The notes beneath the pieces are model-generated. The model was not told the DNA's origin. It did no database searches and saw only the letters and a list, made by a program, of their open reading frames with translations. The position numbers and the translations under genes were made by a program. 64,000 nucleotides of DNA from Spirochaetia bacterium (GTDB taxonomy: Bacteria; Spirochaetota; Spirochaetia; SZUA-6; Bin103), in assembly GCA_965198005.1 (NCBI GenBank), contig CBDAOI010000004.1:1216001-1280000 (forward strand). The letters run 5' to 3'. Positions 1 through 64,000 of the stretch are shown here, in pieces; positions within the stretch are counted from its first letter, which is position 1, and each line of letters opens with the position of its first letter.

Positions 1-920
1 TCGGGGAGCGGCGTTTCACCTTTCTGCGCACCGAGGGCGGCGACGCTGGAGACGCCCTGCAGCTTGTCGGTGGCTTCGACCGGCTCCAGTTCGCTGTAGT
101 AGTCGAACCAGGGCAGCCCCGCTTCCGCGTAGTGGGCGGCGGTCGGCGGTCTGTCGGGTGGGCGCTCACCGGTGATTGCCCGCCACTGCCGGGAGTTGAC
201 GATGCTGACGAAGCAGCGGCTGGAGTGCCGCTGGTCCCAGGCGTCCAGGCCGTACGGATCGTCGTAGATCTCCTGCCGCATGCGCCCGCCAGGGGCCAGG
301 CCCATCTCGCTCGCCGCCATCGGACTGTGAACGACGCTGTAGTCGCATTCGCCTCGCAACTCCTCCGATTCCCGCTGCATCTGCTCGTAGCGTTCTCGCT
401 TCATGGGAAAGGCGATGAGCTGCAGGCCGCCGTGCTCGGCAGCGCCGGTGAGCTGTTCTTCGACCGTGTAGCCGGCGCCGAACGGCATGGCCACGAACTG
501 TCGGATCACGCCCTGTTCGATGCAGTAGCCGTCGAGCCACGGCTGCTCCGGCACCACCAGGTAGTCCTGCGGGTCGCGGTTCAGCCGCTCGACCCAGGCG
601 TCTCCCGTCACGGCGCAGATCTTGCCGGTGGCGACCTTGATCGCGAACGGATAGCCGGTAGGGCAACCGAAGTCGAGCCACGTCGCCTCGGCCTGATGCA
701 TCGGCAGCAGCACGCCGCCGCGTTGTCGCCATGCGGCCGGGAGCCGGTCCGCGTAGTCGTCCACGTGGCGTAGCGGAAACCTGCCGAGGCCGGGCGGCAG
801 CGGGTAGTCGCTGCCGTCGTCGGGAATGCGCAGCGTGCGCTGGAAGTCGAGCGCGCAGGTGGCGTCCGGGCGGACCTCCGGGAACCGGAACGTCAGCCGG
901 TCGGATTCGAGCGTTATCAT
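1..920 (-). CDS. Conserved hypothetical protein (FQRTLRIPDDG..YPLPPGLG.FPL family); runs off the left edge, partial
   Basis: Not in the ORF track. ATG at 920 preceded by GGAGG. Frame open to base 1: MITLESDRLTFRFPEVRPDATCALDFQRTLRIPDDGSDYPLPPGLGRFPL...QPWLDG...RQFVAMPFG.GYTVEEQLTG...GGLQL...MGLAPGGRMRQEIYDDPY...YAEAGLPWFDYY. Confidence 0.8.
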   Translation of the reverse strand, partial: MITLESDRLTFRFPEVRPDATCALDFQRTLRIPDDGSDYPLPPGLGRFPLRHVDDYADRLPAAWRQRGGVLLPMHQAEATWLDFGCPTGYPFAIKVATGKICAVTGDAWVERLNRDPQDYLVVPEQPWLDGYCIEQGVIRQFVAMPFGAGYTVEEQLTGAAEHGGLQLIAFPMKRERYEQMQRESEELRGECDYSVVHSPMAASEMGLAPGGRMRQEIYDDPYGLDAWDQRHSSRCFVSIVNSRQWRAITGERPPDRPPTAAHYAEAGLPWFDYYSELEPVEATDKLQGVSSVAALGAQKGETPLP

Positions 921-960
921 CTATCGAGTATCCTCCATCTTTTCGATCCCTTCGATTTGC

Positions 961-1317
961 TCATCTCCAGCCACCGTCGCGTACCTCACGCACCACGCGC
1001 AGGACGGCGTGATCCGGCGCCTCGCGGAGCTGGCGCAGCAACTCGGCGAACAGCTTCGGCCGGCGGCGGATGATCTCCTGCAGATCGCCCGAGACCTTGC
1101 CGCCGAGCGCCAGCAGTACGTCCGGGTCCTCGCCCAGCTCCCGTGCCAGCCGCTTGGTCGTCGCTTCCGAGGGCGGGCCGACGTCACCACGCTCTATCTT
1201 GCTCAGATAGGCCGGCTCCACCCCGATCCGCTGCGCCACTTGGCGCAGAGAGTAGCGACGGTCACTGCGCCGCAGCTCTTCGCGGGCTGTTCTGACGGCG
1301 ACTCCAAAATGAGTCAT
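961..1317 (-). CDS. XRE/Cro-CI family HTH transcriptional regulator
   Basis: SLRQVAQRIGVEPAYLSKIERG helix-turn-helix; 118 aa; co-oriented with the gene at 1-920. Confidence 0.9.
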   Translation of the reverse strand: MTHFGVAVRTAREELRRSDRRYSLRQVAQRIGVEPAYLSKIERGDVGPPSEATTKRLARELGEDPDVLLALGGKVSGDLQEIIRRRPKLFAELLRQLREAPDHAVLRVVREVRDGGWR

Positions 1318-1325
1318 GTGTCATA

Positions 1326-1354
1326 AACATAACACAACACGACTGCCGCGTCAA
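1326..1354 (-). promoter_or_regulatory. Sigma70-like promoter giving a probably leaderless XRE transcript
   Basis: Minus strand TTGACG-17 nt-TATGTT (with extended TG), 8 nt before the ATG at 1317; no SD. Confidence 0.55.
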
Positions 1355-1558
1355 CCGGATTGGGAAGGCCGAGGATGCTCTCGCCGTCGCCCTCAGTTTC
1401 TACGTCGATGGCCGCAGAGACATCCCCGTGCCGAGTGACGTGGTGGCCGGCCAGGAGTTGCGTGTCTTCGTGATGCGATCGATGAAGGTCGCGATTGTCC
1501 TTTCTCCTTTCTGTGGTTACTTTCCGATTCACGATTGTCAGGGCGTAAGGAGAACACT

Positions 1559-2011
1559 ATGATTCGAGGCATCCATCACACAGGCATTTCCACCCCCAAC
1601 CTTGAGCGCGCGATTGAGTTCTACTCGGGATTGCTCGGTTTCAAGGTGATCCACCGGTTTGAGTGGGAGGCAGGCGCGAAACACTTCGACGACATCACCG
1701 GGCTCAAGAACTCAGCAGCCCGGGCGGTGTTTCTGTTGCAGGACAACGCATTCATCGAGATCTTCGAATACTCGGCTCCCACACCCACTCCGGCGCAACC
1801 GGACCGCCCCGTCTGTGATTATGGCGTTACGCACGTCGCCTTGATAGTCGACGACGTCCAAGCCGAGTACGATCGCCTGAAGGCGCTCGGGGTACCATTT
1901 CACGCTCCGCCGCGCGAGGATTTTCGTGCCGTCTATGGACGTGACCCGGATGGCAACGTTTTCGAGTTGATGGAAGTCCCGGCTGACAGCAAGATCGCCC
2001 TGGATTCCTAA
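1559..2011 (+). CDS. VOC/glyoxalase superfamily protein
   Basis: IHHTGIST..LERAIEFY, IEIFEY, GVTHVAL, YGRDPDGNVFELME; AGGAG before the ATG at 1559. Confidence 0.9.
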   Translation: MIRGIHHTGISTPNLERAIEFYSGLLGFKVIHRFEWEAGAKHFDDITGLKNSAARAVFLLQDNAFIEIFEYSAPTPTPAQPDRPVCDYGVTHVALIVDDVQAEYDRLKALGVPFHAPPREDFRAVYGRDPDGNVFELMEVPADSKIALDS

Positions 2012-2607
2012 CAGGCCGCTGTCGGACGGCTCCAAGATATCCGTCTCGGTCACCGTGCTGTCGATCCGCACCTGCGTACCCGATTCGATCGCCGCTTGGC
2101 GTCAAGCAACAGGACCCCGTTGATGGTGCGCCAACCCTCCGCGTCAATTGCGCTGATAGCACTCTGCAGCGCCGACTTCTTCGGCACCCGGAACGGATCA
2201 ACCCGCGCAAAGCGCTGCATGGAGGCGGAATCGAGCAGCGCGAACTCCAACTCCCGATAGGAGTAGCCCATCAGATGCTTGAGCATCGCACAGCGCAGAA
2301 TGGTCTCACAGGTCAGGCCATGGCGACCGCAGGTGGTGGAGCCAGCAACGCAACGGCTGATCGTATCGAGCAACTCGGGGTGCTGATCGAGCCATGCCGA
2401 AGCGCGTTCCAGTTCGGCGGCGACGGGGTGGACAACCTCGGGCGCTTGAAATACGCTGGGTTGCACGGTGCGGCTGTTGCGCATCGTAACCTCCGGTGTT
2501 TCGGTTGTTGTTGGTCTCGATGATAGCCGAAACACCGTTTTCTTGTCCATCCACCAGGATCAATTCATGCCCATTCAACAACTTGCGGGTTTACGGACAG
2601 GAACTAG
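2008..2607 (-). mobile_element. Truncated, frameshifted IS (ISNCY/IS5-like DDE transposase remnant) with one surviving end
   Basis: ATG at 2484 MRNSRTVQPSVF...GRHGLTCETILRCAMLKHLMGYSYRELEFALLDSAS; frameshift near 2097; continues RIDSTVTETDILEPSDSGLL (first DDE Asp) and stops at the VOC gene end. Putative end CTAG|TTCCTGTCCGTAAAC at about 2589-2607. Confidence 0.8.
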
Positions 2608-3220
2608 CGAGCGCTCGCTCGATCTGCACCACCCTCCATTTCCTTTTTTTGGGGGCCCCAACCGCAGTGCGTCCGATCCACCATGGGCACGGGCGCCCGT
2701 GTGCGGGACCAGACGAGCGTCCTGTCGCTGGGTCTTCTAAGAATCGCTTGCACTAGTAGGCTGGGCTGCGGGCGGTGGCGGCGCGGTCAATACGGAGCCA
2801 GCGGTGCCGGGAATCGGCGTTGACGGGTGTTGCAGGGGGTACCCCCAGGCTACCCCCGAGGGGCTGGAAGGCCGTCAGCGGGCCGCTGTGAGGCCGACGT
2901 GGACGGTGAACGGCCTGCGGACGGCCACATCGCCGGCGAATGACGGCTCCGGAGGGGCGATGCGCCCGAGTCGGCGCCGCGAGGGGCTCTCGGCTGCCGC
3001 GGCTGCCCGAAAGAAATCTCAAGAAACCTTCAATTCGCCAGTTTTCCTGTTGACGTGTTTGCCGCAGGGGTGGCATAGTAAAAGGCCTCAGGTTTGAACG
3101 GATGCAAGATGGCTGAAAACACTACTCAGCGCTGCCACCGGTTAGCGGCAACGCACCCGACGCGTCCTATCTTCAGGCCATCAACTGCCGTTCACCGAGA
3201 ATTGCTGGGCCGATTCGTGG

Positions 3221-3249
3221 TTGACGTCCTCGGGAGCGGAGGTTATGAT
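3221..3249 (+). promoter_or_regulatory. Sigma70-like promoter
   Basis: TTGACG-17 nt-TATGAT; a weaker second match TTGACG-18 nt-CATAGT at 3050-3079. Confidence 0.45.
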
Positions 3250-4027
3250 AGGGTGGGATGCAGTCAATCGCGACCTCGCGACTACATCTGGGTATGGGTA
3301 TGGCTGTGCCTCACCTGCGGAGGGCTTGAGTGACTTATAACACGTCAACGCTTATGACACTCTGTTCCCCTGAGAGCCGCTCGCCGAGAATTGCTGAAAA
3401 TCAGCTCGCGGCGCGCGTGCTTAATGGTGAGGAGTCCCCTCCGAGACAACTAACCGCTCCGGCTGATTGGCGCGTACGCGACCCCGCGCACGCCGTTGCC
3501 TCCACCGCCGCTGTACCTATCGGTGGCGCCGGCTCGGTCCATCGTCGAACCGGCATGCGGGCCGCCAGCGCCCTTCCCGGCGACCGTAACCGTCCCGGAT
3601 CCTCGCCTGCGACTGACTGCCGGCAAAACCCACCGCCGGCGTCGCCGGTCAATCAGACTCGCTGCTTCGCCGACCACCACCCAGTGTGGGGTTGTGACGC
3701 AGGTGCCGACGTCCGCCGAGCGGACGGTGCTTGCATGATGGGGCGCGCACGCGCTGCGCGCAGCGCACCCCACAACACGGCAAGCACCCAGACCAGGCCT
3801 ATTCTCTGTCAATTGCCGAAACCTACAGAAAATGGAATGGAGGTGCAAAATGATACTCAAAGAACCTTACGCGCGCGCGGCGTGAACCCGGCTGAGTCAC
3901 ACGCCGCGCGCTGTTAGTGAATTTGACTCTGTCTGGCCGTCCGCGTTGCGGGCCCGAGAGTAGCCAGGGAGCGCACGTCGCTACGCAATACTCTCAAGAT
4001 AACATTCAAGGAAGCAAGGAAGAAACG

Positions 4028-5836
4028 ATGAAGATATTTTTTGCAAGGACCTTCGCGGTTGCGTTGGTCCTGGTGCTGACCGCAACCGGCCTCTGGGCCG
4101 CCGGCGGCGCAGATACGGAGCCGGCAGCGGCGGCCGAGAAAGAAATGGTGCTTGACCCGTCCACCGGCAAGATGGTGACCGCGCCAGAGTATGGCGGGAC
4201 AATAACCTATGGCCGGGTCAGTTGGGCTGCGCATTCTGATGTCTGGTACATTAGTGGCTGGGCGAGCCATAACATCGGTTTGGTCAATGAGGCGCTCGGC
4301 ATCGGGAACTGGGCAATAGATAGGAGTGAATGGGACTGGCGGCTCTTAGCAGACACACCTCCATCTGCCTGGAAAGGCGCACTGGCGGAAAGCTGGGAAA
4401 CGCCCGACGATACAACCATCATCTTCAACATCCGCCAGGGCGTTCACTGGCATGACAAGGCACCGATGAACGGTCGGGAGCTGACTGCGAAGGATGTCGA
4501 ATACAACTGGCAGCGTTTATTGGGGCTGGGCAAGTTCAGTGAAGCCGGACCCAGCCTGATGGCAGGTGGCTTCCCGCCACAGGATTTCGAGTCGGTAACG
4601 GCCACCGACGATTGGACGGTCGTTTTCAAGCTGAACAAGCCAAACTTGAACGCCCTGAAGAATCTTCTCGGCCAGTGGATTGCTGTGATATACCCTCCGG
4701 AGGTCATCGAGGAACACGGCGACTACAAGGATTGGCGGAACACGGTGGGCACCGGACCCTATGAGCTGACGGACCTGGTCGCAGAGAGCTCCAGGACCTG
4801 GACCAAGAATCCTGACTACTGGGCCTACGACGAAAAATACCCGGAGAACCGCTTGCCCTATGTTGACAAGGTAATAGCCTTGTTGATGCCAGAACCGGCA
4901 ACCCGTCTGGCGGCACTGCGCGCGGGTACGATTGATCTGCTGGGCACGGCCGGCGACTCTCAATTAAGGTCTATCGACGAGGTAGAGAGCCTCCGACGGA
5001 CCGACCCCGACATTGAGCTGTGGGAGTATAAGTATCGGTCCGACAACTTCATGATGCTCGTCGGTCTGCACAGACCGCCCTGGAACGACATCCGAGTGCG
5101 CCAGGCGATGCAGATGGCACTGGACCTCGAGACCATTGTGAACACCTACTATAAGGGTGTTGGCAATGCGACTCCGCAGGGACATTTAGCCAATGATGCG
5201 CCGGGGGTTGGCACGCCATTTGAGGAGTGGCCCGAAGAGGTCAAGGCAACCTACAGGTATGACCCGGAACGCGCCGAAGCGTTGCTTGATGCGGCTGGGC
5301 TTACCCGCGGCGCGGACGGCATTAGATACACGACCAGCATGGCCTACTATGAACGGTACGATAAGAATTATGCAGAACTGGTCGCGGGATACTGGCGTGA
5401 GATTGGCGTAGAGATCAAGACGATAGACATTATGGATGGTGCACGAAGACGTGCGGCCACACAACCTGATGAGGAAACCTACAGAACGACCAACTACGGG
5501 GCAGCGGCCGTGAGGTATGCTATCCCCGCGATTATGGGGGGATTTCATTCAGATGCCGGCTGGCTATCCCCGAAAGACCCCGAATTTGATGCCTTGTTTG
5601 ACGCCGCCGTAGCCGCTACCACCCTTGAGGAGCAGCAGAGGCTGGCCAAAGAAGCAAATATGATATTGATAGAGAAGCACTGGATCATAGCTGGTCCCGA
5701 AATCCCACAGTTCCAAGCTTGGCAGCCGTGGCTCAAAGGCTATAACGCCGAAATGAGAATAGGAGATGGTGAAACCCAGACAGTCTTAGCCCGCCTCTGG
5801 ATTGACCAGGATCTGAAGGAAGCAATGGGTTATTAG
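4028..5836 (+). CDS. ABC transporter substrate-binding protein, family 5 (Dpp/Opp-like)
   Basis: Signal peptide MKIFFARTFAVALVLVLTATGLWAAG; PEYGGT, LAESWE, GTGPY, DIRVRQAM motifs; AAGGA before ATG 4028. Confidence 0.93.
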   Translation: MKIFFARTFAVALVLVLTATGLWAAGGADTEPAAAAEKEMVLDPSTGKMVTAPEYGGTITYGRVSWAAHSDVWYISGWASHNIGLVNEALGIGNWAIDRSEWDWRLLADTPPSAWKGALAESWETPDDTTIIFNIRQGVHWHDKAPMNGRELTAKDVEYNWQRLLGLGKFSEAGPSLMAGGFPPQDFESVTATDDWTVVFKLNKPNLNALKNLLGQWIAVIYPPEVIEEHGDYKDWRNTVGTGPYELTDLVAESSRTWTKNPDYWAYDEKYPENRLPYVDKVIALLMPEPATRLAALRAGTIDLLGTAGDSQLRSIDEVESLRRTDPDIELWEYKYRSDNFMMLVGLHRPPWNDIRVRQAMQMALDLETIVNTYYKGVGNATPQGHLANDAPGVGTPFEEWPEEVKATYRYDPERAEALLDAAGLTRGADGIRYTTSMAYYERYDKNYAELVAGYWREIGVEIKTIDIMDGARRRAATQPDEETYRTTNYGAAAVRYAIPAIMGGFHSDAGWLSPKDPEFDALFDAAVAATTLEEQQRLAKEANMILIEKHWIIAGPEIPQFQAWQPWLKGYNAEMRIGDGETQTVLARLWIDQDLKEAMGY

Positions 5837-5922
5837 GGGTATACTGGTTGGTCGCATCGTAGCTCCTGGTCACGCCACCGTGGCGAGCCCTGTACTTGTG
5901 AGGCGATGACTTGGGCGAACTT

Positions 5923-5959
5923 GTTGTGGGATGGCGGCCGAAACCCGCCATCCCACAAC
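5923..5959. terminator. Strong hairpin downstream of the SBP gene (terminator or mRNA stabiliser)
   Basis: Perfect 15-bp inverted repeat GTTGTGGGATGGCGG-7 nt-CCGCCATCCCACAAC. Confidence 0.6.
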
Positions 5960-6041
5960 TATTGATGCCAATTTGTCGAGCTGGAATTTCTCTTATTAGG
6001 TCAAAGTTTATTGGATCAAAGTATTGAAAAATGGCAAACTT

Positions 6042-6121
6042 GCCATTCTGGGCGACGACCCGGAAGCCAGAAAACGCAACCCTTTGAAATTACTCCGGAT
6101 TCCCGCTTTCGCGGGAATGAC
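6042..6121. repeat. REP/dRS3-like palindromic element
   Basis: GGATTCCCGCTTTCGCGGGAATGAC at 6097-6121 (ATTCCC-N8-GGGAAT core), with a degenerate opposing arm at 6042-6070. Confidence 0.7.
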
Positions 6122-6210
6122 AGAGGCTTTCAACCCGTAATTCGCGTCATGGTAGGAAATCGACGGGAAGAGATTTCAATTCCAGTCCGACGAATGATGG
6201 GCTGAATCAC

Positions 6211-7221
6211 ATGAGAGCCTATATCATCAGGCGGTTATTGCTGATGATCCCCACGCTGTCTATATTGAGCATCCTGGTCTTTCTCGCGGTCCGCTTCATC
6301 CCGGGCGATATAGTAGACAATATGGTGGAGACTATGGAAAGTATGTACATGGGGCTGGGAGTCGACATTGACCGTGAAGCTCTTGAGCGTATGCTGGGAT
6401 TGGACGTGCCTGTCTACGTGCAGTATGGACGCTGGATAGGAGTGTTGCCGACCCCTGACTGGGTTACCGGTGAGTCCCACTTCAGAGGTCTCCTCCAGGG
6501 CACCCTTGGCGAATCACTGACGGGTCGAGGGCCGGTGAAAGAGCAGATAATCAGTAGACTACCGATAACCATCGAGCTTGGTGTCATGGCAATCGTGGTC
6601 GGGCTCTTGATCGCCCTGCCCGTCGGCATCTACTCGGCGATCCGCCAGGATACGGCCGCCGACTACGTGGGGCGCGCCGCGGCCATCATCGGCCTGGCAA
6701 CACCCAACTTCTGGCTGGCCCTGATGGTCATGATCTTCCCGGCGATCTGGTGGGGCTGGGCGCCACCGATGAAGCTGATTCCCTTCACCGAAGACCCGCT
6801 GGGGAATCTCGGGGTGCTTATCATTCCCAGCCTGATTCTGGGGACGGCTGCTTCGGCAACCACCATGCGGATGACGCGCACCATGATGCTGGAGGTGCTC
6901 AGGCAAGACCATATAAGGACGGCCTGGTCCAAGGGTCTCAATGAGAGGGCAGTTATTGTGAGACACGCCATCAAGAATGCGTTCATCCCGGTAGTTACCC
7001 TGATAGGCCTGCAGTTGCCCATCCTGGTAGGCGGCTCCGTTATCATGGAGAACATATTCAACCTGCCGGGTTTGGGTCGTCTCTTCCTGAATGCACTCAC
7101 TGTCAGAGATTACCCGGTGGTCTCTGGAGTAAACCTGGTTTTATCCAGCGTCGTTCTGTTGAACAATCTATTTATCGACCTGATTTATCCTTATTTGGAC
7201 CCAAGAGTACGGTATGAATAG
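6211..7221 (+). CDS. ABC peptide transporter permease (DppB/OppB-like)
   Basis: MRAYIIRRLL..., ATPNFWL, RMTRTMMLEVLRQD..TAWSKGL, RDYP, YLDPRVRY. Confidence 0.95.
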   Translation: MRAYIIRRLLLMIPTLSILSILVFLAVRFIPGDIVDNMVETMESMYMGLGVDIDREALERMLGLDVPVYVQYGRWIGVLPTPDWVTGESHFRGLLQGTLGESLTGRGPVKEQIISRLPITIELGVMAIVVGLLIALPVGIYSAIRQDTAADYVGRAAAIIGLATPNFWLALMVMIFPAIWWGWAPPMKLIPFTEDPLGNLGVLIIPSLILGTAASATTMRMTRTMMLEVLRQDHIRTAWSKGLNERAVIVRHAIKNAFIPVVTLIGLQLPILVGGSVIMENIFNLPGLGRLFLNALTVRDYPVVSGVNLVLSSVVLLNNLFIDLIYPYLDPRVRYE

Positions 7222-7244
7222 TCGCTGGCGCGAAAGGCCCTAAT

Positions 7245-8201
7245 ATGAGCAATGCCACAGAGGCACCCTCCGCCGTCAGTGAGCCCAATCGGCGTGCCGG
7301 GCTGGCTGATTTCTTTGTCAGGCTGTGGAAGGAGAAGCCATGGGGCACTATCGGCGGGATTATCATATTGATATTGATTTTCGTGGCCATCTTTGCCGAT
7401 GTTTTGGCTCCTTATCCGTTTTGGGAAATGCACCTGGTAGACAGGCTGCAGGGCTCATCAGCCCGGTATCTCCTGGGTACCGACCAGTTGGGGCGAGACT
7501 TCCTCAGCCGCATTCTCTATGGGGCTCGTCTTTCGTTAGTTGTCGGTCTGTCAGCTACCACCGTCAATGTTGTCGTCGCTTTCCTGATCGGCGGCATTTC
7601 AGGGTTCATTGGTGGCAAATTGGACCTGGTGGTGCAACGCTTTGTCGATGCCTGGATGTGTTTCCCGGGACTGCTCATATTGTTGACGATAATGTCCATA
7701 GCGGGGCGGGGTGTGTTGCAGCTAATACTTGTTTTGGGGATATCAGGAGGCATCGGCGGCTCAAGAGTAGTCAGAGCCGCCGTGATCGGCATTAAAGAGA
7801 ATGACTATTTTCTGGCCGCCAGGGCCGTGGGCACCCCTAGGAGCCAGATCTTCTTACGACATGTGTTGCCCAATATTGTGGCGCCGATCATCATCATCTT
7901 CTCGATCAACGTTGGCGGGGTCATCATTGCCGAAGCCTCGTTGAGCTTCCTGGGATTCGGACTGCCCCTCGGCGTTCCTAGCTGGGGCGGCATGCTCAGC
8001 GGAGAGGGGCGTCAGTACATGGAGGTGGCGCCACGGCTGGCGCTCTGGCCAGGGCTTTGCCTGACGATTGTCGTCTTCTGTTTGAACATGTTCGGCGATG
8101 CGGTGCGCGACCTGCTCGACCCGCGGCTCAGAGGCTCGCTGCCAGCGGCACCACGTCGGTTTAGAAAAGCCATCAAGCAACAAGAAGCCAGCGCGACGTA
8201 A
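7245..8201 (+). CDS. ABC peptide transporter permease (DppC/OppC-like)
   Basis: LLGTDQLGRDFLSRILYGARLSL, HVLPN, EASLSFLGFG..PSWG, GDAVRDLLDPR. Confidence 0.95.
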   Translation: MSNATEAPSAVSEPNRRAGLADFFVRLWKEKPWGTIGGIIILILIFVAIFADVLAPYPFWEMHLVDRLQGSSARYLLGTDQLGRDFLSRILYGARLSLVVGLSATTVNVVVAFLIGGISGFIGGKLDLVVQRFVDAWMCFPGLLILLTIMSIAGRGVLQLILVLGISGGIGGSRVVRAAVIGIKENDYFLAARAVGTPRSQIFLRHVLPNIVAPIIIIFSINVGGVIIAEASLSFLGFGLPLGVPSWGGMLSGEGRQYMEVAPRLALWPGLCLTIVVFCLNMFGDAVRDLLDPRLRGSLPAAPRRFRKAIKQQEASAT

Positions 8202-8286
8202 CGCATGCGGTTCCCTAGTCGGGATGCCCCTGCAGGTGTGTCGGCCCCAGATGTCTTCGCGCTCGATCACCCCGGCGCCGGCATCA

Positions 8287-8516
8287 AGATCCCCGACACC
8301 CAGCGCACGTACTGGATGTGGGCTGGGACGTCCAGTCCCCATGATGGCGCGCAGTCGCTCCTTTTGCTCCTCGGTGCTGGCGCCGAACTCTCTATCCGCC
8401 GTCAAGATGTCGACGTAGTCGCCGGGGAGCAGCCGCACCGAAAAAAACACCAGCATGCTCAGGATGAACAGCGTGGGGATGAACAGCAGCAGGCGCCGGA
8501 TGACGTAGGTGCGCAC
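8287..8516 (-). pseudogene. 5' fragment of a DppB-like permease
   Basis: VRTYVIRRLLLFIPTLFILSMLVFFSVRLLPGDY..., near-identical to the start of 10448-11407; frameshift near 8333, then truncated. Confidence 0.85.
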
Positions 8517-8575
8517 GGAAGAAGCAAGGCCTGGGGCCGCGCATGCCGACCCCAGACCCAAAAGCCAAAGACGAG

Positions 8576-8626
8576 CTAGTTCAACTCGGCCTTGAGCTGA
8601 CTGTCGATCCACATGCGCGCGTAGGG
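8576..8626 (-). pseudogene. 3' tip of a family-5 SBP gene
   Basis: YARMWIDSQLKAELN*, matching the end of 11483-13273 (YPRIWVDSQLKAELN*). Confidence 0.75.
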
Positions 8627-8758
8627 TCAGTCACCGTGAGCCATTCGCAGCGCTGTGGATCGGGAACGTCAGAAATGCCCACGTTCCAGGTCGGTCAACT
8701 CGGCCTCGAGCGGGATCCGCAGCCGCCGCACCTGGTCTGGCCGACTCTGAGATCGATG

Positions 8759-8995
8759 CTAGCCCTGTCGTTCGCCGGCTGTCCGCAGAACGTTTTTTGC
8801 CGCCTCGGGAAGCGCAATCGCAACAAAGTGTGACTCAGGGTAAAGGTAGCCGCCTGGTTCTGACCTGTCCTCATCGACGACACGAAGCATCTGGTGCCCC
8901 TCGGCCTCTGCATCGGGCAACCTCCGGTAGACTTTGCCAAGCATCAGACTGGCTGGGTTGGTGGCGTTGCTGATGCACAGCACATAGTCGGTCAT
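8759..8995 (-). CDS. Small conserved hypothetical protein, downstream partner of a TA-like pair
   Basis: 78 aa YVLCISN..NPASL..GKVYRRLPDAEAE....LRVVDE.....YLYP..HF; ATGA overlap with the upstream gene. Confidence 0.75.
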   Translation of the reverse strand: MTDYVLCISNATNPASLMLGKVYRRLPDAEAEGHQMLRVVDEDRSEPGGYLYPESHFVAIALPEAAKNVLRTAGERQG

Positions 8996-9225
8996 CGAAT
9001 CACCCTCTTTGTCTTGAACTCCTTGCGGCCGACGCCGTGCGCTTCATACCAGTGGATCTCGGCTTCGCAGAACACGCCGTCGGCCAATTGTACAGTCGCC
9101 ATACCCTTCATCTTCCGCCAGCGTCCCTTACCGTGAGTGCGCTCGAGCCAACGTCGGATGTATACGCCTCGACCGACCGCGATCGTCTCGATGTCTCTGA
9201 CTTCGCCGAGGATCGTGAATTCCAT
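8992..9225 (-). CDS. Small basic conserved hypothetical protein, candidate toxin
   Basis: 77 aa IETIAVG...GRWRKMKG.A.V....AEIHWYEAHGVG.KEFK. Confidence 0.75.
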   Translation of the reverse strand: MEFTILGEVRDIETIAVGRGVYIRRWLERTHGKGRWRKMKGMATVQLADGVFCEAEIHWYEAHGVGRKEFKTKRVIR

Positions 9226-9260
9226 CCATCGCTCGCTCTATGATATCTCATCATTCCCTG

Positions 9261-9398
9261 GGCCTCAAGGAAGGCATCGAGCGAGGACGCTCGGAAGAAC
9301 GCCAGTTGCTGTGCCGCCAAGCGGCGAGGAAGTTCGACGCGGAGACCGCCTCGCGGCTAGCTGCCCTGCTGGACCGCCTCTCCGATCCTGAGCGCTAG
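9261..9398 (+). pseudogene. C-terminal remnant of an Rpn-family gene
   Basis: GLKEGIERGRSEERQLLCRQAARKFDAETASRLAALLDRLSDPER* aligns with the tail of 13919-14983 (RALLCRQAAARFGADTAARLAAVLAPIADPERL). Confidence 0.75.
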
Positions 9399-9518
9399 AT
9401 CCGCGTATGAGGACCGACGCTCTCCAGCCCAGCCACCGGCTCCCGGCGCCGCAGCGCGATGGCCGGGAGCCACGCTGCCCACGCTGCCCGAAGCGCTTGC
9501 CAGGCCTCTCGCGCTGGT

Positions 9519-10448
9519 CTATCTAATGTGGCGCGCCCGCGCGCGGGGGCCGGAGAAGCGGCCGGCGCCGCCGCGGAGGCGGGGGTCGAGCAGGTCGCGC
9601 ACCGCGTCGCCGAACATGTTGAAGCCGTACACCACAATGGTCAGGAAGATCCCCGGCCACATCGCCAGCCAGGGCGCCACCTGCATGTAGCGGCGCCCCT
9701 CGCGGCTCAGCAGGCCGCCCCAGCTCGGTACGCTCAGCGGCAACCCGAAGCCGAGGAAGCTCAGGGAAGCCTCGGTGATGATCACCGTGCCGATGGTGAT
9801 GCTGAAGATGATGATGATCGGCGGCATCACGTTGGGCAGCACGTGGCGCAGCACGGTGCGCCACACCGGGCTGCCGACGGCCTGCGCGGCCTGGAAGTAG
9901 GCGTTCTCCTTGACGCCGATCACCGCACCCCGGACCACGCGCGAGCTGCCGATACCGTACACCAGCCCCAGCACCACGATCACCTGCAGCGCGCCGGTGC
10001 CCAGGATCGACATCACCGTCATCAGCAGCAGCAGTCCCGGGAACGCCATCCAGGCGTCGACGAATCTCTGCAGCACCAAGTCGAGCCGGCCGCCCACGAA
10101 TCCCGAGAGGCCGCCGACGGCAGTCGCCACCACCACGGCCACCGCGGTCGCCGCGAACCCTACCAGCAGCGACAGGCGAGCGCCGTAGATGTTGCGGCTG
10201 AGGAAGTCACGCCCGGTGTGATCGGTTCCCAGCAGATGTTGGGCGGAGGGACCCTGCAGGCTCCGAGTCACGTCCTGGCGCTGCTCGGGGTCGGGCGCCA
10301 GCAGGTCGGCGAAGATGCTCACCAGCACGAACAGCACGATGATCACCGCGCCGAGCAGCCCCAGCGGCTTCTCCCGGACCAGCCGGCGCAGGAAGTCGGC
10401 GAAGGGGCTGCGCCGGCGCCGCTCGTCTTCGTTCTTGAGAACCGTCAC
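9519..10448 (-). CDS. ABC peptide transporter permease (DppC-like)
   Basis: LLGTDHTGRDFLSR, EASLSFLGFG, GDAVRDLLDPR. Confidence 0.93.
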   Translation of the reverse strand: MTVLKNEDERRRRSPFADFLRRLVREKPLGLLGAVIIVLFVLVSIFADLLAPDPEQRQDVTRSLQGPSAQHLLGTDHTGRDFLSRNIYGARLSLLVGFAATAVAVVVATAVGGLSGFVGGRLDLVLQRFVDAWMAFPGLLLLMTVMSILGTGALQVIVVLGLVYGIGSSRVVRGAVIGVKENAYFQAAQAVGSPVWRTVLRHVLPNVMPPIIIIFSITIGTVIITEASLSFLGFGLPLSVPSWGGLLSREGRRYMQVAPWLAMWPGIFLTIVVYGFNMFGDAVRDLLDPRLRGGAGRFSGPRARARHIR

Positions 10449-11407
10449 TAGTAGCGAATCCTCGGGTCGAGGTAGGCGTACAGCAGGTCGATCAGCAGGT
10501 TGTTGAACAGGATGAAGGTGGCAAAGAACAGGTTGATGCCCGAGACCATCGGGTAGTCACGGATCGACAGCGACGCGACGAGCAGCGACCCCAGTCCGGG
10601 CAGGTTGAACAGCGTCTCGATGATCACCGAGCCACCCACCAGGATCGGCAGCTGCAGCCCGATCAGCGTCACCACCGGGATCAACGCGTTCTTCAGCGCG
10701 TGGCGGACGACCACCATTCGCTCGTGCAGGCCCTTGGCCCAGGCCGTGCGCACGTAGTCCTGGCGCAGCACCTCCAGCAACATGGTGCGCGTCATCCGCA
10801 TGGTGGCGGCAGATAGGCCGGTGCCCAGGATCAGGCCGGGGATGATAAACGCGCCGACGTGGGCCAGCGGAGCCTCGCTGAAGGGAAGCAATCGCAGCGG
10901 CGGCGTCCAGCCCCACCAAACGCCGGGAAAGATCAGCACCATGAGGCCCAGCCAGAAGTTGGGCGTGGCCAGCCCGAAGATGGCGACGCTGCGGCCCGCG
11001 TAGTCGCCTACGCTGTCCTGGCGCACCGCCGAGTAGATGCCGACCGGCAGCGCGATCACCAGGCCGATGAGCAGCGCCGCCGCCCCCAGCTCCAGGGTGA
11101 CGGGCACTCTCGCAAGGATCTTCTCCTCCGCGGGTTTGAGGCCCGGGCGCACGGACTGACCGAGCGTACCGCGCAACAGGATCCCCGACATCCAGCGCAC
11201 GTACGCCAGGTGCGCGGGGACATCCAGTCCCAGCATCTCGCGCAGCCGCTCCTTGTCGGCCTGGGTGCCGCCGCCCAGATTAGGGTCGCTCATTATGATG
11301 TCGGCGTAGTCGCCGGGGAGCAGGCGCACGGAAAAGAACACCAGCGTGCTCAGGATGAACAGCGTCGGGATGAACAGCAGCAGCCGCCGGATGACGTAGG
11401 TGCGCAC
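10448..11407 (-). CDS. ABC peptide transporter permease (DppB-like)
   Basis: VRTYVIRRLL, ATPNFWLG, RDYP, YLDPRIRY; GTG start inferred by homology. Confidence 0.93.
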   Translation of the reverse strand: MRTYVIRRLLLFIPTLFILSTLVFFSVRLLPGDYADIIMSDPNLGGGTQADKERLREMLGLDVPAHLAYVRWMSGILLRGTLGQSVRPGLKPAEEKILARVPVTLELGAAALLIGLVIALPVGIYSAVRQDSVGDYAGRSVAIFGLATPNFWLGLMVLIFPGVWWGWTPPLRLLPFSEAPLAHVGAFIIPGLILGTGLSAATMRMTRTMLLEVLRQDYVRTAWAKGLHERMVVVRHALKNALIPVVTLIGLQLPILVGGSVIIETLFNLPGLGSLLVASLSIRDYPMVSGINLFFATFILFNNLLIDLLYAYLDPRIRY

Positions 11408-11482
11408 GGTAGAAAGCAAGGTCTGGGGCCGCGCAGGCGGGCCCCAGACGCAAACTCCAAAGACGACGAGCTAGCCTGAAAG

Positions 11483-13273
11483 CTAATTCAACTCGGCCTT
11501 GAGCTGACTATCGACCCAAATGCGTGGATAGATCTGGGTCCACTGGCAGGTGCCCAGCCCCATCTCGCCGTCGTAGCCGGCGATCCACTCCTGCGCAACG
11601 TTGAACGTAGCAACCCGCGGACCCCAGAGGTACGTGTGCTGGTCGATCACGTACATGTCGAGCGCCTTCACCCGCCGTCGGTACTCATCGCCAGTGGCAG
11701 CCTGGGCCTCCTCCCACATGGCGTCGAACACCGGGTCGTTCTGGGCGGCGCGGTTGCCCGAGCGGAAGTTGTTCAATTGAATGAGGTGCGCGTAGTCGGC
11801 GCCGATACCCCAGTTGTCACTCATTCCGTCGAAATCAAACGCGGAGCGCCGTGCCGCGAACGTGGCGTTGTCCGGCGCCTCGATCTCGACCTCCACGCCG
11901 ATCTCCTTGAAGTAGCCGGCGACCAACTCCATGTAGCCCACGTCGCCGCGGGTGCCGTTGGTCATGATCGAGGTCGCGAAGCGGACGCCGTCCGCGCCGC
12001 GTGGGTAGCCGGCCTCGTCGAGCAGTCGCTCGGCACCCGCCGAGTCGTAGACCCAGTACTGCTTGATCTCCTGCGGCCAGGTATCGAACGGGTTGTCGAG
12101 GCCGATCAACGCCGGCCCGTTGGGCCCCATCGGCTGCCACTCGCCGAAGCCATGGAAGTAGTTGTCGTTGATGGTCTCGAGGTCGATCGCCATCTGCAGC
12201 GCATGGCGCACCCGGATGTCGCTGAGCGGCGGCTCATCGGTCTTGAACGCCAATGACGTCTCGGATCGGAGCGCGATCGGGAACAGCTGTATGCCCGGAA
12301 CGTCCTTCCGTAGTTGGACCGCGTTGGCGATCGACTTGATCCGCGAGACGCCGGTCTCCCCGCTGATATCGATTTGGCCGGACCGCAGTGCCGCAAGCCT
12401 GGTCGCCTCGTCGCTCATCATGATTTGCACGAGCTTGTCGACGTACGGGAGGCGGTTCCCCGGGTACTTCTCGTCGTCCTTCCAGTAGTTGGAGTTCCTG
12501 TCATAGGTGACCGAAACGCCACTGACGAACTCGTCCATGATATAGGGCCCGGTACCGATGACGTTGTGAGGGTCGTCCAGCAGGTCGAAGATCTCGGGCG
12601 GATAGGCCCGGTTCAGGCAGTCGTCCAACACCGCCGCCGTATGTGCATTCAGCTGCGGCTGCGACAACTTGAACACCAACGTCAACTCGTCGGTGGCCGT
12701 TACCGACTCGAGGGCGGCGAACGGCGCGCCTCCGGTCCCGAAGGGATACGGCGCGGGCTCTTCACCGGCAAACCTGCCGATGCCGTACCGTCGGTCGTAG
12801 TTCGCGGCCAGGTCGTCGGCGGTTAGCTGGCGACCGTTCACCGGCGGCTTGTCGTGAAAGAACACGTTGTCGCGGATCTTGTAGACGTAGGTCAACGGAT
12901 CCGGGTTCTCCCAGCTCTCCGCCAGAGTGGCCGATCAGGACGGTCCTCGGGAAAGTAGACCACCAACTTGTTGACGCTGCGGTCGACTGCCCAGTCCGCC
13001 ATACCCAACCGCTCCACCGCCGGTCCGGCGATGAAACGCCCCTGGGGGACCGAAAAACGCGTCGGCATGCTCAACGTTGAAGTTCAGCAGCGCAGCGGTG
13101 ATGGTGCCGCCATACTCCGGCTTCACTACCTGCTTGCCGGTGGACGGATCGGTCACGTACTCCTTCTCGGCGGCCATTGCCGCGTCGTCGTCTTCGCCGG
13201 CGGGGCCGGCGAACGTAACGGTAGCCACCAGCGCGAACGCCAGTGCCATGAACCAAATGAATCGAAGAGCCAT
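11483..13273 (-). pseudogene. Family-5 SBP with three apparent +1 insertions
   Basis: AGGAGG then ATG 13273 MALRFIWF...PEYGGT. The homologous path switches frame near 13035, 12943 and 12926 before LAESWENPD; 11483-12895 is open. Confidence 0.85.
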
Positions 13274-13558
13274 AGTGCTCCTCCTTGTTTCGGGATCTCG
13301 GGTCTGCGACCCGGAGCCCGGGTTTATTTGCTTGCGCCGGTAACACCGGCTTTTTTGCATGGTGGTGGTGTCGCCCCACGGCGTGCGGCGGACGGCGCCG
13401 AACCGGCGGCCGCACGGGAGTGAGGGGCGCTGGGTGTGGATGTCTACGGGAGCCGCCGCGCTGTCGGCACGGGCGGCGGCGAAGGAACCGAGGGCGCGGC
13501 CAAGTGCGCCGTCAGCGCTGTCTACTAGTCGTAGCCTACGCTGCTTCTGTAGACTTTC

Positions 13559-13572
13559 GGGGGGGGGGGGGG
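13559..13572 (+). repeat. G14 homopolymer
   Basis: 14 consecutive G in the intergenic region between the divergent SBP and Rpn genes. Confidence 0.9.
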
Positions 13573-13918
13573 TACAGGAAGGTACCGGCGGCGTCACCGC
13601 GACCCGGTGCCAGCGCTGGGAAGTGTCGTCACGCATGATCATCCGCATGTTTCCAAAACCCTGAGCATCGCACTATGGCACGGCGCGACAAGCACGTCAA
13701 GTCACCGATTCGGTGGCATCGGCGGAAACAGGGACGGCAGGGACGAACGGGGTGTGACGGGGCGTTGTGCGCTCTGGCTCAGGCCGCGGCCGAGTCGCTG
13801 GAGGCGCACCTGCTCGAACAGCGGGCGCCGGGTCCGGAGCTTTCGCGACGGGACCGGTTCCGACTCGTCCGTGAAGCATCGGCGACCGCGCGCAGTTATC
13901 GGTAGTACGGCAACGCCG

Positions 13919-14983
13919 ATGCTGTACGACGAGAACTACAAACGCCTGTTCGGCTCCAAGCTCATGGTCGAGCACCTGCTGCGCGCCTGCCTCCCCGCTG
14001 ATCTGCTGGCTGCGGCCGACTTCTCCGAATTGAGCGAGCTTGCCACCGAGTACGTCAGCGACGAGCTGCTCAAGCGCCACGGCGACACCGTCTGGCGCCT
14101 GCGGCTGGGCCAGCGCTGGGTGTATCTGCTGGTGCTGCTGGAGTTCCAGTCCGAGGACGACCGCTGGATGGCGCTCCGCATCCATACCTACACCGGCCTG
14201 CTGTACCAGGAACTGGTGCGCAACGAGGCGCCGGAGGTGGCCGCCGGGCGACTGCCGCCGGTGCTGCCGATCGTGCTCTACAACGGGCCCAGGCTGTGGC
14301 TCTCGACGCAGGAGATGGGTGAGTTGATCGCGCCGGCGGGTGCGTGGCTGGCCCGGTTTCAGCCGTCCCAGCGCTACTACCTGCTTGACCTGCGGCGCCT
14401 GGTGCGGGACGATCTACCGCGCCGCAACCTGCTGCGGGCGGTGGCCGGGCTGGAGCAGAGCCGGTCGCTGGCGGACCTGCTGCGGGTGTGGGGGGCGCTG
14501 CAGCCGTGGTTGCGGGACCCGCGGGCGGCGGAGCTGCAACGCGCGTTCGTGGATTGGATACGGCAGATGGCGGAGCGGCTGGCGCCGGCGGGCCTGGCGC
14601 TGCCGCCGGTGCGGACGCTGGAGGAGGTCAGGATGACGTTGGTGGAACGGGTAGCCGAGTGGCCCAAGCAGTGGCTCCGCGAGGGCCGCGAGCAGGGTCT
14701 TGCGGAAGGCCGAGTGGAACAGGGTCGCGAACAGGGTCTGGAACGCGGTCTGGAACTGGAACGCGGTCTGGAACAGGGTATAGAGCAGGGTCTGGACCAG
14801 CAACGGGCGCTCTTGTGCCGGCAGGCGGCGGCGCGCTTCGGGGCCGACACCGCCGCCCGCTTGGCCGCCGTGTTGGCGCCGATCGCCGACCCGGAACGGC
14901 TGGGCGAGATCGGTGACTGGCTGGTGCGCTGCGACACCGCCGCAGAGTTCCTCGCCCGCCTCGATCCCGCCTCGCCATCCTGA
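13919..14983 (+). CDS. Rpn/YhgA-like PD-(D/E)XK nuclease (recombination-promoting nuclease family)
   Basis: YDENYKRLF, RHGDTVWR, LLEFQS, LPPVLPIVLYNG; C-terminal (E/R)QGL-type repeats at about 14680-14800. Confidence 0.92.
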   Translation: MLYDENYKRLFGSKLMVEHLLRACLPADLLAAADFSELSELATEYVSDELLKRHGDTVWRLRLGQRWVYLLVLLEFQSEDDRWMALRIHTYTGLLYQELVRNEAPEVAAGRLPPVLPIVLYNGPRLWLSTQEMGELIAPAGAWLARFQPSQRYYLLDLRRLVRDDLPRRNLLRAVAGLEQSRSLADLLRVWGALQPWLRDPRAAELQRAFVDWIRQMAERLAPAGLALPPVRTLEEVRMTLVERVAEWPKQWLREGREQGLAEGRVEQGREQGLERGLELERGLEQGIEQGLDQQRALLCRQAAARFGADTAARLAAVLAPIADPERLGEIGDWLVRCDTAAEFLARLDPASPS

Positions 14984-14997
14984 CGTGCGGAGTGGCT

Positions 14998-15372
14998 GAT
15001 CACTTGTAGCGCACCGGTACCCAGAATCGACATGATTGTCATGAGCAGGAGCAGTCCCGGAAAGGCCATCCAGGCATCGACGAATCTCTGCGTCAGCAGG
15101 TCGAGTCGGCCACCGACGAACCCCGACAGCCCGCCGACGGCAGTGGCCACCAGCACCGCCACCGTGGTCGCCGCGAAGCCGACCAGCAGCGACAGGCGAG
15201 CGCCGTAGATGTTGCGGCTCAGGAAGTCGCGTCCCACATGATCGGTTCCCAGGAGATGCTCGGCCGAGAATCCCTGCAGACTCCGGGTTACGTCCTGGGA
15301 CAGCTCCGGATCCGGCGCCAGCACGTCGGCGAAGAGACTGCGCCTGCGCTGCTCGGTGGCGAGGTCCGTCAT
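14998..15372 (-). pseudogene. DppC-like 5' fragment with a 90-bp internal deletion
   Basis: RRRSLFAD|VLAPDP lacks TM1 relative to 9519-10448; truncated after LQVI. Confidence 0.88.
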
Positions 15373-15973
15373 CGATAGCGAATCCTCGGGTCCAGGTAGG
15401 CGTACAGCAGGTCGATCAGCAGGTTGTTGACCAGGATGAAGGTAGCAAAGAAGAGGTTGATGCCCGAGACCATCGGATAGTCACGCAGCGACAGCGACCG
15501 GATGAGCAGCGACCCCAGGCCGGGCAGGTTGAACAGCGTCTCGATGATAACCGAGCCGCCGACCAGGATCGGCAGCTGCAGCCCGATGAGGGTGATCACC
15601 GGGATGAGCGCATTCTTCATCGCGTGGCGGACGACGACCACCCGCTCGCGTAGGCCCTTGGCCCACGCCGTGCGTACGTAGTCCTGCCTTAAGACCTCCA
15701 GCATCATCGTGCGCGTCATCCGCATCGTGGCGGCAGATAGGCCGGTGCCGAGGATGAGGCCTGGGATGATGAACATGCCGATGTGGGCCAGGGGATCCTC
15801 GCTGAAGGGATGCAGCCTGAGCGGCGGCGTCCAGCCCCACCAGATACCGGGAAAGATCAGCACCATGAGGCCCAGCCAGAAGTTGGGGGTGGCCAGTCCG
15901 AAGATGGCGACGGCGTCTCGACGATCAGGTCGTCAGTGGCCGTTACCGACTCGACGGGGATCTTAGAAACCAT
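15369..15973 (-). pseudogene. Collapsed SBP-DppB remnant
   Basis: GAGGAGG + ATG 15973 MVSKI, then SBP internal piece VESVTATDDL, then joined out of frame to the DppB 3' half VAIFGLATPNFW...YLDPRIRYR. Confidence 0.85.
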
Positions 15974-16311
15974 AAAGGTTCCTCCTCGCGGGTCAACACG
16001 TGACCCATTTTTCTTACAGCCGGCAACGCCGGTTGATGTGGACTGGTGGAGGTTGCGGCCGACGGGTCGGCCGTTGGACGCGCGGATGTGTGGCGGGTGT
16101 GCGCCACGCGGACAGATGGTGACGCGCTCAGCACCGGCGCCGCGCGGTCGGCTGGCGCGGAGTTGGCTGAGCGCCTAGCGCCTAGCGGCGCGCGGTTGTC
16201 GGGTTGTCGGGTGCATTAGCGCAAGCCGGTGGCCGGGCTGGCTAGTGCAAGTCCCATACGTTGGCGAGTGTAGCCGGCCGCCCACGTTAGTGCAAGCGCT
16301 TGTCGGTGAGC

Positions 16312-16493
16312 GGGGCTAGCACGCCTCGTCTGGTCCCGCACACCGCCGCCTGTGCACGGACCCTTCGGGTCCTTAGCGCCCGCAGGAGCTGCGCTCCTGC
16401 GGGCGCTAAGGCCGGCGGAGCCGGCCTTAGCGCGTCCTCAGCACGTCCTCAGCTTTGCGCAGCATCAGCGGCGACCGCGAAGTGGCAAGCCCC
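16312..16493. repeat. Palindrome-rich non-coding element (MITE/REP-like)
   Basis: Three overlapping perfect inverted repeats with 3-nt loops (6, 19 and 14 bp stems); 8/9 terminal IR GGGGCTAGC...GCAAGCCCC. Confidence 0.6.
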
Positions 16494-16556
16494 ACGTCTC
16501 TTCGCTTAACGTAATACAGTTGACATGCTGACGGTGTTTGCGTAGTTATTGTCATC

Positions 16557-17717
16557 ATGCAGATCGGCGGCTACATACCGCACGCTCAACTCCCCCATCT
16601 CACACGGCTGGTGCAGCCAGGGAAAGTAGTGGTCATCTACGGTCCCCGCCGAGTCGGCAAGACCACCCTGCTGGAACACTATCTGTCTGCCGTCGACGAG
16701 GACTACCTCTTGGTGCCCGGCGACGACATCTCGGTGCGGGATTTCCTGGAGAGCCAATCGGTTGCCAAGTTGAAGAGTTTCGTGGGTGCTCACACGCTCC
16801 TGGCGCTAGATGAGGCGCAGTATGTGCGCCACATCGGAGCAAACCTCAAGCTGCTTGTGGACCATATGCCGAGCCTCAAGATCATCGCCACCGGATCGTC
16901 GTCGTTCGAGCTCGCGGCGCACACTGGCGAGCCCCTCACCGGGCGCAAGTACACGCTGCTGTTGCTGCCGTTGGCGCAGCAGGAGATCGGGCAGGTGGAG
17001 GCCGCGCACGAAACTCACGCCATGCTCGAGCAGCGCCTCGTCTTCGGCAGCTACCCCGAGGTCGTCTTGATGGCGGACATACGGGAGAAAGAGCGCTACC
17101 TGAAGGAGCTCGTTTCGTCCTACCTGTTCAAGGACATTCTGCAGCTGGAGGATGTCCGAAACGCCGAGAAGCTAAACCGACTGCTTCAGCTCATCGCATT
17201 CCAGGTGGGCAAGGATGTTTCGCTGGCGGAACTGGGCTCACAGCTGGGCATGAGTAAGAACACGGTGGAACGGTATCTGGACCTGCTCGAGAAGGTCTTC
17301 GTCATCCACAGCCGCAGGGGCTTCTCGCGGAACCTACGCAAGGAAATCAGCAAGAGCCGCCGCTACTTCTTCGTGGACAACGGGATCCGCAACGCGCTCA
17401 TCAACAACTTCAATTCCCTCGCCCTGCGGGATGACGTGGGGGCGCTCTGGGAGAACTACCTGATCACCGAGCGGATGAAGTATCACCTCAACCGCGGCGA
17501 CAGCGTGGCAAGCTACTTCTGGCGAACCTACGACCGGCAGGAGATCGATCTCGTCGAAGAGACAGGCGGTAGGCTCTTTGCCTACGAGGCCAAATGGAGG
17601 CGTCCAGGTCGCGCATCGGCCCCCGCCGCCTGGCAGAGGGCGTATCCAGGGGCGACGTATGAGGTGGTGTCGCCGGAGAACTACCTAGCGTTCATCACCG
17701 CCACCAGCGCACCGTAA
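16557..17717 (+). CDS. AAA_14 ATPase with C-terminal DUF4143 / PD-(D/E)XK-like domain
   Basis: GPRRVGKTT, LDEAQ, ATGSSS, EPLTGR, FGSYP, DNGIRN, GALWEN, YFWRT...EIDLV...YEAKW; TTGACA-17 nt-TAGTTA at 16520-16548. Confidence 0.92.
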   Translation: MQIGGYIPHAQLPHLTRLVQPGKVVVIYGPRRVGKTTLLEHYLSAVDEDYLLVPGDDISVRDFLESQSVAKLKSFVGAHTLLALDEAQYVRHIGANLKLLVDHMPSLKIIATGSSSFELAAHTGEPLTGRKYTLLLLPLAQQEIGQVEAAHETHAMLEQRLVFGSYPEVVLMADIREKERYLKELVSSYLFKDILQLEDVRNAEKLNRLLQLIAFQVGKDVSLAELGSQLGMSKNTVERYLDLLEKVFVIHSRRGFSRNLRKEISKSRRYFFVDNGIRNALINNFNSLALRDDVGALWENYLITERMKYHLNRGDSVASYFWRTYDRQEIDLVEETGGRLFAYEAKWRRPGRASAPAAWQRAYPGATYEVVSPENYLAFITATSAP

Positions 17718-17930
17718 GGCGACGGCGTCCTGCGCGCGCACCTCGTCGAGTAGGAGCTCCGGAATCTCGGTCTCCATCTCGGCCAGGCACAACTCCAGCA
17801 CTTCCTTGAGGTTGTTGTGCAACTCATCGAGTGTCTCGCCTTGGGTATGGGCGCCGGGGATACCGGGCACGATGCCAACAGAGAAGCCGGTCTCAGGATC
17901 TCGTCCGATATATGCGGCGATCTTGCTCAT
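17685..17930 (-). CDS. hicB: HicB-like antitoxin (no hicA seen; 3' end may be truncated)
   Basis: RDPETGFSVGIVPGIPGAHTQGETLDELHNNLKEVLELCL. Confidence 0.75.
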   Translation of the reverse strand: MSKIAAYIGRDPETGFSVGIVPGIPGAHTQGETLDELHNNLKEVLELCLAEMETEIPELLLDEVRAQDAVALRCAGGGDER

Positions 17931-18193
17931 CGACTTGGACTCGATCGAGGCCATCGCGTAGGCGCGAGTGGCAACTGCATGGTGCAGCTACGGATCGCGC
18001 CCAGGTCCACATTCAGCCATTCTACGCGTACCATTCCCGCTAGTTCGGCAGCGCGGCCCGACGACAGGCGGCCGAGCTCAAACAGCTTAACCGCCGCCAG
18101 CATGCGCAGTTCGCGGGCGAACAGGCGCTCATCGGTCTTCTCGGCCAAGAGTACGCTCTCGGGAACGTCGATTGCGATCTTGCGGGTTGCCAC
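17927..18193 (-). pseudogene. UPF0175-family antitoxin-like gene with a replaced C-terminus
   Basis: ELRMLAAVKLFELGRLSSGRAAELAGM.RVE; homology is lost afterwards; no PIN partner. Confidence 0.7.
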
Positions 18194-18286
18194 TGCCGTA
18201 TCCCTCTGCCTGAGTATCGCACAGATCGCACCTCCACCGCCGCATCGCTCTAGCTTAGCTTAGTTGTGTTTGGCGCCGGGTGTCGG

Positions 18287-18447
18287 TCAGTTACGCGACG
18301 AGCGCGCTCGTACCGCTTTCTGCAGCGCCTTGCCGCCGTGGGCGCCCATACGCCCCACCCCGCCGCGCAGGCGCGGGTCGAGCAGGTCGCGGACCGCGTC
18401 GCCGAACATGTTGAAGCTGTACACGACGATGGTCAGGAAGATGCCCA
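18287..18447 (-). pseudogene. 3' fragment of a DppC-like permease
   Basis: GIFLTIVVYSFNMFGDAVRDLLDPRLRGG. Confidence 0.85.
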
Positions 18448-19592
18448 CGTACGAAATCAACTTCGCCAACTTCCTGCGCGAGCGCTATCACGTCGGGGAA
18501 TGGTTTCGCGGGTTTCTGGAGTCTCCGCGCGAGTCACAGGGATTCGCGATGGTGTTCTACGTCGTGCTCCTCGGCACGCTCACCGAGCGCCGGCTGTTCT
18601 CGCTGGCGGTGGTGGTGGCGGCGGCGGGAGCGATCGGGGTGGCGCTGATCCCGGCGCGGGAGCTGGCCGACGGGGTTGCGGGCATCGTTCCCGGTCTGCC
18701 GCTGATTCTGTTCGTGATGCTGTACTCGGCCGGGCAGCACCTGGGCATGCTGATCGAAAACGCGATCGCGGTCGACCATGGCGACCTGGCCGGCGCCGGC
18801 AGCCGGCTCGGCCGGATCGGCTTCTGGAAGACGCTGGCGGGGCTGGCCATGGCCGGCTTGGTATGGGGTCTGCGGTCCGTCACCGACCTCGGCTTTACCT
18901 TCTTCTTCCTGCTCGCCGCCGGTCTGTTCCTTGCTTCGCTGACGCTTACCCGGCTGGCGATGCGCGGCCGCCCCGAAGTGCGGATGAAGCGCCGCCGGTT
19001 CGTGGTGGAGCGCAAGTTTCGGCGCTACTACGTGCTGAGCGCGCTGTTCGGGGTACGCAAGCAGGTGTTCCTGACGTTTGCGGTGTGGGTGCTCGTGGTG
19101 ATCTACGAGCAGCCGGTGCAGACCATCGCGTTGTTGTGGGTGGTGACGTCCGTTGCCAACCTGGTGGCGCAGCCGTTGATCGGCCGGCTGATCGACCGGT
19201 ACGGGCCACGCACCGTGCTCACGGTGGACGCGTTGCTGTTGTGCGGGGTGTGCGTGACGTACGGCTATGGCGCGCAGCTCTTTCCGCCGGCCATCGGACT
19301 GATCGTGGTCGGCGTCACCTACGTGCTCGACCACGTTCTGTTTTTCGTGAGCGCTGCGCGTGCGGTGTACGTCGGCGGGTTGAGCGTCAACCGGGACGAA
19401 CTCTCCACCACGCTGTCGATGGGGGTCACCATCGATCACGTCTTCTCCATGACGGTCCCGTTCCTGGGCGGCATCGTGTGGAAGGCGTACGGCTACGAGA
19501 TGGTGTTCCTGCTGGCGGCGGTGGTGACGGTGTTCACCGCGGTCGCCGCGTTCGGCATTCCGCGGCCGGTCCCGCGCCCGCCTTTGGGTTGA
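18448..19592 (+). pseudogene. MFS transporter lacking its native 5' end
   Basis: Hydrophobic helices, GRLIDRYGPR motif; MFS-like sequence begins abruptly where it abuts the opposite-strand DppC fragment. Confidence 0.75.
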
Positions 19593-19691
19593 TGCCCGAC
19601 ACCATCGGGTAGACGGCAGCGGCAGCCCAATTCCCGCCGTTCGCCGCAGATCTCTTTGTTCGCGCGGCGAGCCGGTGTAGGATCGCGTGGG

Positions 19692-20333
19692 ATGAAGCTC
19701 TGGGACGCTCACTTTCACATCTGGCCCGGTTCGGCCGGCGGGGCCGCGGGTGGCGACGCTCCCGGGTATGCGCTTGCCGACTACCAGCGGGACGTGGCCT
19801 GCGACGGCTTCGAGTTGATCGGCGGCACGTTTCTCGAGGTGACCAGCGCGCGCCTGCCCGGCACCGCCGGGGCGCCGTTCGCCGACGCGTGCGCGACCGA
19901 GACGGAGTGGGTGGGGCAGCGGCTCGGTGCGTCGCCGCTGCCCTTCGTGATGGCGGCTTCGGCGCCGCTGGAGTACGCCGGTGTCGCCGCCGTGCTCGGC
20001 AGGCTGGCGGCGGACAGCTCGATCCGGGGCGTGCGCCAGATCCTCAACTACGACCCGTCCTGGCCGCGCAACGAGCACCTCGGCGACCTGCTGGAGAGTG
20101 CGCAGTGGCGGCGCGGGTTCGCGCTGCTGGAGGAATTCTCACTGGGATTCGATCTGCAACTCAACCCGCACCAGTTCGCACGGGCGGCGCGTGTGGTGGC
20201 GGCGCACCCGCGGATCCCGGTGGTGATCGATCATCTGGGCACGCCGACCCTGGCCGACCTGCGTGCGGGCGACCGCCAGCGCCTGTTCGGCGACAACGCC
20301 ATACGCGCCTACGGGGTGGACAAGTACTGCTGA
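19692..20333 (+). pseudogene. Amidohydrolase_2 (lactonase-like) with an internal C-terminal deletion
   Basis: DAHFHIW, RGVRQIL, FDLQ, VVIDHLG, then directly LFGDNAIRAYG; the usual K.SG and FGS(D/N) segments are absent. Confidence 0.75.
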
Positions 20334-20412
20334 GCGCCCACATATCGCGAGGTCCGGGCTCCTAGGCGGCTAGGCGCGAACTGGAGTGTTGACTTTCGAT
20401 TCGTTGGCGAAC

Positions 20413-20691
20413 ATGCAGAATCCTCCCCATCCGGGCGGTGTCTTGCGAAGACAGTGGATCGAGCCTTTGGGTGTTTCCATTACCCAGGCAGCCAAGCGTC
20501 TCGGCGTGTCCCGCAAGGCGCTTTCCGAGCTGTGGATGAACATGCAGTCCAGCTATGACTTGTGGCATGCCGAGCAGCGCAGGGACGAACTCACGGTAGC
20601 ATCTCTTGTTGCGGCGGGGCGGTGCGCGGGCGGCGCGGCAGGCGGACGCGGTCAGACGCCGAGCCAGGTGGCCCGGACGTCCGGGGACTGA
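20413..20691 (+). pseudogene. higA: HigA-family antitoxin with an internal deletion
   Basis: [11 protein letters not shown]...[30 protein letters not shown]; about 25 central residues missing; no higB. Confidence 0.8.
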
Positions 20692-21368
20692 TCGAGCTGG
20701 CCGGCGGTTCCCTGCCAGCGGACGCGGCCCTTGCCGAGCACGTAGACCCGCTGCGCCAGGGCGCTCGCGAACGGGTAGTTCTGCTCCACGATCAGCATCG
20801 TCATCCCCGCCGCCTTGAGGGTCTCGAGAATGCCGGCGATGCGCTCGACCACGACCGGGGCCAGTCCCTCGGTGGGCTCGTCCAGGAGCAGCAGACGCGG
20901 GGCGAGGGTGAGCGCGCGCGCGATCGCCAGCATCTGCTGCTCGCCGCCGCTCAGCTCGTTGCCGCGGTGGCCGCGGCGCGCCGCGAGCAGCGGGAAGTCC
21001 TCGTACAGCGCCTCGGGCGTGACCCGGCGGCCGGCCGGCTGGCGCGGCCGGCCCAGGTTCAGGTGTTCGTCCACCGTAAGCGAGGCGAAGATGCCGCGGT
21101 CCTCCGGTACGTAGGCGATGCCGCGGCGGGCGACGCGGGAAGCCGACAGGTGATGGATCGGATCGCCGGCGAAGCGGATGCTGCCGCGCGCGACCGGCAC
21201 GATGCCCATGATCGACTTGAGCAGGGTGGACTTGCCGGCGCCGTTGCGGCCGAGCAGGGCGACCACCCGCCCCTGGTCCACGTTCAGGGAGACGCTCTGC
21301 AGGACGTGGCTGCGGCCGTAGCAGGTGTCGACCGCCTCCAGCCGGAGCAGCCCCGTCGTCCGGGCCAT
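20652..21368 (-). CDS. livF: Branched-chain amino acid-type ABC ATPase (LivF-like)
   Basis: [38 protein letters not shown]. Confidence 0.92.
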
Positions 21369-22213
21369 CAGGACCTGGTCCCGAGAGAGCGGGCGACGGC
21401 CCGCGCCGACTTGTTGCCGTGCGTGCTGCTGGGCGCCTTGGGCTGACCATGCCGGCTCCCACCCAGGTAGCGGCGCCGCACCTCCGGCGAAGCGCGCACC
21501 TCGGCCGGCGTCCCTTCCAGCAGCACGCGCCCGTAGTCGAGCACCGTGATCCGCTCGGCCACCCCGAAGATCACGTCCATGTCGTGCTCGATGATCAGCA
21601 GCGTCAGCGTGGACGGCAGGGCCGCCAGCAGCCTCAGGATGGCGGCGGTCTCCTCCGGACTCATGCCCGCGGTCGGCTCGTCGAGCAGCAGCACCAGCGG
21701 TTCCTGCACCAGCGCGAGCCCGATCTCGAGCTGGCGCTGGGTGCCGTAGCCGAGGGTGTCGACCCGCTGCTCCAGGTGGTCGGCCAGGCCCAGCCGCTCC
21801 GCGTGCGCCTCGGCCGCCGCCCGTGGCGCCGCGAAGCGCGCCGCCGGACGCCAGAAGACGTGGCCGATGCGGTGCTTCAGGGCGCACGCGAGGAACAGGT
21901 TCTCCCGCACCGTGAAGCGCGGAAACAGGTTGTTGCGCTGGAAGCTGCGCGCCAGCCCGGCGCGCGCGCGCACCTCCGGCGCGGCCCGGCTCAGGTCGCG
22001 GCCGCCGACGGCTACGTGGCCGGCGTCGGCCCGGACCTCGCCCGTGATCAGGTTGAACAGGGTGGTCTTGCCGGCGCCGTTGGGGCCGATCACGCCATGC
22101 CGCCGGCCGGCGGGCAGCCGCAGCGAGACGTCGTCGGTCACCAGCAGCGACCCGAACGACTTGCGCAGCCCGGTGGCGTGAAATACTTCGCCCGTCACGG
22201 CGCGGTCCGTCAC
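21368..22213 (-). CDS. livG: Branched-chain amino acid-type ABC ATPase (LivG-like)
   Basis: GPNGAGKTT, LLLDEPTAGMS, IEHDM, VRRRYLG; GTG start overlapping the livM stop. Confidence 0.9.
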   Translation of the reverse strand: MTDRAVTGEVFHATGLRKSFGSLLVTDDVSLRLPAGRRHGVIGPNGAGKTTLFNLITGEVRADAGHVAVGGRDLSRAAPEVRARAGLARSFQRNNLFPRFTVRENLFLACALKHRIGHVFWRPAARFAAPRAAAEAHAERLGLADHLEQRVDTLGYGTQRQLEIGLALVQEPLVLLLDEPTAGMSPEETAAILRLLAALPSTLTLLIIEHDMDVIFGVAERITVLDYGRVLLEGTPAEVRASPEVRRRYLGGSRHGQPKAPSSTHGNKSARAVARSLGTRS

Positions 22214-23232
22214 GGCGCGCCTCCCCGGCGCGCCGCGCGCGCCGCGCCGCGGGCCATCACTTCGCGGACCACCCAGGTGAGGCGGCCGTACAGACCGTCG
22301 CGCGCCAGCAGCACCACGGCGATGAAGAACAGGCCCATGACGAGCTGCCAGTGGGCGGCCATTTCCGCCGGTAGCGCCAGGCGGCTCCAGAAGGAGCCGT
22401 CGCTCAGTTGGTCCCGCATCAGAATGAACAGGGCGGCCCCGCCCGCGGCCCCGATCAGGCTGCCGCTGCCGCCGAGGATGACGATGATCAGGGCCTCGCC
22501 CGACAGCGTCCAGAAGGCGAGATCGGGCGACACGAAGCCGGTGTGCTGGGCCGTCAGCGCGCCGGCGAGACCGGCGAACCCGCCGGCGATGCCGAAGGCC
22601 GCCAGCTTGTAGCGCCGCACCGGACAGCCGAGCGCGGCCAGGCGGCTCTCGTTCTGGTGGATGGCGGTGAGCATCATCCCGAACGGCGACCGCCGCAGCA
22701 GCAGCAGAGCGAGGTACGCCAGCGCCGCGACCGCCACCGCCAGGGCCGAGAACACCGCGGGGTCGGCGGCCTCGAGGCCGAGCGCCGCCAGATCGAAGCG
22801 CGCGGCGCCGGCCATCCCGTTGTCGCCGCCGAAGGCGCGCGCCTTGAACAAGTAGGCGTGGACCATCTGCCCGATCGCCAGCGTGATCATGATGAAGAAC
22901 ACGCCGCCCAGCCGGACCACGAACAGGCCGACGCCGAGCGCGATCAGCGCCGCCGCCGCCACCGACAGGAGCAGCGCGCCTGCGGGTGGCCAGCCCCACA
23001 GCACGGTGGCCGCGGCGGTCGCGTACGCGCCGAGCGCCAGGAAGCCGGCGTGCCCCAGCGAGACCATCCCCGCCACGCCCACCAGCAGATCGAGACTCAT
23101 GGCGAAGATCGCCAGGATCGCGACCTCGGCGAGCAGCTCCTTGCCGAAGTAGCCGGAGCCGAACCACGCGGCCACGGCCACCCCGGCGAGCACGCCCGCC
23201 AGCGGAAGCTGGAGCGGGTCGCCCGCGCGCAT
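22210..23232 (-). CDS. livM: Branched-chain amino acid-type ABC permease (LivM-like)
   Basis: AMSLDLLVGVAGMVSLGHAGF, SPFG, ILGGSGSLIGA. Confidence 0.92.
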   Translation of the reverse strand: MRAGDPLQLPLAGVLAGVAVAAWFGSGYFGKELLAEVAILAIFAMSLDLLVGVAGMVSLGHAGFLALGAYATAAATVLWGWPPAGALLLSVAAAALIALGVGLFVVRLGGVFFIMITLAIGQMVHAYLFKARAFGGDNGMAGAARFDLAALGLEAADPAVFSALAVAVAALAYLALLLLRRSPFGMMLTAIHQNESRLAALGCPVRRYKLAAFGIAGGFAGLAGALTAQHTGFVSPDLAFWTLSGEALIIVILGGSGSLIGAAGGAALFILMRDQLSDGSFWSRLALPAEMAAHWQLVMGLFFIAVVLLARDGLYGRLTWVVREVMARGAARAARRGGAP

Positions 23233-23265
23233 CACCGGGCGCCGCGCACCGGGACCAGGCCGGCC
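23203..23265. repeat. 63-bp direct repeat, copy 1 (livH end / livM start)
   Basis: Identical to 25203-25265 except one base (GGGACC vs GGGATC). Confidence 0.95.
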
Positions 23266-23275
23266 TGGTTATAGC

Positions 23276-25174
23276 TCATTTGCCCTTCGCTGACGGACCG
23301 GATCCGGGCGCGCCGTGGGTTCGCGCGCGTAGCCCCCTTCCCTGTTCCGTCAGCCGATACTTCTGCAGCCGGCTGCGCGGTTTGTGGGGAATGGTCATTT
23401 CGAGCAGTCCTTGCGTGATGGCCGGTTGTTGGTAGGACTGCCTGAAGTGTTTTTCGTCTGTCAGCGCCAGCTTGGCCTGGATCTGTCTTCGGCTCATTGC
23501 GCCTTCTACGACGGATAAGAGCTTCACGACTTCGGGGGTCACATCGGGGATGACTTCGGGGTTGTCTTGGGGGTTGTCTTCGGGGGTCGCGGTGTTGTGG
23601 CCTCTTATTCGTGCTGACGGCCCTGTACCAGCCGCGCCGCGGGTTCGCGCGCGTAGCCCCCTTCCCTGTTCCGTCAGCCGATACTTCTGCAGCCGGCTGC
23701 GCGGTTTGTGGGGAATGGTCATTTCGAGCAGTCCTTGCGTGATGGCCGGTTGTTGGTAGGACTGCCTGAAGTGTTTTTCGTCTGTCAGCGCCAGCTTGGC
23801 CTGGATCTGTCTTCGGCTCATTGCGCCTTCTACGACGGATAAGAGCTTCACGACTTCGGGGGTTACATCGGGGATGACTTCAGGGTTGTCTTCGGGGGTC
23901 GCGGTGCTGTGGCCTCCTGACTGATCCCTTTCCGCCGACGCCCGCGCCGGCGGCTCCGACCGCCACACGCGCGCAACGAATACGTCCGTTACCGTGAACT
24001 CCGGTTCCGGCAGGCCGGCCGCCACGCAGCGGCGGATCATGTCGAGCGTCCCCGTCCCCATCCGTTCGATGTAGTTGACCAGATACATCGACTCCGCCAA
24101 CAACGGGTTGGCGGGCACCGACGCGTGGGGCGCGCGCAGCTTCTCGAAGGTCAGCGGCGGCGGCAGACTGCCGGGATTCCAAACCTCCAGCCGGTCGGCG
24201 AAGAGCATAACCTGGACGCTGCCGTTGCTCGTGTAGTCGCGGTGGGCCACCGCGTTGACGACGGCTTCGGTCACGACCTCCTCGGGAATCTCGTAGGTGC
24301 GTGGCGCCTGGGCGCTTTCCGACCTCGTACCGATGGCGCGATTGATCTTGCTGAGTACGAAGTCCACCGCCTGATCTACCAGCTCGAACACCGTGCCCTG
24401 ATACACTTGGTAGGAAGGAATCGGCTTTTCCACCTCCGTCCCGTGAAAATGGGCGCACTTGATCTCGGACGAGAGGAGAAAGCGTTGCGGAGAATTTCCG
24501 AACAGCAGGACGGCGGCGTTGGTGAGACGTCCCTTGTTCAGCAGCCTCAGGTGCTCCAGCAACGCATCGGGCGACGTTTCCTCGGGCAGAGGAAACTGCC
24601 TTATCCGGCGCGCCCCACGAACGAAGCGGGCCATCCACGCGGAGTCGAGATCGCCGAACGTAGCACCCTCGCAGGGGGTCGCGTCGAAAGGCCCGAACCG
24701 GATCCACTCCTTGACCTCAAGGTACTCCACAAGCGCTGCGTAGAGTCCGGTCACCAGTTCCTGCGCGGTATTGCACTGCTTGCGGATCACCCCGGACTCG
24801 GCGCTGCGGATCAGCGCAGCCATCTTCCGATGCCGGGTGTCGTCAGCAGCGCCTTTCACGAAGATCAGGCGATGCTTGCCAAGTGCCGTCGCATGGCGGT
24901 ACTCCCGCTCGGTTGGCGACACGCCTTCCTGATCCTCGGTTCCGTCCTCGCTCCCGAACAACCCCACGTAGATGTCCGAGTGCTCGACTTCATGCAGATA
25001 GAGCGCATCCGGCCGCCGGTCCGCCGCCGGGGCGTCCTCGAACAGGAACACGTCAAAGAAGCGCCGCATCAACGGGTCTCCGCGCAGGTAGTCGCGGAGC
25101 GCCGCCCGCTGCGAGGCGAACTCTCCTTGCACGCTGCTGATGAAGATACGGATGGGAGTCACTGGCCGTGTCAT
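23276..25174 (-). CDS. DUF4062 + Schlafen/RecG-C-associated ATP-binding (HATPase_c_4-like) domain + duplicated C-terminal winged HTH
   Basis: IFISSVQGEF..QR, DIYVGLFG, SPTEREY; EAVVNAVAHRDY, DRLEVWNPG, NPLLA, IERMGTG; MTIPHKPRSRLQKYRLT occurs twice. Confidence 0.85.
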   Translation of the reverse strand: MTRPVTPIRIFISSVQGEFASQRAALRDYLRGDPLMRRFFDVFLFEDAPAADRRPDALYLHEVEHSDIYVGLFGSEDGTEDQEGVSPTEREYRHATALGKHRLIFVKGAADDTRHRKMAALIRSAESGVIRKQCNTAQELVTGLYAALVEYLEVKEWIRFGPFDATPCEGATFGDLDSAWMARFVRGARRIRQFPLPEETSPDALLEHLRLLNKGRLTNAAVLLFGNSPQRFLLSSEIKCAHFHGTEVEKPIPSYQVYQGTVFELVDQAVDFVLSKINRAIGTRSESAQAPRTYEIPEEVVTEAVVNAVAHRDYTSNGSVQVMLFADRLEVWNPGSLPPPLTFEKLRAPHASVPANPLLAESMYLVNYIERMGTGTLDMIRRCVAAGLPEPEFTVTDVFVARVWRSEPPARASAERDQSGGHSTATPEDNPEVIPDVTPEVVKLLSVVEGAMSRRQIQAKLALTDEKHFRQSYQQPAITQGLLEMTIPHKPRSRLQKYRLTEQGRGLRARTRGAAGTGPSARIRGHNTATPEDNPQDNPEVIPDVTPEVVKLLSVVEGAMSRRQIQAKLALTDEKHFRQSYQQPAITQGLLEMTIPHKPRSRLQKYRLTEQGRGLRARTHGAPGSGPSAKGK

Positions 25175-25202
25175 CTTATCGCGGCCCCGAGCAGGCCGCG
25201 AC

Positions 25203-25265
25203 CGGAAGCTGGAGCGGGTCGCCCGCGCGCATCACCGGGCGCCGCGCACCGGGATCAGGCCGGCC
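25203..25265. repeat. 63-bp direct repeat, copy 2
   Basis: Exactly 2000 bp from copy 1. Confidence 0.95.
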
Positions 25266-26110
25266 GGCTTGAGGAGCAGGATCAGCGCCATCAGGGCATA
25301 GATCGTCACCCGCGCCAGCTCCGGCACCACCACCTGGCCGTAGGTGTCGGCGACGCCGATGATGAGCGAGCCCAGCGCCACCCCCTTGAGGCTGCCGGGA
25401 CCGCCCAGCACCACCACGATCAGCGCGAGAATCAGCACCGACGTGTCCATGCCGGGGAAGATCGAGAACACCGGCGCCGCCACCACCCCGGCCACGCCGG
25501 CGAGCAGGCAGCCCAGGCAGAAGACGAAGAAGAACACGCGCCCGATGTCGATCCCCAGGGCCGCCACCATGGTGCGGTCGTCCACTCCGGCGCGCACGAT
25601 GGCGCCGAGGCGGGTCCGTTCCAGTCCCAGGTACAACAGCAGGAACACCGCCGCGCCCAGGGCGATGATGAACAGGCGGTAGGTGGGATACACTTGTCCC
25701 AGAATGGTGCTGCGTCCGGCGAGCAGTGCCGGTACGTCGATCACGTGCGGCAGCGAGCCCCAGATCAGGTCTGCGGTCTCGGACCCGACGAAGATCAAGC
25801 CGAAGGTCACCAGCACCTGCCGCATCGGGTCGGCGCGCTGCAGGTGGCGCAGCAGCACCAAGTAGAGCAGCCCGCCCAGCACGGCTACGCCCAGGGGAGC
25901 CAGCAATAGGGCGAGCCAGAACGAATCGAAGGCGCGCACCGCGCTCAACGCCAGGTAGGCGCCGACCATGAACAGCGTGCCGTGCGCGAGGTTGATGAAG
26001 TTCATCAGTCCGAACACCACGGACAGGCCGATCGACAGCAGGAACAGCAGTGCCGAGAGCTGCAGCCCGTTCAGGGTCTGCACGATCAGGAACTGGGGAT
26101 CGAGCAGCAT
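25232..26110 (-). CDS. livH: Branched-chain amino acid-type ABC permease (LivH-like)
   Basis: GLSVVFGLMNFINLAHG, RTRLGAIVRA, VVVLGGPGSLKG, KPAGL. Confidence 0.93.
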   Translation of the reverse strand: MLLDPQFLIVQTLNGLQLSALLFLLSIGLSVVFGLMNFINLAHGTLFMVGAYLALSAVRAFDSFWLALLLAPLGVAVLGGLLYLVLLRHLQRADPMRQVLVTFGLIFVGSETADLIWGSLPHVIDVPALLAGRSTILGQVYPTYRLFIIALGAAVFLLLYLGLERTRLGAIVRAGVDDRTMVAALGIDIGRVFFFVFCLGCLLAGVAGVVAAPVFSIFPGMDTSVLILALIVVVLGGPGSLKGVALGSLIIGVADTYGQVVVPELARVTIYALMALILLLKPAGLIPVRGAR

Positions 26111-26262
26111 GGCGCGCCGGTTGCTTCCGGCGGCGCCACCCTACCACGCCTGCATCCGCGGCGCAGCCCCGCCGCCCGCCCGCGCCCCCGCCCGCCCGCA
26201 CCCCAACCGATCCGGCCGCGCGGCGGTGGATTCTCGGGCGGTTTTACGGCCACTGTACCGGC

Positions 26263-26592
26263 ATGGAAATGCGTCTGCTGTTCGATGTGCTGGGATGGAT
26301 CGGCACGGTCTCCCTGCTCAGCGCTTACTGGCTGGTTTCCACCAACCGGGTCGGTGGAACCTCCCGCTTCTATCAAACGCTGAACGTGATCGGCGGCGGC
26401 GGTCTGCTGGCCAATACCTTCTATAACCGCGCCTACCCGGCCGCGGCCCTCAATCTGGCCTGGCTGAGCATCGGGGTCACCGCCTACATCCGCGTGGTGG
26501 TCCGGCAGCGTGCCCAGCGCGCGTCCGGCCGCGCGGAAGGCGCGTCACGGCGCCGGCCCCGTCCGCGGCGCCCGCCCGGCCGCGAACGGTAG
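26263..26592 (+). CDS. Small membrane protein (CBU_0592-like)
   Basis: LGWIG...LSAYWL...YQTLN..G...AYPAAALNLAW; three short hydrophobic helices. Confidence 0.7.
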   Translation: MEMRLLFDVLGWIGTVSLLSAYWLVSTNRVGGTSRFYQTLNVIGGGGLLANTFYNRAYPAAALNLAWLSIGVTAYIRVVVRQRAQRASGRAEGASRRRPRPRRPPGRER

Positions 26593-26753
26593 CGCTGCAT
26601 CATTGCGGTTCAACCTCGGCGATGCCCAGGCGATTCCGATGATTCGTCAGGGCTGTTGCCTCGCTTGCCCACAAGCGGTAGAGTCGCCGGCAGTCAGCAC
26701 GGCTGCACGCAGCCGCAGTACCGAAGGCAGCAGCAGTACCCAAGGAGGAGCCC

Positions 26754-27062
26754 GTGCCACCACCCGTAGCCCTCAAGCTGACCGCCCGTGACAACGTGGC
26801 CACCCTGGTCGCGGCCGTCGAGCCCGGCGGCACCATCGCCGTACGGCACGGGCGCGAGCAGACCTCCGTCGCCGCCGGCGAGCGGATCCCGTTCGGGTTC
26901 AAGGTCGCGCTGGCCGACATCCCGCGCGGCGCGCAGGTCGTCAAGTACGGCGAGTCGATCGGCTTGGCCTCGGCCGACATCCCCACCGGCGCGCTGGTGC
27001 ACGTCCACAACCTGGAAGGCGCCCGCGGCCGCGGCGACTTGGCGCGGGGAGATACGGCATGA
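26754..27062 (+). CDS. SAF-domain small subunit of a UxaA-family dehydratase/sulfo-lyase
   Basis: DNVAT, IPFGFKVAL.DI..G..VVKYGESIG, VHVHN. Confidence 0.9.
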   Translation: MPPPVALKLTARDNVATLVAAVEPGGTIAVRHGREQTSVAAGERIPFGFKVALADIPRGAQVVKYGESIGLASADIPTGALVHVHNLEGARGRGDLARGDTA

Positions 27063-28255
27063 CGTTCCTCGGCTATCCGCGGCCCGACGGTTCGGTCGGC
27101 ATCCGCAACTACGTGCTGGTGATACCGGGCGGGCTGGCCGGCGCCAAGATCTGCGACTTCGTGAAGGGCACCAAGACGCTTCCGGTGGCGCCCGACACTT
27201 GGTCCGACCACACCAGCCGCGACCGGGAAATGTCCGCCCGCATGCTGATCGGCCTGGGGCGCAACCCCAACGTCGCCGCGGTCGTGATGCTCGGCGCGCG
27301 CACCGGCGCCCACTACGACGAGCTGCACCCGGTGCGGCTGGCCGACGCGATCGCGCAGTCGGGCAAACGGGTCGAATTCCCGGACAACCGGGGAGGCGGT
27401 ACGCTGGAGGGCATCGCGCAGGGCATAAAGCTGGCGCGTGAGATGGTGCACGAGGCATCGAAGATCAGGCGCGAACCGTGCGACCTGAGTCACCTCACGC
27501 TGGGCGTGAAGTGCGGGGCATCGGACACCACCTCCGGCCTGGCCGGCAATCCCGTCATCGGCAGCCTGTACGACCTGATCGTGGCGGCCGGCGGCACCGC
27601 GATGCTCGGCGAGAACACCGAGCTGGTCGGCGCCGAGCAGGTCCTGAGCACACGCGGCGCGACTCCGGAAGTGGCGCGCCGGATCGTCGCCGTGGCCGAG
27701 GAATCGGAGGCGCGCGCCAAGGCCACCGGCGAGGACATCCGCACCATCAACCCGGTTCCCGCCAACATCGCCGGCGGCATCTCCAGCCTGGAGGAGAAGT
27801 CGCTCGGCGCCATCGCCAAGTCGGGCACCGCACCGGTGCAGGGAGTGCTGGCGTACGGCGAACGGCCCCCCGGCAAGGGGCTGTACTTCGTCGACAACAA
27901 CCCGGGCATGGGCATCTTCACCGGCTACGCGGCGGCGGGGGCGCAGCTCGTCATGTTCCAGTTCGGGGGCGGCGGCGTCGGCGCCAAGGGGGACCGGGAG
28001 GCGCTGTTGTCCACCTCGCCCGGCATCGTCGCGCCGATGCTGTGGGCCACGGCCAACCCCAATACCCTGGCGATGGCCGAGAACAGCATCGACTTCTTCT
28101 CCGGTCCGGTGCTCGCCGGCGACGAGACCGCCGCCGAGGCGGCCGAGCGCCTGCTGCAGCTCGTGCTGGACATCGCGTCCGGCACCCTCACCAAGGTGGA
28201 GACGATCCGGCATACCGAGCCCACCCAATTCTACTTCAAGGACCCGATCTTCTGA
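27059..28255 (+). CDS. UxaA/GarD/SuyB-family large subunit
   Basis: GYPRPDGSVGIRNYV, KCGASDTTSG..GNP, GGISSLEEKSLG...KSG. Confidence 0.9.
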   Translation: MTFLGYPRPDGSVGIRNYVLVIPGGLAGAKICDFVKGTKTLPVAPDTWSDHTSRDREMSARMLIGLGRNPNVAAVVMLGARTGAHYDELHPVRLADAIAQSGKRVEFPDNRGGGTLEGIAQGIKLAREMVHEASKIRREPCDLSHLTLGVKCGASDTTSGLAGNPVIGSLYDLIVAAGGTAMLGENTELVGAEQVLSTRGATPEVARRIVAVAEESEARAKATGEDIRTINPVPANIAGGISSLEEKSLGAIAKSGTAPVQGVLAYGERPPGKGLYFVDNNPGMGIFTGYAAAGAQLVMFQFGGGGVGAKGDREALLSTSPGIVAPMLWATANPNTLAMAENSIDFFSGPVLAGDETAAEAAERLLQLVLDIASGTLTKVETIRHTEPTQFYFKDPIF

Positions 28256-28659
28256 TGCAAACGCGCTGCGCAGTCAACGCCGCCGAGGCGGACGCCGTGA
28301 AGGCGGTGGTGGAGCTGACCGGCGGCGGCGTCGACTACGCGTTCGACGCGATCGGGGTGCGCGCCACGACCGAACAGATCCTGCCGGCGCCGCGGGCCGG
28401 CGGCATCGGCGCCCACAACCTCGGCGGCATGGCGGTGTTGATCGGCATCCCCGGCAAGGAGATGACGCTCGATCCGAATCTGTTCATGCGCCACCAGCGC
28501 CAGTACCGCGGGAGTCTCGGCGCCACGCTCCCCGAGCAGGACTTCCCGACCTACCTGCGGCTCCATCGCGAGGGCAGGTTTCCGCTCGACCAGATCAACG
28601 AAGCCTGCGCCGCTCTCCACGCCGGCGAAATCCTCGGCCGCGCCATCATCGAGTACTGA
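28255..28659 (+). pseudogene. C-terminal fragment of a zinc-binding alcohol dehydrogenase
   Basis: LTGGGVDYAFDAIG...GRFPLD|QINEA...GRAII; catalytic and NAD-binding N-terminal part absent. Confidence 0.8.
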
Positions 28660-28669
28660 TGACGACCGA

Positions 28670-30523
28670 ATGACCTATGTCGCGTATCCTGTCGCGGGCA
28701 ACAGTGAGATGAATGTAGAGGCTGCTGCATCTACAGCGAACAGGTTGGTCGCAGTGCTTGTGATGCTCACGGTGGCCGGGGGGCTTGCCGGGGCCATCGG
28801 CGATGGTGAGGGGAGAGGCGCGGGCATGGAAAAGGAAATGGTGTTGAATCCCACCACCGGTGAGATGATCACCGCTCCCGAGTACGGCGGGACGCTCATC
28901 TACGCGCTGCAAAGCGATCCACCGCACCCGGACACGTTTTTCGGCCAGCAACCGGCGTACGTCGCAGCACTCGTGGTGGAGAAGCTGGGCATGGCCAATC
29001 TGGGCATCGACCGCAACGTGTTCGATTTCCGAACCAGCTATGTGCCCGATGAGATTGTGGTGGGCCGGCTCGCGGAGAGCTGGGAGCAGCCGGATGGAAC
29101 CACCATCGTGTTCAACGTCCGTCAGGGCGTACGCTGGCACGACAAGGCGCCGATGAACGGCCGCGAGCTCACCGCCGAGGACGTCGTGTTCAACTTCCAC
29201 CGCTATACGGGAACCGGCAGCGGCTTCACCGAGGTCCCGGAAGGGGTGGCTGCGGTGGCTCCGCCGCTCACCACGATGGGCATCGAGTCGATATCGGCCC
29301 ACGGAAACCAAGTCATATTCAAGTCGGCGTCCCCCAGTCCGCACGCTGTCAGGACGTTGCTGATCCAGAACGTTGCCTTCATCTATCCGCGCGAGGTGAT
29401 CCAGGAACACGGCCATCTGCGGAACTGGCGCAACCTGGTCGGCACGGGCCCATTCGAGCTGACCGACTGGGTGGAGGGCAGCTCGGTCACCTGGAAGAAG
29501 GCTCCCGACTACTGGAAACGGGACGAGCGGTTCGCGGACAACAAACTGCCCTACGTCGACGATCTGATCGCGCTGGTGATGCCGGAGCCGCAGACCCGGG
29601 TAGCGGCGCTGCGGTCGGCCAAGGTCGACTACGTCGGCTACTCCGGCAGCTCTCAGGTCACGCGCATCGATCAGGTGGAGAGCATCAAGCGAACCAACCC
29701 CGATATCGTGCTGCAGGCCTATTCCTATCGCTCTGAGACATCATTGATCGTCAACGCCCGCCGCGCGCCGTACAGCGACGTGCGCGTGCGCCACGCGTTG
29801 CAGATGGCACTGGACCTCGAAGGAATGGCCGAGTCTTACTTCCGGGGCTATGCCAATACGCAACCTCAGGGATTCCTGGGAGAACGCCTGATCGGCTACG
29901 TCACGCCCTACGAGGATTGGCCGGACGAGATCAAGGGCTATTATTCGTACAACCCGGAGCGGGCGGATGCACTGCTCGACGATGCCGGTTTGCCACGTGC
30001 CGACGACGGCACGCGGTTCGAGACGGAAGTGCTGATCTGGCCGGATGACGATCGCGGTTGGTACGAGCTGGTGGCCGCGTCCTGGCGGGAAGTCGGCATC
30101 GACGTAACTCTCGTGAAGCTGGATGAGGCAGCCGGGATTGCGCAAACTCAACGCTTCGACTTCGATGTCAAGTCTGCCATCTCGGCGTACGAGTGGGACC
30201 CCATCAGGCAACTCATGCACTGGGCCCAGCTCGAAGGCGCAGCGAATCCATCCGGCGCCGAAGACCCCGCGTACGACCAGATGGTAAAGGACGCGCTGGC
30301 CGCCGCCACCGTGGAAGAGCGGCAGCGGCTCTCGAGAATGGCGTCCGACCATCTGAATGAGCAACACTACGTGATCTGGGGCGCGCGCGTCCCGCACTTC
30401 AGCGCCCACTGGCCGTGGGTCAAGGGGTTCAACGGCGAGAGCGAAGCGGGCGACATGGACCGCGCCCTGCTGTTCTCGCGCATGTGGATCGATCAGGATC
30501 TGAAGCGGGAGATGGGATTCTAA
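28670..30523 (+). CDS. ABC transporter substrate-binding protein, family 5 (start uncertain)
   Basis: EKEMVLNPTTGEMITAPEYGG, LAESWE, GTGPF, DVRVRHAL, RMWIDQDLK. Confidence 0.9.
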   Translation: MTYVAYPVAGNSEMNVEAAASTANRLVAVLVMLTVAGGLAGAIGDGEGRGAGMEKEMVLNPTTGEMITAPEYGGTLIYALQSDPPHPDTFFGQQPAYVAALVVEKLGMANLGIDRNVFDFRTSYVPDEIVVGRLAESWEQPDGTTIVFNVRQGVRWHDKAPMNGRELTAEDVVFNFHRYTGTGSGFTEVPEGVAAVAPPLTTMGIESISAHGNQVIFKSASPSPHAVRTLLIQNVAFIYPREVIQEHGHLRNWRNLVGTGPFELTDWVEGSSVTWKKAPDYWKRDERFADNKLPYVDDLIALVMPEPQTRVAALRSAKVDYVGYSGSSQVTRIDQVESIKRTNPDIVLQAYSYRSETSLIVNARRAPYSDVRVRHALQMALDLEGMAESYFRGYANTQPQGFLGERLIGYVTPYEDWPDEIKGYYSYNPERADALLDDAGLPRADDGTRFETEVLIWPDDDRGWYELVAASWREVGIDVTLVKLDEAAGIAQTQRFDFDVKSAISAYEWDPIRQLMHWAQLEGAANPSGAEDPAYDQMVKDALAAATVEERQRLSRMASDHLNEQHYVIWGARVPHFSAHWPWVKGFNGESEAGDMDRALLFSRMWIDQDLKREMGF

Positions 30524-30556
30524 GGGACATCTCTTGCAAGCCAGTGGGGTCGGAAC

Positions 30557-30697
30557 CTGTCCAGCGAACCCGCGCGCCTCCACTTCGGCCTCCCCGCCGC
30601 CGCGTCCGACACGCTGACCCTCACCGTCACCTGGCCTGACGGCGCCGCCACCCGCGTCGCCGGCCGGCCCCACACCCTGGTTACGATGACGCGCTGA
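30557..30697 (+). pseudogene. C-terminal remnant resembling an ASPIC/UnbV (CRTAC1-type) domain
   Basis: LSSEPARLHFGL...LTVTWPDG...*; no start. Confidence 0.55.
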
Positions 30698-30807
30698 CTC
30701 CGTATGGTATACTGCCAGCGAATTGGTAAGACTGCACCCACACGCTCGACAGCGCGCCCCTGAGCGCGGCGTTTCGGTGGACGAAGTCTTGAGCAGGGAG
30801 GAGCGAC

Positions 30808-32391
30808 ATGACCGTGACCCATGACCCACGGCAGGACGCGGCGACTTACGGTCGCCGTGTATTGAAACCGGTCGCACACCGGAATTTCCCAGCGACGGCC
30901 GCCGTGGCCGCGCTGGTGGTGCTGGCGTTGGTGCTGGTCGCCGCGCGCGGCTTCGCCGAGCCGGTCGAGCTGACCATCGTCCACTTCAATGACCTGGACC
31001 GGATTGAGGAGAGCGGCGGGCAGGGCGGGATCGCGCGCCTGGCCGCGGTGATCAAGGCGGAACGGGCGCGTCATGACAACGTGCTGGTGACCTTCGCCGG
31101 CGACACCATCTCGCCGTCGCTGCTGTCCGGCTTCGATCAGGGCGCGCACATGATCCGGCTGTTGAACCGGCTCGACCTGACCGCCATGGCGATCGGCAAC
31201 CACGAGTACGACTTCGGCCCGGAGGTGGCCAAGCAGCGGTTCGCCGAAGCGCGCTTCCCGATTCTCGGCGCCAACAACATCGACCTCGACGGCGAGATCA
31301 TCGACGGCGCCCAAGCGTCGATCCTGGTCGACGTCGGGCGGTTCACGGTCGGGATCTTCGGTCTCACTACGCTCGGGACCACGGTCAAGTCCAGCCCCGG
31401 CGGGGTCACTTTCCGCCCCGTGGAAGAAGTCGCCGCCGAACAGTCCGCGGCCCTGCGCGCCGCCGGCGCCCACCTGGTCATCGCCCTCGCCCACACCGAC
31501 GTCGGCGAGGATTGGGCGCTGATCGAGCAAGGGGCGGTCGACCTGCTGCTCAGCGGCGACGACCACCTGCTGCGCCTCGACTACAGCGGCGACGTGCTGT
31601 TCGCGGAGTCCGCCGAGCAGGCGGACTGGGTCACCGTGATCGACCTTACGCTCGACGAGGTGGAGCGGCGCGGCGACCTGCGGTTCGAGTGGCGTCCCTC
31701 GTTTCGGATCATCGACACCGCGCGTGTCGCACCCGATCCCGAGCTGGCCGCGGCCGCGCAGGTCTATCTCGACCGGCTGTCCGCCGAGCTCGAGGTCGAG
31801 ATCGGCGTCACCGAGACCGAGCTGGACAGCCGGCGGGCCACGGTGCGCGGCGGGGAGGCCGCGATCGGCAACCTGATCGCGGACGCCATGCGCGCGGCCA
31901 CCGGCGCGGACGTGGCCTTGACCAACGGCGGCGGCATTCGCGCCAACCGGATCTATGAGCCCGGCACCATGCTGACGCGGCGCGACCTCCTGAGCGAGCT
32001 GCCGTTCGGGAACAAGACGGTGGTGTTGCGCCTTACCGGACGCGACCTCGTGACTGCGCTGGAGAACGGACTGAGCAAGATCGAGGAGGGCGCCGGCCGG
32101 TTTCCCCACCTCTCGGGTGTGCGGGTGGTGTACGATCCGGGCCGGCCGGCGGGGGAGCGGGTGCTCGAAGTGACCCGGCACGGCGTGGCGCTCGACCTCG
32201 CGGCCACCTTCCTGCTGGCCACCAACGACTACCTGGGCAACGGCGGCGACGGGTACGACGTGCTCGAGGAGCAGCCGCGGGTGGTCGACGCCTACGCCGG
32301 AACGCTGATGGCGGCCCAGGTAATCGAGTACGTCACCGCGCGCGGCGCAGTCGCGGCCGTGGTGGACGGCCGGCTGCGAACGGTCCCCTGA
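30808..32391 (+). CDS. 5'-nucleotidase / bifunctional metallophosphoesterase
   Basis: HFND, AGD, GNHEYDFG, GNLIADAMR, NGGGIR, LPFGN, TNDYL..GGDGY. Confidence 0.93.
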   Translation: MTVTHDPRQDAATYGRRVLKPVAHRNFPATAAVAALVVLALVLVAARGFAEPVELTIVHFNDLDRIEESGGQGGIARLAAVIKAERARHDNVLVTFAGDTISPSLLSGFDQGAHMIRLLNRLDLTAMAIGNHEYDFGPEVAKQRFAEARFPILGANNIDLDGEIIDGAQASILVDVGRFTVGIFGLTTLGTTVKSSPGGVTFRPVEEVAAEQSAALRAAGAHLVIALAHTDVGEDWALIEQGAVDLLLSGDDHLLRLDYSGDVLFAESAEQADWVTVIDLTLDEVERRGDLRFEWRPSFRIIDTARVAPDPELAAAAQVYLDRLSAELEVEIGVTETELDSRRATVRGGEAAIGNLIADAMRAATGADVALTNGGGIRANRIYEPGTMLTRRDLLSELPFGNKTVVLRLTGRDLVTALENGLSKIEEGAGRFPHLSGVRVVYDPGRPAGERVLEVTRHGVALDLAATFLLATNDYLGNGGDGYDVLEEQPRVVDAYAGTLMAAQVIEYVTARGAVAAVVDGRLRTVP

Positions 32392-32478
32392 ATCAGTCGG
32401 AATAGTGGCGCCGTCGGCGGGAAACCGGGTGCAGGCGGGCGCTGTTGGGCTGTTGGGAAGCACTGACGACGACGAGCA

Positions 32479-32895
32479 ATGACCTCTGAACACGTTCTGC
32501 GGGAAAAGCTGCGCAAGATAGAGGCGCTGTTCGCCGGGGCTCTGACCCAAGGCGAGAAATTTGCCGCCGGCGCTGCTGCGGACCGCATCCGCGCGCGCCT
32601 GGGTCACGCCGCCCGCCGGGAAGCGGAGATCGAGATGAAATTCTCGATCGCCGATTCGTGGTCGCGACAGTTGTTCACCGCGCTGTGCCGGCGTTACGGT
32701 CTCCGTCCGTTCCGCTATCACCGGATGCGCCAGCAGAGCCTCATGATCAAGGCGCCGGAGAGCTTCATCAATCAGGTCCTCTGGCCTGAGTTCGAACAAC
32801 TGAACGACGCGCTGAACGCCTACCTCTCCGAGGTGACCGCCAGGGTCATTCGAGAGGAAGTGTACGGCGAAACCAGCGACGCGGAGGAGATCTGA
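32479..32895 (+). CDS. Conserved hypothetical protein
   Basis: 138 aa EKLRKIEALF..A.T.GE..AA; WSRQLFTALCRRYGLRPFRY; coding-like composition. Confidence 0.75.
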   Translation: MTSEHVLREKLRKIEALFAGALTQGEKFAAGAAADRIRARLGHAARREAEIEMKFSIADSWSRQLFTALCRRYGLRPFRYHRMRQQSLMIKAPESFINQVLWPEFEQLNDALNAYLSEVTARVIREEVYGETSDAEEI

Positions 32896-32926
32896 CGAAC
32901 CCGACCGATCGAGAGAACGTACGCCG

Positions 32927-34612
32927 ATGACCGAACACAACCTGTTGGTGTTTCTGGTGCAGGTGCTGGTGCTGCTGGTGCTGGCGCGCAGCGCCGGCGA
33001 GGTGCTGCGCCACTTCGGCCAGGCGCCGATCGTGGGCGAGATCCTGGTGGGCGTGCTGCTCGGTCCGACGCTGCTGGGACGGGCGTTTCCGGAGCTGCAC
33101 GCGATGCTGTTCCCGCCGGATGCGGTGCAGCGCAGCATGCTGGACGTCGTGTCCTGGTTCGGCGTCCTGTTCCTGCTGCTGGAGACCGGCCTGCACGTGG
33201 ACGTGAGCGCGGCCTGGCGGGCGCGCGGTCCGGCGTTGCGCATCGGCATCATCGGCGTGCTGGTGCCCCTGCTGCTGGGGTCGGCGCTCTCCTTCCTGCT
33301 GCCCGACCGGGTGCTGGCGAACCCCGACCAGCGCTTCATCTTCGCCCTGTTCCTGGGCACCACCATGGCGATCAGCGCGATGGTGATCATCGCGCGCGTG
33401 CTGCACGACCTCGACCTGGTGAAGAGCGACCTGGGCCTGGTGACCCTGTGCGGCTACGCGGTCAACGACGTCCTGGCCTGGGTGGTGTTCAGCGTGGTGC
33501 TGGGGGTGGCCACCAGCGCGGCGGTCAACCTCGGGTCGATCGCCTTTCTGCTGCTGTTCGCGCTCGCCTTCACCGCGCTGTCGCTGACGCTCGGCCTGCG
33601 GCTGGTGGACGCCGTGGTGGCGCGGCTCCGATCGCGCACGGAGCAGCGGCCCGGCGCGGTGCTTACCTTCGTGTGCTGCCTGGGGCTGGGGTGCGGGGCG
33701 CTGACCCAGTGGGTCGGGCTCACGGCGCTGTTCGGGTTCTTTCTGGCCGGCATCATGGCCGGCGAGGCGCGCCACCTTACTGAACGGACGCGCGAGATCA
33801 TCGGGCAGATGGTGCATTCGATCTTCGTGCCGCTCTACTTCGCCGGTCTCGCGCTGCACCTGGACTTCGTCGCCAACTTCGACCTCGGCCTGGTGGCGTT
33901 CGTCACCGTGGTGTCGATCGTCGCCAAGTTCCTCGGCGCCTGGCTGGGCGCCCTCGGGCGCGACATCTCCGCCCAGGACCGGATGTCGATCGGGATCGCC
34001 TTCACGCCGAGCGGGGTCACCGGCATCGTGGTGGCCGGGGTGGCGCTCGAGTATCAGATCATCTCCACGCCGATCTTCGTCGCCATCGTGTGCTCGGCGG
34101 TGGTCTCGGCGCTGCTGGTCGCGCCGTGGCTCTCCTGGTCGATCCGGCGGCGGAAACCGATTGATCTGGCCAGGATCCTGTCGCTCGACTCCACCCTGGC
34201 GGAGCTGCAAGGGGGCGACCGGTTCGCGGCGATCCGGGAGCTGTGCCGGGCCGCGGCGCCGGCCGCGCGCCTGCCGGTGGAGCAGGTCACGGCCGCGGTC
34301 GACGAGCGGGAACGGCTGATGGGGACCGGCATCGGCAACGGCGTGGCGGTGCCGCACGCCCGCCTCGAAGCGCTGCGCCGGCCGGTGATGGCCTTCGGGC
34401 GCGCGCCGGCGGGGCTGGCCTGGGATGCGCCGGACGGCGAACCGGTGCGGTTCGTGTTCCTGGTGCTGACCCCGGCGCGCCAGGAGGGGCTCCAGCTTCA
34501 GATCCTGGCGGCGATCGGCCGTACCATGAGCGGCGACGGGGAGGGGCGGCTGGCGGCCGCGTCCGACGCGCGCGCTCTGCACGAGCGGCTGGCGGCTTCG
34601 TTGCGCCCGTAG
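32927..34612 (+). CDS. Cation:proton antiporter (CPA2/KefB-like) fused to a PTS EIIA domain
   Basis: [31 protein letters not shown]-terminal [19 protein letters not shown]. Confidence 0.9.
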
Positions 34613-34632
34613 GCGCGTTGCGTACCGGCTGC

Positions 34633-36567
<1,935 letters not shown>

Positions 36568-36684
36568 GTTGCTGCGCGGCATGCGCGCGCAGCCCCCGCA
36601 GCCCACGCCGGTGCCGCCCGGTGCCGGCGGCCGGCACCGGGCGCGCGTTGACCGCCGCCCGCCACGATCCCTAACATTGCGCCC

Positions 36685-37614
36685 ATGAAGTTGTTCTACG
36701 CATTTCGCGGGCGCTCGTTCTATCCGTTTCATCACCAGCTACCGTTTCCGGTCTACGTCCCGCCGCCGGAGGTCAGGAGCGCGTGGCTGAGCAAGGTACG
36801 GAGCCTCGGCTTCGAGGCGCTGGAGCTCGGGCTCGACGATCTGGCCGGGAACAGCGACGCCAAAGTCGACGATCTGGGCAAGGAGCTGCGCGACGCCGGC
36901 CTGCCCTGCATCGGCATCCGGGGCGGCGGCGGCCTGCACCATCCGCGGGTGGGAAAGCACAACCGCGCCAGCCTCGAAAACGGCGTGGACCTGGCGGCGC
37001 GGATCGGGGCCAAGGTAGTGAATACTCTGGTCGGCGCGCCGACGGTGCCCGACCTGCCCGGCGCGGGTGACGGCTGGGCCGAGCCGGTCTCACAGTGCTC
37101 CAGCCGGGCGGCGAGCGAGGCGGACTACCGGATCAACGCGGAGGGGATCGCCGCGGTGGCGGACCGGGCGGCCGACCTCGGCGTATCGATCAGCATCGAG
37201 GTGCATCACCACACCATTTGCGACAACAGTTGGTCGACCATTCACCTGCTCGAGCTGATCGGCCGGCCCAACGTCGGCGCCAACCCGGATCTGGGCAACA
37301 TCTACTGGGCCTACGAGGAGCCGGAGGAGACCAGCGAGGAGGCGATTCTGGCCCTGGCCCCGCACGCCAACTACTGGCACATGAAAAACCTGCTGCGATT
37401 CCACCTGCCCGAGTTGCGGCGCGCCCTGTACGTCCGCCGCCCGCTCCCGGACGGCGAGATCAACTACCGGTTCGCGGTGGCGGCGATGCTCGACGCGGGC
37501 TACGACGGGTACGCCGGGGTCGAGGGCATGACGGTCGGCGACCAGCTCACCGACGACGGGCGGAGCTGCGAGCGGATCAAGAGCCTGATCGCTGAACTCA
37601 AGGCCGGCCGGTAG
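36685..37614 (+). CDS. Sugar phosphate isomerase/epimerase (TIM barrel)
   Basis: SIEVH, NPDLGN, HMKN, GYDG...EG; TTGACC-18 nt-TAACAT ends 7 nt before the ATG. Confidence 0.88.
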   Translation: MKLFYAFRGRSFYPFHHQLPFPVYVPPPEVRSAWLSKVRSLGFEALELGLDDLAGNSDAKVDDLGKELRDAGLPCIGIRGGGGLHHPRVGKHNRASLENGVDLAARIGAKVVNTLVGAPTVPDLPGAGDGWAEPVSQCSSRAASEADYRINAEGIAAVADRAADLGVSISIEVHHHTICDNSWSTIHLLELIGRPNVGANPDLGNIYWAYEEPEETSEEAILALAPHANYWHMKNLLRFHLPELRRALYVRRPLPDGEINYRFAVAAMLDAGYDGYAGVEGMTVGDQLTDDGRSCERIKSLIAELKAGR

Positions 37615-37766
37615 CGCGCGGACGCCGGCGGCGCAGCCCCACCGGCTCGCGGCGGCGGCCGCGGGTCTCGGCTGACGACAACCGACAGACGGCGACAAAA
37701 CGTCGAGAAAACCATAGTCCCGCCGAGACGCTGGCAGCGACGGTGTGTATACTAAGCGACTCAGCC

Positions 37767-38798
37767 ATGGCTCAACTCACGGACAGCGGGCCGGCGTTAC
37801 GGTTGTTTGAACGGCCGGTGGTCGAGGCGGTGGCGATCCTCACGGAACACTACCTGTCGATGGGACGCGAGGCGATACATCGCGTTGGTCGTCCCGGCGA
37901 TACCGAGGCGCTGCATGATTTTCGGGTGGCCCTGCGCCGCTGTCGCGTGTTGCTGCGCGCCTACCGGCCCTGGTTGGGCAAGGCGGCCGGCAAGCGCATG
38001 CGCGGCGGGCTGGGCCGGCTGATGCGGGCCACCAGCGCCGGGCGCGATACGGAGGTGCAGATCGTCTGGCTGGAGGCGCGGCGGCCGGAGTTGCGCGGGA
38101 GTGAACGCACCGGTCTCAACTATCTGTTGGAACGGCTGCAACGGCGCCGGCAAGCCGGGCACGCGGCCGCGGCGGCGGTGCGCACGCGGTTCGAGCGGCT
38201 CGACATGACCTTGGGCGCCCGGCTGGCGCACGTGCCGCCGGTCACGTTGCCGTTCGGCCGCGCGTTCGCGACCCGTCTTGGCAAGGAAGCGACGGTCACG
38301 GCCGCACGGCTGGCCACGATCACCAACACTGCGCACGGCGAACTGCTGCACGACGCGCGGCTGGCGGTGAAGCGGCTGCGGTATCTGGTGGAACCGTTGA
38401 CCGATGACCTGCCGGACGGCACCTGGATCGTGGCGGCGCTCAAGCGGGCCCAGGACGTGATCGGCGAGCTGAACGACTCGCGCCTGCTGGCCAGGACGGT
38501 GGACCGGGCGCTGGTGCGGGCGTCCGAGGAGCACACGGCGCGGCTGCGCGAGCTGGCGATTGCCGGGCGCGAGGAAGAGCTGGCGAACGCGCGCCGGCGC
38601 GACGAACGGTTCGGGCTGATTCGGATCGTGCGGCTGCTGTACGTGCGCCGCGGCGAGTTGCTCGACCAACTGCGCCGGCAGCACCTGATCGAGGCGTCCG
38701 CCGTGTGCGCCTCGCTGCAGCGCGAAGCGACCACGCTCGCCGGCCAAGCCGGGGGCGGCGAGATCACCTTCGCCCCCGAGCAGCAGAAGTCGAGCTGA
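37767..38798 (+). CDS. CHAD-domain protein (polyphosphate-binding family)
   Basis: EALHDFRVALRR.R, RDTEV, LHDARLAVKRLRY..E, QDVIGELND. Confidence 0.9.
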   Translation: MAQLTDSGPALRLFERPVVEAVAILTEHYLSMGREAIHRVGRPGDTEALHDFRVALRRCRVLLRAYRPWLGKAAGKRMRGGLGRLMRATSAGRDTEVQIVWLEARRPELRGSERTGLNYLLERLQRRRQAGHAAAAAVRTRFERLDMTLGARLAHVPPVTLPFGRAFATRLGKEATVTAARLATITNTAHGELLHDARLAVKRLRYLVEPLTDDLPDGTWIVAALKRAQDVIGELNDSRLLARTVDRALVRASEEHTARLRELAIAGREEELANARRRDERFGLIRIVRLLYVRRGELLDQLRRQHLIEASAVCASLQREATTLAGQAGGGEITFAPEQQKSS

Positions 38799-38908
38799 GT
38801 CGCGTACCCGGGGACAGGCTGACACCGCCGGGCAGCGCAGGGGCGGGGGGCTTGCATCGTTCGCGCCGGCGCCCCATCCTTGTGCCCTGTGCAAGGAGGA
38901 TTGATCGA

Positions 38909-40087
38909 ATGCCCAGCAAGACTCGGATTCTGACCGCCGCCCTCGCGGCGTTCGCGTTGTGTGCCGCGGCCCTGGCCGCGGAGCCGATCAGGATCGGCGT
39001 GCTGCTCCCGTCATCCGGCGTCTACGCCGGACTCGGCAGTGACCAGACCGTCGCCCTGAAGCTGGGCTTCGACGTGTTCGGGCGCGAGGTGGCGGGCCGG
39101 CCGATCGAGCTGATTCACGCCGACACGGAGTCGCGGCCCAACACCGGCTTGGCGCAGATCAAGAAACTGGTGCTGCGGGACCGGGTGGACATCGTGGTCG
39201 GCATCATCTCCTCCGCCGTCGCCGGGGCGGTGCGCGACTTCGTGCACAACGCCCAGGTGCCGCTCATCATCTCCAACGCCGGCAACAACGACATCACCGG
39301 CCAACGCTGCAGCCCGTGGATCCTGCGCACCTCGTTCTCCAACTCCCAGATCAGCCGGGAGATGGGGCCGTGGATGGCGGCTCGGGGGTTCGAGAACGTG
39401 TTTCTCATGGCCTTCGACTACGCCGCCGGGCACCAGGCGATGGAGGCGTTCCGCGGCGGCTTCGTCGGCGCCGGCGGCACCATCGTCGGCGAGGAGTATC
39501 CGCCGCTGGGCGAGACCGAGGACTTCGGTCCCTATCTGGCCAAGGTCAAGGCCGTCGGCCCGGACGCGGTGTACGTGTTCTTCGCCGGCGGCCCCGCCAT
39601 CAAGTTCGTCAAGGAGTGGGCGGCGTTCGGCCTGCAGGGCGCGGTGCAGCTCGCCGGCGCGGGCTGGCTCAACTCGGCGCTGTACATCAACGCGCAGGGG
39701 ATGGACGCGGAGGGCGCGCTCGGCATCCTCAACTACGTGCCGTCGATCGACACCCTCGAGAATCACGCCTTTCAGGAACGGTTCCAGGCGGCGCACGGCC
39801 GCGCCGGATCCGAGTTCGGCGTCGCCGCCTTCGACAGTGCCCGGCTCATCGTCGAAGCGCTGCAGTCGACCGGGGGCAACACCGAGGACCGGGCGGCGCT
39901 GGTCGAGGCGCTGCGGACCACCCGCTTCGACGGCCCGCGCGGCCCCTTCCGGATCGACCCCAAGACCAACAACGTGATCCAGAACGTCTACATCTTCGAG
40001 GTCCAGGCCCAGGGCGACGGCGTGGCGGCCGTGGTGCAGGACGTGGTCCCCAACGTCCAGGACCCGCCCAACGGCTGCACGCTGTAG
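38909..40087 (+). CDS. Branched-chain amino acid-type ABC substrate-binding protein (LivK-like)
   Basis: AGGAGG RBS, signal peptide, IRIGVLLPSSGVYAGLG, DYAAG, GPRG. Confidence 0.92.
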   Translation: MPSKTRILTAALAAFALCAAALAAEPIRIGVLLPSSGVYAGLGSDQTVALKLGFDVFGREVAGRPIELIHADTESRPNTGLAQIKKLVLRDRVDIVVGIISSAVAGAVRDFVHNAQVPLIISNAGNNDITGQRCSPWILRTSFSNSQISREMGPWMAARGFENVFLMAFDYAAGHQAMEAFRGGFVGAGGTIVGEEYPPLGETEDFGPYLAKVKAVGPDAVYVFFAGGPAIKFVKEWAAFGLQGAVQLAGAGWLNSALYINAQGMDAEGALGILNYVPSIDTLENHAFQERFQAAHGRAGSEFGVAAFDSARLIVEALQSTGGNTEDRAALVEALRTTRFDGPRGPFRIDPKTNNVIQNVYIFEVQAQGDGVAAVVQDVVPNVQDPPNGCTL

Positions 40088-40145
40088 CGGGCCGCAACCG
40101 GCGGCGCGGGGCGGCGGCGAATGGCGGCGGCGAAGGGACGCGCGT

Positions 40146-41354
40146 TCAGGCGTCCTGCGCCTGTCGCCGGATGAAGCGGCCGAGCAGCGGCACGGCGAAC
40201 GAATACCTGCCGTGCCGGTTCTTGTACACCAGTCCCTGGGCCGCGAGGGCGACGAGCATCTGGTTGACGTGGCTGCTGCTGAACGGTTTGTCCAGGACGC
40301 GCCTCGAGGCCGCGACCACTTCCTGCACCGTGAATTGGTCGTCGCAGTGGTCGAGTCTCGAGATTGCCGACAGCAGCTCCCGTTGGCGGTCGGTCGGGCG
40401 CGCCCAGCGTCCCGCGAAGAAGTCGGTGTCCAGTTTCTGCTCGATCTCCACGACCGGGACCGAGGCCGGCCTCGCTCCATCGAGCCGTTGCAGGAACGCG
40501 TCGTACACCTCGCGGCAAATGAACTGGATGAAGTACGGATAGCCGCCGGACATGGCGACGATGGTTGCGACCGCGTCATCGTCAAGCTCCAGCGGGCACT
40601 CGGCATCCGCGATCGGCCGGCGAATGGCGGCCTCGCTTTCGCTGCGGTCGAGGCTCTGCAGGAACAGGACGCGAAACATCCGTTCCGAAAAGGTCCTGGC
40701 CTCCACCAGCTTGGGGAACAACGTCGGCAGCCCGGTGAGAACCAGCATCACGGGAAGCCCCTTCCTTTGCAGTGACTGAAAGCAGTCGAGCAGCAGCGAC
40801 AGCGGATAGTGTTCCTTCGCCGACTGATCGGCAAGGTTCTGCGCCTCGTCGTAGGCGACGATGATCCCCCGTATCCGGTGATGCTGCGATAACGCCCGCC
40901 AGGCGATCTCGAGCACCGTCTTGAGCTTGTCCAGCGGCAGTCCCGGCACGCCGTGGTAGAGATCGATCAGCGCCTGGTAGCCCAGCGTATGCCGGATTTC
41001 CTCGGTGCCGAGGTCGAACCCGACGCGGCGCACCCGCTCGGTTTCCACCACCACGCCCGACGTGATCGGCGCCAAGTCCGTGCACAGCCGGATCACCAGG
41101 CGGTCTTCGCTCACGCTCGCCGACTCCGACAGGTCCGTGCCCACCCATACCCATCCGAGCTCCATCGCCAGCGGCCTGAACGAGTCGAGCAGCACCGTCT
41201 TGCCGACGCCGCGCAGCCCGGTCAGGACCAGGTTCTCCAGAATCGTGGTCTGCCCGAGCAGCCGGCGGAACTCCTCGCGCTCCGCCCGGCGTCCCGCCAG
41301 ATACGGCGGAGCGTGCCCCGCCCCGGGACGAAACGGGTTTGCGAACTGCGCCAT
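40146..41354 (-). CDS. AAA+/STAND-like ATPase with C-terminal winged helix
   Basis: NPFRPGAG..PPYLAGR, GLRGVGKTVLL, YDEAQ, SGGYPYFIQ. Confidence 0.88.
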   Translation of the reverse strand: MAQFANPFRPGAGHAPPYLAGRRAEREEFRRLLGQTTILENLVLTGLRGVGKTVLLDSFRPLAMELGWVWVGTDLSESASVSEDRLVIRLCTDLAPITSGVVVETERVRRVGFDLGTEEIRHTLGYQALIDLYHGVPGLPLDKLKTVLEIAWRALSQHHRIRGIIVAYDEAQNLADQSAKEHYPLSLLLDCFQSLQRKGLPVMLVLTGLPTLFPKLVEARTFSERMFRVLFLQSLDRSESEAAIRRPIADAECPLELDDDAVATIVAMSGGYPYFIQFICREVYDAFLQRLDGARPASVPVVEIEQKLDTDFFAGRWARPTDRQRELLSAISRLDHCDDQFTVQEVVAASRRVLDKPFSSSHVNQMLVALAAQGLVYKNRHGRYSFAVPLLGRFIRRQAQDA

Positions 41355-41431
41355 GTCGATGCTTAGCCCTCCAAAGGGTCAAAGATAAATTTAGTTGTTG
41401 AAATTAATTTAGTCAATAGAAATTGACATTC

Positions 41432-41598
41432 GAGAAAACGAGGACGCCTGAGTGGTACGACTCTACGCGAATGAGAACTTCCCGATTCACCTTCGACCCG
41501 GACCAAAACTCGAGCGCTACTTCGGGCTCTCCAGCTCGCTGATTGAACGGCTCCTTGACGAACAATTCACCGCAGTCGCTGCCGGCCGGCTGGGCTGA
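41432..41598 (+). pseudogene. Remnant of a DUF433-DUF5615(PIN) pair
   Basis: ...ENEDA* followed by GTG 41452 VVRLYANENFP, after which homology ends. Confidence 0.5.
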
Positions 41599-41678
41599 CG
41601 AAGATGCGTTACCAAGCGCGGCCAGTGTATGATGGCGAATCGCCTGCGCCGTACACGATAGCTGAAGGAGGGCAACTC

Positions 41679-44132
41679 GTGCCGATCTTGAAGGTAGCCT
41701 ACAACCAGCGGCAGGAGCCGCTGGAGTTGCTGCTGCGGACGATTGACCGGCCTGGAGATTACTGCATGCAAGACCGGCTGCTGATGCCGATGCCGCGCGT
41801 GGAGGTCGAAGGGGCGCGCTCGCTATCGTTTCCGATCACCGAGGAGCAGGCGCGTTCGCTGGCCGCGGTGGCGGAGCCGGCGCCCTACGGCAGAGGTGAG
41901 CAGACGCTGGTGGACCGTTCCGTCCGCGCCTGCCGGCAGATCGATGCGGCGCGGGTGCGCATCAGCGGCGGCGCGTGGCGCGACACCCTGGCACAGGTGG
42001 TCGCGCGGGCCGCAACCGGACTCGGCTCCCCTCCCGAGCAGACGTCTGCGCAACTGTACAAGCTGCTGGTGTACGAGCCGGGCGGGTTCTTCGCCCCGCA
42101 CCGGGATACCGAGAAGGTCGACGGCATGGTCGCCACGCTGGTGGTGTCGCTGCCGGTCGCGGGCGCCGGCGGCGAGCTGGTGATTCGCCACCGCGATCGA
42201 CAGACGGTGGTCGACCTGCGCACCGAGGAACCCTCCGAGCTCGCTTTCGCCGCGTTCTACGCGGACTGCGTGCATGAAACCCGACGCGTGACGGCCGGCT
42301 ACCGTATCGTCCTCGTCTACCATCTGGTGGTGCGGGGTGCTGCTGCCGCGGTGCTTGAGGCCGCACCCGAGTTCGGCTCGCAGGAGGAGCAGATCGCCGC
42401 CGGGCTCGGGAGCTGGGAAGCAACGTCGGCGGCGGGTGACAAGCTGGTCTGGCTTCTGGAGCACCAATACAGCGAAGCGGGTCTGTCCTTCGACGTGCTG
42501 AAGAACAGGGACGCGGCGCTCGGCCGTGTCCTCGTCCGCGCAGCGGAACGGGCGAATCACGCGCTGCACGCGGCCATCCTCAGTATCTACGAGTGGGGCA
42601 CCATGGACGAATCGGGCGACCTCCCCGGGTGGGACGAACCCGGGGACGACGATTCGGACGACGACGATTGGGACGAGGGGCGGATCGTTTCCACGCGCGA
42701 GCTGCGCGGATTGGTCGCTCCGGACGGCTCGCGGCCCGATTACGGCGTGCTGCCGCTGCTGCCGGGGGAACTGCTTCCGATCGGAGTGCTGGATAGCGTG
42801 GAACCGGACGACGAGGACGTCACGGTGACCGGTAACGAAGGCGTCCAGCTATCCCGCAGCTATCGCCGCGCGGCCCTGGTGCTCTGGCCCCGGGGGAGGA
42901 CCGTGGGGACGCTCGCCCGTGGCGGAATCGAGCGTGCCGTCGCCTTGTTCACTGACGATCTGGCGCGGTTGGAGCGCGATTCCGGCGCACGACGCCACCT
43001 GTCCGGCCTCGCTGCTCAGCTCATCGACGCGTGGCCGGCGGCGGATCCCACCCGGCTCTACCGTCGGCATGACCCGGACGAGGTGCAGCAGGGCTGCCGG
43101 GACGTGCTGCGCCTGCTGCGCCGGCTTGGCGACGAGGACACGACCCGTCGCTTCCTGCGCGAGGTTGTTACCCCACACTACACCGGTAGCGAGAATGACG
43201 AGTTGCAGGCGACGGCCGCCGTAATCTCCCCGGCTACCCTGCGGACTTGGCTGCCGGAGTTCACGGCGGCGAATCTCGCGGACGTCCCGGAAGGCGTGCT
43301 CGATCTGCTGTGGCGCCTGTGCCCGGGCGCAGATTCGCCCGACGAACCGGATCAGCACCGGCGCCCCGCGCTGACCGGCGCGGTGCGCTCCGCCTGCCGG
43401 ATGCTGCCGGTGGTGGTAGGCGCCACGCCCGCCGCCGAGTCTTCCCGGAGTTTCCGGCATGGGTCGTCGCGGAACTCCGTCCGACCGCTGAGCGCGCAGG
43501 CGATCCGCGCCCTGTTGGGGTTGATCTGGTATTGCGCACCGGCCGCCGCGGCTGCGGACGCGGTCGCCCTGCTGGTGCAGCGACCCGTAGCGGCGCCGCC
43601 GGACCGTGCCCTGCCGCAGGCGCTGGCGGAACTGGCGCACCTTGGCGGTTCGAACGCTGCCGCGGCCGAGCCCGCCGGGTTCGTGACCCTGTGGCGGCAT
43701 GCAGCGAGCTGCCTGCTGGCGCGTAGCGCGACGCCGCCGGAGCAACCGGTCGATTGGGTGATCAAGGCCGAGGTCAGGTGTGACTGCCCGAATTGCGCAC
43801 GGCTGGGGGCGTTCTGCGCCGATCCCGAGGCCACCACCGTGCGGTTTTCGATGCGGCAGGATCGGCGCCTGCACGTCGAGTCGAACATCAACTATTTGAA
43901 ACTGGACATCGACTGCGAAACCGAGCGCACGGGCAGTCCGCACACCCTGGTGTGCACCAAGAACCGAGCCACCTTCGAGCGCCGCTGCGCGCAGTACGCC
44001 GAGGACCTCGCCCACATGCGGCTGCTGGTTGCCGCCGCCCCGCGAAGCGAAACGGATGCCGTCGGCGCGGCGAATCTGCCGCAACTGCACGCAGCAATTG
44101 CGCGCGAGCCGGCCGCCGCGGGTGGCGCCTGA
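41679..44132 (+). CDS. Large 2OG-Fe(II) oxygenase-domain protein
   Basis: APYGRG, LYKLLVYEPGGFFAPHRDTEK (HxD), AAFYADCVHE, GYRIVLVY; late CDCPNC motif; GGAGG before GTG 41679. Confidence 0.85.
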   Translation: MPILKVAYNQRQEPLELLLRTIDRPGDYCMQDRLLMPMPRVEVEGARSLSFPITEEQARSLAAVAEPAPYGRGEQTLVDRSVRACRQIDAARVRISGGAWRDTLAQVVARAATGLGSPPEQTSAQLYKLLVYEPGGFFAPHRDTEKVDGMVATLVVSLPVAGAGGELVIRHRDRQTVVDLRTEEPSELAFAAFYADCVHETRRVTAGYRIVLVYHLVVRGAAAAVLEAAPEFGSQEEQIAAGLGSWEATSAAGDKLVWLLEHQYSEAGLSFDVLKNRDAALGRVLVRAAERANHALHAAILSIYEWGTMDESGDLPGWDEPGDDDSDDDDWDEGRIVSTRELRGLVAPDGSRPDYGVLPLLPGELLPIGVLDSVEPDDEDVTVTGNEGVQLSRSYRRAALVLWPRGRTVGTLARGGIERAVALFTDDLARLERDSGARRHLSGLAAQLIDAWPAADPTRLYRRHDPDEVQQGCRDVLRLLRRLGDEDTTRRFLREVVTPHYTGSENDELQATAAVISPATLRTWLPEFTAANLADVPEGVLDLLWRLCPGADSPDEPDQHRRPALTGAVRSACRMLPVVVGATPAAESSRSFRHGSSRNSVRPLSAQAIRALLGLIWYCAPAAAAADAVALLVQRPVAAPPDRALPQALAELAHLGGSNAAAAEPAGFVTLWRHAASCLLARSATPPEQPVDWVIKAEVRCDCPNCARLGAFCADPEATTVRFSMRQDRRLHVESNINYLKLDIDCETERTGSPHTLVCTKNRATFERRCAQYAEDLAHMRLLVAAAPRSETDAVGAANLPQLHAAIAREPAAAGGA

Positions 44133-44277
44133 CCGTGTCGGGCGCGCGTGCCCGCCTACCCAGCACAGGCTGTGGGGCCGTCATGCGGCAGGGGCGTCAG
44201 GCCATGAAGCCGGATGAGCACGATCACTATGTGCTGTATACTATCTACGAAACTGTCGCCAAACGAAGGTGTTTTGT

Positions 44278-45249
44278 ATGAGCGCCGCCGAGTCACCCTT
44301 TCGGATCGAGCAAGTTTCAATCCGTAACTACAAAGGCATTGACGAGCTCGACCTCGAGTTCCCTCAATCCCCAATGGAGGCAGACCCCGACGTCATCGCA
44401 ATCGGCAGCCGGAACGGTGTAGGCAAGTCATCAGTTTTGGAATGTTGCGCCTTACTGCTTGCCACTCCCAGACTTCTGGCTATGCATCGCGGTCCACTGT
44501 CGTTCCAAGGTGTCGATGACGTCGTTCGAGCGGGAGAACAGTCTGCCGAGGTCAGTGGCCGAGTGAGGAGGGGAGGTAACAAGAGGAATTTTCGCTTGAC
44601 GTTTGGCCGTGATGGCACAGTTTCGGCGGCTCCCGAGTGTCAGGATTTTGAGGATGTATCACGTATCAGGGCCGACATGTTTGAGAACTACGGCGTACGG
44701 GGCCATCTTGTATCTCACATATTGGGTCAGATACCCGATCCGGTCATGTTCCCAAACGGCCTGCTGTTCCACAGCTATCGGAGGATTTCAGGAGGCCATA
44801 TCGAGCCGGATGCAATCTTCAAGTCGCCAAGTATCTACGTAGAGAATACGCGACACCGAGAAGATCACGATCGTGTTCTTGACAAGCTGAATGATTTGAT
44901 TGACCGTTATGCCGGTGGGCGGCTGGGAAAGCTGAGGCTGCTTGACAACGATGAGATCGATATCAGAATAGAGACCTCACGTGGTCTAGATTCCTTTACG
45001 TTTAACGGTTTGAGTTCAGGCCAGACCGAAATCATATCCACCCTGTTCCTTATCTGGCTTGCCACTCGAAAGGCCCCATCGGTCGTACTGATTGACGAGC
45101 CGGAACTTCACTTGAATGCGGAGTGGCATAGTAGTTTGGTATCGAGTCTAGTGGAGTTGGCACCGGATAATCAGTACATACTGGCGACGCATTCCGACGA
45201 CGTGATGTCCAGTGTGGCACGAGAGTGTCGAATCATACTGACAGCCTGA
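44278..45249 (+). CDS. ABC-type (AAA_15/AAA_21) ATPase of defence-associated type
   Basis: IRNYKGI, SRNGVGKSS, LSSGQ, IDEPELHL, ATHS; lower GC than flanks. Confidence 0.85.
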   Translation: MSAAESPFRIEQVSIRNYKGIDELDLEFPQSPMEADPDVIAIGSRNGVGKSSVLECCALLLATPRLLAMHRGPLSFQGVDDVVRAGEQSAEVSGRVRRGGNKRNFRLTFGRDGTVSAAPECQDFEDVSRIRADMFENYGVRGHLVSHILGQIPDPVMFPNGLLFHSYRRISGGHIEPDAIFKSPSIYVENTRHREDHDRVLDKLNDLIDRYAGGRLGKLRLLDNDEIDIRIETSRGLDSFTFNGLSSGQTEIISTLFLIWLATRKAPSVVLIDEPELHLNAEWHSSLVSSLVELAPDNQYILATHSDDVMSSVARECRIILTA

Positions 45250-45262
45250 ACGTTCGGGACGG

Positions 45263-45775
45263 ATGATCGGCGTCAAGGATTCGGTCGAGCCGAATGAAGT
45301 AAGGTTTCGAGCCGGACACGTACTGTTCGTTGAACGCGGAACAGCTGATTCCATTGATCCTGCGGTGCTTCGAGAGCTTCTCGGTGGACAGCTTCGCATA
45401 GAGCCGTTGGGCGAATTACCTTGAACATTCAAAGTACTTCGTCGGCAACTATCGGACGATGGGCGTTCGAGACGGAGTATCCTTGAGCGCTCTTGACGTA
45501 CGATGTATCTGGTGCGCCAATCGACGTGGTCTACGTCTCCTGAAGATGAGCTTCAATTCGGCCGCGGTAGATGGTTTGACATGATGAGAGGAAAAAAGCT
45601 GCTTGCAGAAGTGCTGAGCTCGAATCTCTTCCGAGTGACGGATAGAGACGGAAATGTGGTGTCCGGGCAACAAGAACGTAACGAGGTGGTGAAGGATCTG
45701 CTGCGGAAGGGCGATGCTATTCAGCCGTCAGATTTCGTTGAGCTGAAACGTATCATTGAGCAACGAATACTTTGA
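45263..45775 (+). pseudogene. Disrupted partner of the ATPase (TOPRIM/DUF4435-like)
   Basis: MIGVKDSVEPNEVRFRAGHVLFVE...IEPLG, stop near 45424; separate 3' piece ...MRGKKLL...QPSDFVELK. Confidence 0.55.
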
Positions 45776-46087
45776 GTGGTGAGTTCGGGTTGGAAGAACG
45801 TCAGGACAGGAGCTTTCGCCGTATCGGGAGAGTCGGTGGCGGTCGGATCGACTACGAATCTCCAGACACGTCTGGGGTTTGTGGACAAGACGCACGGCAG
45901 GGTTTATCCGCAATGTGGGGTGCGACGGACCGGGAAATCGGCGTTGCTGGATGGGGTCGCGTAGGCGGCGGATGTTCAGTGGATTGACCCGTTGCAGTTT
46001 TCGATTCACGTTCGACCTGGACGATAGGGACGTGTATCAGGGCTTCGATTCTCAGCAACCCCACGAGCCGACGGCCGGTACTCTCCG

Positions 46088-46948
46088 TTGAGCGCCCCTA
46101 CCGCCATCCGGGAAGGACAGATCCTGAACGGCCCGCAGTTCAGCGAGCCGATGCTGGTGGAGACGGTGCGTTCGGACGGGCCGGGCATCTGGGTCGCGGG
46201 CCTGGTCGGCCGCCGGTCGGAGCGGTTCCGGCGAGTCACGCTCACCGCAGACGACATCGCCGGCCTGATCATCGCCGACCCTTCCCTGTCCTACGACGGC
46301 GACGAGATCGGCCGAATCACGGAGGAGTTGGACAGCGAGGTCGCCGGCGCCGAGGGGCGCCTTGCTCAGGCCGAAGCGCGCCATGCCGACGTGCTGGCCC
46401 GGCGGGAGCGCCGGCGCGAGGAACTCGGGCGGCAGCGGGCCGTCACGCTGCAGGGCATCGAGCGGCTGGCAAGTGCGCTGATCCTCCCGCATCCTGAACC
46501 TGAGACCCTGGACGTACGCCGGCTCCGCCCGCATCCCGAGACCGAGATGACGGCGATGCGCGTCGTGATGGACCACGAGGCCGCCCGCGGATGCAAAGTC
46601 TACGACGTGCACGAGCAGAACCTCGGTTACGACGTAACCAGCCTCGACCTGCAATCCGGCGAGTTGCGCCTGATCGAGGTAAAGGGACTCGCCGGCCCGA
46701 CCGGCAGCATCCTGCTCACCCCGAACGAGCGCCGCGTAGCCGAGGACCGGCGCGACTGCTACTGGCTGTACGTGGTCACCGCCTGCGCCAGCGCCCCGAA
46801 CCTCCAGCAGCCGATCCCCGACCCCGCCCGATACCCGTGGCACGAGGTCACCAAGGTCGCCCACTACTACCTGAGCGTGAACGCCCTGCAGCAGCCAATG
46901 GAGATCCGGGAAACGGAACGGGGATACAATGCGGAGGCCAAGCCATGA
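46088..46948 (+). pseudogene. SNF2-type helicase-DUF3883 gene with the helicase core deleted in frame
   Basis: N-terminal ...SLSYDGD joined near 46303 to a coiled coil and DUF3883/NOV (GYDVTS, RLIEVKG, LTPNE, YWLYVV); no Walker A or DEAH motif. Confidence 0.75.
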
Positions 46949-47271
46949 GTGAGCAGGTGCTCGATCAAGCAGTCCTCGACGAGATAATCCGGCGAATCGT
47001 GGCGGTAACTCAGCCGGAAAAGATCATCCTGTTCGGTTCCGCCGCGCGCGGGGAGATGGGCCGTCACAGCGACGTCGACCTCCTCGTGGTGAAAGACGGC
47101 GGGGACCGACGATGTACGGCGTCGAGGATCTACCGCCACCTTCACGGCGTGGGTGCTGCAGTGGACGTGATAGTCGTTACGCCGGACGACGTGGAACGCT
47201 ATCGGGACAGTCACGCGCTGATCATCAAGCCGGCCCTCCGCGAGGGCAGAGTCGTCTATGAAGCCGCCTGA
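46945..47271 (+). CDS. Minimal nucleotidyltransferase (MNT antitoxin)
   Basis: ILFGSAARG....SDVDLLVV, VDVIV. Confidence 0.9.
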   Translation: MSEQVLDQAVLDEIIRRIVAVTQPEKIILFGSAARGEMGRHSDVDLLVVKDGGDRRCTASRIYRHLHGVGAAVDVIVVTPDDVERYRDSHALIIKPALREGRVVYEAA

Positions 47272-47773
47272 GCGCTACCCGCCCGACGATCCACGAGAGT
47301 GGTTGAACCGCGCCCGAAGCAATTTGGCGATGCCCAAGAACCGCGTTGAAGGTGCCTACTTGGAAGACCTGTGCTTTGAAGCACAGCAGGCCGCGGCGGC
47401 GATGCGGAAGGCGGTGGTGGGGGTCTACGCTCATAACGTCGCCAAGGAAATCGTCGGGGCAGTTTGTATGAAGAGGTTGGAGGGGTTTCTTGACGACACG
47501 GACGAGACCGTAAGGTCGGAGGTGTCGACGGCGTTTTTCAGTGTCTCCGACGAGTGGTTGCTTCGGTCGAGGGAGTTTGTCTTGAGATTCATCGAAAGCA
47601 AAGCGTTCGAGAGCGGGCCGTATGACGTCTTGCGGGTGCTCGAGGAGTCGAAGCTCGCCGTGCAGCAGGCGGCGGACGCCAGTTTGAGGATGCGCTGTCT
47701 GGACTTGATTGATCAAATGGAAGAGCTAGGGTACTTCGGGATCGATTCGGAATTGGCAAAACTCGAGCGCTGA
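47258..47773 (+). pseudogene. HEPN toxin 5' part fused to the 3' end of an unrelated helical protein
   Basis: EWLNRARSNL...LCFEAQQAA, without the expected EKAxK and later HEPN motifs. Confidence 0.7.
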
Positions 47774-47793
47774 GCGAAAAACGGGACAGCGAG

Positions 47794-50772
47794 TTGGGAA
47801 TTGTGTTCGGGGAGGCAATCCCTCGGAATTGCAAGCGCTTGGCGGAGGTTGAGTTTCCGATTGCGGTGGTGTCGGAGTACGCGGCGCGGGAGAAGTCGAT
47901 CCGTCACGGGCATCCGTCGACGCTGCATCTGTGGTGGGCGCGGCGGCCGCTGGCATCATCGCGCGCGGTGCTGTTGGCGTTGCTGCTGCCGGATCCGTGC
48001 GATCCGCAGTGCCCGGATGATTTCAAGCGGAAGGCGCGGGCTATCCTTGGGGAGCTTCGGAAGCCTCCAGTGAGCGACGAGGAATTGCGCAAGGCGTTGC
48101 TTTGGTTCATCGGGGCGTTCGCGAACTGGGACATGGCGGCACACTCGACCTACCTGCGCGTGGCACGCAATCTGGTGCAGGCGGCACAGGGCGGGGAAGT
48201 ACCGCTGGTGGTGGACCCGTTTGCCGGCGGCGGTTCGATCCCGCTGGAGGCGTTGCGGCTGGGGTGCGAGGCATTCGCCAGCGACCTGAACCCGGTGGCA
48301 TGTCTCATTCTCACGGTGATGCTGGAGGACGTCCCGCGCCGCGGTGCGGAGTTGGCCGACGAGTTGCGTCGGGTGGGCGGTGACGTCAAGCGGCAGGTCC
48401 AGAGGGAGCTGGCGAACCTGTATCCCGCCGATCCTGACGGTGCCACGCCGATTGCCTATCTGTGGGCCAGGACGGTGCGCTGCGAGGCGCCGAACTGTGG
48501 TGCGGAGATTCCGTTGCTGCGCTCGTTCTGGTTGTGTCGGAAGCCGAAACGCAAGCGCGCGCTGCGCTATCGAGCGGAGCGCCGGCAGGGCGTACCGCCG
48601 ATGGTGGAATTCGCGGTGTTCACGCCCGGGGCGGATGGTGAGGTGCCCAGCGGTACGGTGGCTCGGGCCAGGGCGACGTGTCTGTGCTGCTGCGGCGTGC
48701 TGCCGCCCGAGCGGGTGCGGGCGCAGCTTGCGGCGCAACGCGGCGGTGCTGACGTGGTGTTCGATGGCGCGGGCGAACGCACCGGTGGTGCGCGCATGAC
48801 GGCGGTAGTGACGTTGCGCCCGGGTGAACCGGGACGGCACTACCGGCTGCCGACCGAGGCCGACTACACGTCGGTGCGCCGGGCGCAGGAGCGGATCGCC
48901 GGCATGCTCGACGGATGGGAGCTCGGGGGGAGACCGGGGCCGTACCCGGTGCCGGATGAACCTTTGCCGCCGATTGGAACGCTCGGCTTCCGGGTACAAC
49001 GCTACGGCATGCTTCAGTGGGGCGACCTGTTCACTGCGCGCCAAAAGGCAGCGCTGGTGACGGTGGCAAAGATTGCGTCCACTCTGGACCAATCATCGGC
49101 TGCAAGGTCGCTGACGGCGTTGAGCATCAGTCGCCTTGCTGACATCGCGAACTGTCTCTGTCAATGGGAGACCACGAAGCATCAAGTGCGACACCTCTTT
49201 ACGCGACAGGCGATACCCGTTCTCTGGGACTTCGCCGAAGCCAGTTTTGTGGGAGAGCAAGCCGGGGATCATTCGACGACCTTGAGTACGATGCTTCGTG
49301 TCGTAGATCAACTCGCGACAGTCCAACTCGCGCAGGGGCAAGTCGAACTCGCGGACGCTGCAAGTCATCCTCTTCCCGACCAGTCCGCGTCGGTGTGGTT
49401 CACCGACCCGCCCTACTATGACGCGGTTCCTTATGGCGATCTCTCCGACTTCTTCTTCGTGTGGCTCAAGCGGACGCTGCCCGGCCATCCGCTGCTGCGG
49501 GACCCGTTCGACGCAGACAATCCGCTGTCGCCGAAGACGCGCGAGGCGGTGCAGGACGAGACCAAGCAGCAGGACGGGCATCCGAAGAACCGCCAGTGGT
49601 TCGAGGAGACGATGGCGAAAGCGTTCGCCGAGGGACGCCGGGTGCTGGCCGATGACGGCGTGGGATGTGTCGTCTTCGCGCACAAGACCACCGAGGGTTG
49701 GGAGGCGCTGCTGTCGGGCATGATCCGCGGCGGCTGGACGATAACAGGGTCGTGGCCCATCGCGACGGAAATGGCCACACGTCTGCGCGCCCGTGACTCC
49801 GCGGCCCTTGCTACCAGCGTCCACCTGATCTGCCGCCCGCGGCCTGAGGATGCGCCGGTCGGCGATTGGGCCGACGTGCTGCGGGAGTTGCCGAGGCGAG
49901 TTGCCGACTGGATGGAGCGTCTGCAGGGCGAAGGCATCCGCGGTGCCGATCTGGTGTTCGCGTGCATCGGGCCAGCGCTCGAAATCTACAGCCGTTTCCG
50001 TGCGGTGGAGACCGCCGAGGGGCGCGCGGTCGGGCTGCCCGAGTATCTGGAAAAGGTATGGGAGGTGGTAGGTCGCGCGGCGCTCGAGACCGTTCTCGGT
50101 ACCGCCGAAGCACAGGCACGCAATGGCATGGCCGGTGCGCTGGAGGAAGATGCGCGCCTGACCGCCCTGTTCCTGTGGACAGTGCAGACTACCGAGGCTG
50201 TCGCCCAGAGCGGTAAGAAGGCCGAGGACGACGAGGCATCGGTCGCCGCCGCTGCACAGGGGCTCAGCCTGCCGTTCGACGTCGTGCGCCGCTTTGCCCA
50301 GCCGATGGGTATCGACCTTGAACGCTGGACGGGGCGCATCGTCGAGCAGGCCAAGGGTGTGGTACGGCTGTTGCCCGTGGCCGAGCGCGCGAAAGAACTG
50401 TTGGGCGATGCCGGTGCCGGTGGCGCCGCCGACTGGATCGAGGCCGATCCGGTGGCGGGTCTGCAACGTTCGCTATTCCCCGAATTGGAAGCTGCACCGA
50501 AGCGCCCGGTACGCGCGGGCGGCAGAAAGGGTATTCTTGAGGGCGATGCCGAACTTCAGACCGTTGACGCTACGACGCTCGACCGCCTGCACGCGGCCAT
50601 GCTGTTACAGGCGAACGGCCACGCCAACGCACTGCGGACGCTGATCAGCGCCGAACAGGAGCGCGGTCCCGACTTCCTGCGCCTCGCCAATGCACTCTCC
50701 GCCCTCTACCCCCGCGGCAGCCGCGAGAAGCGTCTGCTCGATGCCATGCTGCTGGTCGTACCGAGGAAGTAG
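47794..50772 (+). CDS. DUF1156-family adenine DNA methyltransferase (start uncertain)
   Basis: LHLWWARRPLA, DPFAGGGSIP, SDLNPVA, Cys-rich Zn ribbon, TDPPYYD. Confidence 0.9.
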   Translation: MGIVFGEAIPRNCKRLAEVEFPIAVVSEYAAREKSIRHGHPSTLHLWWARRPLASSRAVLLALLLPDPCDPQCPDDFKRKARAILGELRKPPVSDEELRKALLWFIGAFANWDMAAHSTYLRVARNLVQAAQGGEVPLVVDPFAGGGSIPLEALRLGCEAFASDLNPVACLILTVMLEDVPRRGAELADELRRVGGDVKRQVQRELANLYPADPDGATPIAYLWARTVRCEAPNCGAEIPLLRSFWLCRKPKRKRALRYRAERRQGVPPMVEFAVFTPGADGEVPSGTVARARATCLCCCGVLPPERVRAQLAAQRGGADVVFDGAGERTGGARMTAVVTLRPGEPGRHYRLPTEADYTSVRRAQERIAGMLDGWELGGRPGPYPVPDEPLPPIGTLGFRVQRYGMLQWGDLFTARQKAALVTVAKIASTLDQSSAARSLTALSISRLADIANCLCQWETTKHQVRHLFTRQAIPVLWDFAEASFVGEQAGDHSTTLSTMLRVVDQLATVQLAQGQVELADAASHPLPDQSASVWFTDPPYYDAVPYGDLSDFFFVWLKRTLPGHPLLRDPFDADNPLSPKTREAVQDETKQQDGHPKNRQWFEETMAKAFAEGRRVLADDGVGCVVFAHKTTEGWEALLSGMIRGGWTITGSWPIATEMATRLRARDSAALATSVHLICRPRPEDAPVGDWADVLRELPRRVADWMERLQGEGIRGADLVFACIGPALEIYSRFRAVETAEGRAVGLPEYLEKVWEVVGRAALETVLGTAEAQARNGMAGALEEDARLTALFLWTVQTTEAVAQSGKKAEDDEASVAAAAQGLSLPFDVVRRFAQPMGIDLERWTGRIVEQAKGVVRLLPVAERAKELLGDAGAGGAADWIEADPVAGLQRSLFPELEAAPKRPVRAGGRKGILEGDAELQTVDATTLDRLHAAMLLQANGHANALRTLISAEQERGPDFLRLANALSALYPRGSREKRLLDAMLLVVPRK

Positions 50773-50835
50773 TGTTTGTGGGCTTGAGGTCGGATGTAAC
50801 GCAAAACGAAAACGCCACGAACGACGGAGGGAGAC

Positions 50836-51087
50836 ATGATCACTAATTCCGAACTGCTCAAGCGCATCACCGCGCGGCCGGATGTCTTTGGCGGCAAGCC
50901 GATCATACGTGACATGCGGATTTCGGTGGAGTTGATCCTGAGCTTGCTGGCAGAGGGAGTAACGGCCGATGCCATCTTGGAGGACTATCCCGAGTTGGAG
51001 CCGGAGGACATTCGTGCCTGCACGGCGTACGCGCACGCAGTCATCGCCAACGACTCACTGGACGCAGTGTCGATTGCGCACTCGTGA
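50836..51087 (+). CDS. DUF433 antitoxin-like protein
   Basis: RITARPDVFGGKPIIR..RISVE...ILEDYPELEPEDI.AC..YA. Confidence 0.9.
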   Translation: MITNSELLKRITARPDVFGGKPIIRDMRISVELILSLLAEGVTADAILEDYPELEPEDIRACTAYAHAVIANDSLDAVSIAHS

Positions 51088-51333
51088 GGTTCTGGTCGAT
51101 CGGCGTGCCGGCTGGCGGCTGTCGATACCGACTTCGGCAAGCTGATCTACGTGCGAAGGACGCCTCATGCGGGGTTGGTGCGGCTCCCGGACGTTCCGGT
51201 GGATCGGCGCATTGCCTTGATTGGCGAATTGCTCTATCGGCATCGCCACGCGCTGGAAGAAAAGGCGGTTGTCACGATCCGTGGCGGCCGCGTGCGCATA
51301 TCCCACGCCCCGTCTTATGGAGACAACGACTGA
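51084..51333 (+). pseudogene. DUF5615 PIN-like toxin, frameshifted and internally deleted
   Basis: MRF(L)VDR..G.RL | DTDFGKLIY...HAGLVRLPDVP, recoverable only across frames. Confidence 0.7.
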
Positions 51334-54080
51334 TGGAACCCTGGTACAAAGTTGTGACATTGCGCAGGGAAGTACGGGAAGGACGCTCGTTCAGCCCGGA
51401 CGAGTTTGCCATCGCACTGGAGCAGGTGGTGGCGGATACGGCTCCCGAGGACTACCGCGACCCTGCGCAGTTCTTTTCTCGCACCTGCTTTACGCGCGCG
51501 CTGCAGGAACATACCGGCATGGTTCTTCGCCGGTTGTCGGGCAAGACCGAGGATACGGCGCCGGTTCTTACCCTCATCACCCAGTTCGGCGGCGGCAAGA
51601 CGCACACTCTTACTTCGCTGTTTCACTTGGCCAACGCTGGTGAGGCCGCCTCCAAGTTCACCGGAGTGCCCGATTTGCTGCGTAAGGCGCGGTTGACCGC
51701 AGTACCCGCAGCTCGCGTCGGCGTGTTCGTCGGCAACGCCTGGGATCCCACGTCGGGACGGGAAACGCCTTGGATCGATCTGGCGCGGCAACTGGCCGGT
51801 AAGCAGGGCGTTGCCGCGCTCGGCGCCGCCGCCCGGACGACGCCGCCAGGGACCGAGGCACTGGCGCGCGTGTTTGCCGCCGCGCAGGCGCCGGTGCTGC
51901 TGCTGTTCGACGAAGTGCTCAACTTCGTCAACCGCCATCGGGCCTTGGCCGAGAGCTTCCACGCCTTCCTGCAGAATCTGACGGTCGCCGTCACCGGCAG
52001 CAGCCGCGCCGCCGCAGTGGTCAGCCTGCCGCGCAGCCAGGTGGAGATGAGCGACTGGGATCAGCAGTGGCAGGAGCGCATCACCAAGGTGGTAAGGCGG
52101 GTGGCGCGTGACCTGATCGCCAACGACGAGTCGGAGATCAGCGACGTGGTGCGGCGCCGGCTGTTCGAGGATCTCGGCAGCGAACGCGTGCGCAAGAGAA
52201 TCGCCAGAACCTACGCGGACTGGTGTTACGAGCGATCCGCCCACCTGCCCACCGAGTGGCTCGTCGTCGACACTGCGACGACGGAATCCAAGGCGCGCGA
52301 GTTTCTGCGGGGCCGGTTCGAAGCGTGCTATCCGTTCCATCCGGCGACGCTGTCGGTGTTTCAGCGCAAGTGGCGCGCGCTCGCCCAGTTTCAGCAGACC
52401 CGGGGCGCGTTGGCGATGCTGGCGCAGTGGATCTCCTGGGCTGCCCGCGAGCAGTTTCAGAGGGCGAGAACGGAGCCGTTGATCACGTTGGGATCGGCGC
52501 CGCTCGACGTTCCCGAGTTTCGTGCGGTGGTGCTGGGGCAACTGGGCGAATCGCGCCTCGACGTCGCGATTGAGGCCGACCTTGCCGGTCCGATGGCACA
52601 TGCGCGATCGCTAGACATCGACGCCAAGGGGGCTCTGCGCGACATCCACCGCCGCGTGGGCACGGCTATCCTGTTCGAGTCTTCCGGTGGGCAGGTGGAC
52701 AAGGTGGCTCATCTGCCCGAATTGCGCTTCGCGGTCGGCGAGCCCGACGTCGATACGACCACCATCGACAACGCCGCGATCGCGCTGGAAGGGTCCGGCT
52801 TCTTCATGCGCAAGGTCGGCACGGACGGTTACCGCATCCATCACCAGGCGACCCTGAAGAAGGTGGTCAGCGACCGGCGGGCGTCCCTCGACGAGGAGAC
52901 CGAGATCAAGCCGGCGCTCCGCAAGCTGGTCGAAACCGAGTTCAGGGCGGGCGCCACGCTTCCGGTCGTGTTCTTCCCGGAGGAGAGCACCGCGATACAG
53001 GATTCGCCGCGTCTCATGCTGATCGTGCTTGATCCCGATGACGAGTGGAAGGATGGCAACCGGGTGGTCGAGCGCATCGGCAGTTGGACAACCCAACGGG
53101 GCGAGTCTCCACGGTTGTACCCCGGCGCCCCGGTCTGGTGTGCGCGGAAGCCGGGCCGCGAGCTTCGGCGGAAGGTCGAGTTGTGGCTCGCCTGGGAGCG
53201 GGTGGCTCGTGAGTTGAACGAAGGCATCCTCGGCGCCGAGTACGACCGCACGGAGCGCTCCGGCGTACAAGCGCAGGTGAGGGACGCTCGGGAAGCGGCC
53301 AAGGATGAAGTGTGGGCCGGCTACCGCTTCGTGGCGTTGGCCGATACCCAGGAGCGGCAGGGGCTCAGGATCATCGACCTCGGAGCCGGCCACGCCAGTG
53401 CGGGTGAGACCCTGTGCGGCCGCATCATCAGCGTGCTGAAGACCGAGGCTTTGTTGAACGAGTCCGTCGGCGCCGGCTACCTCGGCCGCAACTGGCCTCC
53501 GGCGCTCAAGGAGGCCGGCGAATGGCCGCTGACCAGCCTGCGCCAGAGCTTCCTCAACGGCGCGCTGACACGGCTCATCGACACCGACGCGGTCCTGCGC
53601 CGGCAGATTATGGCATTCGTATCGAACGGCGACTTCGGCCTCGCCTCCGGCCGCCGCGAGGATGGCGGTTTCGACCGGCTGTGGTACGCCGAGCTGCTTC
53701 CGCCGGAAGAGGTGGCGTTCGAGGCGAATGTCTTCCTGTTGACCAAGTCCAAAACCGAGAAGTTGAAGCCCCGACCGGGGCCTGCTCCGAGCCCGGGTCC
53801 GGACCCGAAACCCGATCCGGGGCCGGCACCAGAACCCAAGCCGCCCCCCCCTGCTTCCGATACCACGCTCCGGCTTTCCGGTACTGTTCCCCCCGAAGTC
53901 TGGAGCCGGATCGGATTCAAGCTGTTGCCGAAGCTACGTTCGGGTAGGGATTTCAACGCGAGTATCGAAATCTCGGTAACCGTCGACGCACAGACTGCAG
54001 GGAGCATGGTCTCAGACGTAAAACAGATTCTAAGTGATCTCGGCCTGACCGACCGGATTCAAGTCGACGAAACGCAATAA
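51333..54080 (+). CDS. DUF499 AAA+ ATPase
   Basis: MEPWYKVV...FAIALEQV, TQFGGGKTH, LFDEV, YPFHP, FQQTRGAL; Pro-rich linker near the C-terminus. Confidence 0.9.
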   Translation: MEPWYKVVTLRREVREGRSFSPDEFAIALEQVVADTAPEDYRDPAQFFSRTCFTRALQEHTGMVLRRLSGKTEDTAPVLTLITQFGGGKTHTLTSLFHLANAGEAASKFTGVPDLLRKARLTAVPAARVGVFVGNAWDPTSGRETPWIDLARQLAGKQGVAALGAAARTTPPGTEALARVFAAAQAPVLLLFDEVLNFVNRHRALAESFHAFLQNLTVAVTGSSRAAAVVSLPRSQVEMSDWDQQWQERITKVVRRVARDLIANDESEISDVVRRRLFEDLGSERVRKRIARTYADWCYERSAHLPTEWLVVDTATTESKAREFLRGRFEACYPFHPATLSVFQRKWRALAQFQQTRGALAMLAQWISWAAREQFQRARTEPLITLGSAPLDVPEFRAVVLGQLGESRLDVAIEADLAGPMAHARSLDIDAKGALRDIHRRVGTAILFESSGGQVDKVAHLPELRFAVGEPDVDTTTIDNAAIALEGSGFFMRKVGTDGYRIHHQATLKKVVSDRRASLDEETEIKPALRKLVETEFRAGATLPVVFFPEESTAIQDSPRLMLIVLDPDDEWKDGNRVVERIGSWTTQRGESPRLYPGAPVWCARKPGRELRRKVELWLAWERVARELNEGILGAEYDRTERSGVQAQVRDAREAAKDEVWAGYRFVALADTQERQGLRIIDLGAGHASAGETLCGRIISVLKTEALLNESVGAGYLGRNWPPALKEAGEWPLTSLRQSFLNGALTRLIDTDAVLRRQIMAFVSNGDFGLASGRREDGGFDRLWYAELLPPEEVAFEANVFLLTKSKTEKLKPRPGPAPSPGPDPKPDPGPAPEPKPPPPASDTTLRLSGTVPPEVWSRIGFKLLPKLRSGRDFNASIEISVTVDAQTAGSMVSDVKQILSDLGLTDRIQVDETQ

Positions 54081-54084
54081 GTAG

Positions 54085-57000
54085 TCAGATCTCGGTGGCG
54101 AGCTCGAGGTAGCGGCAGAAGGCGTTGGCGAGCTGGATCTGGCGGGGGGTGCGGCACTCGGGCTCGAACAGGAGCGGGTTGGCGACCAGGATGCAGGCGC
54201 AGCGGGCGCGGGAGGTTGCGACGTTGAGGCGGTTGAGGCTGAACAGGAATTCCATGCCGTGAGGGGCGTCCTCGGGTGACGAGGTGGCCATCGAGTAGAT
54301 CACCACCGGCGCCTCCTGGCCCTGGAACTTGTCGACGGTCCCGACGCGTGCCCCCGGCAGCCGCTCGCCGAGGGCGCTGACGTGGAGGTTGTAGGGCGCT
54401 ACGATCAGGATGTCGCGCTCGGTGAGGCGCGCGGTGCGGCCTTCGCGGTCGGTCCAGGCGAGGTTGCCCGACGCCAGGGTCTCATACAGGGCGGCGACCC
54501 GCGCCACCTCCTCGGCGGAGGTGTTCTGGTTGCCGTGGTGGGCGACGGGGGCGAACCACAGGCCGGCGCCGGCGAGCGGGGTCGGTCCGGTTACGGCCTG
54601 AGAGGCCAGGGCGGGGCGGGATTGGAGCCGTCCTTCGTAGAACAGCTCCGAGGTGAGCGCGCAGATCGAAGGGTGCAGGCGCCAGGTCTCGGCGAGGAAC
54701 AGCCCCTGCTCGGGGGCGATGGTGCGGTTGTCTCCCAGCAGGTGCTGGAGGGCCGATACTTCGGTGCCGTCGGGATGGCTGCCGCGCAGCGGCTGGTCGA
54801 GTTGCCGCGGGTCGCCGAGCAGCACGACGTTGCGCGCCGCCTGCGCCACCGCCAGCACGTTGGCCAGCGACATCTGGCCGGCCTCGTCCACGAACAGCAC
54901 GTCGATCGCTTCCGCCAGCTCTGCGCGCGCCCACAGCCAGGCGGTCCCGCCCGCTACCTGCACGCGGCCATCCTCGAGTGCGGCGCCGACTTCCCGGTTG
55001 GCGGTGGTCTCCGGAATCGGCTGACCCGTTTCCTCGACCTTGGCCGCCTTGCCGCTGACTTTCTGCAGGCAGCGCAGGTCGATTGCCCGCTCGCGGGCGG
55101 CGTCCACCACCGACTCCAGCAGGTTGCGGATCACCTTGTGGCTGATGGCGGTCACGCCCACCTGCTTGCCGGCGCGCACCAGCTCGCAGATCATGCGCGC
55201 CCCGGTGTAGGTCTTGCCCGAGCCGGGGGGACCTTGAATGCCGAGCACGCCGCCGTCCAACTCGCGGGCCAATCGGCGGGCGGTAGCCAAGGGGTCTTCC
55301 CCCGGCTGCTGGATCGAGCCGCCGGCCGGGGACGCAATGCGCAGGCGCGGGGCGCGGCCGAGCAGCAGGTCGCGCGCCGCACGGTGCGGGCCGGGGGCGT
55401 CGACCCAGGCGTCAACCCCTTGGTCGGCCACCCACTCGCCAAGGCGCAGCAGGGCATCCGCCAGTTCCCCGGCCCGAACTACGGTATGCGAGAACACCGC
55501 GCGGGGGTGCAGGTACACCGCCTTCATCCGTTTCTTGATGTCGACGGTGCGCCGCGTCTCGTCGATGCCGTGCACCGTGCCTACCTGATCGCCGCCCGTG
55601 ACGTGCAGCGAGTCCCCCGTCCGGAGCCTGGTCTCCTGTGGTGGAAACCGATAGCGATGGACCGGCGCGCGTTTCGTGCCACCGGTGGCGCACACGAATT
55701 CCAGACCGGCCAGCGCCAGATCCTCCTCCATCAGTTCGGCGTCGTCGAGCGCCGCCAGCCTGAAGAAATCCCACCACGGCGCCTTTTCCTCACGGCGATG
55801 CCAGTCGAGCAGGTGCGCCAGCAGCCAGCGCGCCTGCTCCTCCGGCGACCGCCCCTGCCGCTCGGCGGGCACGCCGCGCAGTAGCCGCTGCATGAGTGCC
55901 AGCACGCGCTGGCGCCGCTCGTCGACCTGCTCGCTCGGCGCGCCGTCCGCCGCGGTCGGGCGGGGGAGTTCCTCACCCCGCGCGAGCAGGTCGGCCCGGA
56001 TGCCCTCCAGCCAGTCGCGCAGGTACACCATGGAAACGCAGTCGTCGCGGTTGTACGCCTCGACCACGTTCCATACCGCCGCCGGCACATCCTCCGTCCG
56101 TCCCAGCTCCAATGCGTGCTCGAGGGTGTGCAGGTTCCGTGACGCGTCGCGCAGTGCGGTGGCTCGCTCGTAGCCGTAGAACCGTTCCAGGTCCTTGATG
56201 GAGTAGCGCTCGACGCCGGCGCGCACGGCCTGCCGGGTGATCGCGTAGAGATCGACGAACAGCCCCGCGCGCAGCATCCCGTCGATCTCGTCCTCGCGCG
56301 TGGCGTAGCGGCCCATCAGCCGTTTGATCGCCCCGGGCTCGTAGGGCGCGAAGTGATAGACGTGGAGATCGGGATGGCGCTCCCAGCGCTCCCGCACCTC
56401 GTCGATGAACGCTTCGAACGCGGCTCGCTCCTGTGCGCCGTCCAGCGCCCACCGGGTACGGTAGTCGAGACCCCCGGCGGCGTCGCGCACGACCCATCCC
56501 AGCAGGTACTCGAGCCCGCCGGTGCCGACGAACCGATCCCCTTCGATGTCGAAGAAGATATCGCCGGCGGAGGGCGCCGGCAGGCGTGCGAGCCCCAACT
56601 CGGGCTGACGCGGGAGCAGCTCGTGGTAGGGCGCCCGCCGCCGCCTCCCTTCGAGCTGAACGCGTGCCTGCTCGCGCACGCGTGCGTACGCCTCGGCCGA
56701 GCCACGCCGCGGCCGGGGATCCAGCGGCAACGGCAGGCGGGCCAAGCCGGTCAGGGTCGCGACTCCCCGCTCGCTCAGCTCACCGCGCTGCAGCGTCGAG
56801 ATCCCGGCCACCAGAGACAGGTGATCGTCGGCGCGGCGCCGCTGGTCGCAGGCGGACCACCACCGGCAGATGTCGCATTGCGGCACCGGATCGGGGTAGG
56901 TGGACGGCAGGGAACCCGGCGCAGCCGCAGCCACCCGCGCGAGCCGGCGGCGCACGAGCCGGTAGTAGGCGAGGTACTCGTGCACCCGATATGACTCGGA

Positions 57001-57525
57001 AGTGAAGTCGGTGCCCGGCGTCACCACGTGCATCTGCTCAGGCATCCGGCCCTGAATCGCGCCGACCAGCTCGGAGTACAGGCAGAGCTGCAGGATGGTG
57101 CCGGCGCGAGTCTGTCGGGCGAGCTTGGTGTCCACCACCTCGTAGGACCAGTCGCCCAGCGCGCTCGGCGCCGGCACCCGGCGCAGAATATCGGCCCGCC
57201 CGTACCAGGCGCCGTGCGCGAGCGTCGCCTGGACGATCACGTCGGCGCCGCGCCGCATCGCCGCGGCGGTGGCGTCGACGCCGGTGCGCCCGTCGGTCCC
57301 CGCGCCGCGGTCCACGGCCAGCCCCTGCCCACGCAGATGCGCGAGATACTGTTCCTCATGCTCGAACCCGCGCTGCTGCAGGATCTCCAGCGCCGGGTCG
57401 CGCCAGCGCGGCGGCTTCAGTTCGCCCCGCGCCGCCGCCAGGTCGAGCATGGTCAGGTGGCGGCACCCCAGGTGATTCGCGAGGTCGCTCGCCGACAGCC
57501 GGCCCGCCCCGTGTTCGATGCGCAT
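54085..57525 (-). CDS. TM0106-family RecB/Cas4-like nuclease + RNase H-like + SF1 (Upf1-like) helicase
   Basis: ASDL...LGC.H, GRADIL, VVDTK, CDIC.W..C, FFDIEGD, YNRDDC, QGPPGSGKT, DEAGQ, TVDKFQGQE, NRLNVATSRA. Confidence 0.92.
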   Translation of the reverse strand: MRIEHGAGRLSASDLANHLGCRHLTMLDLAAARGELKPPRWRDPALEILQQRGFEHEEQYLAHLRGQGLAVDRGAGTDGRTGVDATAAAMRRGADVIVQATLAHGAWYGRADILRRVPAPSALGDWSYEVVDTKLARQTRAGTILQLCLYSELVGAIQGRMPEQMHVVTPGTDFTSESYRVHEYLAYYRLVRRRLARVAAAAPGSLPSTYPDPVPQCDICRWWSACDQRRRADDHLSLVAGISTLQRGELSERGVATLTGLARLPLPLDPRPRRGSAEAYARVREQARVQLEGRRRRAPYHELLPRQPELGLARLPAPSAGDIFFDIEGDRFVGTGGLEYLLGWVVRDAAGGLDYRTRWALDGAQERAAFEAFIDEVRERWERHPDLHVYHFAPYEPGAIKRLMGRYATREDEIDGMLRAGLFVDLYAITRQAVRAGVERYSIKDLERFYGYERATALRDASRNLHTLEHALELGRTEDVPAAVWNVVEAYNRDDCVSMVYLRDWLEGIRADLLARGEELPRPTAADGAPSEQVDERRQRVLALMQRLLRGVPAERQGRSPEEQARWLLAHLLDWHRREEKAPWWDFFRLAALDDAELMEEDLALAGLEFVCATGGTKRAPVHRYRFPPQETRLRTGDSLHVTGGDQVGTVHGIDETRRTVDIKKRMKAVYLHPRAVFSHTVVRAGELADALLRLGEWVADQGVDAWVDAPGPHRAARDLLLGRAPRLRIASPAGGSIQQPGEDPLATARRLARELDGGVLGIQGPPGSGKTYTGARMICELVRAGKQVGVTAISHKVIRNLLESVVDAARERAIDLRCLQKVSGKAAKVEETGQPIPETTANREVGAALEDGRVQVAGGTAWLWARAELAEAIDVLFVDEAGQMSLANVLAVAQAARNVVLLGDPRQLDQPLRGSHPDGTEVSALQHLLGDNRTIAPEQGLFLAETWRLHPSICALTSELFYEGRLQSRPALASQAVTGPTPLAGAGLWFAPVAHHGNQNTSAEEVARVAALYETLASGNLAWTDREGRTARLTERDILIVAPYNLHVSALGERLPGARVGTVDKFQGQEAPVVIYSMATSSPEDAPHGMEFLFSLNRLNVATSRARCACILVANPLLFEPECRTPRQIQLANAFCRYLELATEI

Positions 57526-57734
57526 CGGTGCGTGCAGTATACTGAAGCCCAGTCGGGCTTGAGGCTGCATGCTGATCGAAGTGCCGGCGACTCTGGGGAG
57601 ACGTCAGGCCTCGTCCGTTCGCGACAACTTGCGCGAACGGTGTGACCGGCTTGATACGATGTTGAGCGCCGCGTTTGAAGTGGAACCCGTCGAACACGGA
57701 ATCGCGCGTCCGGCGTGCGTCTGAACGGGAGTGG

Positions 57735-58943
57735 TCAGGTCAGCCGCTGCTGGATGAACCGACGCAGGATGCGGTAGTACTCCAGCATCGAGGCGAGGTC
57801 GATCCACTCGTCCGGGCGGTGGATGTTGCCCACCACCGGGCGGCTGATGATCACCGGAATGCCGCGCTGCGACAGGAAGCGGGCGTCGCTGGTGCCGGCG
57901 GTGCGGACCTCCTCCAACGGGCGCCCCAGCACCCGTTCACCGATCGCCAGGTACTCCGCGTCGGGCACCATCGCGGTCGGCTCGTCACCCACCCGCAGCG
58001 TCACCAGCGCGTCCGGGCTCAGCCGGGCGCGCACCGCCTCCAGCATGGTCGCCGTGGTCCAGGGCGGGGTGAAGCGCACGTCCACCCCGGCGCGCGCGAA
58101 CGCGGGCACGCGGTTCAGCGTCCGGCTCTCCGACTCCAGGGTGGTCACGGTCGCGGTCGGATGCCAGTGGTCGCCGATCGCCTCCACGCCGGAATCGGCG
58201 AAATCTGCGAACAGGGCCCGCAGCCGGGCCAGGTCGTCGAGCATGGCGTCCACCGGGTTGCGTCCCAGCCAGGGGTAGGCGGCGTGGCTCGAGGCGCCGC
58301 GCCACTCCAGGTCGAGGTGCAACAGTCCCTTTTCCGCCACCACCACCGAATCGATGGAGCCGCCGTCCGGCAGCAGCGCCAGACCGCACGCCAGCCCCTG
58401 TTCCGCCAGATGACCGGCGCCGTCCCGGCCGCCGCGCTCTTCGTCAGCGGTCACCGCCAAGCCCAGCGAAATGCCGGGGTAGCGGTGGTGCGTCTCGGCG
58501 AACAGGGTGATCAGAATGGCCAGGGCGCCCTTCATGTCGCCCGCGCCGGGACCGCAGATGCGCCCTCCCTCCACGTGCGGGCGGTACAGACCGCGGTCGC
58601 CGTGGTCGACCACGTCAATGTGGGCCAGCAGCAGGACTTCGGGCCGCTCCACCTGCGCGGGCCGCGCCACCAGCGACGGCACCCCGGCCCGGCAATGCGC
58701 GTCCAGGCGCAGGCCGGCCACGGTGTCGAGCTCGGTCCGCACGAGGTCGAGGCCGCGCTCCATCTCGGCCGGGTAGGCCGCGGAGCTGGGGACCAGGATG
58801 AGGTCGCGGGTGAGGGATACGAGGCGATCGCGCAGTGCTTCCCCGGAATACGCTTCCCCGGAATACGCTTCCTCCGAGTACGCCTCCCCGGCGTACGCCT
58901 CCCCGGCGTACGCCTCTCGAACGCAGGTATCAGTCGCGCTCAT
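57735..58943 (-). CDS. M20 family metallopeptidase/deacylase (ArgE/DapE-like) with N-terminal pentapeptide repeats
   Basis: AHIDVV, GAGDMKG, DEERGG, SDARF, IHRPDEW; start overlaps the upstream stop by 14 nt. Confidence 0.88.
   Translation of the reverse strand: MSATDTCVREAYAGEAYAGEAYSEEAYSGEAYSGEALRDRLVSLTRDLILVPSSAAYPAEMERGLDLVRTELDTVAGLRLDAHCRAGVPSLVARPAQVERPEVLLLAHIDVVDHGDRGLYRPHVEGGRICGPGAGDMKGALAILITLFAETHHRYPGISLGLAVTADEERGGRDGAGHLAEQGLACGLALLPDGGSIDSVVVAEKGLLHLDLEWRGASSHAAYPWLGRNPVDAMLDDLARLRALFADFADSGVEAIGDHWHPTATVTTLESESRTLNRVPAFARAGVDVRFTPPWTTATMLEAVRARLSPDALVTLRVGDEPTAMVPDAEYLAIGERVLGRPLEEVRTAGTSDARFLSQRGIPVIISRPVVGNIHRPDEWIDLASMLEYYRILRRFIQQRLT
58837..58916. repeat. 15-bp tandem repeat, about 5.3 copies, encoding EAY(A/S)(G/E)
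   Basis: Plus-strand units GC(T/C)TCC(C/T)C(G/C)G...TAC starting at 58837, 58852, 58867, 58882 and 58897. Confidence 0.9.
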
Positions 58944-60264
58944 AGTACCACTTGACGTGGAAGGCCCGTTCCACCAATCCGCACATGCGCTGCACGGCGG
59001 CGGCGTCCGGCCCCAGGCTCAGCAGCTGGCTCTTGGTGACCCGCCGGTTGCCGTCCAGGTTGAAGTTGATCGGCAGCACGCCGGCCTCGGCCGCCGGGTG
59101 AAACAGGCACCCTGCGGCCGTCAGCGCGGCCAGCACGTCCGCCGCCGGCAGCGAGTGATGGAAGCGCAGGTTGCGCATCAGCCACGCGCCGCCGGGCAGG
59201 AAGCGGCGCGCCAGAATGGAAGGGTAGGAGGCGCCGGTGACGCGGGCGTTGATCTCGGCCGCGATCGCCTGCAGCGCGCCCGCCCGGCGCAGGAGCACGA
59301 AGTCCACCGACGCGGTGCCGCGGTACCCCTGGGCGTGCAGCCAGCGCGCCACCGGCGCCGCCACCGCGAGCAGCTCGTCGATCGCCTGCGGCAGCTCGGC
59401 CGCGTACGGCGGCGGCGCCAGGTTGCCCTCGTGCACGCTGCCGGCGTCGAGGATCTGCTCGGTCACGTCGTACAGGCAGACTTCGCGCTCGCTCAGGAAG
59501 AGCTGCACGCTCGGCGATCCCAGCAGCTCCACGCCGTTGCAGCCGTCCGCCAGCCAGCCCTGCACCAGGCAGGCGCCTTCGTGAAACAGGTAGTCGGGAA
59601 CGTGCGCGCTAGCGGCGCCGGCGGCCGGCACGCACAGCAGGCCGACGCCGGAGCCGCCGAACGGGGCCTTGATCACCACCTCGGCGTAACCGCGCGCCTG
59701 CAGGCGGCGGCAGCAGTCGAGCGTCTGACCGGCCGTCGCGGCGACCTCGGTATCGAAGGTAGGCAGTCCGGCGCCGGCCAGGAACCGGTGCAGCAGCAGC
59801 TTGTTGTTGCCGTTGTAGCTGCCGGCGTGGCTGCTCAGGGTGCGCTTGCCGGCGCCGTGCGCCAACTCCACCAGGGTCCGGTCGGTCACGAACCCGTCCA
59901 TCCAGGGCGCCGGATGGGCACGTAGCCGCTCCCGCAACGCGGCGCGCTCGCCGCGCGCCTGCGGCCGCCCGCGGTAGGCGGCGCGGCTGGTGAGGCAGAA
60001 CTCCGGCAGCGTGAGGCCCAACCGTTGGTGGTAGGCGCACAGCTCGCCGTCGGGTTCTGTTTCAAGCACCAGCAGGTTGCGCCCGCCGGTGAACAGGAGG
60101 TCGATCAGCGGCAGCAGGCGCCCGCCGTAGGAGTCGATCTCCTTGATCTGCTCGGCCAGCGCCTCCGCCTGCCCGTCGTTGCCGTAGAACTGCGACAGCA
60201 GATTGGCCACGAACACCGCACTACGATCCCAGAACCGCGGCAGGCGGCCCGGATGAATCCGCAT
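58930..60264 (-). CDS. ATP-grasp domain protein (putative peptide/amide ligase)
   Basis: NNK.LLH, VVIKAPFGGSGVG, LVQGW, SPSVQ, HEGN, GTASVDF, AEINAR. Confidence 0.8.
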   Translation of the reverse strand: MRIHPGRLPRFWDRSAVFVANLLSQFYGNDGQAEALAEQIKEIDSYGGRLLPLIDLLFTGGRNLLVLETEPDGELCAYHQRLGLTLPEFCLTSRAAYRGRPQARGERAALRERLRAHPAPWMDGFVTDRTLVELAHGAGKRTLSSHAGSYNGNNKLLLHRFLAGAGLPTFDTEVAATAGQTLDCCRRLQARGYAEVVIKAPFGGSGVGLLCVPAAGAASAHVPDYLFHEGACLVQGWLADGCNGVELLGSPSVQLFLSEREVCLYDVTEQILDAGSVHEGNLAPPPYAAELPQAIDELLAVAAPVARWLHAQGYRGTASVDFVLLRRAGALQAIAAEINARVTGASYPSILARRFLPGGAWLMRNLRFHHSLPAADVLAALTAAGCLFHPAAEAGVLPINFNLDGNRRVTKSQLLSLGPDAAAVQRMCGLVERAFHVKWYYERD

Positions 60265-60426
60265 CTCCGGCGCACGTTGGGAATTGCTGGTATTGCTCTC
60301 GATCGATCCCGCCAGAATGACACGATAATACGGCGGCGCCACCGGTCCGGCCAGTGTTATCCGCCGTTATCCTAATCCGGGGTCCTATCCGCCCGTATAT
60401 TGCATCGCCCCGGCGGCGCGCGTAGC

Positions 60427-60996
60427 ATGCCACGTGACCATGTGACTACCGTGAGCAGCGCACGCATCGGGATCGTCGGCTGCGGCGCCATCTCCCACAC
60501 GCACGCCGCGGCGGCCGCGCACTCGGGCGGGGCGGCGCGCTTGGTTGCCTGCTGCGACGTCGACCGCTCTCGGGCCGAAGCGTGGGCGGCGCGGTACGAG
60601 GTCGAGGGCGCGTACGGCGAGCTGGCCGCGATGCTCGACGCCGAGCAGCTCGGCGGCGTGCTGCTGGCTACTTGGCCGAACCTGCACCGGACGCAGATCG
60701 AAGAGTGCCTGCGCCACGGGGCGCGCCATATCCTGTGCGAGAAGTCGCTGGCGGTCAGCGGTTCCGAGGCGGCCGAGATCCACGCGCTGGCGACCAGTTC
60801 CGGGGTCATCTACGGTCTCACCCAGGGCGGGCCGGCGGGGGCGTCGGAGACGATGATCTTCCGCGTCTGGCGGGTGGCGTTCTCGGACCTGGACCTGGGT
60901 TATGCGGCGACCATCGCGCTGCTCATGGCGGCGATGATTCTGTGCGTCACGGTCCTGTTCGTGGTCGGCCTCTCGCGCCAGTCGACCACCTACTGA
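60427..60996 (+). pseudogene. Chimera: Gfo/Idh/MocA oxidoreductase N-terminus fused in frame to a carbohydrate ABC permease C-terminus
   Basis: IGIVGCGAI...HILCEKSLA, then near 60803 IYGLTQGGPAGASET...GYAATIA. Confidence 0.85.
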
Positions 60997-61000
60997 CGCC

Positions 61001-61417
61001 GGTGCGCGCGCCGCTCCTCCGCCCCCGCCACCGGCAGGCTCTGCTCACCTACGCGGTCGCGGTGGTGCTGGTTCCGATCTATCTGTTTCCGATTCTGACC
61101 TGGGGTTCGCCAAGTACGTGGCGAACAGCCTGCTGGTCACCACGCCGGCCACCGTGATCTCGATCGCCGCCGGTTCGGTGGCGGCCTACGGGTTGGTGCG
61201 AATGGACATCAGAGGCGGCAAGTGGATCGCGTACCTGCTGCTGTTCACCCGCTTCATTCCGCCGGTGGCGGTGCTGGTGCCGTTCTTCGTGCTGATCTCG
61301 GCCGTGGGTCTGTACGATTCCTGCCTGGCGCTGATCCTGTCCGTGCCGGTGGTGCTGCTGGCCACGGTGATGCAGAAGTTTGTGACCCGCGGACTCATGC
61401 TGGGCGCCATCAAGTAG
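61001..61417 (+). pseudogene. Carbohydrate ABC permease (MalG-like) with internal deletions
   Basis: YLFPI | ANSLLV...AAYGL...LYDS.LALI | SVPVV...QKFVTRGL..GAIK; EAA loop missing. Confidence 0.8.
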
Positions 61418-61444
61418 ATCAAGTCGATCAAGTCGATCAAGTCG
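61409..61444 (+). repeat. 9-bp tandem repeat x4
   Basis: ATCAAGTAG then (ATCAAGTCG)3, spanning the permease stop codon. Confidence 0.9.
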
Positions 61445-61598
61445 TCCCAGGGTTGACGTTGCGCGCGTATCCGTTGAAATATAAGCTGAATGATTTTTGG
61501 CGGCTCGGCGTGGAGGTGCTTGATCCGTTCGCGGCCGAAGCAGAACCGCCCGCGCCTCCGCCGGCGAGTCCGTCGGGTTCGCAGGACGGACAGGCGTA

Positions 61599-62161
61599 AT
61601 GGTGAAGCTGACCGGGGCGGAGGGGCGCCGCAAGCGCGACGAGTTGGTGGAGGCGGGCTACACCGTGGTTGCGGGCGTGGTCGGAGCGGATGCTGGAGCA
61701 GCGGCCGGTCGACCCCAGGTACCGCTACCAGGGCAGCGACGTCGCGGTGTGCTGGAGGCGTGCCGGCGGCTGGAGTTGGAGCACCTCAGGTCGAGCGAGA
61801 GCGTCGTCATGCTGTCGAAATCGGGCCACGGCCCGCCGCTGTACTGGCATCAGGACTGCGTGTTCTGGGACAGCCCGCGCGCCGCCACCCCCTGGCCGAC
61901 GCGCATGTCGCTGGCGTTCTATCTGACCGACACGCGGCGCGAGAACGGCTGCCTGCGGGTCATTCCCGGCACCCACCGCCGGCGCATCGACCTGCACGAC
62001 CCGCTGCCGAACGCGCACGAGGCGGAGATTCAGGCGATCACCGAGCTCCCGAGCCGCCCGGCTGGTGGACGGGGTCCGTGCCGGAGGTGGTGCGCCGGGC
62101 CGATCCGGACGCCGGCTTCGCGTGGAACCGTACGCCCAGCCGCTACCTGGGCATGGGCTGA
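61599..62161 (+). pseudogene. Phytanoyl-CoA dioxygenase (PhyH) family, fragmented
   Basis: LYWHQD, YLTDTRRENGCLRVIPGTH; the distal His/Arg segment is absent and there are frame changes. Confidence 0.8.
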
Positions 62162-62170
62162 GCCGCGGGG

Positions 62171-63406
62171 GTGCGGTCGGAAACACGGCTGGTCGTCGTA
62201 ACCGGTCCCAGGGTCTTCGCCTCGTTCCGGGTGCCCGACTTCCGCAACCTGTGGGTCGGCAACGGCCTGCTGTTCCTCGGCGCCCAGATCCGGATCGTCG
62301 CCAACGGCTACCTGGCGTACGAGCTGACCTCGTCGCCGCTGCTGCTCGGCATCGTGAGCCTGGGGTTCGCCGTCCCGATGCTGCTGCTGAGCCCGCTCGG
62401 CGGCGCGCTGGCCGACCGCCTGGACCGTCGGCGGCTGGTGCAGACCGCCCAGAGCGCGTTCGCGGTGGTGGCGGGGCTGGTGGCGCTGGTGATCCTGACC
62501 GGCGTGGTGAGCTGGGTGCATCTGCTGGCGGGCGCCCTGCTGCAGGGGGCGATCTGGAGCATCCTGGTGCCGTCCCGCCAAGCGCTCATCCCGAGCATCG
62601 TCGGCCGCCGCCTGATGAGCAACGCGCTGGCGCTGATGGCGGGCGGCTTCAGCGCCGCGGTGCTGGCCGGACCGGCGCTTGGCGGCGCGCTCTACGGCTG
62701 GATCGGGCCGGGCCTGACCTACCTGGTGGTGTCCGGTTGCGCGCTGGGCTCGGTGCTTCTGACCGGGCGCATCACTGCCGCGGCGGGCCGTGGCCGCACG
62801 CGCGGCAGGCGCTCGGTATGGGCGGGCATGCTGGACGTGCTGCGCTACGTGCGCGACCGCCCGACCCTGCTGCTGCTGCTGGCGATGGCGCTCGCGTACG
62901 CGTTGCTGGCGATGCCGTTCCGGCTGATCCTGCCGGTGTTCGTGGTCGACCTGTACCAGCGCGGACCCAAAGCGCTGGGCCTGCTCGCCAGCGCCATGGG
63001 CGTGGGATCGGTGGCGGCGTCGCTGGCGGTCGCGCGGCTGCGTCCGGGGCACCGCGGCCGGCTGCTGGTCGGCGGCGGGCTGCTGGCCGGCGCCGCGATC
63101 CTGGCGATCGCCGCGGTCCCGGTCTACACCTTCGGCCTGCTCGGGATGCTGGTGATGGGAGTCGCGGACGTCACCCGCCGGTCGCTGAATCAGGCGCTCC
63201 TGCTGGAGGGCAGCGACCCGGAGTACCACGGCCGCGTCGTCAGCCTGTTCATGATCACCTTCGGGCTGATGCCCCTGGGCGGGTTGCCCGCCAGCGCGCT
63301 GGCCGAGCTGTTCGGCGGCCGGCTCGCCGGCGCCGTCCTCGGCGGCGGGTTGGTGCTGGTCTCCCTGCTCGTGCTCAGCAGCCGCCGCATGCGTCAACTC
63401 CGGTAG
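62171..63406 (+). CDS. MFS transporter (MFS_3/EntS-like)
   Basis: FRNLW.G, GGALADRLDRRR, PSRQALIP, YHGRVVSL; about 12 TM segments. Confidence 0.9.
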   Translation: MRSETRLVVVTGPRVFASFRVPDFRNLWVGNGLLFLGAQIRIVANGYLAYELTSSPLLLGIVSLGFAVPMLLLSPLGGALADRLDRRRLVQTAQSAFAVVAGLVALVILTGVVSWVHLLAGALLQGAIWSILVPSRQALIPSIVGRRLMSNALALMAGGFSAAVLAGPALGGALYGWIGPGLTYLVVSGCALGSVLLTGRITAAAGRGRTRGRRSVWAGMLDVLRYVRDRPTLLLLLAMALAYALLAMPFRLILPVFVVDLYQRGPKALGLLASAMGVGSVAASLAVARLRPGHRGRLLVGGGLLAGAAILAIAAVPVYTFGLLGMLVMGVADVTRRSLNQALLLEGSDPEYHGRVVSLFMITFGLMPLGGLPASALAELFGGRLAGAVLGGGLVLVSLLVLSSRRMRQLR

Positions 63407-63442
63407 GCTCCCGCCCCTCCGGCCGCGATACCAGTGAACCGA

Positions 63443-63958
63443 ATGTTTACGAGAAGGAGATGGCTGTGCGCCAACCGCTGCCCCAACTTCATGGTGGCCC
63501 CGGAGGTGATCCGCGCCCACGGCGACATGAGCGACTGGCAGAACGTCGTCGGCACCGGCCCGTTCATGCTCACCGACTTCGTTTCCGGATCGTCGGTCAC
63601 CTAGCAGCGGCCGGCTGGCGCTGCCGGGCATGGGCTGGAGTTCGCTCACCTTCGAGCAGCGCCGGAATACGCGGAGTGGTCGGACGACCTCAAGTGGCAG
63701 CACCAATACGACCCGCTCATGGATCAGGTCGCCACGGTGACCGACAACGAGACGATGACGGAGTTGATGCGCGCGGTGGACCTGCACTACATCAGCGAGA
63801 TGTGGTCGGTGGCCTGGCCGCTCAGTCCGAGCGGCATGATGCACCAGCCGTGGCTGAAGGGGTACGCCGGCCAGCTCGGCGCCGCGATGGAGCACGGCGT
63901 GTACCTGCTGCCGTACCTGTGGATCGACCAGGAACTGAAAGCTCAGATGGACCACTAA
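63443..63958 (+). pseudogene. Family-5 SBP reduced to colinear fragments
   Basis: MFTRRRWL | PEVIRAHGDMSDWQNVVGTGPFMLTDFVSGSSVT* | YAEWSDDLKWQHQYDP | LMDQ...QPWLKGY...LWIDQELKAQMDH*. Confidence 0.85.
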
Positions 63959-64000
63959 GCCCCCGGGAACTCTCTGCCTGGAGTCTGTCGGCGTGGCAGA

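Follow-up and report, generated by a model that had tools for sequence, protein, structure and literature searches.

Many defence genes are embedded in other operons without a mobility gene. According to the available parts of the published accounts, embedded defence genes are known in type I restriction-modification (RM), BREX, DISARM and Hma operons and mostly lack mobility genes, with 3.1% of Hma being mobility-associated (10.1101/2024.01.29.577857). The accessible text on TgvAB places it within a type I RM operon of Vibrio (PMC11411939). Those portions of the two sources hold no mention of a duplicated gene junction or of relay open reading frames (ORFs) for embedded genes or TgvAB, and no description of such an embedding footprint was found in the literature.

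One protein domain relevant to this type of defence is DUF4062. In the available parts of recent preprints, DUF4062 is identified as NIR, a TIR-like NADase domain (10.64898/2026.09.04.749371), and occurs in the single-gene anti-phage systems Swarozyc (10.64898/2026.05.01.722283) and Evangelion (10.64898/2026.06.25.731849). The accessible Evangelion text describes an aromatic position and a Glu-Tyr pair as the conserved motif, with the Glu being putatively catalytic (10.64898/2026.06.25.731849).

The locus described here lies in a 64,000-nt stretch of DNA (the window) from a Spirochaetia bacterium and consists of a DUF4062 gene, referred to as the cargo, situated between two permease genes of a transporter operon. 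We favour, with a probability of roughly 0.6, a single insertion into the livH/livM junction that involved no recombinase and dates back to a common ancestor of two genera of spirochaetes, followed by inheritance with the operon and by gene conversion of the core of the repeats. Under this reading, the locus is a putative defence gene that was recruited to a housekeeping transporter operon and retained across two genera, and together with its look-alikes it offers a readable footprint of the route taken: a second copy of a neighbouring gene's end serves as a short relay frame that preserves the native stop/start overlap.

Organization of the locus

The host operon has a LIV-I/HAAT-type layout, with two BPD_transp_2 permease genes followed by two ABC ATPase genes, one of which carries a BCA_ABC_TP_C tail (Table 1). 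The liv names are loose, as the best NCBIfam matches are UrtB and UrtC, and the UrtB, UrtC, LivH and LivM models all score under their cut-offs. No binding-protein gene was identified adjoining the operon, no sigma-70-like promoter was found in 20000–27200, and no terminator-like site was found at the cargo borders.

A previous sequence-only reading of the window described a recombinase-free unit bracketed by two 63-bp copies of the livH-stop/livM-start junction, such that both host genes stay whole. Repeat search and alignment confirm the copies, which are 62/63 identical and offset by exactly 2000 bp, with one substitution, no indel and a longest exact shared stretch of 52 nt. Each copy contains the TGATG overlap of the livH stop and the livM start, and the central 20-mer of the repeat has at most two occurrences in the 4.9-Mb genome. 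Full livH- and livM-like ORFs with their domains are present on either side. A domain search of the insert returned no transposase or integrase, its one ORF having DUF4062, HATPase_c_4 and Fic-like_C matches, and none of 23 inverted-repeat pairs joins both ends of the insert. The cargo is single-copy in the source genome.

The similarity between the copies continues beyond the 63-bp core in a weaker form (3/8 nt before it and 12/18 aligned columns after it). Approximately 13–28 nt lie between the older duplication and the cargo ATG, and approximately 10 nt past the cargo stop. The palindrome previously noted at the border of the insert is present and includes the mismatching base. This palindrome is absent from a related carrier genome (G004, below); consequently, no function is ascribed to it and it is rejected as a recombination site.

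Table 1. Features of the livH–cargo–livM region (positions in the window)
Feature	Coordinates	Strand	Remarks
livH-like ABC permease, 292 aa	25232..26110	-	heads operon; BPD_transp_2 4.7e-35; UrtB 173 bits, under cut-off 250
livH stop TGA	25234..25232	-	overlaps next ATG as TGATG
Junction copy A (upstream in gene direction)	25203..25265	-	functional livH 3' end and non-functional livM-start copy
Relay mini-ORF1, 18 codons + TAA, MRAGDPLQLPVAACSGPR*	25176..25232	-	starts at duplicated livM ATG overlapping livH stop; stop 1 nt before cargo ATG
Cargo gene, 632 aa	23276..25174	-	DUF4062 head, Schlafen-type/HATPase_c_4 ATPase, two Fic-like_C winged-helix modules
In-frame tandem duplication in cargo	23289..23897	-	period 324 bp; copies 23289-23573 and 23613-23897, 96% identical
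Relay mini-ORF2, 15 codons + TGA, MSYNQAGLVPVRGAR*	23232..23279	-	ATG overlaps cargo stop (ATGA); stop overlaps livM ATG (TGATG)
Palindrome, 16 bp, ACCAGGCCGGCCTGGT	23254-23269	.	insert/copy B border; includes mismatch base; built on conserved GGCCGGCC of livH codons
Junction copy B (downstream)	23203..23265	-	non-functional livH 3'-end copy and functional livM start
Older ~88-bp duplication around copy B (approximate)	23186..23273	-	partner 25186-25273
livM-like ABC permease, 340 aa	22210..23232	-	domain and NCBIfam profile searches
Two ABC ATPase genes completing operon	20652..22213	-	livG-like 21368-22213, livF-like 20652-21374; ABC_tran in both, BCA_ABC_TP_C in livG-like

The cargo protein

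The cargo matches DUF4062 (PF13271, E = 3.2e-17, above the cut-off), HATPase_c_4 (8e-19) and, in two stretches, the Fic-like_C winged helix (wHTH). Among its homologues, F11 is kept in 83/84 and E91 in 84/84. The cargo resembles Swarozyc and Evangelion, as described in the available text, in having an N-terminal DUF4062 head with an aromatic F11 and a Glu-Tyr pair (E91-Y92), and in sharing with them a variable auxiliary region, part of which is a winged helix. In contrast to these systems, the auxiliary region of the cargo is made up of a Schlafen-type/HATPase_c_4 ATPase and Fic-like_C wHTH modules, and the accessible parts of the Swarozyc, Evangelion and NIR preprints contain no description of this DUF4062, ATPase and wHTH architecture. 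On these sequence grounds, the cargo is a putative NADase/anti-phage protein. No NCBIfam family covers it, and assignment to a named PADLOC system was rejected, the middle region having given only weak matches to Argonaute-associated proteins. The tandem duplication doubles the C-terminal wHTH module, of which the G004 cargo has one copy. The original annotation of the locus had overlooked this 324-bp duplication, as well as mini-ORF2 and the similarity beyond 63 bp.

Relay mini-ORFs

The sequence-only reading had also proposed that an 18-codon mini-ORF could couple translation of the cargo to that of livH. This feature holds and extends to a second relay ORF, which is the in-frame reading of the duplicated livH 3' end; both ORFs are kept in the four genomes that carry the insertion (the source genome G000, G004, G020 and G021). 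The junction overlaps in G000 are, in order, TGATG, TAAgATG, ATGA and TGATG. Across the four carriers in the above order, ORF1 has 18, 18, 20 and 20 codons and ORF2 has 15, 19, 15 and 16 codons, and the start and stop overlaps of both ORFs are equivalent despite diverged peptides, with the exception of ORF2 in G004, the stop of which lies 10 nt beyond the livM ATG. Every livH–cargo–livM junction has a stop/start overlap or a spacing of a few nt, the sequence pattern looked for in termination-reinitiation coupling. Judging from this arrangement, the two mini-ORFs probably keep livH, the cargo and livM all translated.

Age of the insertion

The insertion is found at the same site and with the same border sequences in 4/24 species genomes of the family, or 4/20 when limited to genomes in which the operon was recovered, and these carriers belong to two genera. 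The left and right copies have diverged outside the source genome. They match in 61/90 columns with indels in G004 (~68% over ~88 bp), in 59/95 in G020 and in 50/93, which is the shuffle mean, in G021; the corresponding local alignment scores are 131 (G000), 49 (G004), 30 (G020) and 23 (G021), with a null 99th percentile of 27. That G020 and G021 share the same event is suggested by position and border similarity, the duplication being marginal in G020 and undetectable in G021.

Divergence of the cargo is on a par with that of the liv genes. Nucleotide identities for cargo and liv are 88.5 and 87.9% between G000 and G004, 84.4 and 83.0% between G000 and G020, and 81.8 and 83.2% between G004 and G020, while the corresponding values at four-fold sites are 0.68 and 0.71, 0.61 and 0.58, and 0.53 and 0.61. 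The near-equal divergence, four-fold sites included, gives no sign of recent mobility, and nothing was found that points to an active mobile element. Since the insertion is common to two genera with the same boundaries, its repeats have diverged and its cargo has diverged about like the liv genes, the insertion is not fresh, and the 63-bp target duplication proposed earlier is not that of a recent event. The most suitable reading of the 63-bp near-identity in the source genome is that gene conversion has acted within a duplication of greater age. Homogenization of the core in this manner would mean that the near-identity gives no date for the insertion, and near-identical flanking repeats should be treated with caution in general, as they can come from gene conversion instead of recent insertion.

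The distribution of the insert is patchy and needs a minimum of four changes on the liv tree. For example, the insert is present in G020 and missing from G013 and G017, even though the liv genes of these two share 97% identity with those of G020. Consequently, pure vertical descent would need several precise losses or allele replacements. The GC3 of the cargo (0.77, versus 0.93–0.95 in the liv genes) indicates weak amelioration if the insert is old and counts against the favoured explanation. No closer copy of the cargo was found in 80 metagenome loci, the best of which has 72% amino-acid identity. A second-site copy in G012 (83% DNA identity) has a DUF6772 gene on one side and citrate synthase on the other; it lacks both the C-terminus and a flank repeat, and so offers no clue to the donor.

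The same layout in restriction-modification operons

The cargo family normally resides in RM operons. The tight upstream neighbours of family members (n=72) include 19 N6_Mtase, 16 HsdM_N, 14 Methylase_S and 13 ResIII, and the downstream neighbours (n=88) include 18 HSDR_N and 10 Methylase_S. Members of the family typically lie on the same strand between RM genes, and stop and start codons frequently overlap at their borders (57/150 stops are within ATGA), features that they share with the embedded RM-operon genes described in the accessible literature. The source-genome copy differs from these genes in residing in a transporter operon and not a defence operon, being flanked by two BPD_transp_2 permease genes and not by RM subunit genes.

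The layout of the liv locus recurs in at least four other contexts, in RM operons of unrelated microbes, where a second copy of the upstream gene's 3' end follows the cargo and forms an in-frame relay ORF that reaches the native overlap. In the order hsdR, cargo, relay, ATGA, hsdS, the relay has 53 aa at L195 (repeat of 154 bp, 89%) and L172 (131 bp, 82%) and 63 aa at L180. An hsdM gene and cargo are followed by a 24-aa relay, ATGA and the next gene at L051 and L155, an HsdM_N gene and cargo by a 17-aa relay, ATGA and the next gene at L146, and a type III res gene and cargo by a 116-bp duplicate at L174 and L175. Every readable relay keeps the frame of the gene end that was duplicated. The repeats in these contexts measure 48–154 bp, compared with ~88 bp at the liv junction, and are 82–91% identical. 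Similar flank duplicates surround other embedded genes at L060, L057, L214 and L169. At several loci, the cargo is directly followed by just a stub of 12–92 codons that bears the N-terminus seen on long HsdR-type ORFs, which suggests that fragments may travel with pieces of their neighbours.

The frequency of flank repeats does not set the cargo far apart from other genes, as repeats with a score of at least 40 occur in 9/134 cargo rows and 11/351 rows for other long ORFs at the same loci, an excess that is not large among rows that are not mutually independent. A further 77 rows from species genomes were tested, and none showed flank repeats. These values come from local alignment, which replaced an exact-seed search that was too insensitive, having found nothing and missed the known G004 case.

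The expectation from the sequence-only reading that similar cases exist is thus borne out in other organisms and not within the source genome, where none was judged analogous among 162 isolated repeats of 30–160 bp. Candidates were required to have a long ORF ending in copy 1 and a long ORF starting in copy 2, and 6/162 passed, the liv locus included; 4/5 of the others were inspected. Three of the four inspected candidates were rejected, as they resemble local paralogues. C3:876698 was rejected because it is a 1.16-kb duplicate of a gene, one copy of which is decaying, within a local rearrangement, and C4:1458351 was set aside solely for its alanine-rich repetitive sequence.

Proposed route of insertion

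The sequence-only reading suggested an undescribed route for placing defence-like genes in housekeeping operons. Placement without a recombinase is plausible since the layout recurs elsewhere; the equally diverged cargo and liv genes show no sign of recent mobility. The route was likely an illegitimate or homology-facilitated one, filtered by selection. In the proposed sequence of events, a promoterless defence gene, of a family usual to RM operons, would have been inserted once into the overlapping livH/livM junction by illegitimate, template-switch or homology-facilitated recombination with no recombinase, leaving ~88 bp of the junction on either side and creating the two relay mini-ORFs. 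Ribosomes would finish livH, restart on ORF1 and finish at the cargo ATG; those finishing the cargo on ATGA would restart on ORF2 and finish on the livM ATG. Selection would spare insertions of this shape, as duplicating the junction is the sole way to place a gene between overlapping genes with both intact. Later, the insert would have been inherited with the operon, decaying in some lineages and being lost in others, while gene conversion homogenized the central 63 bp of both copies in the source genome. The suggested rule, that only junction-duplicating insertions survive between overlapping genes, could be applied to thousands of embedded genes.

Homology-facilitated illegitimate recombination and the illegitimate integration of foreign DNA are said to have been described in bacteria by de Vries and Wackernagel and by Prudhomme and co-workers, both in 2002. 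One anchor of homology in the upstream gene combined with an illegitimate join in the recipient copy would give a full gene A, the cargo, a leftover 3' end of A and then gene B. Repeats of variable length and non-identical copies are expected from this process, as seen at L195, L172, L051, L155 and L146. The liv case differs in additionally duplicating the livM start, whereby ~17 downstream-gene codons precede the cargo, and its divergence is too great for microhomology to be read. A simple one-anchor event does not explain the duplicated livM start, for which two illegitimate joins or a template switch are needed.

A broader generalization is possible, if rather doubtful: that junction duplication with an in-frame relay ORF, in which a start codon at the ATGA stop of the cargo is fused to the copied 3' end of the upstream gene, is a general signature of embedding promoterless defence ORFs, perhaps by a dedicated mechanism, that the cargo plus the end of a neighbouring gene acts as a cassette which needs no recombinase of its own and is shifted by host recombination from one homologous operon to another, in rare cases entering a housekeeping operon, and that near-identical repeats keep the source copy excisable.

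Alternative explanations

The alternative that survives best, though an unlikely one, is that the cargo and one junction copy form a recombinase-free cassette, excised as a circle by host homologous recombination and re-entering empty livH/livM junctions or homologous RM gene ends in Campbell fashion, a behaviour that would confer mobility among as well as within relatives. A Campbell-type single crossover of circular DNA leaves the homologous segment directly repeated on either side of the insert, and both the direct repeats flanking the cargo and the two tandem modules of hsdS end, gene and hsdR start at L214 fit the integration of a circularized fragment by one crossover. The 62/63 repeats in G000 would permit RecA-dependent excision, the at least four changes on the liv tree are consistent with movement, and identities of 82–91% elsewhere are as anticipated for donor and recipient copies. 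However, the co-divergence of cargo and host genes extends to four-fold sites, and the repeats have diverged in 3/4 carriers, making excision there unlikely. The single copy in the genome and the distant best metagenome match (72%) also argue against a moving cassette, as do the lack of a replicon or transfer function at the locus and of an obvious path between cells for a 2-kb non-replicating circle. Neither a circle nor an empty-site form is shown in the public-run contigs, which cannot phase the 52-nt repeat.

The repeats might instead be viewed as att sites of a site-specific integrative element, the integrase of which was lost or supplied in trans, because direct repeats that rebuild interrupted gene ends resemble the attL/attR of gene-3'-end elements. 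This is very improbable given that the insert is essentially one ORF with no recombinase domain and little room beside the cargo, and that both the target (liv junction, hsdR end, hsdM end, type III res end) and the repeat length (48–154 bp) vary by context. Comparison of the liv operon in sister genomes, as the sequence-only reading had advised, recovers the same insertion in G004, G020 and G021 and no larger, integrase-bearing form at the junction in 24 family genomes, and the source flanks are liv genes on both sides. The IS110 element of G020 sits within the cargo and is a later event.

Even less probable is a recent insertion by a transposition-like mechanism producing a true 63-bp target-site duplication. 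Such a mechanism would account for near-perfect repeats that exactly bracket a single gene; it conflicts with the presence of the same insertion, with diverged repeats, in another genus and with similarity that runs past 63 bp. The insert further differs from DDE-type transposons and insertion sequences in having no transposase, no terminal inverted repeats and no fixed short duplication. Integron cassettes are promoterless single ORFs that rely on upstream expression signals, as does the cargo; in contrast to them, the ~10 nt from the cargo stop to copy B leave no room for an attC, there is no IntI, and the repeats flanking the cargo are copies of host genes.

An assembly artefact, in which the repeat led to a misjoin that put the cargo in the operon, is highly improbable, for although an exact repeat of 52 nt is longer than the words used in short-read graphs and cannot be phased by the public-run contigs, the source genome is assembled in 4 contigs, the G004, G020 and G021 assemblies place the cargo identically, and diverged repeats cannot cause a misjoin. 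The public runs consist of short assembled contigs, one of which (X4, 541 nt) spans 23092–23632; at 23255 some contigs carry T, which is the base found in the other copy. Neither observation is relied on here, because contigs of this kind do not phase the repeat. A single joint (X3, depth 2, side 21 nt) runs from 23134 to 25296; it differs from the 2000-bp joint expected of an empty site and probably comes from a relative without the insert.

Anatomy of the liv locus

The 4.9-Mb genome under study (G000) holds a single copy of the cargo gene, which lies between the livH-like and livM-like permease genes of a host transporter (liv) operon. The livH and livM names are approximate; the top NCBIfam matches, both under the cut-off, are to UrtB and UrtC, permeases of urea transporters. 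The cargo contains a DUF4062 head, a HATPase_c_4 region, and two Fic-like_C winged-helix stretches. The sequence-only reading had described near-identical 63-bp junction repeats around one gene, with both host genes left whole and no recombinase visible, and all three points were borne out. Sequence comparison places the repeats exactly 2000 bp apart with a single base difference, and both permease genes are complete because the TGATG overlap of the livH stop and livM start sits in each repeat copy. A domain search found no transposase or integrase domain in the cargo, and a repeat search of the window found no inverted repeat pairing the cargo ends.

Features of the liv insertion in G000 (window positions)
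Feature	Positions	Strand	Remarks
livH-like permease gene	26110..25232	minus	
Junction copy A (63 nt)	25203-25265		upstream in gene direction
Relay ORF1	25232..25176	minus	start, duplicated livM ATG overlapping livH stop; end, 1 base before cargo ATG
Cargo gene	25174..23276	minus	632 aa
Tandem duplication in cargo	23289-23897	minus	in frame, 324 bp
Relay ORF2	23279..23232	minus	ATG overlaps cargo stop (ATGA); stop overlaps livM ATG
Junction copy B (63 nt)	23203-23265		
livM-like permease gene	23232..22210	minus	
Two ABC ATPase genes		minus	same operon

The mini-ORF noticed earlier, from the duplicated livM ATG to the base before the cargo, was recovered as ORF1. Both relay frames (ORF1, 18-20 codons; ORF2, 15-19 codons) are found in 4/4 carriers, and ORF2 runs through the duplicated livH end in the livH frame (…AGLVPVRGAR*). 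In the related carriers G020 and G021, an ATGA joins the end of ORF1 to the cargo start, and ORF2 of the carrier G004 ends 10 nt beyond the livM ATG. The relay peptides are not conserved among carriers, while the stop/start overlaps are. A search of 20000-27200 gave no sigma-70-like promoter, and the cargo borders lack any terminator-like site. From this arrangement we infer that the cargo and livM may be translated by termination-reinitiation along the relay chain.

The two copies of the tandem duplication are 96% identical and give the G000 cargo its C-terminal winged-helix module twice; the G004 cargo has one copy in a 537-aa open frame. According to the available text on the anti-phage system Swarozyc, a winged-helix auxiliary domain binds the phage portal (10.64898/2026.05.01.722283), and by analogy the doubled sensor part in G000 might matter.

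Age and distribution of the insertion

Comparison of the liv operon in sister genomes, as the sequence-only reading had suggested, placed the cargo at the same livH/livM junction in 4 of the 20 operons recovered in a family search of 24 species genomes. The carriers are G000 and G004 from one genus and G020 and G021 from another. The cargo borders are alignable across carriers; G000 and G004 read '...CTGCTCGG...ATAAGATGAC' on the upstream side and 'AATGAGC.ATAACCA' downstream of the cargo, with related forms in G020 and G021. The G020 cargo is split by an IS110-family element (locus L026, G020:C4, 5291-6978; DEDD_Tnp_IS110 and Transposase_20, 461 aa) and the G021 cargo is reduced to fragments. 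Consequently, the cargo is decaying in that genus, while it is intact in G000 and G004.

Alignment of the two junction copies within each genome matches 61/90 columns in G004, with indels, 59/95 in G020, and 50/93 in G021, the last not above shuffled sequence. The local-alignment scores are 131 (G000), 49 (G004), 30 (G020), and 23 (G021), where mismatched flanks give a 99th percentile of 27. Similarity in G004 runs from ~8 nt before the 63-mer to ~17 nt past it, indicating that the original duplication was roughly 88 bp. In G000, the copies match at 62/63 positions in the core, 3/8 before, and 12/18 after, a sharp fall outside the core. The non-functional junction halves of G000 hold functional-type sequence; the livM-start copy that precedes the cargo codes for MRAGDPLQLP, with which G004 livM begins, while G004's own copy has decayed. 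The simplest reading of these sequences is that the junction copies underwent gene conversion with each other, or kept evolving in concert, in the G000 lineage. The earlier proposal of a 63-bp target duplication is therefore kept only in part: the junction is duplicated, but the insertion is old, shared by two genera, and arose with a duplication of ~88 bp. The liv-site cargo is a real, old, fixed insertion bearing a recent conversion tract, and there is no evidence for an active mobile element at the site.

The TGATG overlap is common to a 15-genome clade holding all four carriers, with CGATGA instead in G021. In an outgroup clade of the same genus (G001, G005, G006, G007; loci L112-L115), livH and livM are separated by a 13-17-nt spacer without overlap.

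Nucleotide identities of the cargo and liv genes are 88.5% and 87.9% for G000-G004 (4-fold sites, 0.68 and 0.71), 84.4% and 83.0% for G000-G020 (0.61 and 0.58), and 81.8% and 83.2% for G004-G020 (0.53 and 0.61), showing no sign of recent cargo transfer among these lineages. Carriers are dispersed over the liv tree, requiring at least 4 changes, and G013 and G017, which are 97% identical to G020 in the liv genes, lack the insert that G020 has. Precise deletion or empty-allele replacement must therefore have occurred several times. Cargo GC3 is 0.77, still well under the 0.93-0.95 of the liv genes, and this low value and the scattered carriers argue against simple vertical descent.

Cargo family and its usual context

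In the portions of the reports available, DUF4062 is described as a TIR-like NADase domain, in the anti-phage systems Swarozyc (10.64898/2026.05.01.722283) and Evangelion (10.64898/2026.06.25.731849) and under the name 'NIR' (10.64898/2026.09.04.749371). The conserved positions named in the Evangelion text, an aromatic residue near position 11 and a Glu-Tyr pair (10.64898/2026.06.25.731849), correspond to F11 and E91-Y92 of the cargo; F11 is kept in 83/84 and E91 in 84/84 homologues. The middle region weakly matches Schlafen-type/ATPase proteins. Family members at 55-75% identity occur widely across bacteria and archaea.

Based on simple longest-ORF calls, the tight upstream neighbours (same strand, ending within 60 nt; n=72) include N6_Mtase (19), HsdM_N (16), Methylase_S (14), and ResIII (13), and the downstream neighbours (n=88) HSDR_N (18) and Methylase_S (10); by the same calls, 42 loci have a 4-nt overlap between the upstream stop and the cargo ATG, and the cargo stop lies within ATGA in 57/150. 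The family is characteristically embedded in restriction-modification (RM) operons. Published work already describes a pattern of embedded defence genes that lack mobility genes, as far as the accessible text of the sources goes (10.1101/2024.01.29.577857; PMC11411939); the unusual thing here is the liv position, not such embedding.

Several family members have short tandem repeats in the linker between the ATPase and winged-helix parts, with units of 9-21 or 11 nt or a 114-nt spacing (L077 7226-7499; L174 4226-4301 and 4939-5003; L195 4190-4346), suggesting a fast-changing, low-complexity linker.

The same layout around cargo homologues

Flank repeats were absent from all 77 other rows (top score 26) of a species-genome test of 81 rows, 4 of them the liv-site carriers and one place, in G012, counted twice. 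Several rows have them in a further test of 71, comprising mostly metagenome loci, a few family paralogues, and L004 as control. In L195 and L172, a full hsdR (EcoEI_R_C) is followed after 8-9 nt by the cargo, whose ATGA stop contains the ATG of a 53-codon relay, an in-frame copy of the last ~50 hsdR codons that ends in ATGA on the start of the next gene (hsdS in L195). The DNA repeats are 154 bp at 89% in L195 and 131 bp at 82% in L172, and L180 has the same layout with a 63-codon relay. In L051 and L155, hsdM, the cargo, a 24-codon relay homologous to the hsdM C-terminus, and the next gene are joined by successive ATGA overlaps. L146 has an HsdM_N gene, ATGA, the cargo, a 17-codon relay copying the end of the HsdM_N gene, ATGA, and the next gene. 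In L174 and L175, a type III res gene and the cargo are followed by a 116-bp copy (91%) of the res 3' region, in which no ATG-started relay was found. L214 (1-6004) contains the tandem modules 'hsdS end - 820-aa gene - hsdR start' and 'hsdS end - cargo - hsdR', with repeats of 73 bp at 95% and 60 bp at 83%; the 820-aa gene is an unknown. Integration of a circularised fragment through one crossover would be expected to yield such modules.

The layout thus occurs in at least four contexts besides liv, and all readable relays are in frame with the duplicated gene end. At the protein level, 11/64 rows with a tight upstream neighbour exceed the null 95th percentile; one of the 11, L181, was set aside as a weak low-complexity match. 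Flank duplicates of the same kind surround other embedded genes (a NucS_C-like gene in L060, a REase-ARP nuclease in L169, an ATPase in L077, and unknowns in L057 and L214), and scores of at least 40 were reached by 9/134 cargo rows versus 11/351 control ORFs in the same loci, the rows being non-independent; such a rate therefore does not set the cargo apart.

After the cargo, several loci retain just a 12-92-codon stub; read collectively, these stubs have the N-terminus found on long HsdR-type ORFs, suggesting that gene fragments may travel with pieces of former neighbours. The liv ORF2 starts 'MS', like HsdR-type ORFs downstream of cargo homologues, a hint that the cargo might have originated in an HsdR-type operon.

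Proposed mechanism

An insert can separate genes with overlapping stop and start only when the junction comes to lie on both sides of it. Such duplication most likely comes from rare recombinase-free events: one homologous anchor in the upstream gene with an illegitimate join inside the recipient's copy of that gene, two illegitimate joins, a template switch, or a single crossover with a circularised fragment. Selection would then retain the products that leave both flanking genes and their coupling intact, which would explain why repeat length varies (48-154 bp), why the copies are non-identical, why no recombinase is present, and why the relays are in frame. The liv insertion also duplicated ~17 livM codons ahead of the cargo, and after such divergence the recombination route at this site cannot be read. 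In the parts of the main texts available, supplements aside, no publication was found to report relay ORFs or a duplicated junction around embedded genes; within that literature, the liv-site cargo is an instructive member of a recurrent layout for which no description was found.

Other repeats in G000

Locus L120 (G000:C3:875198-884560) contains 91-bp perfect repeats at 1501-1591 and 7772-7862. A 1.16-kb gene at 6717-7873 has a second, internally deleted copy ~5 kb off at 988-1602, in blocks 94-97% identical; six relatives have one copy, directly adjoining the left-hand gene. No integrase domain was found between the copies. Since part of the intervening DNA is found 5-6 kb away in relatives, a local rearrangement accompanied by duplication seems a better account of L120 than insertion of foreign DNA. 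A ~290-bp repeat at L120 4341-4632 recurs in at least five other G000 places (e.g. C4:411223-411516 and C3:978706-978999); its copies, 93-95% identical and present in G000 and the relatives G001, G003, G005, and G006, may represent a small non-autonomous mobile element.
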